From positions 544,001 through 608,000 of the forward strand of contig CBDCNQ010000002.1 in assembly GCA_965219445.1 (NCBI GenBank): 64,000 bases of DNA, given 5' to 3'. The translations under genes were made by a program, and so were the position numbers. Position 1 is the stretch's first letter, and every line of letters begins with the position of its first letter. The DNA comes from Longimicrobiales bacterium. Lineage in GTDB: Bacteria > Gemmatimonadota > Gemmatimonadetes > Longimicrobiales > Gaopeijiaceae. Positions 1 to 64,000 of the stretch are shown here, piece by piece. Below the pieces are notes generated by a model, which worked only from the letters and a program-made list of their open reading frames with translations, had not been told where the DNA came from and did no database searches.

Positions 1-12
1 CAGACGTAACGG

Positions 13-48
13 GCCCCCGGCGGCATAGCCGTCGGGGGCTTTCATTTT
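13..48 (+). terminator. Rho-independent terminator
   Basis: 12-bp GC stem gcccccggcggc/gccgtcgggggc (one G-U), 3-nt loop, then tttcatttt. Confidence 0.7.
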
Positions 49-153
49 GGGCCTGGTGAGACCGAGAGCTCAATTGGACGTGCCGACCATGGCGGCCAAT
101 CGGGGTGAATAAGGTGACCAACTGTGGCCGCAAAGCATTATGAGTGAAGTGTC

Positions 154-1194
154 CTACAGGTCAGGGCACAAGGATCGAAGTACTTCGACGTCACCCGGCT
201 GGACTCCAGGCGCTCCATTCGCCGGATCCGTCTGAGCGACTTCCTCCCCCATGATACCTCCGGGCACGGTATTGTGGCCGAGTCCCAGGGCATGGCCCAA
301 CTCGTGGGCGGCCACATGGACGAGGTTCTCCCAACCGTCGAACCGGTAAATCCGTATCTCCCGGGTGACCGACGCGACCTCCCCATCCTGTACATGGACG
401 GCTTCCCGGTACGTACCGGATTCGAGGCGCCTCGCGGGAAACGCAGCGAAAAGGTTTTCTGCTTCTATCCGGTGGGCCTCCACCTCCTGCTCGAGTCGCT
501 CGGACTCCTCTTCCAGCTGTTGCCTCAGCTCGTCGATCTCTCGCCCCCGAGTCGTCAGTTCCTCGCGCTCCGCGTCGAGCAGGCTCGCGGATGTGTCGAG
601 TCCTGCTCGCACGTCCGCCGGAGCACCACCCGACGCGTTCCAATCGCGGATGGTGTCGTTGAGGCTGGCCACCCGTCGGTCGAGTTGCCGAAGGGCCGCC
701 TGGTGTTGCCCGCGGGTCCCAACGTTTCGTCGCATCATCTCGTTGAGTCCGGTCCTCCGGGCCTCGAGGTTCGCGCTGGTCTCGTTGTACTCCAGTTCGA
801 GGCGGCGAATCTGCAACGTTCTCTCCTGACGGTCATCATAGACCAGCCGGACGGAAAGCTCTCCATCGGACTCGTTCGAAAACAGACCGACGCCAACCGC
901 CTCCTCCCAGAGCGTGGCAGCTTGGCTCAAGGCCGCCCTCGCCTCTTCGTAACTCAGTCCGAACGGGTCGTCGACCCTAGCGATACTCCATCCGAGCGGT
1001 ACCGCGCAGGCAATTGCAGACCCCCCCGTTCGCTCCCGGAGGTAGGGCGCATCGTTCAAGGATGTAGAGACTGGTGCGGGCTGCGAACCCTCCGCCTCAA
1101 CGGTGCTCGGATCGGTCCGGGCACCGTAGAAAATCCAGGCAAGAAATCCGAAGACCGAGAGGATCGCCCCGAAGGGCGCGAAACGGTTAGTCAT
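154..1194 (-). CDS. Matrixin-like (M10/metzincin) zinc metalloprotease with N-terminal TM and coiled-coil insertion
   Basis: HELGHALGLGH zinc motif, Met-turn-like GIMG, hydrophobic N-terminus, long E/R/L-rich helical middle. Confidence 0.85.
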   Translation of the reverse strand: MTNRFAPFGAILSVFGFLAWIFYGARTDPSTVEAEGSQPAPVSTSLNDAPYLRERTGGSAIACAVPLGWSIARVDDPFGLSYEEARAALSQAATLWEEAVGVGLFSNESDGELSVRLVYDDRQERTLQIRRLELEYNETSANLEARRTGLNEMMRRNVGTRGQHQAALRQLDRRVASLNDTIRDWNASGGAPADVRAGLDTSASLLDAEREELTTRGREIDELRQQLEEESERLEQEVEAHRIEAENLFAAFPARRLESGTYREAVHVQDGEVASVTREIRIYRFDGWENLVHVAAHELGHALGLGHNTVPGGIMGEEVAQTDPANGAPGVQPGDVEVLRSLCPDL

Positions 1195-1308
1195 ACTGGG
1201 TCCCCTGCACCAAGCGACGGGACGCGGCTTGCTTCCCGCGCCTCGAGTCTATTGAATTGGTCTGCACTGGAGTTGGCCCCGCACGGTGGACGGTTTTGGA
1301 CTAGAGAT

Positions 1309-2157
1309 TCACGCGGCGGGGGCGTGTTCCTTTTCGTAGTTAAGAGGAGACAATTGGCCGAGGGCAGAGTGCCGTCGGTGGGGATTGTACCAGGCTTCGA
1401 TGAAGTCGAACACGGCCATCCTGGCCTCGGCCTGATTGCGGAAGCTCTTTCGTTCGATGAGTTCGGTCTCGAGCGTGGCGAAGAAGCTCTCGCACATCGC
1501 GTTATCGTACGCGTCGCCGACCGAGCCCATCGAGGGTCGGACGCTGGCCTCTTTGCAGCGTAGGCCGAAGGCGATCGAGGTGTACTGGGTACCCTGATCG
1601 CTATGATGGATGACACCGTTCGGTCGTCGTTGCTGCAGCGCCATGTTCAGCGCGTCGAGCACGAGATCGGTCTTGAGATGCGTCTTCATCGACCATCCGA
1701 CCACATGGCGGCTCCACGCATCGACGACGACTGACAGGTACAAGAAGCCGCTCCAGGTCGGCACGTAGGTGATGTCGGCAACCCAGAGCTGGTCCGGGCC
1801 GTGCACACTGAAGTCGCGCGCGACGAGATCGGGGGCAGGTCGAGCATCTCTGTTTCGCTTCGTCGTGCGCCACTTCCTTCGCCGCGTAGCGCCTTGTAGT
1901 CCTGCCAGCCTCATCAGACGACGCACCCGCTTGTGGTTGACCTGCCAGCCGTCGTCCCTGAGCTCGGCGTACATCCGTGGCTGGCCATACGTCTCACGGC
2001 TGAACGTGTGGATCTCACGCATCCGACCTAGCAGTCGCTCGTTCTCGACCGCGCGATGCGATGGAGGACGCTTTCTCCATGCGTAGTACCCGCTGGGCGA
2101 GACGCTCAGGACTTCGCACATCATCTGCACGCTGAACTCGGCCTGGTTGGCCCTCAC
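1309..2157 (-). CDS. IS3 transposase OrfB (DDE integrase core)
   Basis: WVADITY, HHSDQGTQY, DNAMCESFF motifs. Confidence 0.93.
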   Translation of the reverse strand: MRANQAEFSVQMMCEVLSVSPSGYYAWRKRPPSHRAVENERLLGRMREIHTFSRETYGQPRMYAELRDDGWQVNHKRVRRLMRLAGLQGATRRRKWRTTKRNRDARPAPDLVARDFSVHGPDQLWVADITYVPTWSGFLYLSVVVDAWSRHVVGWSMKTHLKTDLVLDALNMALQQRRPNGVIHHSDQGTQYTSIAFGLRCKEASVRPSMGSVGDAYDNAMCESFFATLETELIERKSFRNQAEARMAVFDFIEAWYNPHRRHSALGQLSPLNYEKEHAPAA

Positions 2158-2468
2158 GAACTCGAACGCTTCGGGGGCACCGAGTCGGACTCCTGAGCGA
2201 ACCAGGCCGCGGCTTTTTTTAGGATCTCCCGCTCGACACGAAGCCGCTTGTTCTCACGCCGAAGCTCGCGGAGCTCCTCGCGCTCTGACGACGTCAGGCC
2301 GTCGCTTCTGACTCCCGTGTCGAGGTCCGTCTGCTTCACCCAATTGTGGATCGTCTGCGCTGTGGGCTCAAACTCCCGACTCAGCTCCTCAGGCGTGCGA
2401 CCTGCTTTGACCAGCTCCACCATCTGCTGGCGGAACTCCAACGAATACGGCGGTCTCGTTCTTGGCAT
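2154..2468 (-). CDS. IS3 transposase OrfA (HTH)
   Basis: YSLEFRQQMV...ELRRENKRLRVEREILKKAAAWFA. Confidence 0.92.
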   Translation of the reverse strand: MPRTRPPYSLEFRQQMVELVKAGRTPEELSREFEPTAQTIHNWVKQTDLDTGVRSDGLTSSEREELRELRRENKRLRVEREILKKAAAWFAQESDSVPPKRSSS

Positions 2469-2679
2469 CGTGGACTCCTCTCTCTAAAGAGAATAGGTGT
2501 CCACCGTGCGGGCCCAACTCCAGCCCTTCACAAGGCCGGCGTCCAGTGGGGGAGCCCTTGTGGGCATCGATACCGCTTTGTAATCTCAGGGACCGAGCGT
2601 ACGGATGGTCGAGCGTTCACTCTCCCGGTTCGTCACGCGGATGGGGAAACAGTAGTCCCAACACGACAAAGGTGGCTAG

Positions 2680-3555
2680 GTGGGCCCACGGACCGAGGGG
2701 CGACGTCAGCGCGACTCGCTCTACGAGACCGCCAACATGGCGTGGAAGGCGGGCTGGGGAAACACCCTAGCCTGGTCGACGATGCTGGCCGTGGCCGCTC
2801 ATGCAGCCGCTTTTGCTTTCTGGCCGACTTGGGAAAACTCTGATTCATTTCTCGAGCCCGATATTGAACTTCTGGGAACGGCATGGACGGCACTGTACCC
2901 ACCGCCAACGAGTGGCAGCGGTGGTGGTGTGCCGGTGGCATCTCTGGCGCTGATCGAAGAGCCGGACTCGCTTCCAATCCAAGAAGTGGATGCCACGTCA
3001 ATCATCGGGGGTTCCGAACTGGCCCAGGGGGCCTTCTCAACCAGGCTTAGAGAGCGTCTCGCCGGTCCTGGCAGTCCTGGCCCGACGCTCGTGCAGTTCA
3101 GTTCGGCGACCGGCCCCCCGGGCGTGGGCGACGATCGGGGGGATAGCCGTGATGAAGAAGAAGAGGACGAACCGGATCCCGCGCCGGGCGACCTGGCGCT
3201 CCTCTTGGAAACGAGCTCCCTGGATCTTTCACGGCTGTCCGGCGTGCGCCCCCAGATCGTTCTGCCGGGGACATCGGCGTGGATTCTAATTCGGAACCCC
3301 ACCGAGGTGGACCGGTTCATGAGCGGGAGCACTCGAGAGGGAGCTTCCGCAGCCAACGGACTGGTCGACGTAACCGTGTGGATCGACGAATGGGGCTCCG
3401 TCGAGTGGGCCGAGATCAGCAGATCCAGTGGGCGTCAGGAGATGGACGAGATCGCCCTCGCTCTGTTCAACGAGGTCGCATCCTTCCGACCCGCCCGAGA
3501 TCGAGGTGTACGCGTATCACAGTCCGTGATTTTCTCCGTTCCGTTCCCTTGGTAG
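2680..3555 (+). CDS. TonB-family energy transducer
   Basis: TM helix with conserved His (VAAHAAAF), Pro/acidic linker, TonB_C-like end (IDEWGSV..SSG..MDEIAL..FRPA). Confidence 0.75.
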   Translation: MGPRTEGRRQRDSLYETANMAWKAGWGNTLAWSTMLAVAAHAAAFAFWPTWENSDSFLEPDIELLGTAWTALYPPPTSGSGGGVPVASLALIEEPDSLPIQEVDATSIIGGSELAQGAFSTRLRERLAGPGSPGPTLVQFSSATGPPGVGDDRGDSRDEEEEDEPDPAPGDLALLLETSSLDLSRLSGVRPQIVLPGTSAWILIRNPTEVDRFMSGSTREGASAANGLVDVTVWIDEWGSVEWAEISRSSGRQEMDEIALALFNEVASFRPARDRGVRVSQSVIFSVPFPW

Positions 3556-5027
3556 GCTCTCGACAAGCCCTCCCCCTTCTCTCCGCACCGATTCTTACGC
3601 GGGAGGCCGGCTCCGCGCCCGTCAATCCTGGGTCGCGCAGATGCAGGCGCTTCAGCAGCGTTCTCTGGTGTGCTGCGGTCCTCGTTTTCAGCGGGTGCGC
3701 CGCGGCGCCGTCTGGACCCGTGGGCCCTGTGATCTCACCAACAGGAATCGTCTACGAGCTGGGGACGCCGCCCGTCGGCACTCGCTTCTCACAAACAGGG
3801 GCGCTCTATCTTACCCAGGGGTTCAATGCCCGGACGCTGGAACTCGCGAATCAAGGCATCGAAGACGACCCGGAGAATCCGATTCATTACTTGCTGGCGG
3901 GGCTGGCACTCGTGCGGCTCCAGGAGTACAGCGAAGCGGACGCGATGTTCGCCAAGGCGCAGCAGATCTACCCAGCGTATGAACTCGATATCGAACCCGA
4001 GCGCGAGGCGGCGTGGATCGAGTTGTTCAACGCAGGAATCGCGGCGTTCGCCGAGGAGGACATCGAGGGTACGATCGAAGCTTGGGAACAGGCAGGAATG
4101 ATGTGGGACCTCCGTCCAGACGCGTCATTGAATCTCGCGACCCTATTCAACGGTGAGGGCCGGTGGGATGAGGCCATTGAGGCCCATCAGAGGGTGGTCG
4201 CGGGTCTTGGGCGGAGGCCCGTCACGCGAGTGCTCACCGAAGAAGAGGTTCAAGAGCGCGAGGATCTGAAAATGCGAAGCGAACAAAGCCACACTCAGCT
4301 CCTCCTCTTCAGGGAGCGTTTCGCCGAGGCTGAACCGCTACTTCAGCGCCACCTCGAGGCTGAACCAACGAGTATCCAGGTCCGGGGTGATCTTGCCGCG
4401 GCGCTCAATGGGTTGGGAAGGGATGCTGAGGCCGCGGAGATCTATACCGGTCTTCTCTCCGAGACCGGTCTGGAGACCAGAGAACTCTTCAGCGTTGGCG
4501 TCGCCCTATATCGTGCGACCGAATACATGGCGGCGGCCGAGGCGTTCGAACAACTGACGCAACGCGAGCCGGACTCGCGTGACGCGTGGTTCAACTACGC
4601 GAATGCCCTGTTGGCAGCCCAGGCGTGGGAGCTGTTAGCAGCTGTGGGTGATCGATTGGCCGAAGTGGATCCCCTGGGGGAGAACTCCGGTCTGATCGCG
4701 GCGCGAGCCCATCTGGAACTCGGAGACGAGCAATCCGCAGTGCAAGGGCTGAGTAGAACCGAATCCGCTCCAATCTACCTGGAGGAACTTCAATTTCGAC
4801 CGTCCCAAACGGAGACGAGCCTCCAAGGGCAAGTGGTCGGAAACGTTGCAGAACCGGGGAGTGAGGTCCGTCTCCGTTTCACATTCTATCGCGCCGACGG
4901 CACGCCAGGGACGGAGCTTCTCACGGTTTCGGCTCCCCCTTCCGGAGTGAGCGCGCGGTTCGAGGTCTCCTTTCCGGAGCAAGCTACGGCGTACCGGTAC
5001 GAGCTTGTGCAGCCTCCGCTTCCCTAG
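3549..5027 (+). CDS. Tetratricopeptide-repeat lipoprotein (start uncertain; TTG at 3549 assumed)
   Basis: Lipobox-like VFSGC, many TPR-like helices (DAWFNYANALL), C-terminal beta domain. Confidence 0.7.
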   Translation: MVGSRQALPLLSAPILTREAGSAPVNPGSRRCRRFSSVLWCAAVLVFSGCAAAPSGPVGPVISPTGIVYELGTPPVGTRFSQTGALYLTQGFNARTLELANQGIEDDPENPIHYLLAGLALVRLQEYSEADAMFAKAQQIYPAYELDIEPEREAAWIELFNAGIAAFAEEDIEGTIEAWEQAGMMWDLRPDASLNLATLFNGEGRWDEAIEAHQRVVAGLGRRPVTRVLTEEEVQEREDLKMRSEQSHTQLLLFRERFAEAEPLLQRHLEAEPTSIQVRGDLAAALNGLGRDAEAAEIYTGLLSETGLETRELFSVGVALYRATEYMAAAEAFEQLTQREPDSRDAWFNYANALLAAQAWELLAAVGDRLAEVDPLGENSGLIAARAHLELGDEQSAVQGLSRTESAPIYLEELQFRPSQTETSLQGQVVGNVAEPGSEVRLRFTFYRADGTPGTELLTVSAPPSGVSARFEVSFPEQATAYRYELVQPPLP

Positions 5028-5044
5028 TGTGGTGGTGGCTCCCT

Positions 5045-6457
5045 TTAGGGAACGAGCAGCCGAACGATTCCGTCGTACTTGTTGAGCAGGAAAACCTGAT
5101 CATCGGGCCCTGGGCCGAAGCGCAGATCCGCGCGTGAGGCGGGCGGCTTGCCTTGGTCCGCGTTTTTTTCTTGAATGAGCTGAAGTAGTGTCTTCCCCTC
5201 GCCGGCGTCGTTGAGCAAGATGCGGCGGATGGCATCCTGTCCGCCGCTCGGGAGATCGTCGGCCTGGATATAGAAGATCTCTCCGCTCGGCTGGTCCGCG
5301 AACAGAACGAGGTCCGCAAGCTGGGGAATCGCATCGTCGCGGTACACGTGGAGGCCGGCAGCGGCCGATTGGGGCTGGAGTAACGGATCCAGTTGCCCCC
5401 ACTCCACCACCGGATACGTAACAGCGCGGTCGCCGCGCTGGTTGGCGAGATCGACCGCAGTTCGGCTGATAAACCGAAAACTCCCCTCCCAGACGTTCCA
5501 CCCGAGGTTGGCCCCGGCCGTGACCAGAGTGAGCTTCTCCACGATGTTCTGGCCGATGTCAGCGAGAAACATGCTGCCGTTCACCGGGTCCCAGCCGAAA
5601 CGCTGCGCATTTCGGATACCATAGGCATAGATTTCGCCCAGTGTTTCGTCGTCCCCGTCTCCTGCGAACGGGTTGCTGGCGGGGATCCCGTACTCGCCGT
5701 TGCCGCTGTTCGAGCCCAGCGGATCGATACGTAGGACTTTCCCGAAGATTGAGGCGAGGTTCTGCGCGTGGTTGAGCGGGTCGCCTCCGCTGCCTCCGTC
5801 CGCGACGGACACATAGAGCAGACCGAAGTCGGCGTCACCGGGCGAAGGAAGCGGGTTGAAACCGATCTGACCACCGTTGTGGTTGCGAAAGGGTTGTTCT
5901 ATCCGGAGCAGTTCCCGTGGTGGGCGGCCATCGTAGCTCCTGCCCCCGGGATTACTGGCGGTCCATTCGAGGAGGACCGTGTCATGCGCGTTTTCGCCAC
6001 CGCTCGGGGTGAAGTCGGGCGTCGGATCGATATTTCTGCTGTCCGTCCACGTGTAGAACTTCCCGTAACCACCAGTGCCGGGCTGACCGAACTGGGGATG
6101 GAAGGCGAAGCTCTGGAAGCCGGTTTCGCGCCTTTCGGATCGAACCCCGACTTCCCACCTCGGATCGTCGATGTCGACGTACTCGGTGACCGTCCGGCCA
6201 TCGTAGCTGACACTGTAGATCGGACCGCGCATGTCGTTGACGAATATGCGACCGGTGCCCGGCTCATCGACCAGCCGCATCATGCGCGCGGCTGTTCCAT
6301 CGATGTCCGGGATCGAAGTGAACTCGACGAAGTTGACGCGGATCACGCCCTCCCTCGATGCAATCGGATCCGGAAAGGGGTCGTTGGACGTCTGTGCAAA
6401 CAATGGAGACACGGTTAACAACGCCGCGGTCATCATGAGTTTTGCGTGTATGGTCAT
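5045..6457 (-). CDS. PQQ-dependent sugar dehydrogenase family (glucose/sorbosone dehydrogenase-like)
   Basis: Signal peptide; NHNGGQIGF, DGGSGGDP, GKVLRID, EIYAYGIRN motifs. Confidence 0.85.
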   Translation of the reverse strand: MTIHAKLMMTAALLTVSPLFAQTSNDPFPDPIASREGVIRVNFVEFTSIPDIDGTAARMMRLVDEPGTGRIFVNDMRGPIYSVSYDGRTVTEYVDIDDPRWEVGVRSERRETGFQSFAFHPQFGQPGTGGYGKFYTWTDSRNIDPTPDFTPSGGENAHDTVLLEWTASNPGGRSYDGRPPRELLRIEQPFRNHNGGQIGFNPLPSPGDADFGLLYVSVADGGSGGDPLNHAQNLASIFGKVLRIDPLGSNSGNGEYGIPASNPFAGDGDDETLGEIYAYGIRNAQRFGWDPVNGSMFLADIGQNIVEKLTLVTAGANLGWNVWEGSFRFISRTAVDLANQRGDRAVTYPVVEWGQLDPLLQPQSAAAGLHVYRDDAIPQLADLVLFADQPSGEIFYIQADDLPSGGQDAIRRILLNDAGEGKTLLQLIQEKNADQGKPPASRADLRFGPGPDDQVFLLNKYDGIVRLLVP

Positions 6458-6663
6458 CCGAGTTCCTTTGCCTTCTGGTTCAATTCCCGGGGCATCTTAC
6501 AATCAAGATATCCGACTGAAAAGGGCGCATGTGTTGCAATGTGGCAGACGTCTCCTACTTTCCTCCTGTTATTCCGCTCTGGCCTCGAGACGCCGCATGG
6601 GATGACCTGTGGACTGTCACGCCGGAGCTGGAGGCGAGCGACACGACATAAAGGGAGGCCGCC

Positions 6664-7758
6664 ATGAACGTATCGAAAAGAGTTGGATTGAAGCTGGCAA
6701 TAGCCAGCGCGGCACTGATGGTGCTGGGTGTAGAGGGCGCCCTCGCCCAGACGCTGCCACTGGTCAGCATACCGCCGATCAACGACCTGCCCAATCCGTA
6801 TCGCAGCGTGGACGGTTGGGCAGTGCTTCCCGACAACCGGGAGTGGGGATCGACCGCCGGAGTGGACATCGATCCGGACGGCGCCCACCTGTGGGCCATC
6901 GATCGGTGCGGCAGCAACAGCTGCGCCGACTCCGACGACGATCCAATCCTCAAATTCGATACTGAGGGGAACGTCGTGGCGAGTCTGGGCGGCGGGCTTC
7001 TGCTCTTCCCTCACGGGCTTCACGTGGACCGTGACGGCAACGTGTGGGTGACGGATGCGCGAGGACCGGACCCCTCGAATCCGAACACTGCGGGCAAGGG
7101 CCACGTGGCGATCAAGTTCAGTCCGCAGGGGGAAGTTCTTCTGACGCTCGGCTCACCGGGGGTCGCCGGAGACGGCACGGATGAATTGCTCAACACACCC
7201 TGCGACGTCGTTACCGACGCAGACGGCAACATCTACGTCGGCGACGGCCACGAGGGTCAAGGAACGGATGCGGGCCCGGAGACCGTCGCGCGCATCGCCA
7301 AATTCGACAGGTCCGGACGTTTCGTCGGGTCCTGGGGCAATTGGGGGGGCGGTGCTGGTGAAATGCGCACTCCCCATGCCGTGGACATCGACTCTCGAGG
7401 CCGGTTGATCGTCGGCGACCGCGGCAACAATCGGCTCCAGATATTTCAGCTCGACGGTACCTATGTCGGTGAGTTGAAGCAGTTCGGCCGCCCGAGCGGA
7501 ATCTATATTGCGGACAACGATATCATTTATGTGGCCGATTCGGAGTCGGCGTTCGACCAGCAGCGGAACCCGGGCTGGAAGCCGGGTATCCGTGTCGGGA
7601 GCCTCATGGACGGGCTCTCCGTCTCTTTCATAGACGGAGCCGTCGAGGCCTATCCCAATGGCTCGAACCCCGAGGGCGTGGCGGTGGACGCGGCCGGTAA
7701 CGTCTACGGAGCGGTGGTGTCCGGTGGAGGTGCTTTGGTGAGATCAACCAGGCGCTAG
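6664..7758 (+). CDS. Secreted NHL-repeat beta-propeller (peptidyl-alpha-hydroxyglycine lyase-like)
   Basis: Signal peptide; FPHGLHVDRDGNVWVTD, PHAVDIDSRGRLIVGDRGNNRLQIF. Confidence 0.85.
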   Translation: MNVSKRVGLKLAIASAALMVLGVEGALAQTLPLVSIPPINDLPNPYRSVDGWAVLPDNREWGSTAGVDIDPDGAHLWAIDRCGSNSCADSDDDPILKFDTEGNVVASLGGGLLLFPHGLHVDRDGNVWVTDARGPDPSNPNTAGKGHVAIKFSPQGEVLLTLGSPGVAGDGTDELLNTPCDVVTDADGNIYVGDGHEGQGTDAGPETVARIAKFDRSGRFVGSWGNWGGGAGEMRTPHAVDIDSRGRLIVGDRGNNRLQIFQLDGTYVGELKQFGRPSGIYIADNDIIYVADSESAFDQQRNPGWKPGIRVGSLMDGLSVSFIDGAVEAYPNGSNPEGVAVDAAGNVYGAVVSGGGALVRSTRR

Positions 7759-7779
7759 GCTTTCGTCAGATAACACCAA

Positions 7780-7815
7780 GAAGGCCCCTCCCGAAAATCT
7801 CGTGGAGGGGCCTTC
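7780..7815. terminator. Hairpin between convergent genes, probable bidirectional terminator
   Basis: Perfect 12-bp stem gaaggcccctcc/ggaggggccttc. Confidence 0.65.
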
Positions 7816-7859
7816 ACTTATCGTCAATAACTCCAAATAATTACGTAGATGACCGGAGT

Positions 7860-8852
7860 CTAGTTTTTCACAAACTTCTTCAGATTCCGCCCCGAAACCT
7901 CACCAGCGTATACGTTCCCCATTCTGTCCACGGCTACGCCCTCCGGCAGCGCATTTTCGATGAATCCGATCTCCGAGAAATCGTTGGCGTTCGCGATCAC
8001 GATACCTTTTCTCAACTGGTAGTCCGCGACGTACAGTACGTCGTCGTCGGTGATGTCTATTCCGCTCGCCATGATGCCCCGCCACTCGTCGAGGTAGCGT
8101 CCGTTCTGGTCGAAGACCTGAATCCGCTCATTCCTACGGTCGCCCACGAAGAGGCGCCCTCTCGAGTCGAAGGCAAGGCAGTGGGGTTCGCTGAATTGTC
8201 CGGGACCGGTCCCTGCCCCGCCCCACGACATGATGAACTCACCGTCCTTCGAGAACTTCACGACGCGGTTGTTTCCGTGTCCATCGACTACGAAGATGTC
8301 ACCATTGGGAGCCACCACGACGTCTGCGGGACCATCGAACGTGTTCTGCCCCTCACCCGCGACGCCGGCTGTGCCTAGGGTCATCAAAAGCGTGCCGTCC
8401 GAGGTGAACTTCTTGACCTGATGGCCCTTGCCTGCTTCCCCGCGGGCATCCGTCGTCCATACGTTCCCGTCGTCGTCCAGGAAAAACCCGTGGGGCCAGA
8501 TGAACAGCCCCTCACCCCAACTGTCCACGAGCCTGCCAGAGGCGTCGTATTTGAGAACAGGGGTCACGTTTTCGCGCCCCTCGTCGCAGCTCGTCGAAAA
8601 ACACCGATGAAAGATCCAGAGGTTGCCATCGGCATCGATCTCTACCCCGATGGTCTGACCCCACGCGTTTACTCCGCTCGGTAGTTGAGCCCATCCGTCG
8701 ACGAGTCGGTAAGTCGACTCCTGGGGCTGAGCACCTTCCGGAGCAATCACGAAGGTGGCGAGGAGTGCTGCGATGAGACCAGATCCGATTCGATCCGCAA
8801 ATAGCATCAGGGGCCTCCAGACGTGCATGAGACGAGCATCGAGCTGAGTCAC
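7860..8852 (-). CDS. Secreted NHL-repeat beta-propeller (PAL-like)
   Basis: WPHGFFLDDDGNVWTTD, PHCLAFDSRGRLFVGDRRNERIQVF. Confidence 0.85.
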   Translation of the reverse strand: MTQLDARLMHVWRPLMLFADRIGSGLIAALLATFVIAPEGAQPQESTYRLVDGWAQLPSGVNAWGQTIGVEIDADGNLWIFHRCFSTSCDEGRENVTPVLKYDASGRLVDSWGEGLFIWPHGFFLDDDGNVWTTDARGEAGKGHQVKKFTSDGTLLMTLGTAGVAGEGQNTFDGPADVVVAPNGDIFVVDGHGNNRVVKFSKDGEFIMSWGGAGTGPGQFSEPHCLAFDSRGRLFVGDRRNERIQVFDQNGRYLDEWRGIMASGIDITDDDVLYVADYQLRKGIVIANANDFSEIGFIENALPEGVAVDRMGNVYAGEVSGRNLKKFVKN

Positions 8853-8922
8853 TTTCGAACCTATGGGGGCTGGCCCGGCCCGGCAAACCGACGAATCGGG
8901 TGGCCCAATGAGGCCGTGCCCC

Positions 8923-9585
8923 TTATCGCTTCCGGGCCAGCGTCAGCCCATCCCCCACGGGCAGCAAGCTCAGAGTCACTCGCTCGTCTTCGGCTAGCTT
9001 CGCGTTGATGGCACGGATGGCTTCGGTGTCCACGTCCGTCGCCGCAGGATCCACCACCTTCCCTTCCCACAGCGTGTTGTCGAGCGCGATGAGGCCGCCG
9101 GTACGCGTCAACTCCAGAGCTCGTTCGTAATACATGTCGTAGCCCTCTTTGTCGGCATCGATGAAGGCGAAGTCGAAGGTCCCGGCGCACCCCTCCGTCA
9201 GGAGACCGTCGAGGGTCTCCACGGCGGGCGCCAACCTCAGGTCGATCTTGTGGGCAACTCCGGCCTCCTCCCAATACCGTCGTGCAATCGTGGTCCATTC
9301 CTCGCTGATGTCACACGCCACCAGACGGCCGTCATCCGGCAGAGCCAGAGCCACCGCGAGGGCGCTATATCCCGTAAACGTGCCCACTTCCAAAACGTTC
9401 CGGGCCCCCATGAGCTCCACCAGGAAAGACATGAACTGCCCTTGCTCGGGCCCGATTTGCATGTTGGCTTTCTCCAAAGGAGCTGTTTCCTCTCTGAGCC
9501 GCTTCATCACGGGCGGCTCCCGCAGGGACACGTCCAAGATGTAGTCGTATAGCTCCTCGGGGAGGTTGTTGGTACGGCGGGTCAC
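8923..9585 (-). CDS. Class I SAM-dependent O-methyltransferase (caffeoyl-CoA OMT-like)
   Basis: [31 protein letters not shown] motifs. Confidence 0.92.
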
Positions 9586-9650
9586 AGTTCGGTCCTCACA
9601 ACGGGTCCGGGCTCATGGGCACCGCTCAAGGGTAGGCCACGTCCGACCAC

Positions 9651-11993
9651 TCAATACCTGAGCAGGTACTGCAGCTTCACGAAAATCGCCCGGTTCGTAC
9701 GGCGCAACCGATCAGTGAAGAACAGTTGATCGTCGACGCCGTCTCCGTCGCGATCCCCCTCGATGAGGTCTGCCTGCTGATAGTGATCGTCGTACCCGGC
9801 ATAGAAGACGGTTCCCGCGTTCAGGCGGTAATTGACGAGCACATTGAAGTCGAATGTTTCGTCGAGAGAGTTGAACTCGACGATGTTCCGCAGCGCGATT
9901 TTGTCGGTAAGTTGGATGTCCGTTCGCGCCCGCAGGATCTTCACGTCGAAGACCTCCGTGCCGTCGCGCGGATCCGTCAGCCGGCTGGTGTTCAAGTTAA
10001 GGTTGGTCTGTAGTCGGGCCATCGGCTTAAGCGTAGCATTGACGCCCCAGGTCGTGCCGTGGCCCAGGAATGGTGTGTCGCTGTATCGGACCTGATCCCC
10101 CGTCGAAAAATTCACACCGAACTGGTAGGTTCGGCTGGTATTCACTCTGCCCTGGATCCAAAGCCGGCTGCTCTCGAAGTCGGTCCCAAGGAAGCGCTCC
10201 ATATCCCTGCTGAGGGTCCAGCCGAAGTTGATGTTCCGTGCGAACTGGAAGTTCGTGGAGAGAGCGAAGTTCTCGTCTTGGAGAACATCGTCAAAGTCGT
10301 AATTCCGCGTGTAGCCCACGTGCGGACCCCAATTGATGAGCCATGTCTCTGGCCAGAAGCGGTAACTGAGCGTGGCGGTGCCCTGTCGGACGTCGGTGCG
10401 CCGGACGAAGCCCACGTCCGTGTCGAGGTCGGGAGAGATCTGATACAGGAAGAGGTCCCAGCCGACGTGGCGGCCCTCTCGGACCCAGCGAGCCGTGAGC
10501 ATGTGGCCACTCTCTTCGGAGGCATCCAATTCCTTGTGTAGCGTTCGTACCGCCCGAAACCTGAACACGGTGCTGGGATTCAGACGTAGATTACCGTCCA
10601 AGTCGAACATCCGGCTGTGACTGTCCATGAACTCCCGGTCGGTGATCATGGCGCCGACGGTCGACTCCGCATACACCTCGTAAAGCCCCCGACCGATGAA
10701 CGTGTAAGCGGACTGATCGAACAACGGGTCATCGGGGTCAGCCACGTTACCGGGAGCTCGATCGTTCGTGGCCAGCGCACCGAGCGAAACCGGACCCACC
10801 TTACCCGACAGCTTCGCCCCGTAGTCCGGGTCCACGATCGTACGCGTGTGCACGAGTGTGACTGGAGCCTGGATACGGAAGATCTCTGCGCCCTCCAGGA
10901 AGAAGGGCCTCAGCTCCCTGAAAAAGAGCGGGAACCTCTGGTTGACCTCGATCTGAGGCTGGTCCGACTCGATCTGTGAGAAGTCGGGGTTGACCGTGAA
11001 ATCGGCCGTGAGAGTCGACGTGATCCCATACTTCAGATTGATGCCCGCGTCGGGATCCGTACGTTGATTCGCGAATCCCGGCCGGGTCGGATCGATGGCG
11101 CCGTATTGGATCGCAGTGAATGTCGGCAGAATCTCGATGTTCCGGCTCGTCGAGAGGTCCGTCATCCCCTCCAGCACGCCCATTTGGCCCATGAAGCTGG
11201 ACTCGTCGCGCGACATGGGAGCCCACACGTCGTTTTCCTGATTCTTACTCTTGATCTCACGAACGATCTGAAACCCCCATCGATGGGGCTGACCCTCTGG
11301 AGGAGTGGGATAGCGGAGACTCTTGAACGGGATGGCCATTTCGGCCACGTACCCATCCTCTACGATTTGGCCGGCGGTCTCGAACAGGGCATCCCATGTG
11401 CGGTCCGCAAACGGAATCGGCCCGAAGCTTCCCGTCCGTGAGATGACCCCGTCGCCCTGAACTCCGTAAGGGTTAACGTCGAAATCATAGGCCTGCTGTT
11501 GATCCATGTAGGTGTCGAAGTAGACCGTCATGAGATCGTCCGCCGCGGCTCGGTCTCGATCTACCCGGTTCCCACGCATGATCGAGGGATCCTCGTAATG
11601 CACGTGAAACCCGAAGTAGAGCTGTTCCCGATCGTAGGCGATATAGATGTCGGTGGCCTCGGTTGCGGGCGCTCCCTCGAGCGGAGACTGCTGAACCAAC
11701 TCCGTGATTTTCGTGGCCGTCCGCCACACTTCGTCGTCGAGGCGGCCGTCGATCTCGGGTGGGGTGTCCGTCCGGACGGGGCTTATTCGTGGACGACCGG
11801 CGAGAGGGCCGAGATCGATGTCGTCGGCGATGACATCCGACGACGCCGGAGGCTCAACTGTTGCCTGTGCGGTGAGGGCGCCGGGGACCGTAGCGAAAAG
11901 GGCGAGACCGAACAGGATCCCGAACAAGGTAATAAGGCCCGAGGCCCCCAGGGGGGCTCCCCGGTCTCGGTCCTTACGTAGAGCTCTCGTCAC
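9651..11993 (-). CDS. CBM9-like + DUF5916 outer-membrane protein
   Basis: IDGRLDDEVW, EMAIPFKSLRY, NPDFSQIESD, E.RPFFLEG; C-terminal YLLRY. Confidence 0.85.
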   Translation of the reverse strand: MTRALRKDRDRGAPLGASGLITLFGILFGLALFATVPGALTAQATVEPPASSDVIADDIDLGPLAGRPRISPVRTDTPPEIDGRLDDEVWRTATKITELVQQSPLEGAPATEATDIYIAYDREQLYFGFHVHYEDPSIMRGNRVDRDRAAADDLMTVYFDTYMDQQQAYDFDVNPYGVQGDGVISRTGSFGPIPFADRTWDALFETAGQIVEDGYVAEMAIPFKSLRYPTPPEGQPHRWGFQIVREIKSKNQENDVWAPMSRDESSFMGQMGVLEGMTDLSTSRNIEILPTFTAIQYGAIDPTRPGFANQRTDPDAGINLKYGITSTLTADFTVNPDFSQIESDQPQIEVNQRFPLFFRELRPFFLEGAEIFRIQAPVTLVHTRTIVDPDYGAKLSGKVGPVSLGALATNDRAPGNVADPDDPLFDQSAYTFIGRGLYEVYAESTVGAMITDREFMDSHSRMFDLDGNLRLNPSTVFRFRAVRTLHKELDASEESGHMLTARWVREGRHVGWDLFLYQISPDLDTDVGFVRRTDVRQGTATLSYRFWPETWLINWGPHVGYTRNYDFDDVLQDENFALSTNFQFARNINFGWTLSRDMERFLGTDFESSRLWIQGRVNTSRTYQFGVNFSTGDQVRYSDTPFLGHGTTWGVNATLKPMARLQTNLNLNTSRLTDPRDGTEVFDVKILRARTDIQLTDKIALRNIVEFNSLDETFDFNVLVNYRLNAGTVFYAGYDDHYQQADLIEGDRDGDGVDDQLFFTDRLRRTNRAIFVKLQYLLRY

Positions 11994-12175
11994 CCATATT
12001 CCTCATCTTGATGGATCTCATAGAAGGTCGGCAGATATGAAACCGTCTACTCAATTCCACCCGCCGCCGTAAGCCACACGGTTGAAGCTGCCAGGATCAA
12101 CTGACATTGACAACGGTCGTTTCGAGACCGTAGATGATGCAATTAAGACGTGTCTAACGGGGGAGAGAGAAAACC

Positions 12176-13366
12176 ATGAGTGAAAGATCCGAAGGCCACG
12201 ACACCCCAGGATTGAAGCGCCGGGAATTTCTCTCGGTCGGCGCCTTCCCGCTTGCGGCGGTGCTTGGGACTGCGAAAACAGGAGCCGTGAAATTGGGCGT
12301 CCCGGACGGGATGGGATCGACCCGATCGGCCCAGGACGTCATTCGGGTCGGACTGATCGGGGCCGGGGCCAACGTGCGCCGCGTCCAGATTCCCAGCTTT
12401 CGAAGAATTCCGGGGTGTGAGATCGTGGCGGTAGCCAATCGCAGCCTCGAGTCCAGTCGGCGGGTCACTGACGAGTTCAATATTCCCAGGGCCTATGCCA
12501 ACTGGAAGGAATTGCTCGACGACGACGGCATTGACGCGGTCTTGATCGGCACCTGGCCGTACATGCACAGCATGCTGACCCTGGCGGCATTGGAGAAGGG
12601 CAAACATGTACTGACCCAGGCTCGCATGGCGAACGATGCGCAACAAGCCAGGGACATGTTGGCGGCGTCGCGTCGCCACCCAGATCTCGTGTGTCAGTTG
12701 GTCCCGACGTCCACGAGCTACCGGATCGACAATGTGCTGAAGAGAATGATTGCCGACGGCTACCTGGGTGAAGTGCTGTCGGTCGAGATGCAGCGGCTGC
12801 AGCGCGGGTTCGCCGGTTTTGGCGGCGATCTCGGCTGGCGCCACGACGAGCAGTTCAGTGGTTTCAACACGTTGAACATCGGGTCTTCGTATGAATCGAT
12901 GATGCGCTGGTTCGGCCGGGGCAATCGGGTCATGGCGATGTCCAAGGTCCACGTGCCCTACCGCATGCGCGCGAACGGTCAAGCAGGCTCTGTCAGCATC
13001 CCCGACCACGTAGATATCCTCTACGAATTGGCCAACGGCGCCCAGGTCCACATGAAAATGAGCGCAACCAGCGGCCTATCCCCAGGCAGTCAGTTTTGGC
13101 TCTACGGCAGTGAAGGCACCATCTACGTCGACCAGGGGCAAAACGTCTTTGCCGGACGCCGCGGCGACACCGAGCTTTCCGAAGTCCCCAACCCTCCGGC
13201 GCAGCAGGCCACCTCCCGAGTGGAGCAAGAGTTCATCAACGCGATCCGAGGCCTCGAAGAGATTACGATGGTGCCCTTTGAATCGGGCGTTCACTACATG
13301 GAGTGGACGGAGGCCGTGCACCGAAGCTCGCAGACCGGCGAGGCGGTGTTTTTGCCGTTGTCGTAG
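12176..13366 (+). CDS. Gfo/Idh/MocA oxidoreductase with Tat-like leader
   Basis: KRREFL twin-arginine; VGLIGAG; IDAVLIGTWPYMH; ALEKGKHVL. Confidence 0.88.
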   Translation: MSERSEGHDTPGLKRREFLSVGAFPLAAVLGTAKTGAVKLGVPDGMGSTRSAQDVIRVGLIGAGANVRRVQIPSFRRIPGCEIVAVANRSLESSRRVTDEFNIPRAYANWKELLDDDGIDAVLIGTWPYMHSMLTLAALEKGKHVLTQARMANDAQQARDMLAASRRHPDLVCQLVPTSTSYRIDNVLKRMIADGYLGEVLSVEMQRLQRGFAGFGGDLGWRHDEQFSGFNTLNIGSSYESMMRWFGRGNRVMAMSKVHVPYRMRANGQAGSVSIPDHVDILYELANGAQVHMKMSATSGLSPGSQFWLYGSEGTIYVDQGQNVFAGRRGDTELSEVPNPPAQQATSRVEQEFINAIRGLEEITMVPFESGVHYMEWTEAVHRSSQTGEAVFLPLS

Positions 13367-13508
13367 GTCGGCCCGCGTACCAGATCTTCGTTGCCTTGTG
13401 GAGCGGGTCGTCGCCTTCGTGGTGTCAACGAAAGCGAACACGATCGTATAGCTCCCCCCAGCTATACGTACGACCCGAGTACGAATCTACGTAGTCCGGG
13501 TTACGGAT

Positions 13509-14966
13509 CTACCTCGTGCCGGAGCTCCCTCGACGGACGAAGACAGCGAAGAGGAGACCTCCGACGAGGACGGTCGCTAGAGAAAGGATGGACTCCACCG
13601 GGCGTCCCTGGAAGGCCCAGAACATCATCCACCCGGAAACCGCGAGAAAGAGGATGGGGCTGATCGGATAGCCCCAGGCCCGAAACGGCCGGTCGAGCTC
13701 CGGACTGCGAACCCGCAACACGATCACACAGGAAACGGCGAGACTCGCGAACAGGGTGAGCGTGAAGCCGGCATACTGCTGAATTTGGTCGACCCGTCCA
13801 GAAAGGATGATGACCGACGTCACGATCCCTTGAACGATGAGGGCCACGGCTGGAGCGCCGCTCCTTCGGGTCCGAGCGAAAAAGGAGAACGGTGTGAAGT
13901 CCTTGCCCAGAGCGTAGTAGACCCGCGGCCCCACCAGCGTCATCGCGGAGGCCGAAGCCAGGATCGACGCACACAGCACGACCGTTACCATACTCACTCC
14001 CCTGGGGCCGAAGAGCGTGCGCGACGCCACGAGTCCCACCTCTACCTGACCCGCCAGCTCATCGACGTTCGCCCCGTAGAAGTAGAGGGCGTTGAGCCCC
14101 AGATAGAGGAGCAGCACAGTCGCCGTGCCGAGGAGGAGCGCCCGTGGTAGATCCCGCTGAGGATATTTCATCTCCGCCGCGACGTAGGCCGCCGCGTTCC
14201 AGCCCGAGAAGCAGAACATTACGAAAATGAGCGAAGTGCCGAACGCCGCGAGGGTGTCGGTCCGGCTCAGCTCCTGGAAGGACGGGGAGACGGTGGCCAG
14301 GTTGGAGACGTCCCCACGGCCGATGGACGCCGCGGCGAGAAGGATCGCGACGATGCCGCCCACCTTGAAGACGGTCATGAAGTCGTTGAATCCGGTGCCC
14401 GCTTGGACCGCCCGGATGTGGATCCCCACGAGGAGCCAGACCAGCCCCACCGCGGTTAGATCGACGGCCGTTACCACGCCGCCCACGGTCGCTTCTTCGG
14501 CCAGGAAGGGGAAAAAGTAGCCGAGGTAGATGACGAAGCTCTTGAGCGCAGCGGCGACGGGAGCGGAAAACCCGGCCACCAGGGACACGAATGCACTCAT
14601 GAACCCGACGGCCGGGCCGTAGGTTTCACGGAGGTACACGTATTCCGCCCCGGCGCGGGGCATCATGGCTCCCAGCTCCGCATAGCAGAGGGCGCCGAGC
14701 AGTGCGAGCCCGCCCCCGATCACCCACAGCACGAAGATGAAGAGCGGGTGCCTGAGATCGGCAGCCTGGAACCCCGTGGTCGTGAAGATGCCCGCGCCGA
14801 TCATGTTCGCGATCACGAGGGCCGTGGCGGACCTCAGGCGCATGTGCCGCGTCAGCGCGCTCCGGTTCCCTCCGGTAGGTGCGATCAGAATCTCCTGTGA
14901 ACTGGGTAAGACGGGCGGGGGTGCTGCTTCGCGGGGAACGCCTCCGAGCGCCCGCGGCGGACGCAC
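13509..14966 (-). CDS. APC-family amino acid permease (true start probably somewhat downstream)
   Basis: ANMIGAGIF, YAELGAMMPRAGAEY, FSGWNAAAYVAAE, RPFRAWGYP. Confidence 0.9.
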   Translation of the reverse strand: MRPPRALGGVPREAAPPPVLPSSQEILIAPTGGNRSALTRHMRLRSATALVIANMIGAGIFTTTGFQAADLRHPLFIFVLWVIGGGLALLGALCYAELGAMMPRAGAEYVYLRETYGPAVGFMSAFVSLVAGFSAPVAAALKSFVIYLGYFFPFLAEEATVGGVVTAVDLTAVGLVWLLVGIHIRAVQAGTGFNDFMTVFKVGGIVAILLAAASIGRGDVSNLATVSPSFQELSRTDTLAAFGTSLIFVMFCFSGWNAAAYVAAEMKYPQRDLPRALLLGTATVLLLYLGLNALYFYGANVDELAGQVEVGLVASRTLFGPRGVSMVTVVLCASILASASAMTLVGPRVYYALGKDFTPFSFFARTRRSGAPAVALIVQGIVTSVIILSGRVDQIQQYAGFTLTLFASLAVSCVIVLRVRSPELDRPFRAWGYPISPILFLAVSGWMMFWAFQGRPVESILSLATVLVGGLLFAVFVRRGSSGTR

Positions 14967-15207
14967 GCCGGTCCTGTCCTCACGAAGAACCTATCCTAGC
15001 GGTGGAAGGCCCGGTTCGTCCACGGAAGGCCCCCTCCCCCAACCAATCCCAGCGCCGGGGCACTCTTGCGACTTCTTATACGGAAGAGGACACTCGAGGA
15101 GTCGGTGGGGAGGACGCCGAATGTGAGGCACTGGCGTTTTAGCCGATCAGAGGCTAATAGGAATGCCTGGTCGTCGTCCCGGAAAACACCGAACTAGGAG
15201 AGGTTCC

Positions 15208-17532
15208 ATGTCCGTCGATGCAACTCGTTTCACTGGGGTGTTGTTGGGCTTGCTGCTTCTCGCGGTCGGTTGCTCCCCGCAGTCGGAGCCCGGCTCGTTC
15301 GAGGAGCTGGCACGCGGTTCGCTCGCTCAAATCGACGGAGAGTTGGACGTTCCCGGTCTGAGGGAGCCGGTCGAGGTCCTCCGGGACGAGTGGGGAATCC
15401 CGCATATTTACGCTCAGAACGTCGACGACCTCTTCATGGCGCAGGGGTACGTGATGGCCCAGGACCGACTCTGGCAGATGGAGATGTGGCGGCGCTGGCA
15501 CGAGGGACGTCTCTCCGAGATCTTCGGACCCGAGGCGTTCGACTACGACCTCCGCACGCGGCAAATGATGTTCCGCGGACCCTGGGACGAGTCCGAATGG
15601 ACGAGTTACCACCCCGACGGGGAGCGCATCTTCACGGCCCACGCAGCCGGGGTGAACGCATACATCGAGCAGAATCGGGACAACCTTCCGGTCGAGTTCC
15701 AGCTCACCGGAGTAGTGCCGGATCCGTGGACCGCCAAGACCGTCCTCCTGCGATGGGCGGCCGTCGGCCTGTCGAGCGTCCGGGGCGATGCGATAAATGA
15801 GATCGAGCTGGCCATGAACGTGGCCCGGCTCGGCGCCGAGGAGGCGAATCGCCGCGCGGCGCCGGATCCATGGGATGATCTGAAGGTCCCCGAGGGCCTC
15901 GACGTCAGCATCATCACCCAGACGGTCCTCGACGCGATGCAAGCCGGGGACGGAGACCCGTTCACGCAGGGAAGACTCCCGGCTCTGGAAGTGCTGGAAC
16001 GCTACCGGCACCTCACCCCGGCCGTACGGACGGCGCAGGTCTCGAGTCAACAGATCGCGACCGAGGGGAGCAACAACTGGGTTATGAGCGGCGATCGCTC
16101 GCCCACGGGTGTGCCGATCCTCGCCAACGATCCACACCGACGCATCGAGATGCCGGCCCTCCGGTACTTCGTACATCTGAACGCTCCGGGCTGGAACGTG
16201 ATGGGCGGTGGCGAGCCACCCTTCGTCGGGGCGGACGCGGGGCACAACGAACGCATGGCGTGGGGCTTCACGTTCGCCGGCACGGACATGGTCGACGTCT
16301 TCGTCGAGGAGCTCAACCCGGAGGATCCGAATCTCGTTCGGTGGCAGGACGGCTGGGAGCCACTCCGCGTCATCCAGGAGGAAATCGAGGTCAAGGGTGA
16401 GGCACCCCGCACGGTGGAGCTGAAGTTCAGCCGCCACGGGCCGGTTATCTTCGAGGATGCGGACAACCGAGTTGCCTACGCGGTGCGCTCCGTCGTCCAG
16501 GATCCGGGCACGGCCGCGTATAAAGGAAGCTTCAAGATGGCCCAGGCCGAGAGTTGCGAGGATTTCTTCGAGCGGGCGATGTTTTGGATGGTTCCCACCC
16601 ACAGCCTGATCTGTGGGGACGTCGAGGGCAACATCGCCCTCCAGGTGACGGGGCTCACGCCCGACCGGGACGGCTGGAACGGCCGGTTGCCGGTTCCGGG
16701 CAACGGCAAGTACGAGTGGCAGGGATTCCGGAGTGATCTCCCGCGCGAGTTCAATCCGGCTCGGGGCTACATCACCACGGCCAACAACAACGTCCATCCC
16801 CCGGGTTACGAGGGGCGACCGGTGTTCTATCACTCGTCGAGGGGCGTGGCGACCTCACGGATCACGCGCCTCCACCAGATCCTCGGGTCGGACGAGCGGT
16901 TCTCGGTCGAGGATCATCAGGCGATCCAGCTCGACACCTACTCGCTGCGGGCCGAGGCAGACATTCCCGCGTTCCAGGGCTGGACCTCCGAGGTCCCGGG
17001 TGTGGAGCGGGCCCGTGCCTTGATCGCCGAGTGGGATGGAGTGCTCACGAGAGAGAGCACTGCGGGGGCGATCTACGTGGAATGGACCCGCCTGTCCGAT
17101 TCCGGGGCGAGCGATGCCGCCACGCCGAACCCACAGCGCCGCGCGCTGATCGAGGAGGGCTTGGAGAAGACCGTTGCCGCGCTGACGGAAGATTGGGGAG
17201 CGGACTGGAGCCAGTGGCGGTACGGCAGAGGCAACCAGAGTGGACTCGCGCATATGTTCCTTCCGGACTTCGACCTGCCGGCCGTCGAGCGGCCGGGCGG
17301 CTTCGGGACCGTCAACGCTACCGGCGCCAACTTCCGTCGCATTATCGACCTATCGAATCTGGACCGGTCCGTCGCGACGAACGCCCCCGGCCAGAGCGCT
17401 CAACCCGGTAGCCCGTTCTACGGTGACCTGATCGACTATCTGGGCAACGGGGAGTATTTCCCGTTCCTCTTCAGCCGTGAGGCGGTGGAGGAACGAGTGG
17501 CTTATCGCCTCACCCTGCAGCCGGGGGGGTAG
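15208..17532 (+). CDS. Penicillin acylase family (S45 Ntn hydrolase) lipoprotein
   Basis: RBS aggag; RDEWGIPHIYA, AQDRLWQME, GSNNW nucleophile, ANDPH. Confidence 0.92.
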   Translation: MSVDATRFTGVLLGLLLLAVGCSPQSEPGSFEELARGSLAQIDGELDVPGLREPVEVLRDEWGIPHIYAQNVDDLFMAQGYVMAQDRLWQMEMWRRWHEGRLSEIFGPEAFDYDLRTRQMMFRGPWDESEWTSYHPDGERIFTAHAAGVNAYIEQNRDNLPVEFQLTGVVPDPWTAKTVLLRWAAVGLSSVRGDAINEIELAMNVARLGAEEANRRAAPDPWDDLKVPEGLDVSIITQTVLDAMQAGDGDPFTQGRLPALEVLERYRHLTPAVRTAQVSSQQIATEGSNNWVMSGDRSPTGVPILANDPHRRIEMPALRYFVHLNAPGWNVMGGGEPPFVGADAGHNERMAWGFTFAGTDMVDVFVEELNPEDPNLVRWQDGWEPLRVIQEEIEVKGEAPRTVELKFSRHGPVIFEDADNRVAYAVRSVVQDPGTAAYKGSFKMAQAESCEDFFERAMFWMVPTHSLICGDVEGNIALQVTGLTPDRDGWNGRLPVPGNGKYEWQGFRSDLPREFNPARGYITTANNNVHPPGYEGRPVFYHSSRGVATSRITRLHQILGSDERFSVEDHQAIQLDTYSLRAEADIPAFQGWTSEVPGVERARALIAEWDGVLTRESTAGAIYVEWTRLSDSGASDAATPNPQRRALIEEGLEKTVAALTEDWGADWSQWRYGRGNQSGLAHMFLPDFDLPAVERPGGFGTVNATGANFRRIIDLSNLDRSVATNAPGQSAQPGSPFYGDLIDYLGNGEYFPFLFSREAVEERVAYRLTLQPGG

Positions 17533-17565
17533 TTCGGATATCACGGGGGAGTAGTTCGGATATCA
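17523..17565 (+). repeat. Tandem direct repeat, 22-bp period, 2 copies, across the acylase stop codon
   Basis: gggggggtagttcggatatca c gggggagtagttcggatatca. Confidence 0.8.
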
Positions 17566-17782
17566 ATCGTGGAGCTGGTTACGACGGGCGGGCGCTCTTA
17601 GTTCCCCACCCGCTCCTTCAGCTCCTCGAAAAAGTTCCGGACCGCAAGCGCCTTGAGCGTGCCGGGCCGCAAGTTGACTGGTGCGCTCCTGCCCCTCACG
17701 TTATCCCGGCCCGTGCACGGGCTTTTTGGTTTTGACTATCTTTGGGCGGGCTGAGGAAGGCCCCCCATTCAAGGAGAATTCC

Positions 17783-19564
17783 ATGAGCGCGAACGGTCTC
17801 GATTTCAGCATCGCCATCGGGGGGGCCGCCGGACAAGGAATCGCGACGCCGGGTAACATCCTCGCTCGCATGTTCGGCCGGCGTGGTCTGCACCTCTATG
17901 CGTACAACGCCTATCAGTCGATCATCCGTGGAGGACACATCCTGTTGACGCTGCGCGTTGCCGACAAAGAGCTGCACAGCCACGGCGACGGGATCGACCT
18001 GCTGCTCTGTCTCAACCAGGACACGATGGACCGGCACCTTAGGATTCTCGGACCGGGATCTCGGGTGCTCTACAACAGTGACAAAATCGAGCCCGGTGAG
18101 GTGCCGGATGGCGTCCACATCTGCCCGATGCCCATCGCCGAACTGGCAGCGGACAGCAAGAACAAGCTCATCCAGAACACTATCTCACTCGGCGTCATGA
18201 TCTCTCTTCTGGGCGTCGACTTCGCGGTGCTGGAGGAGGCTCTGGAGCAGCTGTTCAAGCGGAAGGGAGCGCCCGTGGTCGAAGAGAACGTGACCATGGC
18301 CCGGGCTGGTTATGACCACGGGGCCGCCAACTTCGAGCCCTTCTCCGAACCGTTACCAGAAGGGGACAAGCCGCTCGTGATATGGACCGGCAACTCCGCT
18401 CTGGCCATGGGCGGAGCAGCGGCCGGAGTCAAGTTCTACGCCGCGTATCCAATGAGTCCCTCGACCGGAGTCCTCCACTGGATGGCGCAGCACGCCCACG
18501 AGCTGGGCATCATGGTGCGTCAGGTCGAGGACGAGATCGGCGTGGCCAACATGACCATCGGCGCCGCCCACACCGGCTGCCGCGCCATGTGTGCCACTTC
18601 CGGTGGTGGTTTCGCGCTGATGACGGAGGCGATCGGGGCAGCGGCGATGATGGAGATCCCCGCGGTCTTCATCAACGTGATGCGTGCCGGACCCTCGACG
18701 GGCGTGCCCACTAAGACGGAGCAGGGCGACCTCTGGCAGGTCCTCGGCGCCAGCCAGGGCGACTTCGAGCGCTTCGTCGTGGCGCCGAAGAATTGCCTCG
18801 ATGCATACGACACCGTCGCCGAGCTCTTCAACCTCGTGGACCGCGCCCAATGCCCCGGGATCATCATCTCCGATCTCCTCATTTCGGAAGGGACGTACAG
18901 CGTGGACCCGGACCTCATCGAGGTCCAGCCCGAGATCGATCGGGGCGACCTTCTCCTCGATCCTTCGCCCAACGGAACCTACCTGCGTTACGCCGACACG
19001 GAGAGCGGGATCTCGCCGCGAGTTACGCCAGGCCATGAGGGATTCGTTCATGTGGTGGCGACGGACGAGCACGACGAGGACGGAGTACTCATCAGTGACG
19101 AGTTCACGCATCCGCACAAACGGCGTCGAAGCGTTGAGAAGCGCGCCCGCAAGTTCCAGGGCGTTGCGGCCGACGTGCCCCCGCCGACCCTGGAGGGTCC
19201 CCAGGACGCCGAAGTGACACTGGTCGGCTGGGGCTCCACCTACGGAGTGATCCGAGAGGCCATCGAGATGCTCTCTGAGCAGGGAGTGGTCGCCAATCAG
19301 CTCGCCATCAAATGGATCGTCCCGCTCCACGGCGAGGCCGTGGACGAGATCCTGTCCAGTGCACAGCGGGTCCTCATCGTGGAGAACAACCACTCGGGTC
19401 AGTTTGCCCGGTACCTGCGTAGCGAGACCGGCTTCTCCGCGCACGGCCACATCCGTAAGTACGACGGAGAGCCATTCATGCCCCATCACGTCGTCGAAGG
19501 GGTCCTCGATCTCTTGCAGGCCGAGGCCACCCTACACGTACCGCATCAGGAGATCATCGTATGA
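17783..19564 (+). CDS. 2-oxoacid:ferredoxin oxidoreductase, alpha(-gamma) subunit
   Basis: RBS aaggag; GGAAGQG, YPMSPS, EDEI, TSGGGF, RAGPSTGVPTKTEQGD. Confidence 0.93.
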   Translation: MSANGLDFSIAIGGAAGQGIATPGNILARMFGRRGLHLYAYNAYQSIIRGGHILLTLRVADKELHSHGDGIDLLLCLNQDTMDRHLRILGPGSRVLYNSDKIEPGEVPDGVHICPMPIAELAADSKNKLIQNTISLGVMISLLGVDFAVLEEALEQLFKRKGAPVVEENVTMARAGYDHGAANFEPFSEPLPEGDKPLVIWTGNSALAMGGAAAGVKFYAAYPMSPSTGVLHWMAQHAHELGIMVRQVEDEIGVANMTIGAAHTGCRAMCATSGGGFALMTEAIGAAAMMEIPAVFINVMRAGPSTGVPTKTEQGDLWQVLGASQGDFERFVVAPKNCLDAYDTVAELFNLVDRAQCPGIIISDLLISEGTYSVDPDLIEVQPEIDRGDLLLDPSPNGTYLRYADTESGISPRVTPGHEGFVHVVATDEHDEDGVLISDEFTHPHKRRRSVEKRARKFQGVAADVPPPTLEGPQDAEVTLVGWGSTYGVIREAIEMLSEQGVVANQLAIKWIVPLHGEAVDEILSSAQRVLIVENNHSGQFARYLRSETGFSAHGHIRKYDGEPFMPHHVVEGVLDLLQAEATLHVPHQEIIV

Positions 19565-20481
19565 GCACCGCCACGATCACGACCGAGCGGATCGGCCTCG
19601 ACCTCGTCCGGTCCCCGACCTCGGCCAAGGAATTCAAGGGTGCGGTTGCACCCGACTGGTGCCCCGGCTGCGGAGACTTCGGAGTGCTGAACTCGCTCCA
19701 GCGTGCGGTCTTCGAGCTGGGGCTCAAGCCGCATGAAATCCTGTGCGTGAGTGGCATCGGCTGCTCGTCCAACACCCCCGGCTACTTCAACGCGTACGGC
19801 ATGCACACCCTGCACGGGCGCTCCCTTCCGGTGGCGACGGGAGCCAAGCTGGGGAACCACGAGCTCAACGTCATCGTGACGGGCGGTGACGGCGACGGCT
19901 ACGGCATCGGCGGCAACCACCTGATGCACACCGCGCGCCGGAATATCGATCTGACCTACCTGGTGATGAACAATCAGATCTATGGCCTGACCACGGGCCA
20001 GGTCTCTCCCACCAGCCGCCCCGACATGAAGACCAAAAGCACGCCCCACGGGAACCTGGAGTATCCCATCAACCCCATCACATCCGCGATCATGAACGGA
20101 GCGACGTACGTCGCTCGGGGCTACAGCGCCGACCCCAAGCACCTCACGGAGCTCATCAAGAACGGAATTGAGCACAAGGGCTTTTCGCTCATCGATATCT
20201 TCAGCCCCTGCGTCACCTTCAACCACGACAACGACTTCAAATTCTTCAAGCCACGGATCAAGAAGCTGGAAGACGAAGGCCACGACCCCAGCGACTGGAA
20301 GGCGGCCTGCGAGAAGGCGATGGCGTGGGGAGACGAAATCTACATCGGGCTGTTCCACGAGAACGACCGGCCGTCGCTGGATTCGCTCGAGATGGTCATC
20401 GCCGACGGTCCCCCCCTCGCACGCCGTCCCCTGGGACTCAGCAGCGAGCAGGGCGAGAAGCTGATCAGCCGGATGATGTAG
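19561..20481 (+). CDS. 2-oxoacid:ferredoxin oxidoreductase, beta subunit
   Basis: WCPGCGD, SGIGCS, GGDGD TPP motif, YGLTTGQ, SPCVTFN; ATGA overlap with alpha. Confidence 0.95.
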   Translation: MSTATITTERIGLDLVRSPTSAKEFKGAVAPDWCPGCGDFGVLNSLQRAVFELGLKPHEILCVSGIGCSSNTPGYFNAYGMHTLHGRSLPVATGAKLGNHELNVIVTGGDGDGYGIGGNHLMHTARRNIDLTYLVMNNQIYGLTTGQVSPTSRPDMKTKSTPHGNLEYPINPITSAIMNGATYVARGYSADPKHLTELIKNGIEHKGFSLIDIFSPCVTFNHDNDFKFFKPRIKKLEDEGHDPSDWKAACEKAMAWGDEIYIGLFHENDRPSLDSLEMVIADGPPLARRPLGLSSEQGEKLISRMM

Positions 20482-20494
20482 GGGGGCGAGCGCT

Positions 20495-20776
20495 AAGTGG
20501 AGGTTGCCTCGGCGTCGAACAGACCCGCCTCGACGCCCACACCTCTGTCCATCAAAGGCTCGGCGAGCGCGACCGAACCGGGCTCGTTGAAGTTGACCGA
20601 CGCGAAGTCGGGCAGCACGGCTGCCTGGCTGACGCGCCCCATTTCAGGGCGGCCTTCAGCAGCATGGTCCCTGTTGGCCCGCGACGTGGTGCACCACAGC
20701 CTCCAAGCGCAAAGACACCCGGCCCCGCTACGGTGAGGAAGTCACCCCGCGACACGAGAAAGTTGCGCCGCGACAC
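20495..20776 (-). pseudogene. Remnant of beta-keto acid cleavage enzyme (DUF849/BKACE-like) with Tat-like leader
   Basis: SRRNFL...MLLKAAL, then in another frame VLPDFASVNFNEPGS..RGVGVEAGLFD; most of the fold is missing. Confidence 0.55.
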
Positions 20777-20792
20777 CCAGGCCAGCTCCAGT

Positions 20793-22739
20793 CTATTCGA
20801 GCACGTCCAGATCCCGAAAGAATTCCAGTGCTTCGGGATTCGCCAGGGCCTCGACGTTCTTCACTTCGCGTCCATGGATGACGTCGCGGACGGCGAGTTC
20901 GGTGATCTTGCCGGATCTGGTGCGGGGAATATCCGCTACCGCCGACACGACCTGAGGCACGTGCCGGGGGGTCGCGCCGGTGCGGATGCGCGTCTTGATC
21001 TCATGCGTCAACGCGTCGGTGAGTGCTAAGCCTTCGCATAATACGACGAATAGCACGACGCGGACGTCACCCTCCCACTCCTGGCCGACCGCAACCGCTT
21101 CCTGCACCGCGTCGAGCTGCTCCACTTGCCGGTAGATTTCGGCCGTGCCGATGCGCACGCCTCCGGGATTGAGCACGGCGTCGGAGCGCCCCATGATCAG
21201 GTAGCCGCCGTGCCGGGTCTCCAGCGCAAAGTCACCGTGGCACCAGATACCCGGAAACTTGTCGAAATAGGCTGCCTCGAAGGCCGCGCCATCCGGGTCG
21301 TTCCAGAAGCACAGCGGCACGGTCGGAAACGGCTGCGTGCAGACCAGCTCGCCGCGCTCCTCGATCACCCGTTCGCCGGCGTCGTTCCAGATTTCGACCG
21401 CCATGCCCAGCATAGGCCCCTGAATCTCGCCGCGGTACACGGGCCCGTACGGATTGGGTCCGACGAAGCACGCCAGAAGATCGGTACCGCCCGAGATCGA
21501 AGCCAACGCCACGTCCTGCTTGATGTGCTCGTACACGAAGTCGAAACTCTCCGGGACCAGCGGTGAGCCGGTCGACGCTATGGTCTCGAGGTCCGGCAAG
21601 GGATGGGTCTCGGCCGGCCTCAACCCCGACTTCTTCACACTGTCGATGAACTTCGCGGAGGTGCCGAAGAACATGGCACGTTCATCCTGCAGGAAATCGA
21701 ACAAGCGGTTGCCGTCCGGATAGAACGGCGAACCGTCGTACAGCATCACGGTCGCTCCGCAGGCCAGCGCCGACACCAGCCAGTTCCACATCATCCAGCC
21801 ACAGGTCGTGGAATAGAAAACCCTCTCACGCGGGCGTAGCCCAACGATCAGGCGATGCTCCTTCAGATGCTGCAGTAGCGTTCCACCGGCGCGATGCACG
21901 ATGCATTTGGGTGTGCCGGTCGTGCCACTGGTAAACATGATGTACAGCGGATGATCGAAGGGCAGTGAGCGGAACTGTGGGGCACGGCCGCGTCGTCCGT
22001 CGATCAGCTCCCTCCAGTCCAGCATCCCGTCGGGCACGCCGAGATCCATGTACGGCACGATCACCACCTGCTCCACGGTCGGTAACTGCTTGACGACAGC
22101 GCTGATCCGCCCGCGAATGTCCAGCGTCTTGCCGTTGTATTGATAACCGTCGCAGGCGATCAGAATCTTCGGATCGACTTGGGCAAAGCGGTCCAGCAGA
22201 CCCGGCTCACCAAAATCCGGCGATGACGACGAAAAGACTCCTCCCAGGGCGCTAGTAGCCAGCATCGCAGTGACCGTCTCGGCGATGTTGGGCAGCACGG
22301 CGACCACGCGGTCACCCGCCTCCAGATCCACCTCATCGAGCCAGGCGCCAAAGGCACCGACCTCGTCATTCAGCTCCTGCCAAGTGACGCGCCGGCAACG
22401 ACCATCCTCGCCGAGCGCGACGATTGCCTCGCCCGAGTCCGAGCGACGCAGGAGGTTCTCGGCAAAGTTCAAGGTTGCGCCTGGAAAGAAGCGCGCCGTG
22501 CGCATATCGGCCCCCGATTCAAACACGATCTTACCGGGCTCACCGATCACCCCGCCGAACTCCCAGACACTCCGCCAGAACGCCTCCGGTTGCTCGATCG
22601 ACCAGCGGTGCAGCCCGTGGTAATCGACGGATGCCTGCCCAGCATAGGGGCCAAAGCGGCTCGCGAACTCGGTCAACGCCGACGACGCCACACGCTCGGG
22701 CGATGGGCGCCACAAGATCCTGTCCTCTGTCTGTGTCAT
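20793..22739 (-). CDS. Acetoacetate--CoA ligase
   Basis: [47 protein letters not shown]. Confidence 0.95.
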
Positions 22740-22799
22740 GGTTGGACCTTGCGCCAGCTCCGGCGCCCCCGGTCTGCTAGTCGTGCTTAAATGCAGCCT

Positions 22800-23567
22800 T
22801 CATTCCCTGACGAACACCAGGTCCTCGTCGCTGGACAACTCGGATGCGAAGGCATAGCCATCCTCCCCAAAACCCTTCAAGTCGTCCTCATTCTCGACGC
22901 GGTTGCGGACCATGAATCGGGCCATCCTTCCTCGCGCTTTTTTCGCGATGAGCCCAACGGTCCGGGGCACTCCCTCCCTGATTTCCCTGAAGTGGCAGGT
23001 AACGAATGGGCCGGCCAGCTTCTGAGGCTCGATCGCCTTGACGTACTCGTTGGAGGCCAGAGACACGACCGTGCGGTTCTCATGGGAGGCGGTCACTTCA
23101 TTACATGCGTCGGTGAGCCGCGAGCCCCAGAAGTCGTAGAGGTCCTTTCCACGCTGGGTGGAAAGCCTCGAGCCCATCTCCAGCCGATACGGCTGAATCA
23201 GGTCGAGGGGCCGCAGAACGCCATAGAGACCCGAAAGGATGTTGAGGTGATTCTGGGCATACGTGAGGTCGTCCTTGCTCAGCGTGTCCGCATCGAGCCC
23301 CACGTAGGTATCACCGCGGAACATGAACACGGCTTGCTTGGCATTGCTAGGGTCGAAGGGCGTCGAGTATCGCTCGTAGCGAGCATGGTTCAGTTCGGTC
23401 AGGGCGTCCGAGAGTTTCATGAGCGCCTTGAGTCCCTCCTTCCCCAGATCCTTGACGGTGTCCACGAGCTCTTCGCTGTTGTCCAACATCTTGGGGATCG
23501 TGAAGTCGCCCAACGGCGGATCATTTTCTGTGTCCAGCCTCTTGGCGGGGGATATCAAAGCCAGCAC
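22800..23567 (-). CDS. yaaA: Peroxide stress protein YaaA (UPF0246)
   Basis: ISPAK, LSGLYGVLRPLDLIQPYRLEMG, LASNEY, AKKARG. Confidence 0.95.
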   Translation of the reverse strand: MLALISPAKRLDTENDPPLGDFTIPKMLDNSEELVDTVKDLGKEGLKALMKLSDALTELNHARYERYSTPFDPSNAKQAVFMFRGDTYVGLDADTLSKDDLTYAQNHLNILSGLYGVLRPLDLIQPYRLEMGSRLSTQRGKDLYDFWGSRLTDACNEVTASHENRTVVSLASNEYVKAIEPQKLAGPFVTCHFREIREGVPRTVGLIAKKARGRMARFMVRNRVENEDDLKGFGEDGYAFASELSSDEDLVFVRE

Positions 23568-23697
23568 GTTGCTTCTGTCCTGTTGAGGCTCCGGTTTGAC
23601 GGATCGGGAACAACGTGAGGGGCAGGACCCAAGGCGGTCAATATCACCGAATACCGGTACCGCCCGCGGGAGCCGCTGTAGCCTCCCAGCGCGGATC

Positions 23698-25170
23698 TCA
23701 GTACGGAAGAACGTAGAGCACGATCGCCAGAAACGGGATGAGCAAGAGCATCATCGTGATCGCGTATCCGAACATGTCGCGAGCACGAAGGCCGGTGATG
23801 GCCAGGAGCGGGATTGCCCAAAAGGGGTTGAGGAGGTTGGTGTGGGCGTCCCCGACCGCGTAGGCCGCGATCGTCTGGCCATGAGGGATTCCCAACTCGG
23901 CGCCAGCCATCATCATCGGCCCACCGATGATCGCCCACTCACCGCCGGCTGAGGGTACGAAGACGTTGAGGATCCCTCCGGTGAGCCATGCGGTCACCGC
24001 GAACGTATCCGGTGTGGCGATCGAGAGCAGCGACACGGTCATGGAATCGACCAACCCGGTCCCCGTCATGATTCCGATGATCCCGGCGTAGAACGGGAAG
24101 AGCAGGACGACTCCCGCGCTCCCTTTCACGGCGTCGTAGAACTCGCTCAAGTACTTGGTCGGGCTGGCGTAGAGCAGGAGGCCGATCATGAGGAATCCGA
24201 AGTTGAAATTATTCAGGTCGAGCGCACCGAGGCCTTGCGTGAAGAACGCGCTCAGAAACACTACGACACCGGTTAACGCGAGTATGCCACCGAGGATCCT
24301 GCTGTTGTCCATCTTGTCGGCTAGGGACGCCTTCGCCTCGCCCGAGCGAGGATCCCGGCCCACGTCCGCGTCCGAGTCGACCCTGCTCGACCCGGCAGTC
24401 CCCACGTGCCGATCCTGGTCGACGTCCGGATTCACATCGGGGTCGAGATCGACGTAGTGCCCGATCGCCCTGCAGTTCTCCTTCGGCGGGCTCAGCAGGT
24501 ACAGCAACATCGAGCCGTAGACGATCGAAAGGACGGTCAAGGTCAGCGGGTAGGGGTGGAAGACCCACTCCGTGGAGGGGATCACTCGATCGACGAACCC
24601 CAACTGTATCAATGCGTTACCGTCGGTAGCTTGAAGTAATCCCGCGGAGCTGGACATCCCCCATCCCCAGGTAAGGCCGAGCCCCATGTAGCCGGCCACC
24701 GCCAACAGCGGATAGTGGACGGCCATTCCGTTCCTGGCGGCGTACTTCCCCATCTCACGGGCCAGAATCGCCCCCAAGATGAGGCTGAGACCCCAGGAGA
24801 TCCATGCGGTTAGCATCGCTCCGACACCTACGAGAACGACGGCCTGCCGTCCGTTCTTGGGAATCCGCACGAGGCTGAGGATCACGCCCCTCACCCGTGG
24901 GTGGTACGCCACGACGTTCGCGGTCACGAGGATGATCACCATCTGCATGGCGAACTGCAGCAGCCCCCAGAAGCCTTCGTACCATGAGAGGGCGATCTCG
25001 GTCAGTGCGGACCCTTCAGAGATGAACGCGGCGCCCGCAGCGACGTACGTCAGGAGGATGGCGAAGAGGAACGGGCTGGGCATCCACCGCTCCACCCGGT
25101 CGGCGATCGCCTCCCCGAACCTTTGGACAGGAGTGAGATCCGGTTCAGTCACCTGCTCGGCAGTTGGCAT
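23698..25170 (-). CDS. atoE: Short-chain fatty acid transporter (AtoE-like)
   Basis: LLQFAMQM, FPFYAGI, NVFVPSAGGEW, PFWAIPLLAITGL. Confidence 0.85.
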   Translation of the reverse strand: MPTAEQVTEPDLTPVQRFGEAIADRVERWMPSPFLFAILLTYVAAGAAFISEGSALTEIALSWYEGFWGLLQFAMQMVIILVTANVVAYHPRVRGVILSLVRIPKNGRQAVVLVGVGAMLTAWISWGLSLILGAILAREMGKYAARNGMAVHYPLLAVAGYMGLGLTWGWGMSSSAGLLQATDGNALIQLGFVDRVIPSTEWVFHPYPLTLTVLSIVYGSMLLYLLSPPKENCRAIGHYVDLDPDVNPDVDQDRHVGTAGSSRVDSDADVGRDPRSGEAKASLADKMDNSRILGGILALTGVVVFLSAFFTQGLGALDLNNFNFGFLMIGLLLYASPTKYLSEFYDAVKGSAGVVLLFPFYAGIIGIMTGTGLVDSMTVSLLSIATPDTFAVTAWLTGGILNVFVPSAGGEWAIIGGPMMMAGAELGIPHGQTIAAYAVGDAHTNLLNPFWAIPLLAITGLRARDMFGYAITMMLLLIPFLAIVLYVLPY

Positions 25171-25310
25171 ACTCGGCTCCTTGGCCTGTTGGCGTCATAC
25201 GGCGCTTCAACGTCACGCGGGCGGACCCTGCGCGCCACTCAGATGCGGTGTTGGCCACCCACAATGGGTGGCGAGAGAGAGCGCGTTGACTGGTTCGCTG
25301 CGGTCCCTCA

Positions 25311-25525
25311 CGTGCTGGCTTTCGCCGGAACGTAATTCCAGGCGAAGCCGAGGCCACGCTCGATATCCGTGGATTGCCCGACGAGAATCCGCAGGAGTTC
25401 TATCGTGACCTCGCCGGCGTGACCAACGATCCGAACATCGAGATCATCCCGGAAGGGGTCTACCGGCCGGCGAGCCCGCCCTCCGGCATAGAGAACGAGA
25501 TGTTTCAGGCCCTGGAGGGCTCGTT
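25311..25525 (+). pseudogene. Internal fragment of an M20-family metallohydrolase (dimerisation region)
   Basis: Reads AGFRRNVIPGEAEATLDIRGLPDENP..., with no N-terminal catalytic domain. Confidence 0.6.
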
Positions 25526-25623
25526 CCTGTCCCTGATCCAGTATCTGTGTACGCCGTCGTCGAAGTGGCAGCGAGCGCATGACTTGAAAGAACTGCCTTG
25601 ACCATCGCCCGTTCTCTCTTAAG

Positions 25624-25641
25624 TTCATACGAACGTTTGAA
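25624..25641. promoter_or_regulatory. Putative TetR operator
   Basis: Imperfect palindrome TTCAtACG-aa-CGTtTGAA 17 bp upstream of the TetR ATG. Confidence 0.55.
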
Positions 25642-25658
25642 TCAATCAAAGGACCCAC

Positions 25659-26273
25659 ATGATCAAGCTCTCTCCGAATACGGGCACGGCCACCCGGTTG
25701 AGAAGGGCCGGACGACGGATCTTCGCACGCCGGGGCTACGAGGGGGCCTCCCTTCGGGGCATCACACGAGAGGCCCGCGCCAACCTGGGGGCAGTGACGT
25801 ACCACTTCGGGAGCAAGAAGGGTCTGTACGAGGCCGTCGTGGACGGCGCTCTCGCTCCCCTCAGAGAGCGAGTGAGCAAGGCTGCAGCCGTTCCGGGAAC
25901 ACCGCTCGAAAGGATCGAGGGTGTCGTCCGAGCTTTCTTCGCCCACCTGAGCGAGAATCCGGACATGCCCAACTTCATGCTCCAGCAGGTGACCTCGGGA
26001 GTCGAGCCCATCGAACCGGTCCAACAGACGATGCAGTACGTTATCGGAACGCTCTCGACCCTACTTTGTGAAGGACAGGAGGACGGGAGCATCCTCGAGT
26101 CGGACACGCTCCCAACGGTTATCGGGATCATTGCCCTCCCGGTCCACCTGACGCTGGTGGGCCAGCTGTTGTCTCGGGCGGGCGGCTTCCCCGGCGGTGT
26201 GCCTGCGGATCGGGCGGAGGAGCATGCGGTTCAGTTCGTGGGAAGGGCCCTCAACGCCAAGGAGGTATCATGA
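25659..26273 (+). CDS. TetR/AcrR transcriptional regulator
   Basis: FARRGYEGASLRGITREARANLGAVTYHFGSKKGLY. Confidence 0.92.
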   Translation: MIKLSPNTGTATRLRRAGRRIFARRGYEGASLRGITREARANLGAVTYHFGSKKGLYEAVVDGALAPLRERVSKAAAVPGTPLERIEGVVRAFFAHLSENPDMPNFMLQQVTSGVEPIEPVQQTMQYVIGTLSTLLCEGQEDGSILESDTLPTVIGIIALPVHLTLVGQLLSRAGGFPGGVPADRAEEHAVQFVGRALNAKEVS

Positions 26274-27673
26274 ATTCGCAGCTTCGGAGCATTCTGGCGG
26301 TCTTGGCAGGCCTCGCGGTGCCGTGCATGGGCGGACAAGCACAGGGCATAGCCGCCCAGGCGGCGAACCGTCCTTCCTCCGATGCCACGGGGACTCTGTC
26401 TCAGGCCACACTCACTCTCTCCGAGGCCGTGGCGACGACGTTGGAGACTCACCCCTTCCTTCTCGGAGGAATGGCGCGCCAGAGAGCGGCCGAAGAGGCC
26501 CACGGGGTCAGTCGGGGAGACCGCTTCCCTGCTCTGAGCGTGCTCGGCACGGCCGCACAGTTCGAAGAGCCGATGATCGTCACGCCCATTCATGCCTTCG
26601 AGCCTTCTCTCGTCCCCCCCTTCGATGAGACGCTCTTCCAGGCCCGAGCCGTGGTCGGCTACACAGTCTACGACGGTGGCGCGAGAGGAGCGCGCATCGA
26701 GGCGTCCGCCTCTCAGGTGAGGGCGGCAGAGTCCGATCTCAGATCGGCCCGCCAGGAGCTCATCGGCCAGGTCGCCGTGAGCTATCTCGGCGTCCTTTTG
26801 GCTCGGGATCAGTTGGACGCCCACGACCAGCGCATCGCCGCCCTGCAGGCCGAGCTCGAACGGGTTCAGGCTCTTCTGGCCGTGGGTAGGGCACCGCGAG
26901 TGGAAGTGCTACGAGCCGAGGCGGCGCTGGCAGACGCTCGCGCCAACCGGGTCCGGACGGTCACGCTGCGCCGGGTCGCAGAGGGCGATTTGAGTCGGCT
27001 CATGGGCCTGTCCTCCGGCTCCCTAGTCGAGCGGGAATTTCAGGGGGTCGCCCTGCAGGAAGTAGGAATCGTCGACCCAACGCGGCTGTTCTCGGCTTCA
27101 CTGGCCACCAATCCAGGTGTCCAGCGCGCCCGGGACGATCTTACATCCGCCGAAGCCGCTGTGGGCGTCGCCCAGGGCGCCCGCAGGCCCAGCGTGGATC
27201 TTCAAGCGGCCTACGTTGACCAGGGTAGCCTCGACGGACACTTCACCGGCGAGTGGAACGTGGGCGTGGGCATCTCGGTGCCCGTCTTCACCGGTGGCCG
27301 TCTGGGACACGGTGTTTCCCGAGCCGAGGCGCTTCGTGAGGCCTCCCGCGAGAACGTACGTCTCGCCGAGCTCGGAGCGGCCGCCAACGTCGACAGGGCG
27401 CTGGCGACGCTGGAAGAGACCGAGGCCCGTGCGGTGAGTCTTCGCACAGCCGTGGACCGCTCCGAGGAAGTGGCTCGCATCGAACGACTACGTCTCGACA
27501 CCGGCACCGGAGTTCAGGCGGACTACCTGGAGGCCGAGGCGACCCTTCTGTCCCTCAGAGCGGCGCTCAGTGAAGCGGACCACGGCGCGGTGCTCGCGCG
27601 GATTAGACTCGCCCAGGCGGTGGGTGAGCTCGACGAGGGCTGGCTCGAAGAGAACCTCGGAGGTGAATTATGA
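26270..27673 (+). CDS. TolC-family outer-membrane efflux protein
   Basis: Signal peptide, two OEP repeats (VPVFTGG), operon context. Confidence 0.88.
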   Translation: MNSQLRSILAVLAGLAVPCMGGQAQGIAAQAANRPSSDATGTLSQATLTLSEAVATTLETHPFLLGGMARQRAAEEAHGVSRGDRFPALSVLGTAAQFEEPMIVTPIHAFEPSLVPPFDETLFQARAVVGYTVYDGGARGARIEASASQVRAAESDLRSARQELIGQVAVSYLGVLLARDQLDAHDQRIAALQAELERVQALLAVGRAPRVEVLRAEAALADARANRVRTVTLRRVAEGDLSRLMGLSSGSLVEREFQGVALQEVGIVDPTRLFSASLATNPGVQRARDDLTSAEAAVGVAQGARRPSVDLQAAYVDQGSLDGHFTGEWNVGVGISVPVFTGGRLGHGVSRAEALREASRENVRLAELGAAANVDRALATLEETEARAVSLRTAVDRSEEVARIERLRLDTGTGVQADYLEAEATLLSLRAALSEADHGAVLARIRLAQAVGELDEGWLEENLGGEL

Positions 27674-28680
27674 GTGAACGCCGATCCCCCCGACCCGTCC
27701 TTGCGCTGACCGTCTTGGCGGTCGTCGGTGCCATCGTGTGGTTCGGATTCCTGCAGGACGGTGACGTGGGAGACGGGCTCACGGCTTTTGGGACCGTGGA
27801 GGCGACCGAGGGTCAGCTCGCTTTCCAGGCTGCCGGCCGGATCCAAGCGATCGTCGCGCGTGAGGGTGACCGCGTTGCCACCGGCCAGGAGCTGGCGAGC
27901 CTCGACCGGTCCGAGCTCGATGCGCGCCGTGCTCAGCTGGTGGCTCAGCTCGCAGGAGCGCGGGCCGGATTGGCGGAGCTTCAGAGCGGGTTCCGAGCAG
28001 AGGAGATCGCGCAGGGGCGCGCCGGCCTCCGGGCGGCCGAGGAGCAGGTGGGCGATGCCGAGCGGGACCTGGAGCGAACCGCACTTCTGTATGACGGCGG
28101 GGCGGTGAGTCAGGAGGCACTGGAGAAGAGCGAGCTCGCCCTGAGCCTCTCCCGTATCCAGGCAGACGAGCGGCGTGAGGCGCTCGGGCTTCTGGAGGCG
28201 GGACCTCGCGCGGAGAGGGTGACGGCCCAGGCCGCGCAGGTGGCTGCCGCCGAAGCCGGCATTCAGGTCGTCGACGCGGCGTTGTCCTTCGCCATGATCA
28301 CGGCTCCGTTCGATGGGGTGGTGACCGTCAGGCACCGGGAGCCGGGTGAGACGGCCCCACCCGGTGCTCCCGTTCTGACCCTCATGAACCCGGATGACCG
28401 CTGGGTGCGGATCTATGTGCAGGAGGACCGGATCGGTAGGGTCGCGCTGGGACAGCGCGCCACCATCACCTCGGATAGCTATCCCGACCGTACCTACGAG
28501 GGACGCGTAACCTTCGTCGCTTCGGAGGCCGAATTCACGCCCAAGAACGTCCAGACGCCCGAGGAGCGAGTGAAACTCGTATATGCGGTGAAGGTCCAGG
28601 TCGTGGGCGATCCGGCCTTCGAGCTCAAGCCGGGCATGCCCGCCGACGTACGCCTGGACACGGGCGAAGTGGCCCAGTGA
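27670..28680 (+). CDS. HlyD-family membrane fusion protein (YbhG-like)
   Basis: ITAPFDGVV, AEFTPKNVQTPEER, LKPGMPADV. Confidence 0.92.
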   Translation: MSERRSPRPVLALTVLAVVGAIVWFGFLQDGDVGDGLTAFGTVEATEGQLAFQAAGRIQAIVAREGDRVATGQELASLDRSELDARRAQLVAQLAGARAGLAELQSGFRAEEIAQGRAGLRAAEEQVGDAERDLERTALLYDGGAVSQEALEKSELALSLSRIQADERREALGLLEAGPRAERVTAQAAQVAAAEAGIQVVDAALSFAMITAPFDGVVTVRHREPGETAPPGAPVLTLMNPDDRWVRIYVQEDRIGRVALGQRATITSDSYPDRTYEGRVTFVASEAEFTPKNVQTPEERVKLVYAVKVQVVGDPAFELKPGMPADVRLDTGEVAQ

Positions 28681-29660
28681 GCGTCCGGGGGAAGTCGACC
28701 GGGCAGGGGTCGGCCCCTGCGGTCCGAACCGAGGGTCTCACCAGAGCGTTCGGTCCGCTCCTGGCGGTGGACGGTCTGTCCTTGGAGGTCGCGACCGGTG
28801 AGCTCTTCGGTCTCGTGGGCCCCGACGGAGCCGGTAAGACCACGACGCTGAGAATGCTCGCCGGCGTCCTCCCTCCTTCGAGCGGGCGCGCCTGGGTGTT
28901 CGGCACCGACGTCGGTGAGGACCCCGAAGCGGTCAAAGCACAGATCGCATACATGTCTCAGCGCTTCGGTCTCTATCACGACCTCACGGTCAGCGAGAAC
29001 CTCGACTTCTACGCCGACCTCTTCGGCGTGCCCCGGGACCAACGCTCCGAAAGGCTCTCACGACTCTACGAGTTCAGTGGCCTCGGACCCTATAGGGACC
29101 GCCGGGCGGAAGCGCTCTCCGGTGGAATGAAGCAGAAGCTCGGTCTTTCGTGCGCCTTGATCCATCGGCCGAGCCTCTTGCTCCTGGACGAGCCGACGTT
29201 CGGAGTGGACCCGATATCGCGACGGGATCTCTGGCTGATCATCCACGAGATGGTGAACGAGGGGGTGACCGTGGTGGTGAGCACGGCCTACATGGACGAG
29301 GCCGAGCGGTTCGATCGGCTGGCTTTCCTTCAGGCGGGCAGAAGCCTCTCGGTGGACACTCCCGACGTGCTTCGGGAGGGGCTAGCTGGCCGGGTCCTAT
29401 CGGTCCGGGTCGGGAATCGGTCGAGGGCGGCTCGGGACGTCCTGAGAACGACTCCGCTCGTCGCCAGCGCATCCGTGTTCGGTGATCGACTGCATGTGGT
29501 GCTGGAGGACGCGACCACAGGCCCGGGTTCGGTCCAAACCGCTCTCGAGTCGAAGGGATTTTCGGACGTGAATGTGGAATTCATCGACGATCCGTCGCTG
29601 GAGGACGTGTTCATAGACCAGGTCGGGGCCCGCGGCGGGCGAGGCCATGACGCAGACTGA
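28677..29660 (+). CDS. ABC transporter ATP-binding protein
   Basis: GPDGAGKT, LSGGMKQK, LLLDEPT. Confidence 0.95.
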   Translation: MSVRGKSTGQGSAPAVRTEGLTRAFGPLLAVDGLSLEVATGELFGLVGPDGAGKTTTLRMLAGVLPPSSGRAWVFGTDVGEDPEAVKAQIAYMSQRFGLYHDLTVSENLDFYADLFGVPRDQRSERLSRLYEFSGLGPYRDRRAEALSGGMKQKLGLSCALIHRPSLLLLDEPTFGVDPISRRDLWLIIHEMVNEGVTVVVSTAYMDEAERFDRLAFLQAGRSLSVDTPDVLREGLAGRVLSVRVGNRSRAARDVLRTTPLVASASVFGDRLHVVLEDATTGPGSVQTALESKGFSDVNVEFIDDPSLEDVFIDQVGARGGRGHDAD

Positions 29661-30651
29661 GGGGTCCAGCCCCACGGGCGGGCTCCACATATTGCCGAAC
29701 GACCCAGGGGACCTCGGGCATGCCGTCACTGCCCGCGACCTCACGCGTCATTTCGGCGACTTCATCGCCGTCGACGGTGTGTCGTTTCAGGTACGCTCAG
29801 GCGAGATCTTCGGCTTTCTGGGACCCAACGGGGCCGGCAAGACCACCACCATCAAGATGCTCACCGGGCTCATTCCTCCTACCTCGGGTGAGGGACGCGT
29901 GGCGGGCCTCGACGTGGCGACGGAGCGCGGTGCCATCAAGCGGCGGATCGGCTACATGTCTCAGCTCTTCTCCCTCTACTCCGATCTGACCGTCGACGAG
30001 AACATCCGCTTCTTCGCTCGACTCTACGGGGTCCCCGGGGGCCGCCGACGCGAGCGGGCGGATTGGGTAGTGGAGATGGCGGGACTCACCGAGCACCGGG
30101 GCCGTCTGACGGGCGAGTTGCCCTTGGGATGGAAGCAGAGGCTCGCCCTGGGCTGTGCCGTCCTTCATGAGCCTCCGATCCTCTTTCTGGACGAGCCCAC
30201 GTCGGGGGTCGACCCGATCTCGCGTAGAGCGTTCTGGGACCTGATCTATGAGCTGAGGGACGGCGGGACCACGGTCTTCGTCACGACTCACTACATGGAG
30301 GAGGCCGAGTACTGCCACCGGCTCGCCCTGATGAATCGGGGACGCCTCATCGCCCTGGACACGGCGGCAGGCCTCCGGGACGGCATGAGACTGCCCCTCT
30401 TCGAGGTCCGAGCCGAGGACCCGCCTCGGGCCGTACAGGCACTGGACGGTACCTCGGGCATCGTGGATGCCGCTATGTACGGTCGCTCCCTCCACGTGAC
30501 CACGGACACGAAAGAGGGCGCAGACGACCGTATCCGGTCCCACCTGGCCCGGGTGGACATCGACGTGACCTCCGTGGAGCAGATCAAACCCTCTCTCGAG
30601 GACGTGTTCGTGGCGCTCGTCCGTGAAGAGGGTGGAGCCAGGGGCGGGTGA
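29647..30651 (+). CDS. ABC transporter ATP-binding protein
   Basis: GPNGAGKT, LPLGWKQR, LFLDEPT. Confidence 0.95.
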   Translation: MTQTEGSSPTGGLHILPNDPGDLGHAVTARDLTRHFGDFIAVDGVSFQVRSGEIFGFLGPNGAGKTTTIKMLTGLIPPTSGEGRVAGLDVATERGAIKRRIGYMSQLFSLYSDLTVDENIRFFARLYGVPGGRRRERADWVVEMAGLTEHRGRLTGELPLGWKQRLALGCAVLHEPPILFLDEPTSGVDPISRRAFWDLIYELRDGGTTVFVTTHYMEEAEYCHRLALMNRGRLIALDTAAGLRDGMRLPLFEVRAEDPPRAVQALDGTSGIVDAAMYGRSLHVTTDTKEGADDRIRSHLARVDIDVTSVEQIKPSLEDVFVALVREEGGARGG

Positions 30652-31772
30652 GCACGCTCAGCCGGACTCGGCTCATGGCCATGGCGCGCAAAGAGGTTCT
30701 CCACCTACGTCGTGACCCCAGGAGCCTCTTGCTCGCGTTCCTCCTACCCGCCCTTCTCGTCGTCCTGTTCGGGTACGCCATCACATGGGACGTGGAGGAC
30801 ATCCGTACGGCCGTCTTGGACCAGGACGGATCCAGCCGGAGTCGAGAGCTGCTCGAGGCCTTCGAGGCATCCGGCTACTTCACGATGGTGCGCCGGCTGA
30901 CCCGACAGGGCCAAGTCGAGGAGGTCCTGGACCGGGGCGAGGCCCTCGTCGTCATCGTGCTGCCGCCCGACTTCGCAAGGGATCTCGATGGAGGACGATC
31001 CGCCGCGCTCCAGATTCTAGTCGACGGCAGCGACGCCAACACGGCGACCATCGCGTTGGGATACGCCCAGAGCATCGTGCGGTCATTCTCCACGGATGCC
31101 CTACTGGAGGGAGCCGAGCTCCCCGTGACGATCAGCGCGGAGACCCGAGTGTGGTACAACGAGGAGCTCCTGAGCAGGAACATGATCGTCCCCGGGCTCG
31201 TGGCGGTCATCATGATGATCATCGCCGCCATGCTCACCTCTCTCACCATCGCCCGGGAGTGGGAGCGAGGCACCATGGAGCAGCTCGTGTCCACCCCGGT
31301 CCATAAGTTCGAGGTGGTCCTGGGAAAGCTGCTACCCTACGTGGCCATCGGAATCATCGACGTGGTGCTGGTAAGCGTCATCGGCGTTCTTCTCTTCGAC
31401 GTTCCGTTCCGGGGCAGCCCCAGCCTTCTGATGATCCTCTCGCTCGCCTTCATCGTGGGGGCCCTGGGGTTGGGGATGTTCATCTCTGCGGTCGCACGCT
31501 CACAACTCTTGGCCACTCAGATGGCGATGATCCTGACGTTTCTCCCGGCGTTTCTGCTTTCCGGGTTCATGTTCGCCATCGACGTCATGCCCCCGGCGCT
31601 ACAGGCTATCACCTACCTGATCCCCGCCCGCTACTTCCTGGTGGTGACCCGGGGTGTGTTCCTGAAGGGGAGTGGCGTCGAGGTGTTGGCCACCGAGGGC
31701 TTGCTCATGATCGCCTTCGCCGCCCTGGGCCTTTTCGGTGCGACCCGGGCGTTCAAGAAAGAGATCCAGTGA
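30648..31772 (+). CDS. ABC-2 type permease (YbhS-like)
   Basis: AREWERGTMEQL, LLSGFMF. Confidence 0.92.
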   Translation: MSTLSRTRLMAMARKEVLHLRRDPRSLLLAFLLPALLVVLFGYAITWDVEDIRTAVLDQDGSSRSRELLEAFEASGYFTMVRRLTRQGQVEEVLDRGEALVVIVLPPDFARDLDGGRSAALQILVDGSDANTATIALGYAQSIVRSFSTDALLEGAELPVTISAETRVWYNEELLSRNMIVPGLVAVIMMIIAAMLTSLTIAREWERGTMEQLVSTPVHKFEVVLGKLLPYVAIGIIDVVLVSVIGVLLFDVPFRGSPSLLMILSLAFIVGALGLGMFISAVARSQLLATQMAMILTFLPAFLLSGFMFAIDVMPPALQAITYLIPARYFLVVTRGVFLKGSGVEVLATEGLLMIAFAALGLFGATRAFKKEIQ

Positions 31773-32890
31773 GCGGGGTGACAAGGAGATTCGAGCGCGT
31801 ATTCGGCATCCTGGCCAAGGAGTTCCGGCAGACGTTCCGGGACCCCCGGATGGCCCGGGTGATCTTCGTGGCTCCCATCGTTCAGCTCTTGGCGTTCGGA
31901 TACGCCGTTTCCACCGATCTCGACGACACCTCGATGTTCGTGGTCGATCACGACAACACGCGGGAGTCAAGGGAATTGGTGTCTTCCATCACGGCCTCCG
32001 GCTACTTCGATGTAACGGGTCGTTCGCAAGCACCCGCAGATCTTGTACGTGCCTTGGACCGAGGGGATGCGGTCCTTGGGGTCGAGATCCCGCGGGGATA
32101 CGCGGAAGCCTGGCTGGGCGACGGCGGAGCACAGATCCAGGTACTCCTCGACGGAACCAACTCCAACACGGCCACGATGGCCCAAGGCTACATCACTCGC
32201 ATCATCGAGGGACGCGCCGTTGAGCGGGCGATGACGGGAGTGGCACCTCCCGTGGATCTGCGTGAAAGGGCCTGGTACAATCCCGAGCTCGCCAGCCGTA
32301 ACTACAATGTCCCGGCGGTCGTGGGGACCCTCATCATGATAGTCTGCCTGCTGCTCACGTCACTCGCGATCGTTCGAGAGCGCGAGATCGGAACCCTGGA
32401 GCAGCTCAAGGTCAGCCCACTCACGGCCGGGGAGCTCGTTGCCGGAAAGACATTACCGTTCGGGATCATCGGGATGGGGGATTTGGTCCTGGTGACAACG
32501 GTGGCGGTCCTCTGGTTCGACGTGCCGCTTCGGGGCAGCCTTCCCGTCCTGTTCATGGCCAGTCTCTTGTATGTGATCGCGGGCTTGGGCATGGGTCTGC
32601 TCATCTCCACAGTCTCCAAGACGCAGCAAGAGGCCTTCATGACCACCTTCCTCGTGTTCATGCCCGCCCTGCTACTGTCCGGATTCATGTTTCCCGTTTC
32701 CAGCATGCCCCAGATTTTCCAGGACATCACCATCTTGAACCCGGTCCGGCACTACATCGAGATCGTGCGGGCCATCTTCCTCAAAGGGATTGGTCTCGAT
32801 GTCCTTTGGCCTCAGTTCCTAGCCCTCCTGCTCCTGGGCCTCGCGCTCCTGACCCTGGCGACTCTTCGGTTCAGACGAGAGGTCGTCTAG
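31769..32890 (+). CDS. ABC-2 type permease (YbhR-like)
   Basis: VREREIGTLEQL, LLSGFMFP. Confidence 0.92.
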   Translation: MSGVTRRFERVFGILAKEFRQTFRDPRMARVIFVAPIVQLLAFGYAVSTDLDDTSMFVVDHDNTRESRELVSSITASGYFDVTGRSQAPADLVRALDRGDAVLGVEIPRGYAEAWLGDGGAQIQVLLDGTNSNTATMAQGYITRIIEGRAVERAMTGVAPPVDLRERAWYNPELASRNYNVPAVVGTLIMIVCLLLTSLAIVREREIGTLEQLKVSPLTAGELVAGKTLPFGIIGMGDLVLVTTVAVLWFDVPLRGSLPVLFMASLLYVIAGLGMGLLISTVSKTQQEAFMTTFLVFMPALLLSGFMFPVSSMPQIFQDITILNPVRHYIEIVRAIFLKGIGLDVLWPQFLALLLLGLALLTLATLRFRREVV

Positions 32891-32937
32891 ACGTAGAGCC
32901 GCGGGGAAAGCGTCTGAGACAATCCACTTGCGGTGTA

Positions 32938-32960
32938 AAGCCCGCTTCGAAGACGGGCTT
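32938..32960. terminator. Hairpin between convergent genes
   Basis: aagcccg-N9-cgggctt. Confidence 0.45.
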
Positions 32961-33756
32961 ATCTCATATTGGCCGCTCGCTGGACCATCTCGATATTCGC
33001 ACCGCTCGGTCCCGCGATGAAGAAAAAGGAGATCTGTCCATTCACAAAGGTCAGTCTGTTCGGCCGCCGAGTGATCTCCACACGCTTGCCGCTGAGCTCA
33101 TCCAGCTTCGGGTTGAGATCCAGAGCTCTCCATCCGAGGTGATCTATGGCCCCCTCGGTGCTCGGGAAAGTCTCGCCCTGGGTTACCAACAACCAGACGT
33201 TCCCCGGATAGAGGATTCCGTCCAAGCGGCCCCGCAGAGGGGTGCGGACACCACCGAACTTGTCCTGATACCACTGCAGGGCAGTCTCCGGCTCCGGGCT
33301 CCTCACGTGGATATGGTGGAACCCTAGGTGCTGAGGGTCCTCGATGATTTCGAGTCGCACTCCCCATGGGTCCACGGCAAAGCTCAGCGGAAAGAGGCCC
33401 TCGACGTCCCGCCTCGGTGTGGTGATCGTCGCGCCCGCTGCCTCTAGCTCGCGGAGCTTCGCGTCGAGATCCGCTACCGAAAAGCCCAAGTGGTCGATCA
33501 CGCTCCCCTCGCTTGGCCTTCGATCCGCCGCCCGCTGCCAAATAAACCGGGTCGTGCCCAAGAGCAGTCGCTCGTCCCGACCGTCGACCGCCTCACCCCC
33601 GATGTGATCGAGATACCACTGGGCGGCCGCCGGAGGATCGGGCACGGCCATATGTACGTGATCGTACAGCAGCGTCTCGGACTGAGCGCCCAGGACAGGA
33701 GCGGACACAGCGATCAGGGCGATCGCCCCGAGGATAGACGTAGCGAAGCGTTGCAT
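32959..33756 (-). CDS. Secreted VOC/glyoxalase-family protein (two VOC domains)
   Basis: DHVHM..WY, IDHLGFSV, DPWGVRLE; pattern repeated in the second half. Confidence 0.85.
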   Translation of the reverse strand: MQRFATSILGAIALIAVSAPVLGAQSETLLYDHVHMAVPDPPAAAQWYLDHIGGEAVDGRDERLLLGTTRFIWQRAADRRPSEGSVIDHLGFSVADLDAKLRELEAAGATITTPRRDVEGLFPLSFAVDPWGVRLEIIEDPQHLGFHHIHVRSPEPETALQWYQDKFGGVRTPLRGRLDGILYPGNVWLLVTQGETFPSTEGAIDHLGWRALDLNPKLDELSGKRVEITRRPNRLTFVNGQISFFFIAGPSGANIEMVQRAANMR

Positions 33757-33788
33757 GACGGACTCCGAAAAGGAACGTGAGTTGACTG

Positions 33789-34490
33789 CTAACGCGGCAT
33801 AGAGGCAGGCGGGTTGAAGCGATTCGTGAAAGGGGCCAGTTCGTTCGTCCGCTCCTGGGCATCGATCACGGCATGGGAGGCGCCAATCGCTCCGTACAGT
33901 GCTTGAATGGAAACAAGCTCGATAATCCCTTCCTCACCGAACATGGCCAGCGCCCGCTCATAGGTCGCGTCAGTGATATGCCGATTCTTCCAGAGCTCCT
34001 GGAGGAAGTCGTACGCAAGCGCTTCGTCTTCCGTCATGTTAATTGGACGCTGGCCCGCGGCCAGCGATCTCACCGTCTCCGGCTTCACGCCTTCCCGGAT
34101 CGCGGCTCCGCTGTGACTGTTCCACGGATGATTTGCGGTCCACTCGCGAGCGGTGATGATGGCCGCCCATTCGTAGATTTTCGGAGAGACCTGCAACTCC
34201 TCCGAACCGTAATGCACCCGCAACCGCACCATCGTGTCCACCAGGTCGGGAACCCGAAGGAACGCATTCCACGCAACATTACCGGGATTACGCCCGGGCC
34301 TCACGGCCTCGTAGTCGTCCCAGTCCTGCTGTTGCCGCGGGGTCAATTCGTCATAGGAGAGGAGCCGAAACCGCTGGCGCTCCATCTGACGATGGAGATC
34401 CGGGTCGATCTCATTTGCCGCCGCCTGGGCGCTCACCCCGGAGTAAGGCATCAATACGAAAAAGGAGAGCAGGACGGTCTTCATCTGCAT
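33789..34490 (-). CDS. Secreted carboxymuconolactone decarboxylase/AhpD-like protein
   Basis: EWAAIITAREW, ITDATYERALAMFGEEGIIELV. Confidence 0.75.
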   Translation of the reverse strand: MQMKTVLLSFFVLMPYSGVSAQAAANEIDPDLHRQMERQRFRLLSYDELTPRQQQDWDDYEAVRPGRNPGNVAWNAFLRVPDLVDTMVRLRVHYGSEELQVSPKIYEWAAIITAREWTANHPWNSHSGAAIREGVKPETVRSLAAGQRPINMTEDEALAYDFLQELWKNRHITDATYERALAMFGEEGIIELVSIQALYGAIGASHAVIDAQERTNELAPFTNRFNPPASMPR

Positions 34491-34899
34491 TTTGATTTCT
34501 CCCGGTCTCTAGGGGGTGACCCTCGTCGCCAAAAGCGCCACTTGGAGTCTGCATCGGAACTTCTCTCGTGCCCTGACCATGATGTGGCTCTCCTGTCGGT
34601 ATCTTACCGGCTCGCGACGCGAAAACCTCTACCTTCTCTGCTTGTCCGGCGGAGCTGTGCTTGCGACAAGATGCCGCGACCGCACACGGACAGCAAGCAG
34701 AGCTAGGGCCCCGTCCATATGCTCCGGGCCGAGCCCGAAAGCTGTTCTAGCGCGCGGCGAAACCGTTGACTACCGGCCTTTCGAGCCTGATGATTGTGCC
34801 GCCGCGCGTGACGAAATCAGGCTGTCACGGGCAACTGACTCCCTCGTTTCGTGTCTCCATGACATCTTCCACCATCTTACACAGCAGCGTAAAGTCCCA

Positions 34900-37299
34900 A
34901 TGACCGTTCGCCGTTCGATCGCAGCTTCGTCCGTTACGGTGATCCTTTGGACGGCGTCCGTGCTTCTCGCCTCGCCCACCGGTGTGGACGCCCAGGTACC
35001 CGTGTTCTCCGAGGCCGACCGAGTCACGATCGAGGGGCCACCGCCTCCGACGGCCCCAGACGTCATCAACCGGGATGCCGAGGGCCGAGCCACGCTCCGG
35101 GCCGTCCGGACTTCGGAGCCTCTCCGAATCGATGGCGAGCTGGATGAGGCATTCTACCGCAACACGACTCCGATCTCGGATTTCGTTCAGAACCTCCCGA
35201 ATGAAGGAGCAGCCCCGACGGAGCTCACCGAAGCCTGGGTCGGGTTCGACGGCTCGAACGTGTACGTGTCCGCACGCGTTTGGGACTCCGCCCCAGAGAG
35301 AGATTGGGTCGCCAACGAGATGCGGCGGGACTCGCCGTCGATAGAGTCCAACGACCAGTTCGGCGTCTTTCTGGATACCTATTACGACCGTCGGAATAGC
35401 GTGGGGTTCTTCGTCAACCCGCTGGGCGGCTTCACGGATCAACAGATCACGAACGAAGTGGACCTCAACATCGACTGGAATCCCATCACTCAGATCCAGA
35501 CGGGTCGCTTCGACGGGGGATGGACCGTCGAAATGGCGATTCCATTCAGATCGCTCCGCTATCGCACCGGAAGGGACCAGGTCTGGGGGATCCAGATGAG
35601 GCGCTCCATCGTTAGAAAGAACGAGTGGAGCCATCTCACTGACCTCCCGTTCTCCGTGGTCAGGAACGGAGCCCAGGGGGCGACACGCATATCGATGTAC
35701 GGAACCCTCGTGGGAATCGAGCCGCCGCCGCCGAGCAAGCACCTGGAGGTCAAGCCCTATGCGATCTCCGGTCTCGAAACGGACTTGACCGCTGATCCCG
35801 CGATTTCCAACGACGGCTACGCCGACGCCGGGCTGGACATCAAGTACGGGATCACTGAAAACTTGACCGCCGACGTCACCTTCAACACCGATTTCGCTCA
35901 GGTGGAGGTGGACGAGCAGCAGGTGAACCTCAGCCGCTTCAACCTTTTTTTCCCGGAAAAGAGAGAATTCTTTCTGGAGGGTCAGGGGATCTTCGAGTTC
36001 GGAAATGGTGGCAGGGTAGGAACCGTGGGTTCGGGTGGGCCACCCCGAGCTTCGAACGCAAGCAGCACCGGCCGGGGGCGTGGTGGACGGAGTGTAAACG
36101 CTCCCACTTTGTTCTATAGCCGACAGGTCGGGCTCCAGGATGGTGAGTCGGTGCCCATTTTCGGGGGAGGTCGCCTCACCGGGAAGGTCGGCGCATTCGA
36201 CGTCGGAGCCGTCGGCATCCGGACCGATGACGAGCCGGCTGTCGGTCCCGAACCCACGACCTTCACCGTGCTGAGGATTCGTCGGGACGTATTCGCCCGA
36301 AGCAGCGTCGGCGTGATGTTTCAGGATCGTTCGAACTCCATTCTCGCCGGGACCGGATCCAATCAAGCGTACGGAGTCGACGCGAATTTCAACTTCTTCG
36401 AGAACCTTCAGGCCTTCGGCTACTACGCGAAAACCAGAACTGACGGACTCGGGGACAAGGACGAGAGCTATCGGGCGAGGGTCGGTTATCGAGGGGAGGT
36501 GTATAGCCTGTCCATGGATCACGTCCTGGTCGGCGACAACTTCAACCCCGAGATCGGATTCGTTCGCAGGAGTGATTTCCGCGAGACCAACGTGTTCGGG
36601 CGGTTCAGTCCCCGCCCCGCATCCGTCCCCTCCATCCGTCGTTTCACCTTCGCCGGAGCGCTCGGCTACATAGAGAACGAGCGACTCAGATTCTTGGAGA
36701 GTCGCACTCGACTGGGCCGCTTCGAGGTCGAGTTCGAGAACAGCGACTGGCTGACCGTGACCTTCACCGACCTCTTCGAGAGGTTGGCGGAGGACACCAA
36801 CATCTCGGGGGCGACCATCCCGGCGGGGCGCTATTCCTTCCGCGACGTCGGGTTGAGCTATGCCTTTGGCCCTCATCGCCGGGCATCGGGCAACCTCTCG
36901 GTCACCTGGGGCAGCTTCTACTCCGGTGACGTCAGGTCAGTCGGCGTCACCGGCGGCCGAGTCGAAGTCCTCCCTCAGCTATCCGTCGAGCCCAGCATCG
37001 AGTTCAACTGGGTCGACCTGCCCGGGCTGCAGGCGTTCGACGGGGAGTTCAACCAGCACGTGGCGCGAACGCGGATCACCTACAGCCTGAGTCCCCGCTC
37101 GTTCTTGAGTGGACTCGTCCAATACAACGCGGGTAGCGACACCTTCAGCACCAACGTTCGGCTGAGGTGGGAGTGGGCCCCCGGCAGCGAACTCTTCATC
37201 GTGTACACGGAGGATCGCAACGCCGACGTGCTCGACAGGTGGTCTGAGCTGTCGAACCGTGGGTTCGTGATCAAGGTCAATCGGCTGTTTCGGTTTTGA
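34900..37299 (+). CDS. CBM9-like + DUF5916 outer-membrane protein (paralog of 9651-11993)
   Basis: IDGELDE, EMAIPFRSLRY, NTDFAQVEVD, FPEKREFFLEG; terminal F. Confidence 0.87.
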   Translation: MTVRRSIAASSVTVILWTASVLLASPTGVDAQVPVFSEADRVTIEGPPPPTAPDVINRDAEGRATLRAVRTSEPLRIDGELDEAFYRNTTPISDFVQNLPNEGAAPTELTEAWVGFDGSNVYVSARVWDSAPERDWVANEMRRDSPSIESNDQFGVFLDTYYDRRNSVGFFVNPLGGFTDQQITNEVDLNIDWNPITQIQTGRFDGGWTVEMAIPFRSLRYRTGRDQVWGIQMRRSIVRKNEWSHLTDLPFSVVRNGAQGATRISMYGTLVGIEPPPPSKHLEVKPYAISGLETDLTADPAISNDGYADAGLDIKYGITENLTADVTFNTDFAQVEVDEQQVNLSRFNLFFPEKREFFLEGQGIFEFGNGGRVGTVGSGGPPRASNASSTGRGRGGRSVNAPTLFYSRQVGLQDGESVPIFGGGRLTGKVGAFDVGAVGIRTDDEPAVGPEPTTFTVLRIRRDVFARSSVGVMFQDRSNSILAGTGSNQAYGVDANFNFFENLQAFGYYAKTRTDGLGDKDESYRARVGYRGEVYSLSMDHVLVGDNFNPEIGFVRRSDFRETNVFGRFSPRPASVPSIRRFTFAGALGYIENERLRFLESRTRLGRFEVEFENSDWLTVTFTDLFERLAEDTNISGATIPAGRYSFRDVGLSYAFGPHRRASGNLSVTWGSFYSGDVRSVGVTGGRVEVLPQLSVEPSIEFNWVDLPGLQAFDGEFNQHVARTRITYSLSPRSFLSGLVQYNAGSDTFSTNVRLRWEWAPGSELFIVYTEDRNADVLDRWSELSNRGFVIKVNRLFRF

Positions 37300-37330
37300 C
37301 CATTTGGATGGCACTCCGAAGTCGCTCGAG

Positions 37331-37606
37331 TCATTTGACCGAGAGCGTTGATCGCCCGCCGGCTCCCCGCCGCCCTTGAGGGTGAGCCGCCCGGGCCGCC
37401 ACGACATCGGTGACCCGACTCGGCAACACAGCCTCGACCCAGTCGACGAACATCGGATCCGACGTGATCCGCCGAAGCTCGTCCTCATTGAGGTAGAGGT
37501 CGGCCCGACCGGTCGCGCAACGAACTTGGATGGTGCGGGGAATATAGATTCCGGCTGTCAGGGCACCAACGAGTCCGTTCAGGAAGGTCTTCCCTTCCCT
37601 GGCCAA
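37331..37606 (-). pseudogene. Possible C-terminal remnant of a Bor/Iss-like lipoprotein
   Basis: TFLNGLVGALTAGIYIPRTIQVRC; no signal peptide upstream. Confidence 0.4.
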
Positions 37607-37844
37607 GTACGAGCGGCTCTACGCCGAAAGCTGCCAGGAGGCCGTGTCACTCCTCCTAATCTGTGAGGAGCTCGGGCGGAAGATCGGGAAGCTCCAGAGC
37701 TCCGTGCGGTGGGATCTGGAACTGGCACACGATCGGAATTCCCAGGGGCGACGTCGCCGGACCCTTGCACCCATAATGAAGCCTGGGGGTCCTCAGCGGC
37801 CTTGCGGCGCGGCAGGGAGGGCCGAGGTAGGGATAGCTCGGTAG

Positions 37845-38204
37845 AGGGGGTTCCCGGAACCGCGTACGACTCCCGTACGCGGCCTCCGACGGCCTCATTC
37901 GGATGGGCAAAGCGGGGGGTCCCATCCTTGGACGTTCGATGAGGCCGTTGAGCGCCTGGCTCCTCAGGTTGAGCAGGTAGAGCGCGAGGTTGAAGCCCTC
38001 CCTAGCCAACTCAGAGGCGCCAGAGTTGTCATCGAGGCAACCCTCCTCCCGAACTATCTCGCCGCCACATATTTCCCGACCCCCCTTCTCGAAGCCACTG
38101 GGTTTCAGTCGGTGGGCAGTCGCTCGACGACTGGAACTTACCGCACTCAAACGATGGAGCAGGAGAGGCCGACGAAGGTGCTGTTGTTGTCTGGAACTGG
38201 GGAG
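37845..38204 (+). pseudogene. N-terminal remnant of a probable S8 peptidase of the AAA-ATPase-associated (IetS-like) type, cut by IS256
   Basis: Start-less open frame reading HPWTFDEAVERLAPQ...TLLPNYLAATYFPTPLLEATGFQSVGSR up to the IS256 end; family assignment from memory of the motif. Confidence 0.45.
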
Positions 38205-38233
38205 GAGGTTGGGTCAATAGGTGTGTAAATGTT

Positions 38234-39478
38234 TCAGGCGGCGTTTTTCCGCTGTTGGGTTGAGACGGGCTTTCCGTCTTCGAACTTTCTTCCTTCAAAT
38301 ACGTCCTTGAGGAGGTGAGGAGCGTCGAGCCTTCTGAAGCGCTTCTCCGCCACCAAGAGCAGCTTCCAGATCAGCGCCGTAGCGCTCTCGACCCGCTTGA
38401 AGCGCTTCGCCGCCGTTGTCCTGAGCCGTACTGCGGCAAAGGGGCTCTCGACCACGTTCGTCGTGCGTAGATGCTTCCAGTGGTCCTCGGGGAAGTCGTA
38501 GAACGCCACCATCCGCTCCCAGTCGTCCTCGAGTACATCCACCGCCTTCGGATACCACGGTCTGTAGCGCCTGGCGAACGCCTCACGGGCCTTCAGCGCC
38601 TCGGACCGCCTCGGTGCGTAGACCACGGTCCTGAGAAGGTCCTTCGCCTCGCTCTGCTCCCGCTGAGGCAGCCGGTCCAGCACGTTCCTCATCTTGTGGT
38701 TCCAGCACCGTTGCTCGCCCGCCTCAGGCCATACCTGCCGTACTGCGCCCCAGATCGCCGCGTTGCCGTCCGCCATCAAAAGCCGGGGCGCCTCGATGCC
38801 GCGTGCCTTCAGATCCCGCAACACCTCGGACCAGGACTCGACCGACTCTCGGTAGCCCGATCTCAGGGCCAACACCTCCTTCGTACCATCTCGCATCGCA
38901 CCGAGAACCACCAGCAGCGCTGCCTTGTCCCGCTCGAGCCCCGCCTTCACGTAGATCCCGTCCGCCCAGACGTAGACGACCTCACGGTCGGCCAGCGAGC
39001 GCTTCGACCATTCCTCGAATTTCCTTGTCCATCCCGCCCGCAGCCGCCAAATCGAAGACTTCGACAACGGGGCCCCCTCGCCCAGCAGGCCCCGCATCGC
39101 CAGCTCGAAGTCTCCCTCCGCCAGCCCGTGCAGATACAGCTCCGGAAGCAGAGCACCCACCTCCTTCGTCCGTCGTGCGAACAACGGCAACACCCGACTC
39201 TCGAACCGCTCCTCAATGCCTCGAACCCGGGGCCGTCGGAGCATGATCGTGCCCGAGCTCATCGCCAGCCGCCGAGCCTTGCCGTAGCCGTTGCGGTAGC
39301 CTGGCGCCGGGTCTACGACCGTCTTCCGCTCCGACTTCTCCCGGCCGAGCAACTCCGTCACTTCCTCCTCCAGAATCCGCTGGACCATCTCCTGGGCCTT
39401 CTCACGAACCAGCGCTTCCAAGCACTCCCACGTCGGCGTGCTGGACTCACTCTCGGGTCCCACCATATTCTTCCTCAC
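38234..39478 (-). CDS. IS256-family (Mutator) DDE transposase, intact
   Basis: YRNGY, VWADGIY, MADG, QRCWNHK, RTTNVVES. Confidence 0.95.
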   Translation of the reverse strand: MRKNMVGPESESSTPTWECLEALVREKAQEMVQRILEEEVTELLGREKSERKTVVDPAPGYRNGYGKARRLAMSSGTIMLRRPRVRGIEERFESRVLPLFARRTKEVGALLPELYLHGLAEGDFELAMRGLLGEGAPLSKSSIWRLRAGWTRKFEEWSKRSLADREVVYVWADGIYVKAGLERDKAALLVVLGAMRDGTKEVLALRSGYRESVESWSEVLRDLKARGIEAPRLLMADGNAAIWGAVRQVWPEAGEQRCWNHKMRNVLDRLPQREQSEAKDLLRTVVYAPRRSEALKAREAFARRYRPWYPKAVDVLEDDWERMVAFYDFPEDHWKHLRTTNVVESPFAAVRLRTTAAKRFKRVESATALIWKLLLVAEKRFRRLDAPHLLKDVFEGRKFEDGKPVSTQQRKNAA

Positions 39479-39754
39479 GAGGCATCGTTCCTTTCCCCCG
39501 GGCGCTCACCCGGGATTCGCTGGTTAACTTCTTACTACCTAGCGGAAAGGTACGTCGCCTCTTTTTTTACACACCCTTCTATGGGGCTGGCGGTCAAGAC
39601 GCACCTTCCCCACGCGCCGTCGGCTCATTTTTTGACCGTCGGCGTCCGCATGGTTTGGATTGCCCGGTCGACGACTCAGGGTGGGGAGGGGTGCGCTCGC
39701 AGGGTCCGCATCGCAGTCCGGAAGACGTTCACAGCCGTCGCGTTCTCCGCTCTG

Positions 39755-39895
39755 GAGCGGGAACCATCCTTCTATCTGGGACTCTGTGGCCCATCGCTTC
39801 GTTCGGCTCTTCCAGGGGTGCATAGCCTTTGAGTGGGGGCTTGGGCTCTCTGCCCCGGCCCACGGTGTGTATGGATGCTGTCCCCTGTAACCGGT
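39755..39895 (-). ncRNA. Predicted bridge/seek RNA core (target- and donor-binding loops); limits approximate
   Basis: Guides UACACACC (39864-71), UCAAAGG (39826-32) and AUAGAAGG (39768-75) match the target and donor junctions and lie in stem-bounded internal loops. Confidence 0.72.
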
Positions 39896-39964
39896 TCGCT
39901 TCCGTTTCGTCGGACCCCATGTTGTGACCGCTTTCGACCCCACGCTCGCCGATCCCAGGCCGGT

Positions 39965-41020
39965 TTACTCCGTCGCTTCCAGTCTCTTGGGGTCGTACGC
40001 TTCGCCCGTGCGCCACACCGCTAGCACGATCGAGGCGAGCTGACGCGCGATCGTCAGCTTCGCCAGATTCGGCTTCGTGCCCCCCTCCAGGAGTCGCTCG
40101 TAGTGGCGGTACAAGGGTTCGTTTTCGGCCCGACCGATCACCGTCGTCGCCGCGCCCTTGAACACACGCTTCAGCGTGTGGTTGAAGTTCCGATTCAGCC
40201 CCCGCGTCTGCTGTACCGGTTCCCTTACCCACCGCCCACCCGGACCCCGCACCCAGTCCGACGAGCTCCGCATCACCACGCCCAGTCCGCAGTACGCCCA
40301 GAACCTGCTCCGGCTCTGGAACCGGTACGGCGTCACCACCACCGGCAGGAGCTCCGCCGTCCGGATCGGACCCAGACCCGGGCACGTCTTCAGCACATGC
40401 CACTCTCGATGCTTGCGTGCTTCCGCCAGCAACGCCTTCTCGGCCTTCGCCCTCAATGCCACGAGTGCGTCGTGCTCCTCGTACAGCAACCCGGCCGTCG
40501 TCCTGCTCGCTTCCGGCAGCTTGGCCAACCACTCCTCCCGGTCGCGCTTTAAGTAGACCGAGCGCCCCGCGCCGTAGGCCACTCCTCTCGAGCGCAGCAC
40601 GCTCTTGAGCCGGTTCTTCACCCGCACCGTGTCGCCGACCAGGAAGTCGTAGCTCTTCGCCCGTTCCCCCAGCCGCCTGAACTGGCCCCGGTTCTTGTAG
40701 ACCCTCGTCTCCAGTGATCCGATCCGCAGCTTCTCCGCCAGGGCAAACGCGTCCAGCTTGTCGGTCTTCGGGCCCCGGCTCTTGCCGACCCCCGCCACCG
40801 TCAGCTCCTCCACGTGCGGCTCCAGCACCTCGTACAGCCACCCCGACAGCGTCCCTTCTTCCAGGCATAAGTGCCGGTTCCTCGGAATCCCTCGCAGCAC
40901 CTCGATCAGCGCCCGCGCGTTCGTCTCCACCACCTGCGAGCCCAAGCGCTTGCCGCTGGGGCCTACAATCCCCAGCGTGCAGCTCGACGCGTGTGCGTCG
41001 AGTCCGATATATCTCTCCAT
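39965..41020 (-). CDS. IS110-family DEDD recombinase/transposase (351 aa)
   Basis: YIGLDAH, CLEEG, KTDKLDA (DEDD); CPGLG, YCGL, RSSS in the Tnp domain; RBS upstream of ATG 41020. Confidence 0.93.
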   Translation of the reverse strand: MERYIGLDAHASSCTLGIVGPSGKRLGSQVVETNARALIEVLRGIPRNRHLCLEEGTLSGWLYEVLEPHVEELTVAGVGKSRGPKTDKLDAFALAEKLRIGSLETRVYKNRGQFRRLGERAKSYDFLVGDTVRVKNRLKSVLRSRGVAYGAGRSVYLKRDREEWLAKLPEASRTTAGLLYEEHDALVALRAKAEKALLAEARKHREWHVLKTCPGLGPIRTAELLPVVVTPYRFQSRSRFWAYCGLGVVMRSSSDWVRGPGGRWVREPVQQTRGLNRNFNHTLKRVFKGAATTVIGRAENEPLYRHYERLLEGGTKPNLAKLTIARQLASIVLAVWRTGEAYDPKRLEATE

Positions 41021-41181
41021 CGGCGTTCTCCTCTTGGATAGGTGGGTTGCTTCCTTGCGCGAACAATGATGAACGCGCACCCGCTCCCGGAGGAGAACGC
41101 CTCTTCGTCTTCGGGCTGCTTCGCTGCTGATCGGTACCGGTAGCCGTCGCCATGCCCCTATGATGCCTTTGATCCTAGCTC

Positions 41182-41240
41182 CTGATGTACGCAGGACCAT
41201 CGAGAAGGACGTAGTGAGACAGCCATGCAGGTCTCCACAT
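41182..41240 (-). pseudogene. 5' stub of a gene coupled to the ATP-grasp gene, truncated by IS256
   Basis: TAATG overlap; MWRPAWLSHYVLLDGPAYI runs into the IS256 IR. Confidence 0.45.
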
Positions 41241-42229
41241 TAGGAACCCCTACGTCGTGCCGAGCGCGTCCGTCCGAGTAGCTCGGCCAGTTCGGCAGCG
41301 ATCGGAAACTGAACTTCCTCTTGGAGCCACGCCCACTCTCCCGTCGGGTTCACCTCCAGAAAAAAGAAGCGGTCGTCCGAGAGTGCGAGGTCTATTGCCG
41401 CGAAGCTCAGTCCAAGTCGGCGGGTCAACTCGATACAACGGGCTCCGACTGCCTGGGGAAGTGTGAACTCCGAGAAGACTACACTCGATTTCTTCAGCCG
41501 CCAGTCTCCGGCGATCCCGGATCCTCTTTCGGTTGCCGAAGCACACCACCAGCGATCCTCGACCACCGTCACCCGGAGATCCAGCTTGTCCGTCAAAGCT
41601 TGCTGGGCGACGAGCGGAGCTCCGCTCAGTTCTGCCTCTTCGAGTTCTTTTCGGAGCAGGAGATTCGTGTAACCGAAACTCTCGGTTGTCTCCGTCCTGA
41701 CCAAGACCGTGTCCAGCCCCTTGATCGCGACGACGGAACCGTTGACTCGGTCATCGAGAAAGTCGTCTGAGTTCAAGCAGTATGTCGCGGGGATGTCGAA
41801 GCCCACCTCAAATGCAGCCAGAAGCTGAATCATCTTATGTTCAGCTTCATAGGTCCGGGTCGGATGGTTGACCCATCGAGCCATGTCGAAGACCATCAGG
41901 TTGCGCAGGAACGCTGCCCACTGTGCCCGAGCGAATTGCTCCTCCGGTCGGCGTCCAGCTTGCGAAGCCTCCCGAAGAAAGGTTGGCCGTCGAAAGTACA
42001 CGCCTACGAGTCGGTCCGCCTCCACCTCGACGCGAACGTCTTCCGTGTGGCAGGACAACCGCCTCCGACACGGGTCGAGGCACAGCGTGTACGTGGGGAG
42101 GTCCTCGCTGTTAAGTCGGAAGTAGGGATGTCCGGACCTCCGCAGTGCCGATACGACGTAGTCGCACGACAGGTCATACCGGCTGGCGAGAACAAGCACC
42201 TTGGGACGAACCGTCGTGGTCGGAGGCAC
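41240..42229 (-). CDS. RiPP ATP-grasp ligase (graspetide synthetase, MvdC/D/RimK-like)
   Basis: WVNHP..AEHKMIQL, DLRVTVV, DWR, FAAIDL, FLEVNPTGEWAWL. Confidence 0.88.
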   Translation of the reverse strand: MPPTTTVRPKVLVLASRYDLSCDYVVSALRRSGHPYFRLNSEDLPTYTLCLDPCRRRLSCHTEDVRVEVEADRLVGVYFRRPTFLREASQAGRRPEEQFARAQWAAFLRNLMVFDMARWVNHPTRTYEAEHKMIQLLAAFEVGFDIPATYCLNSDDFLDDRVNGSVVAIKGLDTVLVRTETTESFGYTNLLLRKELEEAELSGAPLVAQQALTDKLDLRVTVVEDRWWCASATERGSGIAGDWRLKKSSVVFSEFTLPQAVGARCIELTRRLGLSFAAIDLALSDDRFFFLEVNPTGEWAWLQEEVQFPIAAELAELLGRTRSARRRGS

Positions 42230-42247
42230 TACGGCATCCTCAGCGAC

Positions 42248-42463
42248 TCAATAGCCCTTCTGGTCCTCGCCGGTCTCGACATCAGCCTTCTTCGTACGGG
42301 GGGGGGGGTCGGGGTTAGCCGACTCGACAAACAATCCACCGGACGACCGGTCAACCCACGCACCCGCAAGGAGGTCGTAGTCGCAGCCATCAGGCCGCAA
42401 GTCGATGGGCTCACGAGCGTACGCTCGAGCATTCGCCAGTAGTACATGTTGTCGGCTCGCCAT
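42248..42463 (-). CDS. Graspetide precursor peptide (71 aa)
   Basis: RBS aggaagga; C-terminal core PRTKKADVETGEDQKGY rich in T/K donors and D/E acceptors; directly upstream of the ATP-grasp gene. Confidence 0.8.
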   Translation of the reverse strand: MASRQHVLLANARAYAREPIDLRPDGCDYDLLAGAWVDRSSGGLFVESANPDPPPRTKKADVETGEDQKGY

Positions 42464-42666
42464 GGTATGATCCTTCCTGGGTGACATGATCAGGGGCGTC
42501 GGCAGGACGGGCCGCCGCGAATCGGCGTGCGCGACGCACAGGGCACCGTCTACCTCGAAGCTGGTAGGAGAAGCGCGTTGGGGTCAAGGCTCTGGATTCG
42601 CCCGCCGGTGCCGTCCCTTTGGCCTAGTCCCAGTGGGCTAGTCCAGCTGGTCAACGGGACTTGGCG

Positions 42667-45803
<3,137 letters not shown>

Positions 45804-45804
<1 letters not shown>

Positions 45805-46781
45805 CACTTCAGGAGTCCCGCTTTCCAGGTTTCGGCAAGAGCTGTCGACAGACCACGGGCCACCTTGCCAACGAGTTGGAGAAGGTCCCGCACCTCGTCC
45901 GCTTTGATATGAATCCTCCGACCGACGACAGCCTCCCTGTCCGCCGCCTTGGCGACGTAGGCCTGGTCCACGACTCCCATTCTGTGCGCGATGAGATGGC
46001 GCCTCTGAAAAGCACGAACGAGCGATTGCCATTCACCCGCAGTCACTGCAGAAGACAGGTCTACGCCATAAGCTTCTTGGAGGTGCCTCTTCGCTCCTTC
46101 AAGATTCTGGAAGCTAATCCTGCCCACGATGGCGCGGTTGGTCGCGTTCCTCGCGTAGACTCGGCACAGTTCGCGCCCGAACCCGTCGAAGACCGACACG
46201 CAATCCTCCAACCCGTTCTCGATGAGCCTCCTAGAAACGTCTCTCTCCGTGCTCTCTGCCAAGTCCATCATCTTTGCGACAACTTCGATGTTCTTCTCGA
46301 AGATCTGGAGCGAATTGTGTTGGCCGCAGTCGGGACAAAATGCAAAAACACCGTAGACGGAGTAGCGGAGCGTACAATTGGTACAGACCACCTGGGTTTC
46401 GAGCTGCTTCTCCCTGTAGTGGCGGATCGGCAACAGACTATCGGGCTTGAACGTCAATGAGAACCCGATTCCGAATGGCCCTTTCGGCTCCAGGTTGAAC
46501 TCCATCTTCTTGAGATCCCTGTGGATTGCGTCTGTGACTTCCCGCGTGGCAACCGACTCGATATACTTGACCTGCTCTTTGGTCCAGAAGTAGTCGTGTG
46601 CCGCAGTATGGCCGCAGTACGGGCAGTGGCACGGAAGGTCTTTTCCCTCAAGCCCAGTGCCGAACTCGACCTTGAAGTATCCCTCGCAGTCCGACTGGGG
46701 ACACTCACGGCCCGTGAAGCCGTCTTCATCGGGCTTGATGGGGATCGAAATGCGATTGCCAAGTCTGCGGAGGTGATTCAT
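45804..46781 (-). CDS. Zn-ribbon + HEPN-like protein (325 aa) inside the hsd operon
   Basis: CPQSDC, CPYC, CTNC, CPDC; RHLIAH (Rx4H) near the C-terminus; TGATG overlaps on both sides. Confidence 0.72.
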
Positions 46782-48409
46782 CAGGCCGTCATCCCAATGA
46801 TCCGTGCTGTCTTGCCCAATCGTATCTCGCCCGAAATGAGCTTGGGGAGGAGGGCGTCGCGGAGTGCGGTGAGCGTCCGGGATTCGTGGATGTTGCTGAC
46901 GATCCGCCGCAACATCGGCGAAACGGTCCGCTGGAACTCTGAAGCCATGGTATCGGTGGGCCGGCCCAGCTCGTACCTGCGCATGGCCTGCCAACTCGTT
47001 CGAGGCATCTTCGTTCCCGTCGCAGTCTGGCTGGTGTGGGCCACGAACGCTGACGACGAGACGCAGGCCAGGACGAAGGCGGACCACTTCGGCTTCCGTG
47101 CACCCAGCACAACGATATCCGTGGAGCAGAGGCCATCAACCGGAGCGATGCCCACCTTGTGGAAGTAGGGCCTGAGCTTCCCGAACAGAATATCCCCGGC
47201 CTTGAAGGCAGACTTCCTGCTGGAGACGCTCCCAGTCTCGCCCCAGTCGGTCAGAGCGATCGATCCACGGGGCATGTCCGCCAACCCGATGTAGGGCGTA
47301 TCGCTGGCCTCGCTCGCCGGATCAATTCCCTTCCGTCGCAAGGCCGCCACGTCCCCGAGACTCGCAACCTCCCATCCCTCCGGAATCTCGCCCAGTTCGG
47401 AATCCACCAGCCGGTCGGGGAACAGGTCGGCGAGATGGCGCGGTAAGCCCGTGTCGTGGCCTTCCATCTTCGCACGTACCGGATCGAAATCGACGAACCA
47501 CGACTTGAACAGCGCCCGTGCCATCGCCTCCAGCGTCTCATTCATCCGACGGTTCAGCTCTATCTTGTCGTCTAAGGTGCCAAGGATGTGCGCGATTGCA
47601 CGTTGTTCGGAGAGCTTGAGGGGTGGCCACCAGATCGTAGCGAGCTGGCGGGCAGAAACGTTGGGGAATGTGGATCCGGTGGCTTGATTCAAGAGATCGG
47701 GTAAGCTGAACTCGACCACCGCTTGAACGAATGGTTGGAATTGCTGACCTCGCTTATGGCGAAGAGAAGCAATGCCTCTGCCAATCGCGTATTCCTGATC
47801 GGCCCAGTTCATTCGTCCAGTGGTCGATCCTCGAACACAGAAGAGGAGATCGCCGGGATACGCCATCTTCCGGGCATCGGTAGTGAACTGAGCAGGTTCG
47901 GGATGATGCGAGCCAAATTCAGTCGGTCCATTCAGTAACGGTACACCGTCGCCGGATGTGTTGGTGGTATTTCCGGGAGGTGACTGCCCCATCACGATTT
48001 CAGCGCAGATACCAAGCTGGCTAGCTTCTTCAATCGACTCCCCGCTGGTTGATAACGATCGGCACGCTGGACCGGTCGCCTTGGACGTTTCCCTGGGAAC
48101 CTGCACCGCCACGCCATCGCGGCGGACAATGTTGCGGAAGATGTTGTCGATCTTTGCCCAATCGACGACATCAACCTTGAATGGTAGATCGGACTCTCCA
48201 AAGCCTTCGGCCAGAGCCGAGGTTGCGTCTAGTGTCAGTGGCTCATCGCCCATGATCGCAAGATCGAGATCGGAATAGTCCTTCGCCGTCCAGGTCGCGC
48301 GTGATCCGAAGGCAAGCACCTCTCGATCCGGCACGTGCTGGCGGAGAATGCTGCACACGATGGCCCAATGATCGGGCCGGAGGTCAACGCCTGGAGCCGT
48401 CCTACTCAT
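46781..48409 (-). CDS. hsdS: MNT nucleotidyltransferase fused to type I specificity subunit S
   Basis: N-terminal FGSRATWTAKDYSDLD (GSx10DxD), then TRDs and HsdS conserved regions (EQRAIAHILGTLDDKIELN, LRDALLPKLISGE). Confidence 0.9.
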   Translation of the reverse strand: MSRTAPGVDLRPDHWAIVCSILRQHVPDREVLAFGSRATWTAKDYSDLDLAIMGDEPLTLDATSALAEGFGESDLPFKVDVVDWAKIDNIFRNIVRRDGVAVQVPRETSKATGPACRSLSTSGESIEEASQLGICAEIVMGQSPPGNTTNTSGDGVPLLNGPTEFGSHHPEPAQFTTDARKMAYPGDLLFCVRGSTTGRMNWADQEYAIGRGIASLRHKRGQQFQPFVQAVVEFSLPDLLNQATGSTFPNVSARQLATIWWPPLKLSEQRAIAHILGTLDDKIELNRRMNETLEAMARALFKSWFVDFDPVRAKMEGHDTGLPRHLADLFPDRLVDSELGEIPEGWEVASLGDVAALRRKGIDPASEASDTPYIGLADMPRGSIALTDWGETGSVSSRKSAFKAGDILFGKLRPYFHKVGIAPVDGLCSTDIVVLGARKPKWSAFVLACVSSSAFVAHTSQTATGTKMPRTSWQAMRRYELGRPTDTMASEFQRTVSPMLRRIVSNIHESRTLTALRDALLPKLISGEIRLGKTARIIGMTA

Positions 48410-48819
48410 GCTAGACGTTCCCTCAATCTGTCGCGCAGGTAGGTTACCTCTTCGATGAAGCGCGGAATGCCCTCGACCACTTCCTGCGCCACATCCTCGT
48501 TGTAGGTGTGACTGGTCGCTCCACGCAAGTCACGGTAGCCGCGCCAATCCGGCCACTCCCCCAGCAGCAGGCCCTGTTCGTTTCCCGCGCGGATCAGGTC
48601 TTGAAACGTCATCTCATCGAACTGCTCCGGGTTGGCCGCAGTATATTCGAGATAGCGTTTCAGAACCTTATGTCCGAGCTCGTAAGTGAACTCGAATCTC
48701 TGAACCAGACCGTCACGAATCTGGATATCCCTCGTGTCAGCCTCATACCGCGACAGTCCTTCTTCGAGGCGTTGGATCGCTCGTTCGAGGGGTGCAATCT
48801 CGGGCTTACCGTTGGACAT
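48406..48819 (-). CDS. HEPN toxin (HI0074-like nucleotidyltransferase substrate-binding family)
   Basis: [22 protein letters not shown] (Rx4HxY); RBS ggag before ATG 48819. Confidence 0.88.
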
Positions 48820-50371
48820 GGTGATCTCCACCCCAGAGTCCCAATGCCTCTAGGTTCTCGGCGATTGCAGCATCGAGCCGAGCGCATTCGGCCTGCTGTT
48901 CGCGAAGCTCGGCGACCATCCGCTTCATCTTGTCGCCGAACGGCTCACCGTCATCTTCCTGCGGCTCCACACCGACATAGCGGCCCGGCGTCAGCACCTG
49001 CCCATGCTTACGCACCTCTTCCAGTGCCGCACTCTTGCAGAAGCCGGCGACATCGGCATAGCCGTCGTCAATCTCGCCGGTGCGCCAAGCATGGTAGGTG
49101 TCGGCGATGCGGGTAATGTCTTTGTCAGTAAGCTCGCGGTGCGTCCGGTCCACCATCCGGCCGAGCTTCCTCGCGTCGATGAACAGGATCTCGCCCTGGC
49201 GCTTGCGTCGGCGCGCCAGGAACCACAGACAGGCGGGAATCTGGGTGGAGTAAAAGAGCTGACCCGGCAGTGCAATCATACAGTCCACTAGCTCCGCCTC
49301 GATCAGGTTCTTCCGAATCTCTCCCTCGCCCGATTGGTTTGAGGACATCGACCCGTTGGCGAGCACGAACCCCGCGACGCCCTTCGGCGCCAAGTGGTGG
49401 ACCATGTGCTGGACCCAGGCGAAGTTGGCGTTGCCCTTCGGCGGGATGCCGTAGCGCCAGCGCTTGTCCTCGACCAGTCGCTCGCCGCCCCAGTCCGAGA
49501 CGTTAAACGGGGGATTGGCGAGGATGAAGTCGGCCTTCAGGTCTGGATGGCGGTCGTTATAGAAGCTGTCGCCGTGGGCGATCTGCCCCCCAATGCCTCG
49601 TATGGCCAAGTTCATCTTCGCGAGCCGCCACGTCGTGTAGTTCGACTCCTGCCCGTAGATCGAGATGTCGCCGCGCGCCTTGCCGCCGTTGCCGTTTCCG
49701 CTGGAGTGGGCGCGAATGAACTCGATCGACTGCACGAACATGCCCGAGGACCCGCAGCAGGGATCGTAGACCCGCCCCCGGTAGGGCTCCAGCATCTCGA
49801 CGAGCAGCTTGACGACGCAACGCGGGGTATAGAACTCGCCGCCCCTCTTGCCCTCGGCACTCGCGAACTGTGAGAGGAAGTACTCGTAGACGCGGCCGAG
49901 CACGTCTCGGGAGCGGGCTTCGGCGTCCCCGACCAGGATGTTGCCGATCATGTCGATCAACTGGCCGAGCCGCTGCTTGTCCAGGGCGGGCCGCGCGTAG
50001 TCCTTGGGCAGCACCTCCTTCAGCCCCGGGTTGTCGCGCTCGATCGCGGCCATGGCGCGATCGACGGTCTGTCCAATGGTCGACTGCCTCGCCTGGGCCT
50101 TCAGGTGTGGCCAGCGGGCTTCCCGCGGCACCCAGAAGATGTTTTCGGCGATGTACTCGTCGCGGTCCTCTGCGGCCTCGTCCCCCCACTTTGCCAACAC
50201 CGCCTCGTGGCGCTCCTCGAAGGCGTCCGAGATGTACTTCAGGAAGACGAGACCGAGCACGACGTGCTTGTACTCGGCCGCATCCATGGAGCCGCGTAGC
50301 GCATCGGCCATCGCCCACAGCTCGGCCTCGTAGCCGGTCGTGGCTCCGCTGTCGTTTTGCGTGCCTGCCAT
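48806..50371 (-). CDS. hsdM: Type I R-M N6-adenine methyltransferase subunit M
   Basis: [32 protein letters not shown]. Confidence 0.96.
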
Positions 50372-51053
50372 TGCTGTCGCGGTCCTCATTCTTCGTCGCT
50401 GTGGAGGAACTTGGGGAGCTGGGTCGTAAGCAAAGATACGACATGGCATCTGTCCTGCCATCGCAGGGATCGCCGACGCAGGGTGTCCCATGCCCGGCGG
50501 ACCTGCGCTGCGCAGGGATCGACTAGTCCGGAAACCGGCGGAGAACACCGTTGAATGATAGGAGATTGGGTGCCGGGCACGATCTCGGCCGATCCCGGGA
50601 ACCATCAGGGGGACGGGCGCCCGTCGTCCCCCGGGTCCGCCTGGGACTGGATGGCTTCCTGGGACCTCCACGACATCTTCAGCCGCTTTCCCGACGACTA
50701 CCAGCTGCAGCCGCGAAACTCATCGTCCCAAAGCCTGCGGGAAGACGCCAACATCCGTGGCGGATCCAGCCTCTACGTGCACTGGTCCCCGAGTGGGAGT
50801 CTGGCGCCAACCAGCATCAGGGTGACCGCTCCATCCGGTGCCTCGGTGCCCGGACACGTCTCGGTCTGGGCATGGAGGATCCGATGAGAGCCCAGATCGC
50901 GAACCTCATCGTCCCCGGATGCACGCTCCTGCATCAGCTGTCGCCCAAGAAGTCGGCCTCCCCTCCCAATAGGTTTTTGTATGTCGTTGCGCGACAGGAT
51001 ACAATAGTCGGCCTAAGGTCGTTGGAACGTTCAAGCCATTGGGAGTTCGACTG

Positions 51054-54000
51054 ATGCCACAAGATCCAGAGAAGCCGATACATCCTGGGAGTTTCGTAAG
51101 GGAACACGTGATTCCGACGGGGATGTCGGTGACGGAGGCCGCCAAACGATTGGGGGTGGGAAGGCCAGCCCTGTCGAAACTGCTGAATGCGCGTTCGTCG
51201 TTGTCTCAGGACATGGCGGTCAAATTGAGGAAGACGTTCGGCGCTGACCCAGAGAAATTGCTCGCTCTGCAAGCAGCATCTGATCGCGGTGTCGGTCGCT
51301 CGAAAGAAATGTCAACACCAGCACACGTCTATGTCCCGCCGTCTATGTCCCGCCGTTTTTGACCATCAAAGCTGACCAGATCGACGGTTGGGCAAAGGGC
51401 AATATTGCTGCTCGCCAATTGCTGCCAGTACTACTGAGGCGGTTGATTCGTTCGACCGGAGAGGCTCTCCGTCAGGTAGACTTCCCAGGTTATGACAATG
51501 CGGAGCGCAAGGGCTGGGATGGCTTGGTCGATGCTGGGGCGGCTACACCGTGGATTTCAGAAGGGAAGTCCGGCTGGGAGCTTGGTACTGGCGCAAATCC
51601 GGGCGACAAAGCCAATAGCGATTATCGTAGCCGCACCGGTTCCGTCTCGTCGGACGAGAGGCGTGAGCACACCTTTATCTTCGTTACAACGCGCAATTGG
51701 CCGGGCAAGAAGGCATGGGAGGAAGCCAAGGATGCGTCGGGCAAATGGAGGGCTGTCCGGGCATTCGACGCGAGCGATCTGGAGCAGTGGTTGGAAGAGT
51801 CGATCCCCGCACAGATATGGCTTGCCGAACAGCTAGGTATTCCAGTCAGAGGATTCGAGACACTCGATCGGTTCTGGCAACGTTGGGCGGACGCAAGCGA
51901 TCCGAGCATCGTACCTGCGATGTTCGAGCCCTCAGTCCAGTCATACTGTGAGACCTTCAAGGAGTGGCTCGAGACAGAGAGGGAACGTCCGTTCGTGGTC
52001 ACGGCCGAATCCAAAGAAGAGGCGATCGCGTTCTTGGCCTGCATGTTTCAAGATAGCGCTATCGCACCGCAGTGGCGTGACCTTCCGGTAGTGTTCGAGT
52101 CGGATGACGAGCTACGGAAGCTGGCTAGCTGCTCGGCTCCCTTCGTTCCGATCGCTAGCACGGACAAGGCTGCCCACGCGTTGGCCGACGTCCACCGTCG
52201 GCTTCACTGTATTGTCGTCTCTCCCCATAACGTCGTCGATTCAACACCCGATATCAGGGTGGACCTATTGCGTCCTCATGCCTTCGTGCAAGCTCTCAAA
52301 TTGATGGGTGTCCCACAGGATGAATCCGAACGACTCGCCCGGGAGTCAGGCTGTTCGCCGACAATCCTCCGGAGGCGCCTCTCGAAGATCGACGCAATCA
52401 GATCACCCGAATGGGCCAAGGACTCACGGACCGCGAGAGATCTGATCCCGATGGCTTTGATCGGAACATGGCACGCAGAGTCAGAGGCCGACTGCGAGGT
52501 TGTCCGAGTCCTCGCGGCCAGGCCATATCGGGAGGTCGAAGAAAGCGTCGCGCGCATGCGGCAGGATAATGACAGTCCTGTGTGGTCCGTTGGGGAGCAT
52601 CGCGGAGTCGTATCAAGAGTTGATGCCCTCTTTGCAATCAACAGACATGTGACTCCAAACGACTTGACTGAGTTTCTATGGCTTGCCGAGTACGTACTCT
52701 CCGAGATCGATCCGGCACTTGACTTACCGGAGGAAAGCAGGTGGGCCGCTGGGCTGTACGGCAAGGTGCGGAATCACTCGTCTGCACTACGTGACGGTCT
52801 CCTTGAGAGCCTTGTCATCCTCTCTATCCACGGGAATGACTTGTTTAGGGATCGGATTGGCACTGTTGTCGACGTTATGGTCGGCCAGTGCATCGAGAAG
52901 TTGCTGACACCTCTGACACTCGAGAAACTCCTATCGCATTGTGATGACCTCCCACGCTATGCCGAGGCCGCACCGGAGGTATTCTTGAAGCTAATCGAAG
53001 AAGACTTGCAACAATCTGACCCGGTCACACTTCGCCTCTTAGAGCCGGTTGACAACAGCAATTTCTTTAGCCGGCTCCCGCGTTCGGGTCTCTTATGGTC
53101 CATGGAATGTCTCGCATGGAAGTACGTTGCACGTGTGAGTGCCATTCTCGCTCGGTTGTCGAGAACCGTCATTGACGACAAGTGGGAAAACAAACCGATT
53201 GCTAGCCTGAAATCGATCTACCGGTCCTGGGTGCCGCAGACAGCGGCCTCCCTGAAGGATAGAATGAAGGCGCTTGAGATGCTGACAAGACGCTTTCCGG
53301 ACATCGGTTGGCAGATCTGCGTTGAACAACTCGAGCGGGCTCCCCGAAGTGGGGACTACAGCTACCGACCGCGCTGGCGGAGTGACGCTTCAGGGGTGGG
53401 TCGACCAGTGCCTAGACCGGAGGCTCGTGAGTTCGAACGTCAGGCCTTCAAGTTAGCGCTCCTGTGGTCGGAACACGATCAGCGGACGCTTGGCGACCTT
53501 GTGACACGGATACAGGTAATGTCCGAAGAAGAACAGCTAGCCCTTTGGGACCGAATCGATGCGTGGCTGGCTTCAAAGCCCAGTGATACTGCCAAAGCAG
53601 ATCTTCGCGAGCGGATTCGTCAGGTCGCGTTCACGAGACTCGGTCAGGGACGCGGCTTCCACACTGCGACCAAGGATCGTGCTCGTCGTGCATACACGAA
53701 TCTACAACCTAAAGATACGGTCATCCGTCACGCTTGGCTATTTGCCGACTCTTGGGTCGAATTCACCGACGATATCGAGGATGAAGATGCTAGCTATTTG
53801 ACGCGCGTGGAGAAATCCCGCCTCCTTCGCACGGCAGCGATCGAAGAAATATGGATGGATCGTGGTTTCGAGGGAGTGAGAACACTTCTATCTCACGGCA
53901 GCACAGCAGAGATCGTCGGAGATTCCCTTAGACTAATCATCTGTCTCAGCGAACAAGCCGATTTCCTACGGAGATGCCTGTCCGTCACGGGTGACTTCGA

Positions 54001-55132
54001 GGCGCAGTTTGACCGCTGCATTGGGGGATTACTTAGATCCATCAGCGCCGACGATCGTCACGCGTTACTATTGGCAGCGGCCGATGATGCCAATGTAGAA
54101 CGCACCGCCCGATTGTTTCGGTGCGCTCCATTTGGACAGAAGATATGGCGTCTCATGGACCGATACGGAGAGAAAGTCAGAGCACGGTATTGGGATACAG
54201 TCTTCCCAGAAGTTGGTCGATACAGTGAGGCTGAATCGACTGAGTTGATCGATCGGCTTCTTGAAGCCAGGCGGCCTCGGGCTGTCTTCCATGCCGTGTG
54301 GTTTGACTGGTCGAGTATTGAAACATCCCGGCTTAAGCGTCTTCTGCTATCCCTAACGTCGGTGGGTGCTATCTCCGAGGAAGGTTATAGACTCGATCCC
54401 CATGATGTCTCCGAGGCCCTTGACTCACTGGACGGTCGACCGGGAGTCAGCCGAGACGACATGGCACAGCTTGAATTCCTGTTCATTACAGCACTTGGCT
54501 ACGCCAATCGTGGCATTCCCAACTTGGAGCGGAAGGTCGCAGAGTCCCCTGCCGAGTTTTTTCGAGCTCTAGCTTTTGCGTGCGACCGCCGGCACCGTGG
54601 AGAAGATCCTCGGGAATTACGAATCGACAACCCTGAGCAGCGAGAAGCGATGGCTCTATCCTGCCTAGATCTCCTTGATCGAGTCAGCATAATCCCGGGT
54701 ACGTCACAGGACGGCGGAATCGATGTCGAGGTGTTATCTACTTGGGTGATGGAAGTCCGTCGCCTCTGTGCAGAACACGACCGCACGGAACTCGGTGACC
54801 AGTATATCGGACAGCTCTTGTCCAAAGCTCCTCCAGATGACGACGGAATGTGGCCATGCCGCGCAATTTGCGAAGTCATGGAGGCAGTTGCATCTGAGCA
54901 TATCGGCAAAGGATTCTGGATGGGAGTCTACAATTCTCGCGGTGTATATTGGGGCAGGCGGGAGGCAGAACAGGAACGGGTGTCCGCTCAGAGGTATCGG
55001 GACTTGGCCGAACAACGTAACGCAGACTATCCTTACGTTTCCAGCGTCCTAAATAGCATCGGTGACACCTACGACCGGGAGGCGAAACAGCTGCAGATAG
55101 AAGCAGAAATCGAGAAACGGCGGAGTGTCTGA
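51054..55132 (+). pseudogene. HigA-like HTH fused to a large putative nuclease/NTPase-like helical protein, frameshifted by a 14-bp duplication (ORFs 51054-51362 and 51359-55132)
   Basis: IHPG..EAAKRLGVGRPALSKLLN HTH; removing one gtctatgtcccgcc copy joins both ORFs in frame (VYVPPFLTIKADQI; 1354 aa). Confidence 0.75.
51327..51354 (+). repeat. Perfect 14-bp tandem duplication
   Basis: gtctatgtcccgcc x2. Confidence 0.95.
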
Positions 55133-55133
55133 G

Positions 55134-55641
55134 GAGGTTGGGTCAATAGGTGTGTAAACGTATCAGGCGGCGTTTTTCCGCTGTTGGGTTGAGACGGGCT
55201 TTCCGTCTTCGAACTTCCTTCCTTCAAACACGTCCTTGAGGAGGTGAGGAGCGTCGAGCCTTCGGAACCGCTTCTCGGCCACCAAGAGCAACTTCCAGAT
55301 CAGCGCCGTAGCGCTCTCGACCCGCTTGAATCGCTTCGCCGCCGTCGTCCTGAGCCGTAGCGCAGCGAACGGGCTCTCGACCACGTTCGTCGTGCGTAGA
55401 TGCTTCCAGTGATCCTCGGGGAAGTCGTAGAACGCCACCATCCGCTCCCAGTCGTCCTCGAGTACGTCCACCGCCTTCGGATACCACGGCCTGTAGCGCC
55501 TGGCGAACACTTCGCGGGCCTTCACAGCCTCGGCCCGGCTCGGTGCGTAGACCACGGCCCTTGAGAAGATCCTTCGCCTCGCTCTGCTCCCGCTGCGGCA
55601 GCCGGTCCAGCACGTTCCTCATCTTGTGGTTCCAGCACCGT
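55134..55641 (-). mobile_element. IS256 3' fragment (copy B, very close to copy A), frameshifted
   Basis: Same IR and C-terminal transposase sequence; similarity stops at about 55641. Confidence 0.9.
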
Positions 55642-55990
55642 CGCTGCGTCGCGGAGGCTGATCAGCACCTTGAAGGCGCTTCCCAACCGGCGCATCAACG
55701 AGGTAGAAGGTCTTCCATTCTTTCCTCTACATACTCGTGCGACTGTCCACTTGGCGGTTGGAGTCGCCGCGGAGTATTTCAATTGCTGAATTTCAACGTG
55801 TTCTGCGTCAACCAAGTTATCGGCGCCAAAGAGTAGGGTGCAGTCCACACCATCCCAGTAGCTTCCATCACCGTTCGTGGCGGTCACCGCCACCTTCTTT
55901 GGCTGGCTGGCGGTGCGGGTATGTGCCGAGGGGTCCGATAGGGTGCGCGCCCATGTGTCGAGATAAATGGCCGTCTTGTTCGACGCTCTC
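55642..55990 (-). pseudogene. Remnant of a PD-(D/E)xK-like nuclease N-terminal domain
   Basis: WDGVDCTLLFG...VEIQQLKYS..WT, cut by the IS256 fragment. Confidence 0.45.
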
Positions 55991-56069
55991 TGCCCACACA
56001 ACACACTGACCTACGGGAGGCGCTCACGGTCGTAAATAGACAGGATTGCGCCTTGTCGTGGACACATCC

Positions 56070-56114
56070 GTGAAAACCATCGCCTACCTCCGTGTTTCCA
56101 CGTGGTCGCAAGAC
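56070..56114 (+). pseudogene. Serine recombinase/resolvase N-terminal stub
   Basis: GTG-KTIAYLRVSTWSQD (YxRVS catalytic motif), then unrelated sequence. Confidence 0.55.
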
Positions 56115-56170
56115 GGCACCTGGCTCAACCACGAACCCAGGAGGCCAAATGTGCCTGCGGCAGAGTGACT

Positions 56171-56488
56171 TCAGTCTCTCGCGACCGCGAACAGACTCTT
56201 CACCGCGACGACCAAGACCGCGCCCCCCAGGAAGAGCACGAGGTTCGCGATGATCCGGGTCATCCCCTCCCCGATGTAGGGGATCGCTCCGACAGCGCTG
56301 GTCGCTACGATCAGCGCGATCGCCGCTAAGAGGAAGGTCTGACTCTCCTTGTCGCTGATATTCAAGAATCCAACGACCAGGCCGAGCACGGCGAGTACCC
56401 AGCCAAACCACGCTTGTTCAAAGCCTAAGCCTCCGGCCACCGCGATCACCAGTCCAACGAGAAAAGCGTACTTCCCCACGAGTGCCAT
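56171..56488 (-). CDS. Small multi-pass membrane protein of unknown function
   Basis: RBS aaggagg; about four hydrophobic helices; GFLNISDKE loop. Confidence 0.8.
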   Translation of the reverse strand: MALVGKYAFLVGLVIAVAGGLGFEQAWFGWVLAVLGLVVGFLNISDKESQTFLLAAIALIVATSAVGAIPYIGEGMTRIIANLVLFLGGAVLVVAVKSLFAVARD

Positions 56489-56571
56489 TGTTCCTCCTTG
56501 CTAGGAAACGGCAGTGCGGATACATGAAACTGTCCCGGGTTTGAGGTCGGGTCAATAGGTGTGTAAACGTT

Positions 56572-57816
56572 TCAGGCGGCTGCTTTGCGCTGATGAGCTG
56601 AGACGGGCTTACCGTCCCTGAACTTCCTTTCTTCAAACACGTCCTTGAGCAGGTTTGGAGCGTCAAGCCTTCTGAAGCGTTTCTCCGCCACCGTCAGGAG
56701 CTTCCAGATGAGGGCGGTAGCACCTGTCGACGCGCTTAAATCGTTTTGCTGCCGACGTGCGGAGCCGTACCGAAGCGAACGGGCTTTCCACCACATTCGT
56801 CGTCCGTAGATGCTTCCAGTGGGCTTCGGGGAAGTCGTAGAACGTGACCATGCGGTCCCAGTCATCCTCGAGCACCGTCACAGCTTTCGGGTACCACGGC
56901 CCATAACGCTTGCCGAACGCCTGACGAGCTTTGAGCGCCGCGGCCCGTGTCGAGGCGTAGACGACTGTGCGCAGCAGTTCCTTGGCCTCTGACTGCCCGC
57001 GCTGCGGCAGCCGATCCAGGATGTTCCTCATCTTGTGATTCCAGCACCGCTGCTCGCCGGCCTCAGGCCACACCGTCCTCGCCGCGCCCCAGATCGCCGC
57101 GTTACCGTCGGCCATCAGTAGCTTCGGCGCTGCGAGGCCTCGAGCCTTGAGACCCCGAAAGACCTCCGCCCACGAGTCCGTTGACTCCCGGTAGCCTGAT
57201 GTGACGGCCAGAACCTCTTTCGTCCCGTCGCGCATGGCTCCCATCACCACCAGCAGCGCCGCTTTGTCTCGCTCCAGGCCCGCCTTCACGTAGATCCCGT
57301 CCGCCCATACGTAGACGACCTCACGGTCCGCCAAGGACCGCTTCGCCCACATCTCGAACTCACTCGACCACACGGCCCTGAGCCTGCGGATCGAAGCCTT
57401 CGACAGCGGCGCCCCCTCACCGAGTGGGCCCCTGAGCGCCAGCTCGAAATCCCCCGCGGCCAACCCGTGTAGGTACAGCTCCGGTATCAACTCCCCTACC
57501 TCCTTCGTCCGTCTCGCAAACAGCGGCAACACCGACTCTCGAAGCGTTCCTCCAGACCCCGTACCCGGGGGCGTCGCACCGTGATCGTGCCCGAACTCAT
57601 CGACAGCCGCCGCGCCTTGCCGTACCCGTTGCGGTAGCCAGGCGCCGCATCCACGGCTGCCTTCCGCTCTGACTTCTCACGGCCGAGGAGCTCGGTGACT
57701 TCCTCCTCCAAGATCTGTTGGATGAACTCCCGGGCCTTTTCACGGACCACTCCCTCCAGGCCCTCCCACAGCGGCATGGTGGACTCGGTCTCGGGTCCCG
57801 CGATATCCTTCCTCAT
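56572..57816 (-). pseudogene. IS256 transposase, two frameshifts
   Basis: Split over ORFs 57496-57846, 56663-57532 and 56572-56865. Confidence 0.9.
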
Positions 57817-58084
57817 GAGGCGACGTTCCTTTCCCCCGGGTGGCAACCCGGGACTCGCTGCTTAATGGTCAGCGGAAAGGTACGTCGCCTCTCTTTTTAC
57901 ACACCCTTCTATGGGGCTGGCGGTCAAGACGCACCTTCCCCACGCGCCGTCGGCTCATTTTTTTGACCGTCGGCGTCCGCATGGTTTGGATTGCCCGGTC
58001 GACGACTCAGGGTGGGGAGGGGTGCGCTCGCAGGGTCCGCATCGCAGTCCGGAAGACGTTCACAGCCGTCGCGTTCTCCGCTCT

Positions 58085-58220
58085 GGAGCGGGAACCATCC
58101 TTCTATCTGGGACTCTGTGGCCCATCGCTTCGTTCGGCTCTCCAGGGGTGCATAGCCTTTGAGTGGGGGCTTGGGCTCTCTGCCCCACGGTGTGTATGGA
58201 TGCTGTCCCCTGTAACCGGT
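58085..58220 (-). ncRNA. Predicted bridge RNA core, copy 2
   Basis: Same guides at 58189-96, 58156-62 and 58099-106; 5-nt deletion in the inner stem. Confidence 0.65.
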
Positions 58221-58289
58221 TCGCTTCCGTTTCGTCGGACCCCATGTTGTGACCGCTTTCGACCCCACGCTCGCCGATCCCGGCCCGGT

Positions 58290-59042
58290 TTACTCCGTCG
58301 CTTCCAGTCTCTTGGGGTCGTACGCTTCGCCCGTGCGCCACACCGCTAGCACGATCGAGGCGAGCTGACGCGCGATCGTCAGCTTCGCCAGATTCGGCTT
58401 CGTGCCCCCCTCTAGGAGTCGCTCGTAGTGGCGGTACAAGGGTTCGTTTTCGGCCCGACCGATCACCGTCGTCGCCGCGCCCTTGAACACACGCTTCAGC
58501 GTGTGGTTGAAGTTCCGATTCAGCCCCCGCGTCTCCGGCAGCTTGGCCAACCACTCCTCCCGGTCGCGCTTCAAGTAGACCGAGCGCCCCGCGCCGTAGG
58601 CCACTCCTCTCGAGCGCAGCACGCTCTTGAGCCGGTTCTTCACCCGCACCGTGTCGCCGACCAAGAAGTCGTAGCTCTTCGCCCGTTCCCCCAGCCGCCT
58701 GAACTGGCCCCGGTTCTTGTAGACCGTCGTCTCCAGTGATCCGATCCGCAGCTTCTCCGCCAGGGCAAACGCGTCCAGCTTGTCGGTCTTCGGGCCCCGG
58801 CTCTTGCCGACCCCCGCCACCGTCAGCTCCTCCACGTGCGGCTTCAGCACCTCGTACAGCCACCCCGACAGCGTCCCTTCTTCCAGGCATAAGTGCCGGT
58901 TCCTCGGAATCCCTCGCAGCACCTCGATCAGCGCCCGCGCGTTCGTCTCCACCACCTGCGAGCCCAAGCGCTTGCCGCTGGGGCCTACAATCCCCAGCGT
59001 GCAGCTCGACGCGTGTGCGTCGAGTCCGATATATCTCTCCAT
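58290..59042 (-). pseudogene. IS110 recombinase with a 303-bp in-frame deletion
   Basis: ...AKLPE|TRGLN...; lacks the equivalent of 40210-40512, including YCGL and RSSS. Confidence 0.9.
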
Positions 59043-59203
59043 CGGCGTTCTCCTCTTGGATAGGTGGGTTGCTTCCTTGCGCGAACAATGATGAACGCGC
59101 ACCCGTTCCCGGAGGAGAACGCCTCTTCGTCTTCGGGCTGCTTCGCTGCTGATCGGTACCGGTAGCGGTCGCCATGCCCCTATGATGCCTTTGATCCTAA
59201 CTC

Positions 59204-59430
59204 CAATAGGATAAGTCGTTGTGCCGGAGCAACGCGCTGGTGGTAGAGCTGTGCAACTTCTCCCAATGGTGCTTCAGTCGTAATTAAGACATCACCCGGT
59301 CGGGGAATGCCACGTTGCATCCAAGAGCCATAGTTCTCAATTGCAATGAATTCTGTAGGCCTACTGATCCGTCCTCTCTTCACAACCTTGGCCGTGATGA
59401 GCGGGACACCAGAAGGTGATTTCGGAGGCA
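59204..59430 (-). pseudogene. hsdS: Fragment of a second HsdS target-recognition domain
   Basis: SGVPLITAKVVK..WMQRGIPRPGDVLITTEAPLGEVAQL..AQRLILL, cut at the IS256 IR. Confidence 0.7.
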
Positions 59431-59878
59431 GAGAGATGAAGGATGGGACCAAGAGAGAGAATGGAAATGAATGGAACGCCCTCCTCGGCGCAGCGAGCAG
59501 GCACCGAACTCGGCGCAGGCGACCGGATCACCCTCGGGCAGGAAGCCGGCACTCTTCAAACGGGTCGCTCGCAACCTCGCCGCCGCCGCCGAGCAGCTAC
59601 ACCCAGCACCCGCGTAACGCCTCTGAGCCTCGCCCCCCCTGCGCCTCGGATGGGTTCACTCCGGGGCGGTGCTCGGCGTCCGCTGCATTCCCGGTTCACG
59701 CACGCCTCACGGATACATCGCCCCGCACAGCATCCAAATCGCTGCTTCCCACCTTCCCCGAGGACGCACCGCACCCTGACCTCGCCCCACCGCTCTTCCG
59801 CAAGGCGAGATCCCGCACTCTCAGCACCCCTGGTGACGGATCCGGGCTAGTCGAGCCGCCTCGGTTGCCGCGGGCCGA

Positions 59879-61448
59879 CTACCGCCTGCCCCGCTCACGC
59901 AAGATCCGAATGGCGGCGCCGAGGTTGTTCTGCGTCATAGCCCAGTCGAGGGGTACTCGATCGCGCGTCCGCTCCTTGAGCGCCTCGGTGAAGGCATCCA
60001 CAGCCTGCTCAAGGCGCTCTGTCCCGCTCTCTCGCTCGCCCAAGGCCGTAAGGGCGACGCCGAGGTTGTTCTGCGTCATAGCCCAGTTGAGGGGCACTCG
60101 ATCGCGCGTCCATTCCTTGAGCGCCTCAGCATAGGCATCCACGGCCTGCTCAAGGCGCTCTGTCCCGCTTTCCCGCTCGCCCAGGGCCGTAAGGGCGCCG
60201 CCGAGGTTGTTTTGCGTCGCGGCCCAGTTGAGAGGCACTCGATCGCGCGTCTGCTCCTTGAGCGCCTCAGCATAGGCATCCACGGCCTGCTCAAGGCGCT
60301 CTGTCCCGCTTTCCCGCTCGCCCATGGCCGAAAGGGCGACGCCGAGGTTGTTTTGCGTCATAGCCCAGTTGAGGGGCACTCGATCGCGCGTCCATTCCTC
60401 GAGCGCCTCGGTGTGGGCATCCACGGCCTGCTCAAGGCGCTCTGTCCCGCTTTCTCGCTCGCCCAAGGCCGTAAGGGCGGCGCCGAGGTTGTTCTGCGTC
60501 ATAGCCCAGTCGAGGGGTACTCGATCGCGCGTCCGCTCGTTGAGCGCCTCAGCATAGGCATCCACGGCCTGCTTCAAGGCGCTCTGTCCCGCTTTCCCGC
60601 TCGCCTAGGGTCTCAAGGGCGACGCCGAGGTTGTTTTGCGTCGTAGCCCAGTCGAGGGGCACCCGATCGCGCGTCTGCTCCTTGAGCGCCTCGGTGAAGG
60701 CATCCACGGCCTGCTCAAGGCGCTCTGTCCCGGGCTCCCGCTCACCCAGGGTCGCCAGGGCGACGCCAAACGCCATATGCAGGGAGGCGCGACGCTCCGA
60801 TTCGACCGTACCGCCTTCGAGCAGGGCGGCGATCTTCTTGATGACGCCGTTCAGGCCCTTCTCCAGCACCCGGCCGCGTGCTTCCGTTCCCGTGATCGGC
60901 GCTGCAACTCTCAGCGCCTCGGCGGTGAGCTGAGCACGGAGATCCTCGTGGAAGTCATCCTGCAGCCTCACGTTAACCAACTCGTAAGGCAGGTCCGCTC
61001 GATGAAGTGTGCCGTCCCCCTCGCGCGGCACGAACCACAAATTTAGTGCTTTTCCGGGATCTTTGACCGAACCGACGACTGCCAAGTCGGCATTCCACGT
61101 TTTCAACACTGTGAGGGTGCCCTTCCGCATGGCTGGCCGCCAATCGTACGCAGCACCAAGTGCTGACACGACACGGGCAGAGCGGACCAATTCGATGCCC
61201 TCAACGCCAGTGAAGGCCTCTTCGACCGTGCTCGTGTCACGTCCGGCAGCATCGTGTTGCAACCAGCACAACACCAAGCGAAATCTCTGTTCAGGAAGCG
61301 GCGGTCTGCTCTTGAAAGCATTGGCGATGGCCAACTGCGTCCGTTGAGGCGACGGCAGGAATTGCGTAAAGAACCCCTTGAGCCAACCCCTTAACACTGC
61401 CAAGACGATGGCGACGATCCAGACGACCGGACTCGTTAACAACTCCAT
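59879..61448 (-). pseudogene. Membrane-anchored TPR-repeat protein, +1 frameshift near 60573
   Basis: ORFs 60549-61448 and 59879-60577 carry the same repeat; gcttcaagg versus consensus gctcaagg. Confidence 0.8.
59915..60765 (-). repeat. 141-bp (47-aa) intragenic tandem repeat, about 6 copies
   Basis: gaggttgtt at 59921, 60062, 60203, 60344, 60485 and 60627; unit RDRVPLDWAMTQNNLG..GERESGTERLEQAVDA..EAL. Confidence 0.92.
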
Positions 61449-61784
61449 TTCGTAGACACTCCCCCCACCTCTTCAGCTCTTGCTCGGGATGAACGCCTCT
61501 GGCGTTCGGCTATCGGACCGACGGCCGCAGTCGTGACCCACGCTCCGGACTTGTGGCGGGCCGTAGCGTCCGGATGGCGCTCGGAGCGACGGCGACGGAA
61601 ACCATGCGGTCGTTTATCCTTACTCAGCGGCTAGGGCCAGAGTCCCGTTCTGGCTGGGGGAATCGCCGGATGGAGGATGTTCCGAACACATCCAGACCGG
61701 ACGGCAGGGCGGAGCCTGCCGAGCAGCCCCGTTACCGACGGGCATCACGCGGTCGCTGAACGGAACACGCCCCTTGCCACGCCA

Positions 61785-62708
61785 TCATGACACCGTACCC
61801 AAGGGCCCGGATCGATACCGGGGGACCTCACGGATTATGCGCCGAGCTAGTGGGAAGGCCCCGGTGGCTGAGAAGATCCACCGGCCAGCATAGAGAACCT
61901 GGAGGAAGTTTTTCCGTTCTACGTTCTCCGGTGCGAGCTCAAAGGGATCTCCTGTGTCAACAGCCTTCACAAGGGCTCCACCGAACCGCCCCCTCGAGTC
62001 AGAGAAGATCTTCCTCACCCGCTCTATGTCGGAAGGGCAGGGAATGTACAGCGTAAGGCAGGGGCCGAGTGGAAAGTGGATCTCCACTCCGGGCACAGCG
62101 AAGCCGGTATTCCCGTGGTAGCCGAAATCTCGCTCGTTGTACATGGCAACGGGGTTGTCACCGATATAGAGGTCCCCGTCAGGCGCCCGGGCCAGCACCC
62201 ACGGTTTAGCGGCAATGATCTGCGCGATCTCCTCGGCCCCGTCTACGATCAGCCCCAAGGAGACGCGCTTGGCGTCTTCTTCCGTTGGTGCTGGGAGCCG
62301 CGCTTCAGACATGTCCTCGGGGACTACGCGATTCACCTTGTCAATGAGGAGCTTGTGCATGTGCAAGATGTTCGTGCGTTGATGCCGTGTGCGAAGGGCC
62401 TGAATCGCTATGAATAGAGACAACTTTGCACGATCGATGTCAGACAGGCCTTGCAGTGACGCATCCTGATGGATGCTCTCGATGATCCCTGCGGTCTGAG
62501 CTTCAACTTCAGCGAGGCCAGGCTCCAGAGTCAGGACATCTTCGTTGCTCTCTACGTCGTAAAAGAAGGCTTCCGCCGCAACGGCCCGCGTCCCGGTGGT
62601 GAAGGATCGGTCAGACGACTTATCAAACACGGCCAAGGCTCCGTCGGCATCTGTGAATCGCCGGAGCAGGAATTGAGGGACGTAGTGTTGAAGTCGGGCG
62701 TTATTCAT
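61785..62708 (-). CDS. DUF4238-like protein
   Basis: QHYVPQFLLRRF N-terminus, IGDNPV, IHFPLGP. Confidence 0.8.
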   Translation of the reverse strand: MNNARLQHYVPQFLLRRFTDADGALAVFDKSSDRSFTTGTRAVAAEAFFYDVESNEDVLTLEPGLAEVEAQTAGIIESIHQDASLQGLSDIDRAKLSLFIAIQALRTRHQRTNILHMHKLLIDKVNRVVPEDMSEARLPAPTEEDAKRVSLGLIVDGAEEIAQIIAAKPWVLARAPDGDLYIGDNPVAMYNERDFGYHGNTGFAVPGVEIHFPLGPCLTLYIPCPSDIERVRKIFSDSRGRFGGALVKAVDTGDPFELAPENVERKNFLQVLYAGRWIFSATGAFPLARRIIREVPRYRSGPLGTVS

Positions 62709-62853
62709 GGGCTCGCTACTAAGCTACTCAATGATGCACGGAACCCGGCATACGGCGAACGCCCGCGTGGACGCACTGACCTGCCCCCCTGAAACGAGAC
62801 CAGGTGCAATGTTAGGATGAGTTGGTCTGAAGCTTTTCAGCGAGGAGGTCAGG

Positions 62854-63134
62854 ATGGGAAGGAAGCGACACACTCTGGAGCAGATCATCACTGCACTGCG
62901 GGAGGCAGAGGTCGGTCTGGCCCGCGGCAAATCCGTGAAGCTGATGAGCCGGGAGCTCGGCATCAGCGAGCAGACGTACTACCGGTGGAGGCGGGAGTAC
63001 GGCGGGATGAAGGTGAGCCAGGGGCACGGCGCCTGAAGGAGTTCGAGCGCGAGAACGGGCGCCTGAAGCGAGCAGTGGCGGACTTGACACTGAACAAGCT
63101 GATCCTGGAGGAAGCGGCGAAGGGAAACTTCTGA
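62854..63134 (+). pseudogene. IS3 OrfA with an internal frameshift near 63021
   Basis: EQIITALRE..TYYRWRREYGGM, then RRLKEFERENGRLKRAVADL in another frame. Confidence 0.85.
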
Positions 63135-63157
63135 GCCCCGAGCGAAGACGCAGGGCG

Positions 63158-63979
63158 GTGGTGCATGTGCGCCAGCGGCTCGGGGCGAGTGAGCGGCATG
63201 CGTGCCGGGTGCTGGGCCAGTCACGGTCGACGCAGCATCGTCGGCGGAAGGTGCGGGCCGACGAGGCGGCGCTTCGCTCGGACGTGATGCGGTTAGCGAG
63301 CCGGTTCGGCCGCTACGGGTACCGCCAGATCACGAACCTGCTGCGGATCGAGGGCTGGCGGGTCAATCACAAGCGTGTGGAGTGGATCTGGCGTAAGGAG
63401 GGGCTAAAAGTGCCCCGAAGGCAGCCGAAACGGGGTCGGCTGTGGCTGAATGATGGCTCGTGCATCCGGCTGAGACCGCTGCATAAGAATCATGTCTGGT
63501 CCTACGACTTCGTGAACGCGCGGACGCACGACGGTCGGCCTCTGAAGCTGCTGACCGTACTCGACGAGTCCACGAGGCAGTGTATGGCGATCAAGGTGGC
63601 TCGGAAGATCCGAGCCCATGACGTGCTCGAGGTGCTGGCCGATCTCTTCGCACGGCACGGGCCGCCCGAGCATCTACGTTCGGACAACGGTCCGGAGTTC
63701 ACGGCCAAGCTCGTGCGGCAGTGGCTAGCCAGGCTCGGCGTCCAGACGCTCTCCATCGAGCCCGGCAGTCCCTGGGAGAACGGCTACAACGAGAGCTTCA
63801 ACGGCAAGCTGAGGGACGAGTTCCTGAACGGGGAGATCTTCTACACACTCCCCGAGGCCGTCATCCTCGTCGAGCAGTGGAGGCGGCTGTACAATACTGT
63901 CCGACCCCACAGCGCCTCGGGTCGGCGACCCGCCGCCCCGGAGGCGATCAAGCCATCGCCTTGGTTCCTTTCTGGCTAG
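63158..63979 (+). CDS. IS3 OrfB integrase core
   Basis: VWSYDF, RSDNGPEF, PGSPWENGYNESFNGKLRDE. Confidence 0.92.
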   Translation: MVHVRQRLGASERHACRVLGQSRSTQHRRRKVRADEAALRSDVMRLASRFGRYGYRQITNLLRIEGWRVNHKRVEWIWRKEGLKVPRRQPKRGRLWLNDGSCIRLRPLHKNHVWSYDFVNARTHDGRPLKLLTVLDESTRQCMAIKVARKIRAHDVLEVLADLFARHGPPEHLRSDNGPEFTAKLVRQWLARLGVQTLSIEPGSPWENGYNESFNGKLRDEFLNGEIFYTLPEAVILVEQWRRLYNTVRPHSASGRRPAAPEAIKPSPWFLSG

Positions 63980-64000
63980 GATGTTCCGTTCAGAGGAGAA

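Follow-up and report, generated by a model that had tools for sequence, protein, structure and literature searches.

We have found that an IS1111-group insertion sequence in the genome of a Longimicrobiales bacterium (a MAG of 4.56 Mb) occupies a single fixed base position, with a constant orientation, within the terminal repeat of IS256-family elements. A bridge/seekRNA specified by the 3' non-coding region of the element most likely guides it to this position. Actually, 22 full copies of the element, with 98.4–100% identity and common junctions, are present in the genome, and 21 of them occupy the same base, in the same orientation, of the transposase-proximal IS256 repeat, leaving 12 bases between the insertion and the IS256 tip. 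The window, i.e., the whole stretch of 64,000 nucleotides analysed here, contains two such insertions.

The element and the repeat that it splits

The features of the first locus are as follows.

38205..38229, unstranded: transposase-distal terminal inverted repeat of the IS256-family element, GAGGTTGGGTCAATAGGTGTGTAAA
38234..39478, minus strand: IS256-family transposase gene, 414 aa (Pfam Transposase_mut, PF00872)
39566..39578, unstranded: inner part of the transposase-proximal IS256 repeat, TTTACACACCCTT, whose last 4 bases (39575–39578, CCTT) are the shared core
39579..41169, minus strand: IS1111-group (IS110 family) insertion sequence, 1591 bp, one shared CCTT core (41166–41169) included
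39583..39593: right-end sub-terminal inverted repeat, GGGGCTGGCGG on the plus strand, pairing with 41148–41158
39965..41020, minus strand: DEDD/serine recombinase (transposase) gene, 351 aa (P0001)
41148..41165: left-end sub-terminal inverted repeat, CGCCATGCCCC (41148–41158), with the 7-base extension TATGATG (41159–41165)
41170..41181, unstranded: the 12 outermost bases of the interrupted IS256 repeat, TGATCCTAGCTC, with the true end of IS256 at 41181

The borders of the element were set by the shared-core convention, and the junctions read TTTACACACCCTT/CTATGG on the left (39578/39579) and GATGCCTT/TGATCCTAGCTC on the right (41169/41170). IS256-family elements are about 1.3–1.5 kb long, with imperfect terminal inverted repeats and target duplications of 8–9 bp. 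The transposase of the host matches PF00872 (Mutator-type DDE) with an E value of 8.1e-59 and 199.8 bits, and 16 IS256 copies are 100% identical genome-wide. When the element and one CCTT are taken out, TTTACACACCCTTTGATCCTAGCTC is restored, which matches the reverse complement of 38205–38229 at 20 of 25 positions without gaps, as the original prediction had proposed from an alignment of the two ends. The uninterrupted IS256 copies measure 1367–1387 bp. Target duplications of 8–9 bp bracket the composite or the empty IS256 at 10 loci, and swapped halves are seen at other loci. We also considered the reverse order of events, with IS256 inserted beside the IS110 element, and rejected it because the IS256 tip and the target duplication are found beyond the IS110.

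The second locus consists of the following features.

55131..55645, minus strand: incomplete third IS256 copy adjoining the second; its ~515 bases represent the beginning of the element and are 94% identical to copy 1
56543..57908, minus strand: IS256-family copy 2, which diverges from copy 1 (79.7% identity) and has a frameshifted transposase gene
57909..59191, minus strand: second IS1111-type copy, in the position and orientation of copy 1
59192..59203, unstranded: outer segment of the interrupted repeat in IS256 copy 2, TGATCCTAACTC

Here the transposase gene is broken into two ORFs (56663–57532 and 57496–57846), and the IS1111-type copy, with junctions at 57908/57909 and 59191/59192, has a 302-bp internal deletion in its recombinase gene (query 633–934 absent). 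It had been claimed from the letters alone that two nearly identical IS110 copies sit in clearly divergent IS256 hosts. This is borne out, since the hosts are only 79.7% identical, both quoted N-termini are correct, and the IS110 copies agree at 98.4–99.1% over their aligned parts. The insertion holds at both loci; the borders, on the other hand, had to be moved to 39579–41169 and 57909–59191.

Judged by its sequence, the element is a member of the IS110 family and of its IS1111 group, in agreement with the first assignment. Its recombinase carries both the N-terminal DEDD (RuvC-like) domain (DEDD_Tnp_IS110, PF01548, 38.7 bits with a cut-off of 29) and the C-terminal Transposase_20 domain (PF02371, 32 bits with a cut-off of 21.3), and the residues D8, E54/E55, D87, D90 and S253 are invariant across 21 relatives. 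A phmmer search of the recombinase against PDB gave no match. A profile search matches IS621 (8wt6) with an E value of 7e-5, and the D, E, D, D and S columns align with its IGIDT, CIEATG, KTDTVDA and SGSS stretches, which presumably hold the catalytic residues.

The sub-terminal repeats GGGGCATGGCG and GGGGCTGGCGG pair with one 1-base indel. The right-end repeat is conserved in relatives and is preceded by the 4-base extension CTAT (39579–39582). According to PMC11187229, the IS1111 family has sub-terminal inverted repeats of ~11–13 bp with extensions of 7 bp on the left and 3 bp on the right. The left extension here is likewise 7 bp (CATCATA), whereas the right one, ATAG(A), is 4–5 bp by core placement. 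The non-coding stretch downstream of the recombinase gene is 387 nt long, as compared with 150 nt upstream.

Genome-wide distribution and empty sites

Among the 22 full copies, the IS256 tip is found on the right of 21 and the intact inner repeat on the left of 19, and chance is therefore excluded at the genome-wide level. From the side of the hosts, 19 of the 24 full IS256 copies are occupied, and all 29 distal repeats in the genome are uninterrupted (0/29 occupied). The one remaining copy (C2 336721–338312) lies at a look-alike, non-IS256 site, and the insertion at C2 338312 fits the guides described below only if the guide overlap is shifted by one base; no empty version of this site was found in 31 related genomes. 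The original prediction could have failed on copies at unrelated sites, and the genome-wide check returned 21 copies in the repeat and this one at a look-alike. The same arrangement is present in other Longimicrobiales, with IS256 on both flanks of the element at 10 loci in 4 assemblies.

The IS110 insertions into IS256 repeats are independent events. Among the 22 copies there are 21 IS110 haplotypes, separated by at most 29 differences. Six of these haplotypes occupy identical IS256 hosts and show up to 22 differences (C3_150577 vs C3_163765), and the identical haplotype g0 is found in one host of the 100% class and one of the 89% class, which are 11% apart. Overall, the occupied hosts fall into classes of 100, 97, 89 and 80% identity. 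The claim of independent site-specific insertions is thus upheld by both the identical hosts with differing IS110s and the single haplotype in divergent hosts. Most IS110 polymorphisms are shared sites of intermediate frequency, so recombination among copies has reshuffled the haplotypes, and the haplotype number is therefore a weaker count of insertion events.

Empty repeats, which had been suggested as something to look for, do exist. The uninterrupted target sequence occurs in two related genomes (twice in G006, once in G007), and contigs from 6 of 8 public runs read from IS256 across 39578 directly into TGATCCTAGCTC. The G006 and G007 sites are old, degraded IS256 remnants outside the young 100% class, and support the wild-type sequence only. 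In the genome under study, the uninterrupted 14-mer TACACACCCTTTGA occurs 0 times, 5 of the 5 uninterrupted IS256 copies carry at least one change in the guide-matched positions, and a 12-of-14 match at C1 205738 is unoccupied. That is, every perfectly matching site in this genome is filled by the element.

Three empty copies belong to the otherwise 100%-identical IS256 burst, each with a different 1-base change beside the crossover. In the orientation of the recombinase, the sequence at this spot is GGATC-X-AAGG. The wild type has A as X, whereas one variant lacks the base and the other two carry G and AG, with which the element's right end also terminates. Guide variation tracking these changed sites was absent among the 22 copies, where the 387-nt region has 3 variable columns, 0 of them in the guides.

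The predicted guide RNA

Two conserved stems, each with an internal loop, are predicted in the non-coding region downstream of the recombinase gene.

39760..39808, minus strand: predicted donor-binding stem-loop; guide AUAGAAGG at 39768–39775 corresponds to the right end plus core
39813..39887, minus strand: predicted target-binding stem-loop of the bridge/seekRNA; its guides match both target strands

In the predicted target loop, the 5' guide is AUACACACC (39864–39872) and the 3' guide is UCAAAGG (39826–39832). Both lie in one predicted internal loop, with exact, mutually overlapping matches of 8 nt and 7 nt to opposite target strands, one to each side of the crossover. The top-strand match is 5' of the bottom-strand match, which is the order reported for IS1111 seekRNAs (PMC11187229). 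When 50,000 shuffles were scored for the same guide-match geometry, it recurred in 57 of them.

The donor loop is conserved and mirrors the predicted circle junction (GATGCCTT/CTATGG). It covaries with the right end in L019, L060, L065, L068, L071 and L074, tracking the right-end variants ATGGAAAG, ATGGAAGG, ACAGAAGG and ATAGGAGG. For a second donor guide to the left end, only GAUG matches, without covariation. Over the stem-loops at 39760–39887, 10 of the 25 consensus pairs show compensatory changes in an alignment of 33 sequences.

In relatives with other targets, altered flanks are accompanied by altered target guides, and an altered right end by an altered donor loop. Of 20 loci with distinct guides, 16 have their best 5'-guide match immediately behind the right end, and likewise 16 have their best 3'-guide match immediately in front of the left end. 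The relative L009, 95% identical and from another species, has the changed guides UACGCACC and UCACUAGG and abuts a distal-type IS256 repeat; its genome has 9 uninterrupted distal repeats, all GGGTCAATAGGTGTGTAAA, and 0 of them fit the changed guides. An Rfam scan of 38000–41400 at E up to 1 returned no family. The single RNA run (X20) yielded one 286-nt contig at a depth of 2.4, which lies within the recombinase gene, and none over the non-coding region.

Based on the above analyses, the following course of events can be proposed. The bridge/seekRNA would be made from the non-coding region and bound by the recombinase, and the element would excise or copy out as a circle, in which, on a plain reading of the letters across the joined ends, TTGACC of the right end may become a -35 box spaced 17 bp from CATCAT of the left end. 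Recombination would then take place within the shared CCTT. The splitting of the repeat likely cripples IS256 transposition, so that the insert may immobilise its host, and the element would therefore be a parasite of a parasite on a multi-copy, harmless landing site.

Alternative readings and known systems

The distribution might also be explained if the element inserted only once and the IS256::IS110 composite was then spread as a whole, through IS256 transposase acting on the outer tip, segmental duplication or gene conversion. The target duplications do bracket the whole composite, as is expected from composite transposition as well, a few identical hosts carry IS110s that are only 1 site apart (C3_163765, C5_1630658), and recombination has reshuffled the haplotypes. 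However, such spread does not account for identical hosts whose IS110s are up to 22 sites apart, for one haplotype in hosts 11% apart, or for hosts 20% apart with IS110s at least 98.4% alike. One copy is at a non-IS256 look-alike, different species with their own IS256 variants show the same arrangement, uninterrupted sites exist, and the guide fits the insertion site. We thus consider this explanation highly improbable, and composite spread as the sole process is largely refuted. The original prediction had named a single duplication or conversion event as a possible undoing; given the mismatch between haplotypes and hosts, the pattern did not come from one such event. It is just as improbable that the recombinase protein alone, or the DNA structure of the repeat, picks the target and the loop matches are incidental. 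The RNA was not observed here in the Rfam scan or the one RNA run, and G007 carries the element yet has unoccupied perfect or near-perfect matches. On the other hand, guide and flank change together with best matches at the element ends (16/20 loci per guide), the donor loop covaries with the right end, the stems covary, and experiments have demonstrated the RNA mechanism in four IS1111 members (PMC11187229).

If insertion into the repeat is RNA-guided, as we prefer, the effect on the host may still be read in different ways. The element could ride on a still-mobile IS256 as a 3-kb composite, with the repeat serving as vehicle and safe harbour and not for silencing. The outer 12 repeat bases and the entire other IS256 end are intact, target duplications bracket the composite, and the occupied copies keep intact, identical transposase genes; moreover, the element reads towards the IS256 transposase gene, and read-through could therefore even drive the transposase. 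However, identical composites were not unambiguously found at two different loci, the inner 13 repeat bases are displaced 1.6 kb from the tip, and the sole uninterrupted copies have a changed site, suggesting that the 100%-identical copies arose in a burst before they were occupied. We therefore regard riding as unlikely. The changed sites also allow the tentative view of an arms race between the element and IS256, in which the site variants would be footprints of imprecise loss that leave IS256 ends immune to re-invasion, and the element would act as a genome-wide IS256 silencer creating resistant alleles; at present we hold this to be rather doubtful.

Overall, the locus is a natural case, decoded in full, of a recombinase aimed by a bridge/seekRNA (here predicted) at the end of another transposon, in the phylum Gemmatimonadota, where elements of this sort are not known to have been studied before. 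It offers natural replicates in the form of 22 copies, four host-IS lineages and several species, and the panel of relatives with co-changing guides and targets is a test set for IS1111 guide-prediction rules as well as a new source of orthologues. With the saturation and the clustered changes in empty sites, restraint of the host IS and resistant scars become directly testable questions.

Both RNA guidance and the targeting of terminal repeats were known before. The original prediction knew of no member that targets an IS256 repeat, and our literature search (papers only) likewise found no IS110-family element described as doing so; homing to terminal repeats as such, however, has precedents in IS4321/IS5075 and IS1383. 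IS4321 and IS5075 target the terminal repeats of Tn21. They share with the present element the IS1111-type architecture, in which sub-terminal repeats are combined with a long non-coding region at the right end, as well as the fixed position and orientation in the terminal repeat of another mobile element, with many independent insertions. Their target is a Tn3-family transposon, whereas here it is an IS256-family insertion sequence, and the present host is an uncultured Longimicrobiales (Gemmatimonadota) bacterium. In Pseudomonas putida H, IS1383 is said to target specifically the IS1384 inverted repeats, reportedly a finding of Muller, Lauf & Herrmann from 2001. It is also an IS110-family element landing in the terminal repeats of another insertion sequence, but the host IS is different, and the present element uses only one of the two IS256 repeats.

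Going by cited titles, ISEc11, ISKpn4, ISPst6 and ISPa11 of the IS1111 family reportedly target REP sequences and attC sites. A seekRNA has been shown experimentally for these four, whereas the RNA here is predicted; according to PMC11187229, they resemble our element in having a short 3' non-coding RNA with the top-strand match 5' of the bottom-strand match and overlapping in the target, and in that close relatives differ in target through changes in the guide segments. Guidance by seekRNA or bridge RNA was described in 2024. The element differs from IS621 in that its predicted RNA lies at the right end instead of the left, in its long sub-terminal repeats and in a shared core of CCTT instead of CT; the two proteins resemble each other at the profile level only (E 7e-5). 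Like IS621, on the other hand, the element has a DEDD and serine recombinase, with the profile match to 8wt6, and a predicted target loop and donor loop, each of which would pair with both strands around a short core (PMC11208160, PMC11208158).

The split IS256 repeat and its occupant

We have confirmed that an IS110-type element is present in the terminal repeat of an IS256-family element. Among public genomes, those nearest to the source genome are MAGs of Longimicrobiales (Gemmatimonadota). The features of this locus are as follows.

Features of the locus and of the element (window coordinates unless stated)
C2:544001-608000: the window in the source genome (4.56 Mb, 5 contigs, 63% G+C)
38205-41181: IS256-family element including the inserted element
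38234-39478, minus: IS256 transposase gene (Pfam Transposase_mut, E 8e-59)
End at 39578: inner 13 bases of the split IS256 repeat, TTTACACACCCTT
39965-41020, minus: recombinase gene of the element, 351 aa, DEDD_Tnp_IS110 and Transposase_20 domains
41170-41181: outer 12 bases of the split IS256 repeat, TGATCCTAGCTC
57909-59191: second copy of the element
Sub-terminal inverted repeats of the element: GGGGCATGGCG / GGGGCTGGCGG
Left extension of the element: 7 bases
Non-coding parts of the element: 150 nt before the recombinase gene, 387 nt after

The 1591-bp element (39579-41169) splits the IS256 inverted repeat on the transposase-upstream side, and CCTT stands at both of its junctions with the repeat. 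Both junctions read in the sequence as the original prediction described them, and its reconstruction of the uninterrupted repeat is correct, matching the other IS256 end at 20 of 25 positions. In relatives, the recombinase columns D, E, D, D and S do not vary, and they can be aligned with IS621. With its sub-terminal repeats, left extension and long region after the gene, the element broadly resembles the IS1111 group as described in PMC11187229. The predicted second insertion is also present, without 302 bp of the recombinase gene, in a frameshifted IS256 host that is 79.7% identical to the first; the two IS256 N-termini had been quoted correctly. Just downstream of this second composite (window 59890-60877), there are at least five direct repeats with a period of 141 bases, 86-89% identical except for one copy at 63%, which overlap ORFs on both strands.

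The insertion puts 1.6 kb between the tip and the inner 13 repeat bases, and it also parts the tip from the transposase gene. IS256 would probably lose its mobility as a result, the main rival being that the occupied IS256 hitch-hikes as a mobile composite.

Occupancy and independence of the insertions

By BLAST, the genome holds 22 full copies (98.4-100% identical) and 3 partial copies of the element. The IS256 tip follows 21 of the 22 full copies (exactly in 20 of those), an intact inner repeat precedes 19, and the orientation is always the same. On the left side there are three exceptions. One copy occupies a look-alike site outside IS256 (GTCACACCTT../..TGAGTC), one has a junction near which a group II intron-like element later landed, and one follows a duplicate of the element's own right-end segment (509 bases). 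Overall, 19 of 24 full IS256 copies are occupied. At 10 loci, 8-9-bp target duplications surround the whole composite or the empty IS256; since they flank the whole composite, the split repeat is a real IS256 end with the element inside it. At several other loci the halves of these duplications are swapped between IS256 copies (e.g., C2 419857/464839, C2 525537/618515, C3 149204/165138, C4 200648/329775), which indicates chromosomal inversions via recombination between IS copies.

Two further observations concern the exceptions. The 1.9-kb element at G000:C4:1169767-1171666 (G000 being the source genome) resembles a group II intron and has a gene for a YADD-motif reverse transcriptase; its 13 genome copies are 98.8-100% identical, mostly with CAC(C) on one side, and one lies inside an IS256 repeat, where 6 bp separate it from the IS110 junction. 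Tandem extra 3' segments (gene end, non-coding region and right end) adjoin a full element copy at G000:C5:1611137-1613242 and, in another MAG, at L005:3918-4835. There is one of ~509 bases in the former and two of ~484 bases in the latter, with different breakpoints, and they may come from the right end recombining into the recombinase gene at a half-matching site.

The 22 copies represent 21 haplotypes with at most 29 differing sites, yet the IS256 hosts of six of them all have one and the same haplotype. C3_150577 and C3_163765, for instance, show 22 element differences in identical-haplotype hosts. Conversely, one element haplotype is found in both a 100%-class and an 89%-class host, and IS256 lineages of 100, 97, 89 and 80% identity all carry elements at least 98.4% alike. 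As most element polymorphisms are common to several copies at intermediate frequency, recombination has reshuffled the haplotypes, and their number does not give the number of events; even so, host and guest remain discordant. The original reading of site-specific, independent insertions is supported, IS256 immobilisation being still a prediction.

Outside this genome, four other assemblies of Longimicrobiales contain the element at 10 loci in total, with 95-99% identity and with these two flanks around it. Their IS256 transposases share 82-87% identity with the one described here. Empty repeats had been proposed as a check, and uninterrupted TTTACACACCCTTTGATCCTA is present in two related genomes. 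In 6 of 8 public runs, 4-10 IS256 contigs per run cross 39578 straight into TGATCCTAGCTC and then into varied flanks. Summed contig depth is ~5-40x higher for IS256 than for the element (window 38000-41500) in all 7 DNA-type runs. Although contig depth is a poor measure, the difference suggests that IS256-like copies in the sampled communities are mostly unoccupied.

A predicted guide RNA

The longest exact matches between element and target, UACACACC and UCAAAGG, are both located in the 3' non-coding region. The former equals the window plus strand immediately left of the crossover, the latter the opposite strand spanning it. In the minimum-energy fold they occupy the two sides of one internal loop, and matches of equal length and geometry arose in 57 of 50,000 shuffles. 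A second module carries AUAGAAGG, i.e., the element right end plus core. RNAalifold recovers both modules from 33 related sequences, with compensatory changes in 10 of 25 consensus pairs (at one pair of the outer stem, 16 sequences have A-U and 15 have G-C). The loop segments vary, but the scaffold is kept down to relatives whose proteins are 52-60% identical. Distinct guides were compared with their flanks at 20 loci: in 16 the 5' guide matches best directly after the right end, and in 16 the 3' guide matches best directly before the left end.

Guide/flank pairs at two loci with relatives of the element
L013: guide UUGUUUUGC with flank GCAAAACAA
L039: guide AAGGAUAGG with flank AAGGATAGG

The donor loop tracks right-end variants in L019, L060, L065, L068, L071 and L074. 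The match order, top-strand 5' of bottom-strand and overlapping in the target, is that of IS1111 seekRNAs as given in section 9 of PMC11187229. The guide RNA would be made from the 3' non-coding region, and the element would form a circle with a putative junction promoter across the joined ends (TTGACC, 17 bp, CATCAT).

IS256-matching guides occur in the Longimicrobiales clade only, and most Gemmatimonadota relatives (including L010, L014-L023, L034, L037 and L039) have one other common target, ..GGATAGG/AAATTCAA..; specificity for IS256 has thus come about by natural reprogramming. Another Longimicrobiales genome carries a copy with 95% identity (L009:2357-3942) whose target guides are changed to UACGCACC and UCACUAGG. 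This copy adjoins a distal-type IS256 repeat (GAGGTTGGGTCA|ATAGG) at one of its ends, the DNA at the opposite end being unrelated. None of the 9 uninterrupted distal repeats of that genome matches the changed guides.

Variant empty sites and related systems

The uninterrupted 14-mer TACACACCCTTTGA is absent from the genome, and all five uninterrupted IS256 copies differ at guide-matched positions. Two belong to older lineages, one with CCCTCTGA and one with ACTCACC and the core intact. The other three belong to a 16-copy class and are otherwise 100% identical over ~1373 bases; all three are altered at one spot, but differently, with CCTT-GATCC, CCTTCGATCC and CCTTCTGATCC in place of the wild-type CCTTTGATCC. 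Read in recombinase orientation, the site is GGATC-X-AAGG: the wild type has A for X, and the three variants have no base, G or AG in its place. The element right end (..ATAG|AAGG) terminates in the same G or AG.

Ordinary mutation sorted by survivorship is ruled out by three hits at one spot in ~22,000 aligned bases otherwise without difference. Because the changes cluster in this way and G/AG are right-end bases, we favour reading them as putative scars of imprecise element loss. Such a scar would no longer pair with the 3' guide and the site would stay empty, while precisely vacated sites would be refilled. On the other hand, the rejoined target was not detected according to section 7 of PMC11187229, and a 2026 preprint (10.64898/2026.08.31.748434) reports a single-strand circle with the donor left intact; studies of the family thus speak for copy-out in which the site is not restored. 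A solo IS256-repeat-like CACACCCTTTGATCCCAGCTC at G000:C1:205738-205760 matches 12 of 14 guide positions and is unoccupied.

IS4321/IS5075 home on the terminal repeats of Tn21-family transposons, and IS1383 reportedly on those of IS1384. The element is like them in homing on another mobile element's terminal repeats; the literature searched yielded no description of a member directed at an IS256 repeat. In architecture and in its mechanism, predicted here, it resembles the IS1111 group with seekRNA/bridge RNA, as described in PMC11187229 and PMC11208160. The IS1111 mechanism and terminal-repeat homing being already known, what the element brings is a well-resolved predicted guide RNA, along with clustered changes at the empty sites that call for an explanation.

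What the first reader, a model, noticed from the sequence alone, without database searches (positions are those of the whole stretch)
39755..39895. Readable bridge RNA in the IS110 3' non-coding region, with guides matching the IS256 IR
Seen on the minus transcript: outer stem (cagggg..gcau / augc..ccccug), left guide UACACACC identical to the target left half (39568-75), inner stem guggg..cccac, and right guide UCAAAGG complementary to CCTTTGA. A second loop has the same layout: AACGAAGC (39796-803; only 5/8 to donor-left tatgatgc), uggg..ccca, and AUAGAAGG complementary to the donor end CCTTCTAT. Known: IS621 bridge RNAs and IS1111 seekRNAs use such loops, and IS1111 encodes them 3' of the gene. 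Inference: a programmable recombinase with an apparent 4-nt CCTT core.
Basis: partly seen in the sequence, partly recalled or inferred. Interest (0 to 1): 0.85.

Follow-up and report, generated by a model that had tools for sequence, protein, structure and literature searches.

The report
Bridge RNA aimed at IS256 ends
A 1.6-kb IS110-family insertion sequence sits inside one terminal repeat of an IS256 element, and its 3' untranslated part holds a conserved two-loop fold, predicted to act as a bridge/seek RNA, whose loop letters match that IS256 repeat and the element's own ends; it is a clear new example of a mechanism described in 2024, not a new one.

Summary
Window 39576-41166 (minus strand) is a 1,591-bp IS110-family element with IS1111-like layout, inserted 15 bp inside one inverted repeat (IRL) of an IS256 element.

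- **The fold.** Its 3' non-coding region (core 39747-39887) folds into two internal loops.
- **Loop 1 matches the target.** AUACACACC pairs with GGTGTGTA, and UCAAAGG equals TCAAAGG.
- **Loop 2 matches the element's ends.** AUAGAAGG equals the right end. AACGAAGC pairs with only 5 of 7 bases of the left end.
- **Support from 36 relatives (39-97% protein identity).** Stems keep pairing through compensatory changes. Three of the four loop strands covary with their DNA half-sites (0 of 20,000 permutations each). The fourth covaries weakly (3 of 20,000).
- **Support from the genome.** It holds 22 full copies. No perfect target is empty. All 5 empty IRLs carry a change inside the site. All 29 copies of the other IS256 repeat, which differs in the left half, are untouched.

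Not shown: that the RNA is made. Metatranscriptome contigs did not cover it, and no promoter was predicted.

The "4-nt CCTT core" is an upper bound; relatives share only 2-3 nt.

Verdict: a new, deep-branching member of the known bridge/seek-RNA recombinase kind, with precedents for targeting other transposons. Interest is moderate.

The parts
39576..41166 (-). IS110-family element with IS1111-like layout, 1,591 bp. Its left end starts GCATCATAGGGG and its right end finishes CCCCATAGAAG.
   Evidence: There are 22 full-length copies in the genome with these limits. Left and right flanks joined reproduce the uninterrupted IS256 repeat seen in near-perfect empty sites and in metagenome contigs (loose ends at 39578).
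39965..41020 (-). Recombinase gene, 351 aa from the ATG at 41020 (stop included).
   Evidence: Pfam DEDD_Tnp_IS110 at 39.3 bits and Transposase_20 at 32.5 bits, both above cut-off. NCBIfam IS110 at 112.8 bits, below the cut-off of 140. A profile of 16 relatives hits the IS621 transposase 8wt6 at E 9.3e-13. D9, E55/56, D88, D91 and S254 are invariant.
39747..39887 (-). Predicted bridge/seek RNA core: target loop, donor loop and a 3' hairpin.
   Evidence: Alignment A1 of 36 relatives, RNAalifold and pair counts. Only 1 variable column in 141 among the 22 genomic copies.
39864..39872 (-). Target loop, 5' strand AUACACACC. It pairs with the top strand to the right of the crossover (GGTGTGTA, 8 nt).
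   Evidence: Sequence. Cognate match against non-cognate in relatives is 5.48 against 3.36, 0 of 20,000 permutations, n=31.
39826..39832 (-). Target loop, 3' strand UCAAAGG. It is identical to the top strand to the left of the crossover, so it pairs with the bottom strand.
   Evidence: Sequence. Cognate 7.37 against 4.25, 0 of 20,000, n=27.
39796..39804 (-). Donor loop, 5' strand GAACGAAGC. It pairs imperfectly (5 of 7) with the left-end start GCATCAT.
   Evidence: Fixed-register table. Compensatory changes occur in the L096 group (position 5) and in L107/L114 (6 contiguous pairs). Permutation gives 3 of 20,000 on 16 distinct combinations.
39768..39775 (-). Donor loop, 3' strand AUAGAAGG, identical to the right end plus the crossover bases.
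   Evidence: It covaries with the right end in relatives, each variant with the matching end: ATAGAAGG, ATGGAAGG, ATGGAAAG, ATAGAACC, ATAGGAGG, CTAGGAGG. Cognate 7.74 against 5.50, 0 of 20,000, n=31.
39747..39760 (-). 3' hairpin after the donor loop (CCGCU/AGCGG).
   Evidence: Helix 6: 4 of 5 pairs have changes on both sides, and 67.6% of cells are paired.
39576..39746 (-). Rest of the right end. It carries the subterminal inverted repeat (GCCCCAT) and a conserved TTGACC (39592-39597).
   Evidence: 0 variable columns in 171 among the 22 copies. TTGAC is conserved in relatives at a fixed distance from the end.
41154..41166 (-). Left-end start GCATCATAGGGGC. It holds the donor right half, the subterminal repeat and a -10-like CATCAT.
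   Evidence: TTGACC, a 17-nt spacer and CATCAT would be assembled in a circle junction (inferred).
39568..39575 (+). Target half inside the IS256 repeat, on the IS256 body side (tacacacc).
41167..41181 (+). Cut-off 15-bp tip of the IS256 left repeat (ctttgatcctagctc).
   Evidence: It is conserved next to all 22 left junctions. Target duplications of 8-9 bp lie outside it.
38205..39575 (-). Body of the IS256-family element. Its transposase gene is 38234-39478.
   Evidence: Pfam Transposase_mut E 8.1e-59. NCBIfam IS256 at 295.4 bits. The genome holds 20+ copies.

Best explanation
This is an IS110-family insertion sequence with IS1111-like layout whose 3' non-coding region likely gives a two-loop guide RNA (bridge RNA, or long seekRNA) that would direct its DEDD/serine recombinase to one terminal repeat of an IS256 element.

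Shown:
- The element's limits and its fixed place and orientation in the IS256 repeat.
- A conserved fold with two internal loops.
- Loop strands that match the target halves and the element's ends, and that change together with them in relatives.

Inferred, by analogy with IS621 and ISEc11:
- The element would excise as a circle whose abutted ends form the donor site CCCCATAG-AAG(G)-CATCATAGGGG.
- That junction would probably also form a promoter (TTGACC, 17 nt, CATCAT).
- The RNA would bind the recombinase.
- Loop 1 would pair with both strands of GGATCA-AAG(G)-GTGTGTA in the IS256 repeat.
- Loop 2 would pair with both strands of the circle junction.
- Strand exchange at the 2-4 shared bases would insert the element without a target duplication.
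For: **1. Element and site.** There are 22 full-length copies. Of these, 18 have both flanks from the same IS256 repeat, in one orientation. One sits in a look-alike non-IS256 site, and three have rearranged right flanks. There are 22 left and 21 right junctions with IS256 sequence.

**2. Protein.** The Pfam IS110 and Transposase_20 domains are present. A profile hits the IS621 and ISCro4 recombinases. DEDD-like and Ser positions are invariant.

**3. Fold.** In 36 relatives, 28 pairs in 6 helices are 89.0% paired, against 31-52% when slid. 13 pairs change on both sides, and the covariation score is 0.282 against 0.146, 0 of 500.

**4. Guides.**
- 3' target strand against left flank: 7.37 cognate against 4.25 non-cognate.
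- 5' target strand against right flank: 5.48 against 3.36.
- 3' donor strand against right end: 7.74 against 5.50.
- Each gives 0 of 20,000 permutations. The two target-strand tests, the ones repeated after dropping rows with repeated guides, still gave 0 of 20,000 (n=15 and n=27).
- The 5' donor strand gives 3 of 20,000, with compensatory changes.

**5. Natural specificity.**
- 0 perfect empty sites exist.
- 5 of 5 empty IRLs with the region intact carry a substitution or 1-nt indel inside the 14-nt matched zone.
- 29 uninterrupted copies of the other repeat share the right half, but read TCAATAG rather than TCAAAGG on the left, and 0 are occupied.
- By my arithmetic, 19 occupied-perfect against 5 empty-changed gives a Fisher p of 1/42,504.

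**6. Constraint.** Among the 22 copies the four guides are invariant. The RNA core has 1 variable column in 141 and the rest of the right end has 0 in 171. The 5' non-coding region has 15 in 143.

**7. Independent hits.** 11 copies lie beside identical IS256 bodies, yet all 11 IS110 sequences differ.

**8. Order of guides.** The strand complementary to the top strand lies 5' of the other, as reported for IS1111-type seekRNAs (PMC11187229 section 9).
Against: - No transcript is shown. Two metatranscriptome runs gave only 286- and 153-nt contigs in the 5' part of the recombinase gene.
- The sigma-70 scan found 0 promoter-like sites in 39500-41250.
- The single-sequence fold is not unusually stable (z -1.0; 33 of 200 shuffles fold as well).
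- Rfam 15 has no matching family, even at E up to 10.
- The 5' donor strand pairs with only 5 of 7 bases in this element, and the inner donor helix slips register in relatives (74.3% paired).
- The recombinase scores below NCBIfam's IS110 cut-off (112.8 against 140). It lacks the P and the SG of the G--P----S(T)G motif (GLGVVMRSSS).
- Relatedness of the sequences inflates permutation tests.
- The diversity of the IS110 copies beside identical IS256 bodies could also come from gene conversion.
Confidence: 0.85

Rival explanations
1. Only a short seekRNA carrying the first loop is the active species, as for the 82-96-nt RNAs that copurify with IS1111-type transposases. The second loop would not guide donor recognition. 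The ends would be recognised through the subterminal inverted repeats by the protein, or through the flanking target halves.
For: PMC11187229 (sections 9 and 12) reports that short RNAs with only target matches are the main species and suffice, and that the donor must be flanked by the target. The 5' donor strand here pairs with only 5 of 7 bases. Subterminal repeats are present and covary.
Against: The 3' donor strand changes together with the right end in six sequence variants. The outer helix of the second loop has compensatory changes (helix 4, 98.3% paired). The second loop is invariant in the 22 copies.
Confidence: 0.1
2. The matches are DNA-level features, not RNA. The right end would carry recombinase-binding or synapsis sites that resemble the target and the ends, as in att-site recombination, and the fold would be incidental.
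For: No RNA evidence here. No promoter predicted. The fold energy is unremarkable.
Against: The stems keep pairing through changes on both sides, including G-U intermediates, which matters for RNA and not for duplex DNA (86 cells with changes on both sides against 26.6 shuffled). The two matches in each loop are to opposite strands and sit exactly in the unpaired strands. Homologues use RNA (PMC11208160, PMC11187229).
Confidence: 0.03
3. The pattern that every perfect site is occupied reflects one ancestral insertion followed by transposition of the IS256::IS110 composite as a unit. It would not reflect repeated RNA-guided hits.
For: Target duplications of 8-9 bp flank the whole composite in at least 6 copies. 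The 15-bp IS256 tip is kept at the far side.
Against: Beside 11 identical IS256 bodies lie 11 different IS110 sequences in two length classes, and 21 of 22 copies are distinct. There is one insertion in a non-IS256 look-alike site. Relatives with other guides sit in other sites. This rival concerns only the occupancy pattern, not the RNA.
Confidence: 0.15

Closest known systems
IS621 bridge RNA and recombinase (IS110 group; Durrant et al. 2024, PMC11208160, passages read; structures 8wt6-9)
   Same: - DEDD plus Ser recombinase, detectable by profile (E 9.3e-13).
- One RNA with a target loop followed by a donor loop.
[quoted passage not shown]
- The two pairings overlap at the crossover.
- The donor is more conserved than the target, and pairing to the right donor half is weak.
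   Different: - The RNA lies 3' of the gene, not 5'.
- The order of the two strands within each loop is reversed.
- The shared crossover bases are AAG(G) here (AG, AC or AA in relatives), not CT.
- The subterminal repeats are long.
- Protein identity is too low for phmmer to detect.
IS1111-type seekRNAs of ISEc11, ISPa11, ISKpn4 and ISPst6 (Siddiquee et al. 2024, PMC11187229; sections 6, 9, 12, 13 read)
   Same: - Long non-coding region downstream of the gene.
- Subterminal inverted repeats.
- The top-strand-complementary match lies 5' of the bottom-strand one.
- The two matches overlap in the target.
- A promoter is assembled at the circle junction (here inferred).
   Different: - This is a deep-branching clade. 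The best plasmid-borne relative is 27.6% identical.
- The G--P----S(T)G motif reads GLGVVMRSSS.
- A clean second internal loop covaries with the right end. Durrant et al. say many IS1111 members have donor-binding bases in a multi-loop.
[quoted passage not shown]
   Same: An IS1111-type element that inserts at one position and in one orientation inside the terminal repeat of another transposon.
   Different: - The host element is an IS256-family IS, not a Tn3-family transposon.
- Only one of the two repeats is hit here, because the other differs in the left half.
ISEc21 (IS110 group), which targets a conserved region inside IS3-family transposase genes (PMC11187229 section 12)
   Same: A seekRNA-guided IS whose natural target is another IS. 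A natural retargeting was seen in a relative (ISMch6).
   Different: The target there is coding sequence, the RNA is 5' of the gene and the guide order is opposite.

Membership tests
IS110 family (DEDD recombinase elements) | N-terminal RuvC-like DEDD domain | tested here: met
   PF01548 at 39.3 bits against a cut-off of 29. D9, E55/56, D88 and D91 are invariant in 16 relatives and align to the acidic residues of IS621 in the profile alignment.
IS110 family (DEDD recombinase elements) | C-terminal Transposase_20 domain with a conserved serine | tested here: met
   PF02371 at 32.5 bits against a cut-off of 21.3. S254 is invariant and S253 nearly so.
IS110 family (DEDD recombinase elements) | NCBIfam equivalog NF033542 score above its curated cut-off | tested here: not met
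   112.8 bits against 140, although the alignment is end to end (5-341 on 1-342 of 343). This is a divergent member.
IS110 family (DEDD recombinase elements) | Site- and orientation-specific insertion without a target duplication | tested here: met
   Flanks of the 18 IS256-borne copies join to the uninterrupted repeat with no duplicated bases beyond the shared AAG(G). Uninterrupted sites are seen in metagenome contigs.
IS1111 group | Longer non-coding region, and the RNA, downstream of the gene | tested here: met
   146 nt upstream against 389 nt downstream. The conserved fold is at 39747-39887.
IS1111 group | Subterminal inverted repeats of 7 nt or more | tested here: met
   The longest ungapped shared run here is GGGGC, 5 nt; by eye, allowing indels, about 12 of 14 positions pair (ATAGGGGCATGGCG against CGCCAGCCCCAT). 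Relatives have CATAGGGG, TATAAAAGGG or GGAAGG on both ends, changing together. The ungapped repeat finder did not list the repeat because of indels.
IS1111 group | GL-P----S(T)G motif in the C-terminal domain (PMC11187229 section 6) | tested here: not met
   The sequence here is GLGVVMRSSS. V stands in place of P and S in place of G, and the consensus of 16 relatives is GLGIVTRSSS.
IS1111 group | Guide complementary to the top strand lies 5' of the guide complementary to the bottom strand | tested here: met
   AUACACACC (5') is complementary to the top strand, and UCAAAGG (3') is identical to it. The rule is from PMC11187229 sections 9 and 12.
Bridge RNA (two-loop guide RNA) | Two internal loops closed by helices that are kept in relatives | tested here: met
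   Helices 1-4 are 93.8-100% paired with compensatory changes. Helix 5 is 74.3% paired.
Bridge RNA (two-loop guide RNA) | Target-loop strands covary with the two target halves | tested here: met
   0 of 20,000 permutations for both strands, and also after removing repeated guides (n=15 and n=27).
Bridge RNA (two-loop guide RNA) | Donor-loop strands covary with the two element ends | tested here: inconclusive
   The 3' strand against the right end is clear. The 5' strand against the left end pairs 5 of 7 here, with a weak signal (3 of 20,000 on 16 combinations) resting on a few compensatory changes.
Bridge RNA (two-loop guide RNA) | The RNA is transcribed and bound by the recombinase | not testable with these tools
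   Only contigs of two metatranscriptome runs were available, and they did not cover the region. No promoter was predicted.
Bridge RNA (two-loop guide RNA) | A defined core shared by donor and target and included in all four pairings | tested here: inconclusive
   The shared bases are AAGG here. Among 24 relatives they are AG or AAG in 11, AC in 5, AA in 2 and unresolved in 6. In L067 and L087 the last position differs between left and right junctions. Each pair of guide strands overlaps by one base only.

The most novel reading that the evidence does not exclude
The element is a dedicated parasite of another transposon, locked in an arms race with it.

- In this genome it has filled every IS256 copy whose left repeat matches its guides.
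- The only IS256 copies that stay free carry single-base changes in the guided 14 nt.
- A 95%-identical relative (L069) carries guide changes that move it towards the other IS256 repeat.

By splitting the repeat 15 bp from its tip, the insertion may also disable IS256. In that case the RNA-guided element would act as a brake on an IS256 burst.
Probability: 0.3. Interest if true: 0.6.

Novelty: new member of a known kind. Interest (0 to 1): 0.4.

Why it matters
The mechanism is already known, so the value lies in how clear this case is.

- **Readable from sequence alone.** This is a deep-branching clade, found in MAGs labelled Gemmatimonadota, Myxococcota, Acidobacteriota and Gammaproteobacteria. 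Its 3'-encoded RNA has two simple loops, and all four guide strands can be read directly.
- **A natural specificity experiment.** One genome provides 22 hits, 5 single-change escapes and 29 untouched near-targets. This indicates which positions matter without any bench work.
- **Possible practical use.** The compact RNA (about 140 nt), the crossover bases other than CT and the many naturally retargeted relatives could be useful to people who collect bridge recombinases.
- **Ecology of mobile elements.** It adds an IS256-family repeat to the list of mobile-element parts that IS110-family elements target.

Tried and rejected
- **Rfam 15 scan** of 38000-41500 at E up to 10: no family.
- **phmmer against PDB chains:** no hit. 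Only the profile reached IS621.
- **Public runs.** Two RNA (metatranscriptome) runs held 0.09 and 0.05 of the sampled words. When laid, they gave one 286-nt and one 153-nt contig at 40652-40937, plus a 106-nt contig at the IS256 edge. Nothing covered 39747-39887. This says nothing about whether the RNA is made.
- **Sigma-70/terminator scan:** 0 promoters, and 1 terminator-like site in the 5' region against 1.3 expected.
- **Ungapped inverted-repeat search:** it did not list the subterminal repeats. They were seen only by comparing ends across relatives.
- **Longest-common-substring test for the 5' donor strand:** no signal (2.56 against 2.47; 4,922 of 20,000). Only the fixed-register count gave a weak one.
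- **More copies of the L069 variant,** to define its target: single copy. Its apparent retargeting to the other IS256 repeat (7 of 9 and 6 of 9 matches) therefore stays an anecdote.
- **Earlier notes of this scan:** nothing near.
- **Literature search** for an IS110-family element that targets an IS256 repeat (four terms, 2 papers, listing only): neither title nor abstract start concerns this.
- **The 134-aa minus-strand ORF over the RNA (39539-39943)** was considered and rejected as a gene. A 1-nt indel at 39811 splits the 22 copies 8 to 14, and relatives differ by further indels there.

Full report
**What is there.**
The window is part of contig C2 of a 4.56-Mb genome. Its nearest public relatives are Longimicrobiales MAGs (record titles).

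On the minus strand lie two transposase genes in tandem.
- One is an IS256/Mutator-type gene (38234-39478; Pfam E 8.1e-59; NCBIfam IS256 at 295.4 bits).
- Upstream of it is a 351-aa IS110-family gene (39965-41020). Pfam DEDD_Tnp_IS110 and Transposase_20 are both above cut-off. NCBIfam IS110 scores 112.8 bits, below its cut-off of 140.

A BLAST of the region against the whole genome gave 22 full-length copies of a 1,590-1,597-bp unit with fixed limits, plus fragments. In its own orientation the unit starts GCATCATAGGGG and ends CCCCATAGAAG. In the window it is 39576-41166.

**Where it sits.**
In 18 of the 22 copies both flanks are the same IS256 sequence, in the same orientation...GAGCTAGGATCAAAG on the left and GGTGTGTAAAAAAAG... 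on the right.

Comparison with IS256 copies that lack the insert shows the two flanks are one 27-bp terminal repeat, GAGCTAGGATCAAAGGGTGTGTAAAAA. Target duplications of 8-9 bp lie just outside the GAG tips. The element is therefore inside the repeat, 15 bp from its tip, not beside it.

Joining the flanks reproduces the uninterrupted repeat with no duplication. Contigs of three public runs read straight through such an uninterrupted site (loose ends TGATCCTAGCTC after 39578).

Donor and target share AAGG at the crossover in this copy.

**The fold.**
I aligned the 3' non-coding region of the window with 35 non-redundant relatives from the genome collection (39-97% protein identity). The layout, 5' to 3', is:
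- an outer helix in two parts (CAGGGG/CCCCUG and GCAU/AUGC);
- an internal loop;
- an inner helix with a variable hairpin;
- a linker;
- a second outer helix (GAGCC/GGUUC);
- a second internal loop;
- a short inner hairpin;
- a 3' hairpin.

RNAalifold recovers the outer helices and the first inner helix, with 8 of 18 pairs changed on both sides.

For my 28-pair structure:
- 89.0% of 996 cells pair, against 31-52% when the partner is slid by 1-3 columns;
- 86 cells carry changes on both sides, against 26.6 in shuffles;
- the covariation score is 0.282 against 0.146, 0 of 500.

The inner helix of the second loop slips register in some relatives (74.3% paired).

The single-sequence energy is unremarkable (z -1.0), and Rfam has no matching family.

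**The loops read the DNA.**

*Loop 1.*
- The 5' strand CCAUACACACCGU contains AUACACACC. Its complement GGTGTGTA is the top strand just right of the crossover (8 nt).
- The 3' strand CCACUCAAAGGCU contains UCAAAGG, identical to the top strand left of and across the crossover (7 nt).

*Loop 2.*
- The 3' strand GAUAGAAGGAU contains AUAGAAGG, identical to the right end plus crossover (8 nt).
- The 5' strand GAACGAAGC pairs with the left-end start GCATCAT at 5 of 7 positions (A.A and C.A mismatches).

*Do they change with the DNA?* I located the ends of each relative by short degenerate motifs. I then compared every loop strand with its own flank or end, and with those of the other elements.
- 3' target strand against left flank: mean longest match 7.37 cognate against 4.25 non-cognate, n=27.
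- 5' target strand against right flank: 5.48 against 3.36, n=31.
- 3' donor strand against right end: 7.74 against 5.50, n=31.
- Each gives 0 of 20,000 permutations. The two target-strand tests, repeated after dropping rows with a repeated guide, again gave 0 of 20,000 (n=15 and n=27).

Examples:
- Left-flank/guide pairs: GGGCCAC, GGGGCAC, TGGGCCAC and TACCCAC in four Acidobacteriota-type elements; ATTCACAGG in L123; GCATAGG in L087.
- Right-flank/guide pairs: GCAAAACAA (L073), GAGACACTT (L084), GAAAAACAA (L082).
- Right-end/donor-strand pairs: ATAGAAGG, ATGGAAGG, ATGGAAAG, ATAGAACC, ATAGGAGG, CTAGGAGG.

Misses also exist. L078, L085, L087, L089, L094, L101 and L124 match their right flank by only 3-4 nt, and L069, L098, L107, L112, L114 and L124 match their left flank by 4-5 nt. 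Some of these are likely rearranged or decayed copies.

*The 5' donor strand.* The substring test gave nothing. In a fixed register there are compensatory changes.
- The L096 group changes left-end position 5 C>T together with RNA G>A.
- L107 and L114 have CGAUAC opposite GTATCG, 6 contiguous pairs.
- Left ends with G at position 6 restore a pair.
- Permutation gives 3 of 20,000 on 16 distinct combinations.

For IS621, too, the natural pairing to the right donor half is short (PMC11208160, passage).

**A natural specificity experiment.**
- The genome has 0 uninterrupted perfect sites.
- It has 22 left and 21 right IS256 junctions.
- Five IS256 copies have the left repeat intact and empty. Each is changed inside the matched zone: TCGAAGG, TCAGAGG, GGTGAGTA, one A deleted, and TCAGAAGG.
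- A sixth empty copy has lost the repeat.
- The other IS256 repeat, GGGTCAATAGGTGTGTAAAT, shares the right half but not the left. It occurs 29 times uninterrupted and never with the insert.
- One copy sits in a non-IS256 site whose left half matches the guide over 9 nt (ACTCAAAGG) and whose right half has GGTGTG one base out of register.

**Constraint and history.**
Among the 22 copies the four guide strands never vary. The RNA core has 1 variable column in 141 (an A present in 8 and absent in 14 copies, at 39811 in the linker), and the rest of the right end has 0 in 171. The 5' non-coding region has 15 in 143 and the gene 19 in 1,059 (region limits are off by 3 nt at the start codon).

Eleven copies lie beside IS256 bodies that are identical over 1,371 nt. 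Their IS110 sequences are all different, by 4-19 mismatches from the window copy and in two length classes. This favours repeated entry into new IS256 copies over spread of the composite, but gene conversion is not excluded.

**Other anatomy.**
- *Subterminal repeats.* The ends carry subterminal inverted repeats that change together in relatives (CATAGGGG, TATAAAAGGG, GGAAGG).
- *Possible junction promoter.* A TTGAC box sits at a fixed distance from the right end in most relatives, and reads TTGCG or TAGTC in six. In a circle it would lie 17 nt from CATCAT or CATTAT at the left end. That promoter is inferred. Such junction promoters are reported for ISEc11 and ISEc21 (PMC11187229 section 12).
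- *Crossover bases.* Left and right junctions share AG or AAG in 11, AC in 5 and AA in 2 of 24 relatives, and 6 are unresolved in my register. In L067 and L087 the last position differs between the junctions. The 4-nt core is therefore an upper bound.

**Comparison with what is known.**
Durrant et al. predicted bridge RNAs in 93.0% of ISfinder IS1111 elements, in the right end. They note that donor-binding bases often sit in a multi-loop (passages). Siddiquee et al. showed 82-96-nt seekRNAs from the downstream region of IS1111-type elements, with the top-strand-complementary match 5' of the other. They also showed that ISEc21 targets IS3-family transposase genes (sections 9 and 12). IS4321/IS5075 target Tn21-family repeats; I saw only the title.

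This element has the IS1111 layout and guide order but is not a typical member. The motif is GLGVVMRSSS rather than GL-P----S(T)G, the NCBIfam score is below cut-off, and the best plasmid-borne relative is 27.6% identical. Only a profile reaches IS621 and ISCro4. The residue numbering of IS621's catalytic residues is recalled, not checked.

One literature search for an IS110-family element that targets an IS256 repeat found nothing relevant (listing only). Supplements of the two 2024 papers, which list predicted RNAs and targets for ISfinder entries, were not opened and might hold relatives.

**Verdict.**
It is a new, well-resolved member of a known kind. The interest lies in the clean two-loop 3' RNA of a deep clade and in the saturation-and-escape pattern on IS256.

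Noticed in passing
window 57906-59188 (minus), next to 56543-57950: This is a second copy of the same IS110-family element, with an internal 302-bp deletion in the recombinase gene (element positions 656-957 missing). It keeps the RNA region and both ends. It sits in the repeat of an IS256 relative only about 80% identical to the main type.
   Followed up: partly
G000 C2:416896-419858 and C2:464838-467800; C3:150575 and C3:162173; window copy and C2:272183: The 8-9-bp target duplications outside the IS256::IS110 composites are swapped between pairs of copies. For example, the outer left of one copy equals the outer right of another. This points to inversions or other rearrangements by recombination between copies. 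One pair links contigs C4 and C5.
   Followed up: no
G000 C5:1611141-1613244; L065:3609-4656: These are tandem partial repeats of the 3' part of the element. In the own genome a full copy is followed directly by a copy of element positions 1081-1591. In a relative's genome the RNA region occurs three times at 458-nt spacing, each right end joined to a site inside the 3' end of the recombinase gene. The origin is unexplained.
   Followed up: no
G000 C2:336725-338314: This is the one full copy outside IS256. It lies in gcagACTCAAAG|...|GTGTGAcgcagc. The left half matches the guide over 9 nt and the right half over 6 nt, one base out of register.
   Followed up: partly
window 39576-39746 (minus): This 171-nt stretch between the RNA core and the right end is invariant in all 22 copies and has conserved blocks in relatives. 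Beyond the subterminal repeat and the TTGACC box, its role is unknown. It could be part of a longer RNA.
   Followed up: no
L069 (locus from a 95%-identical relative), 2485-2500 and 3632-3763: The guides differ from the window's at 3 positions of the 3' target strand and 1 position of the 5' strand. The left flank is the tip of the other IS256-type repeat (GAGGTTGGGTCAATAG). Matches are imperfect (7 of 9 and 6 of 9), and the element is single-copy in that genome.
   Followed up: partly
window 41240-42229 (minus): This 329-aa ORF lies next to the IS256 tip and has no Pfam family at E up to 0.001.
   Followed up: no
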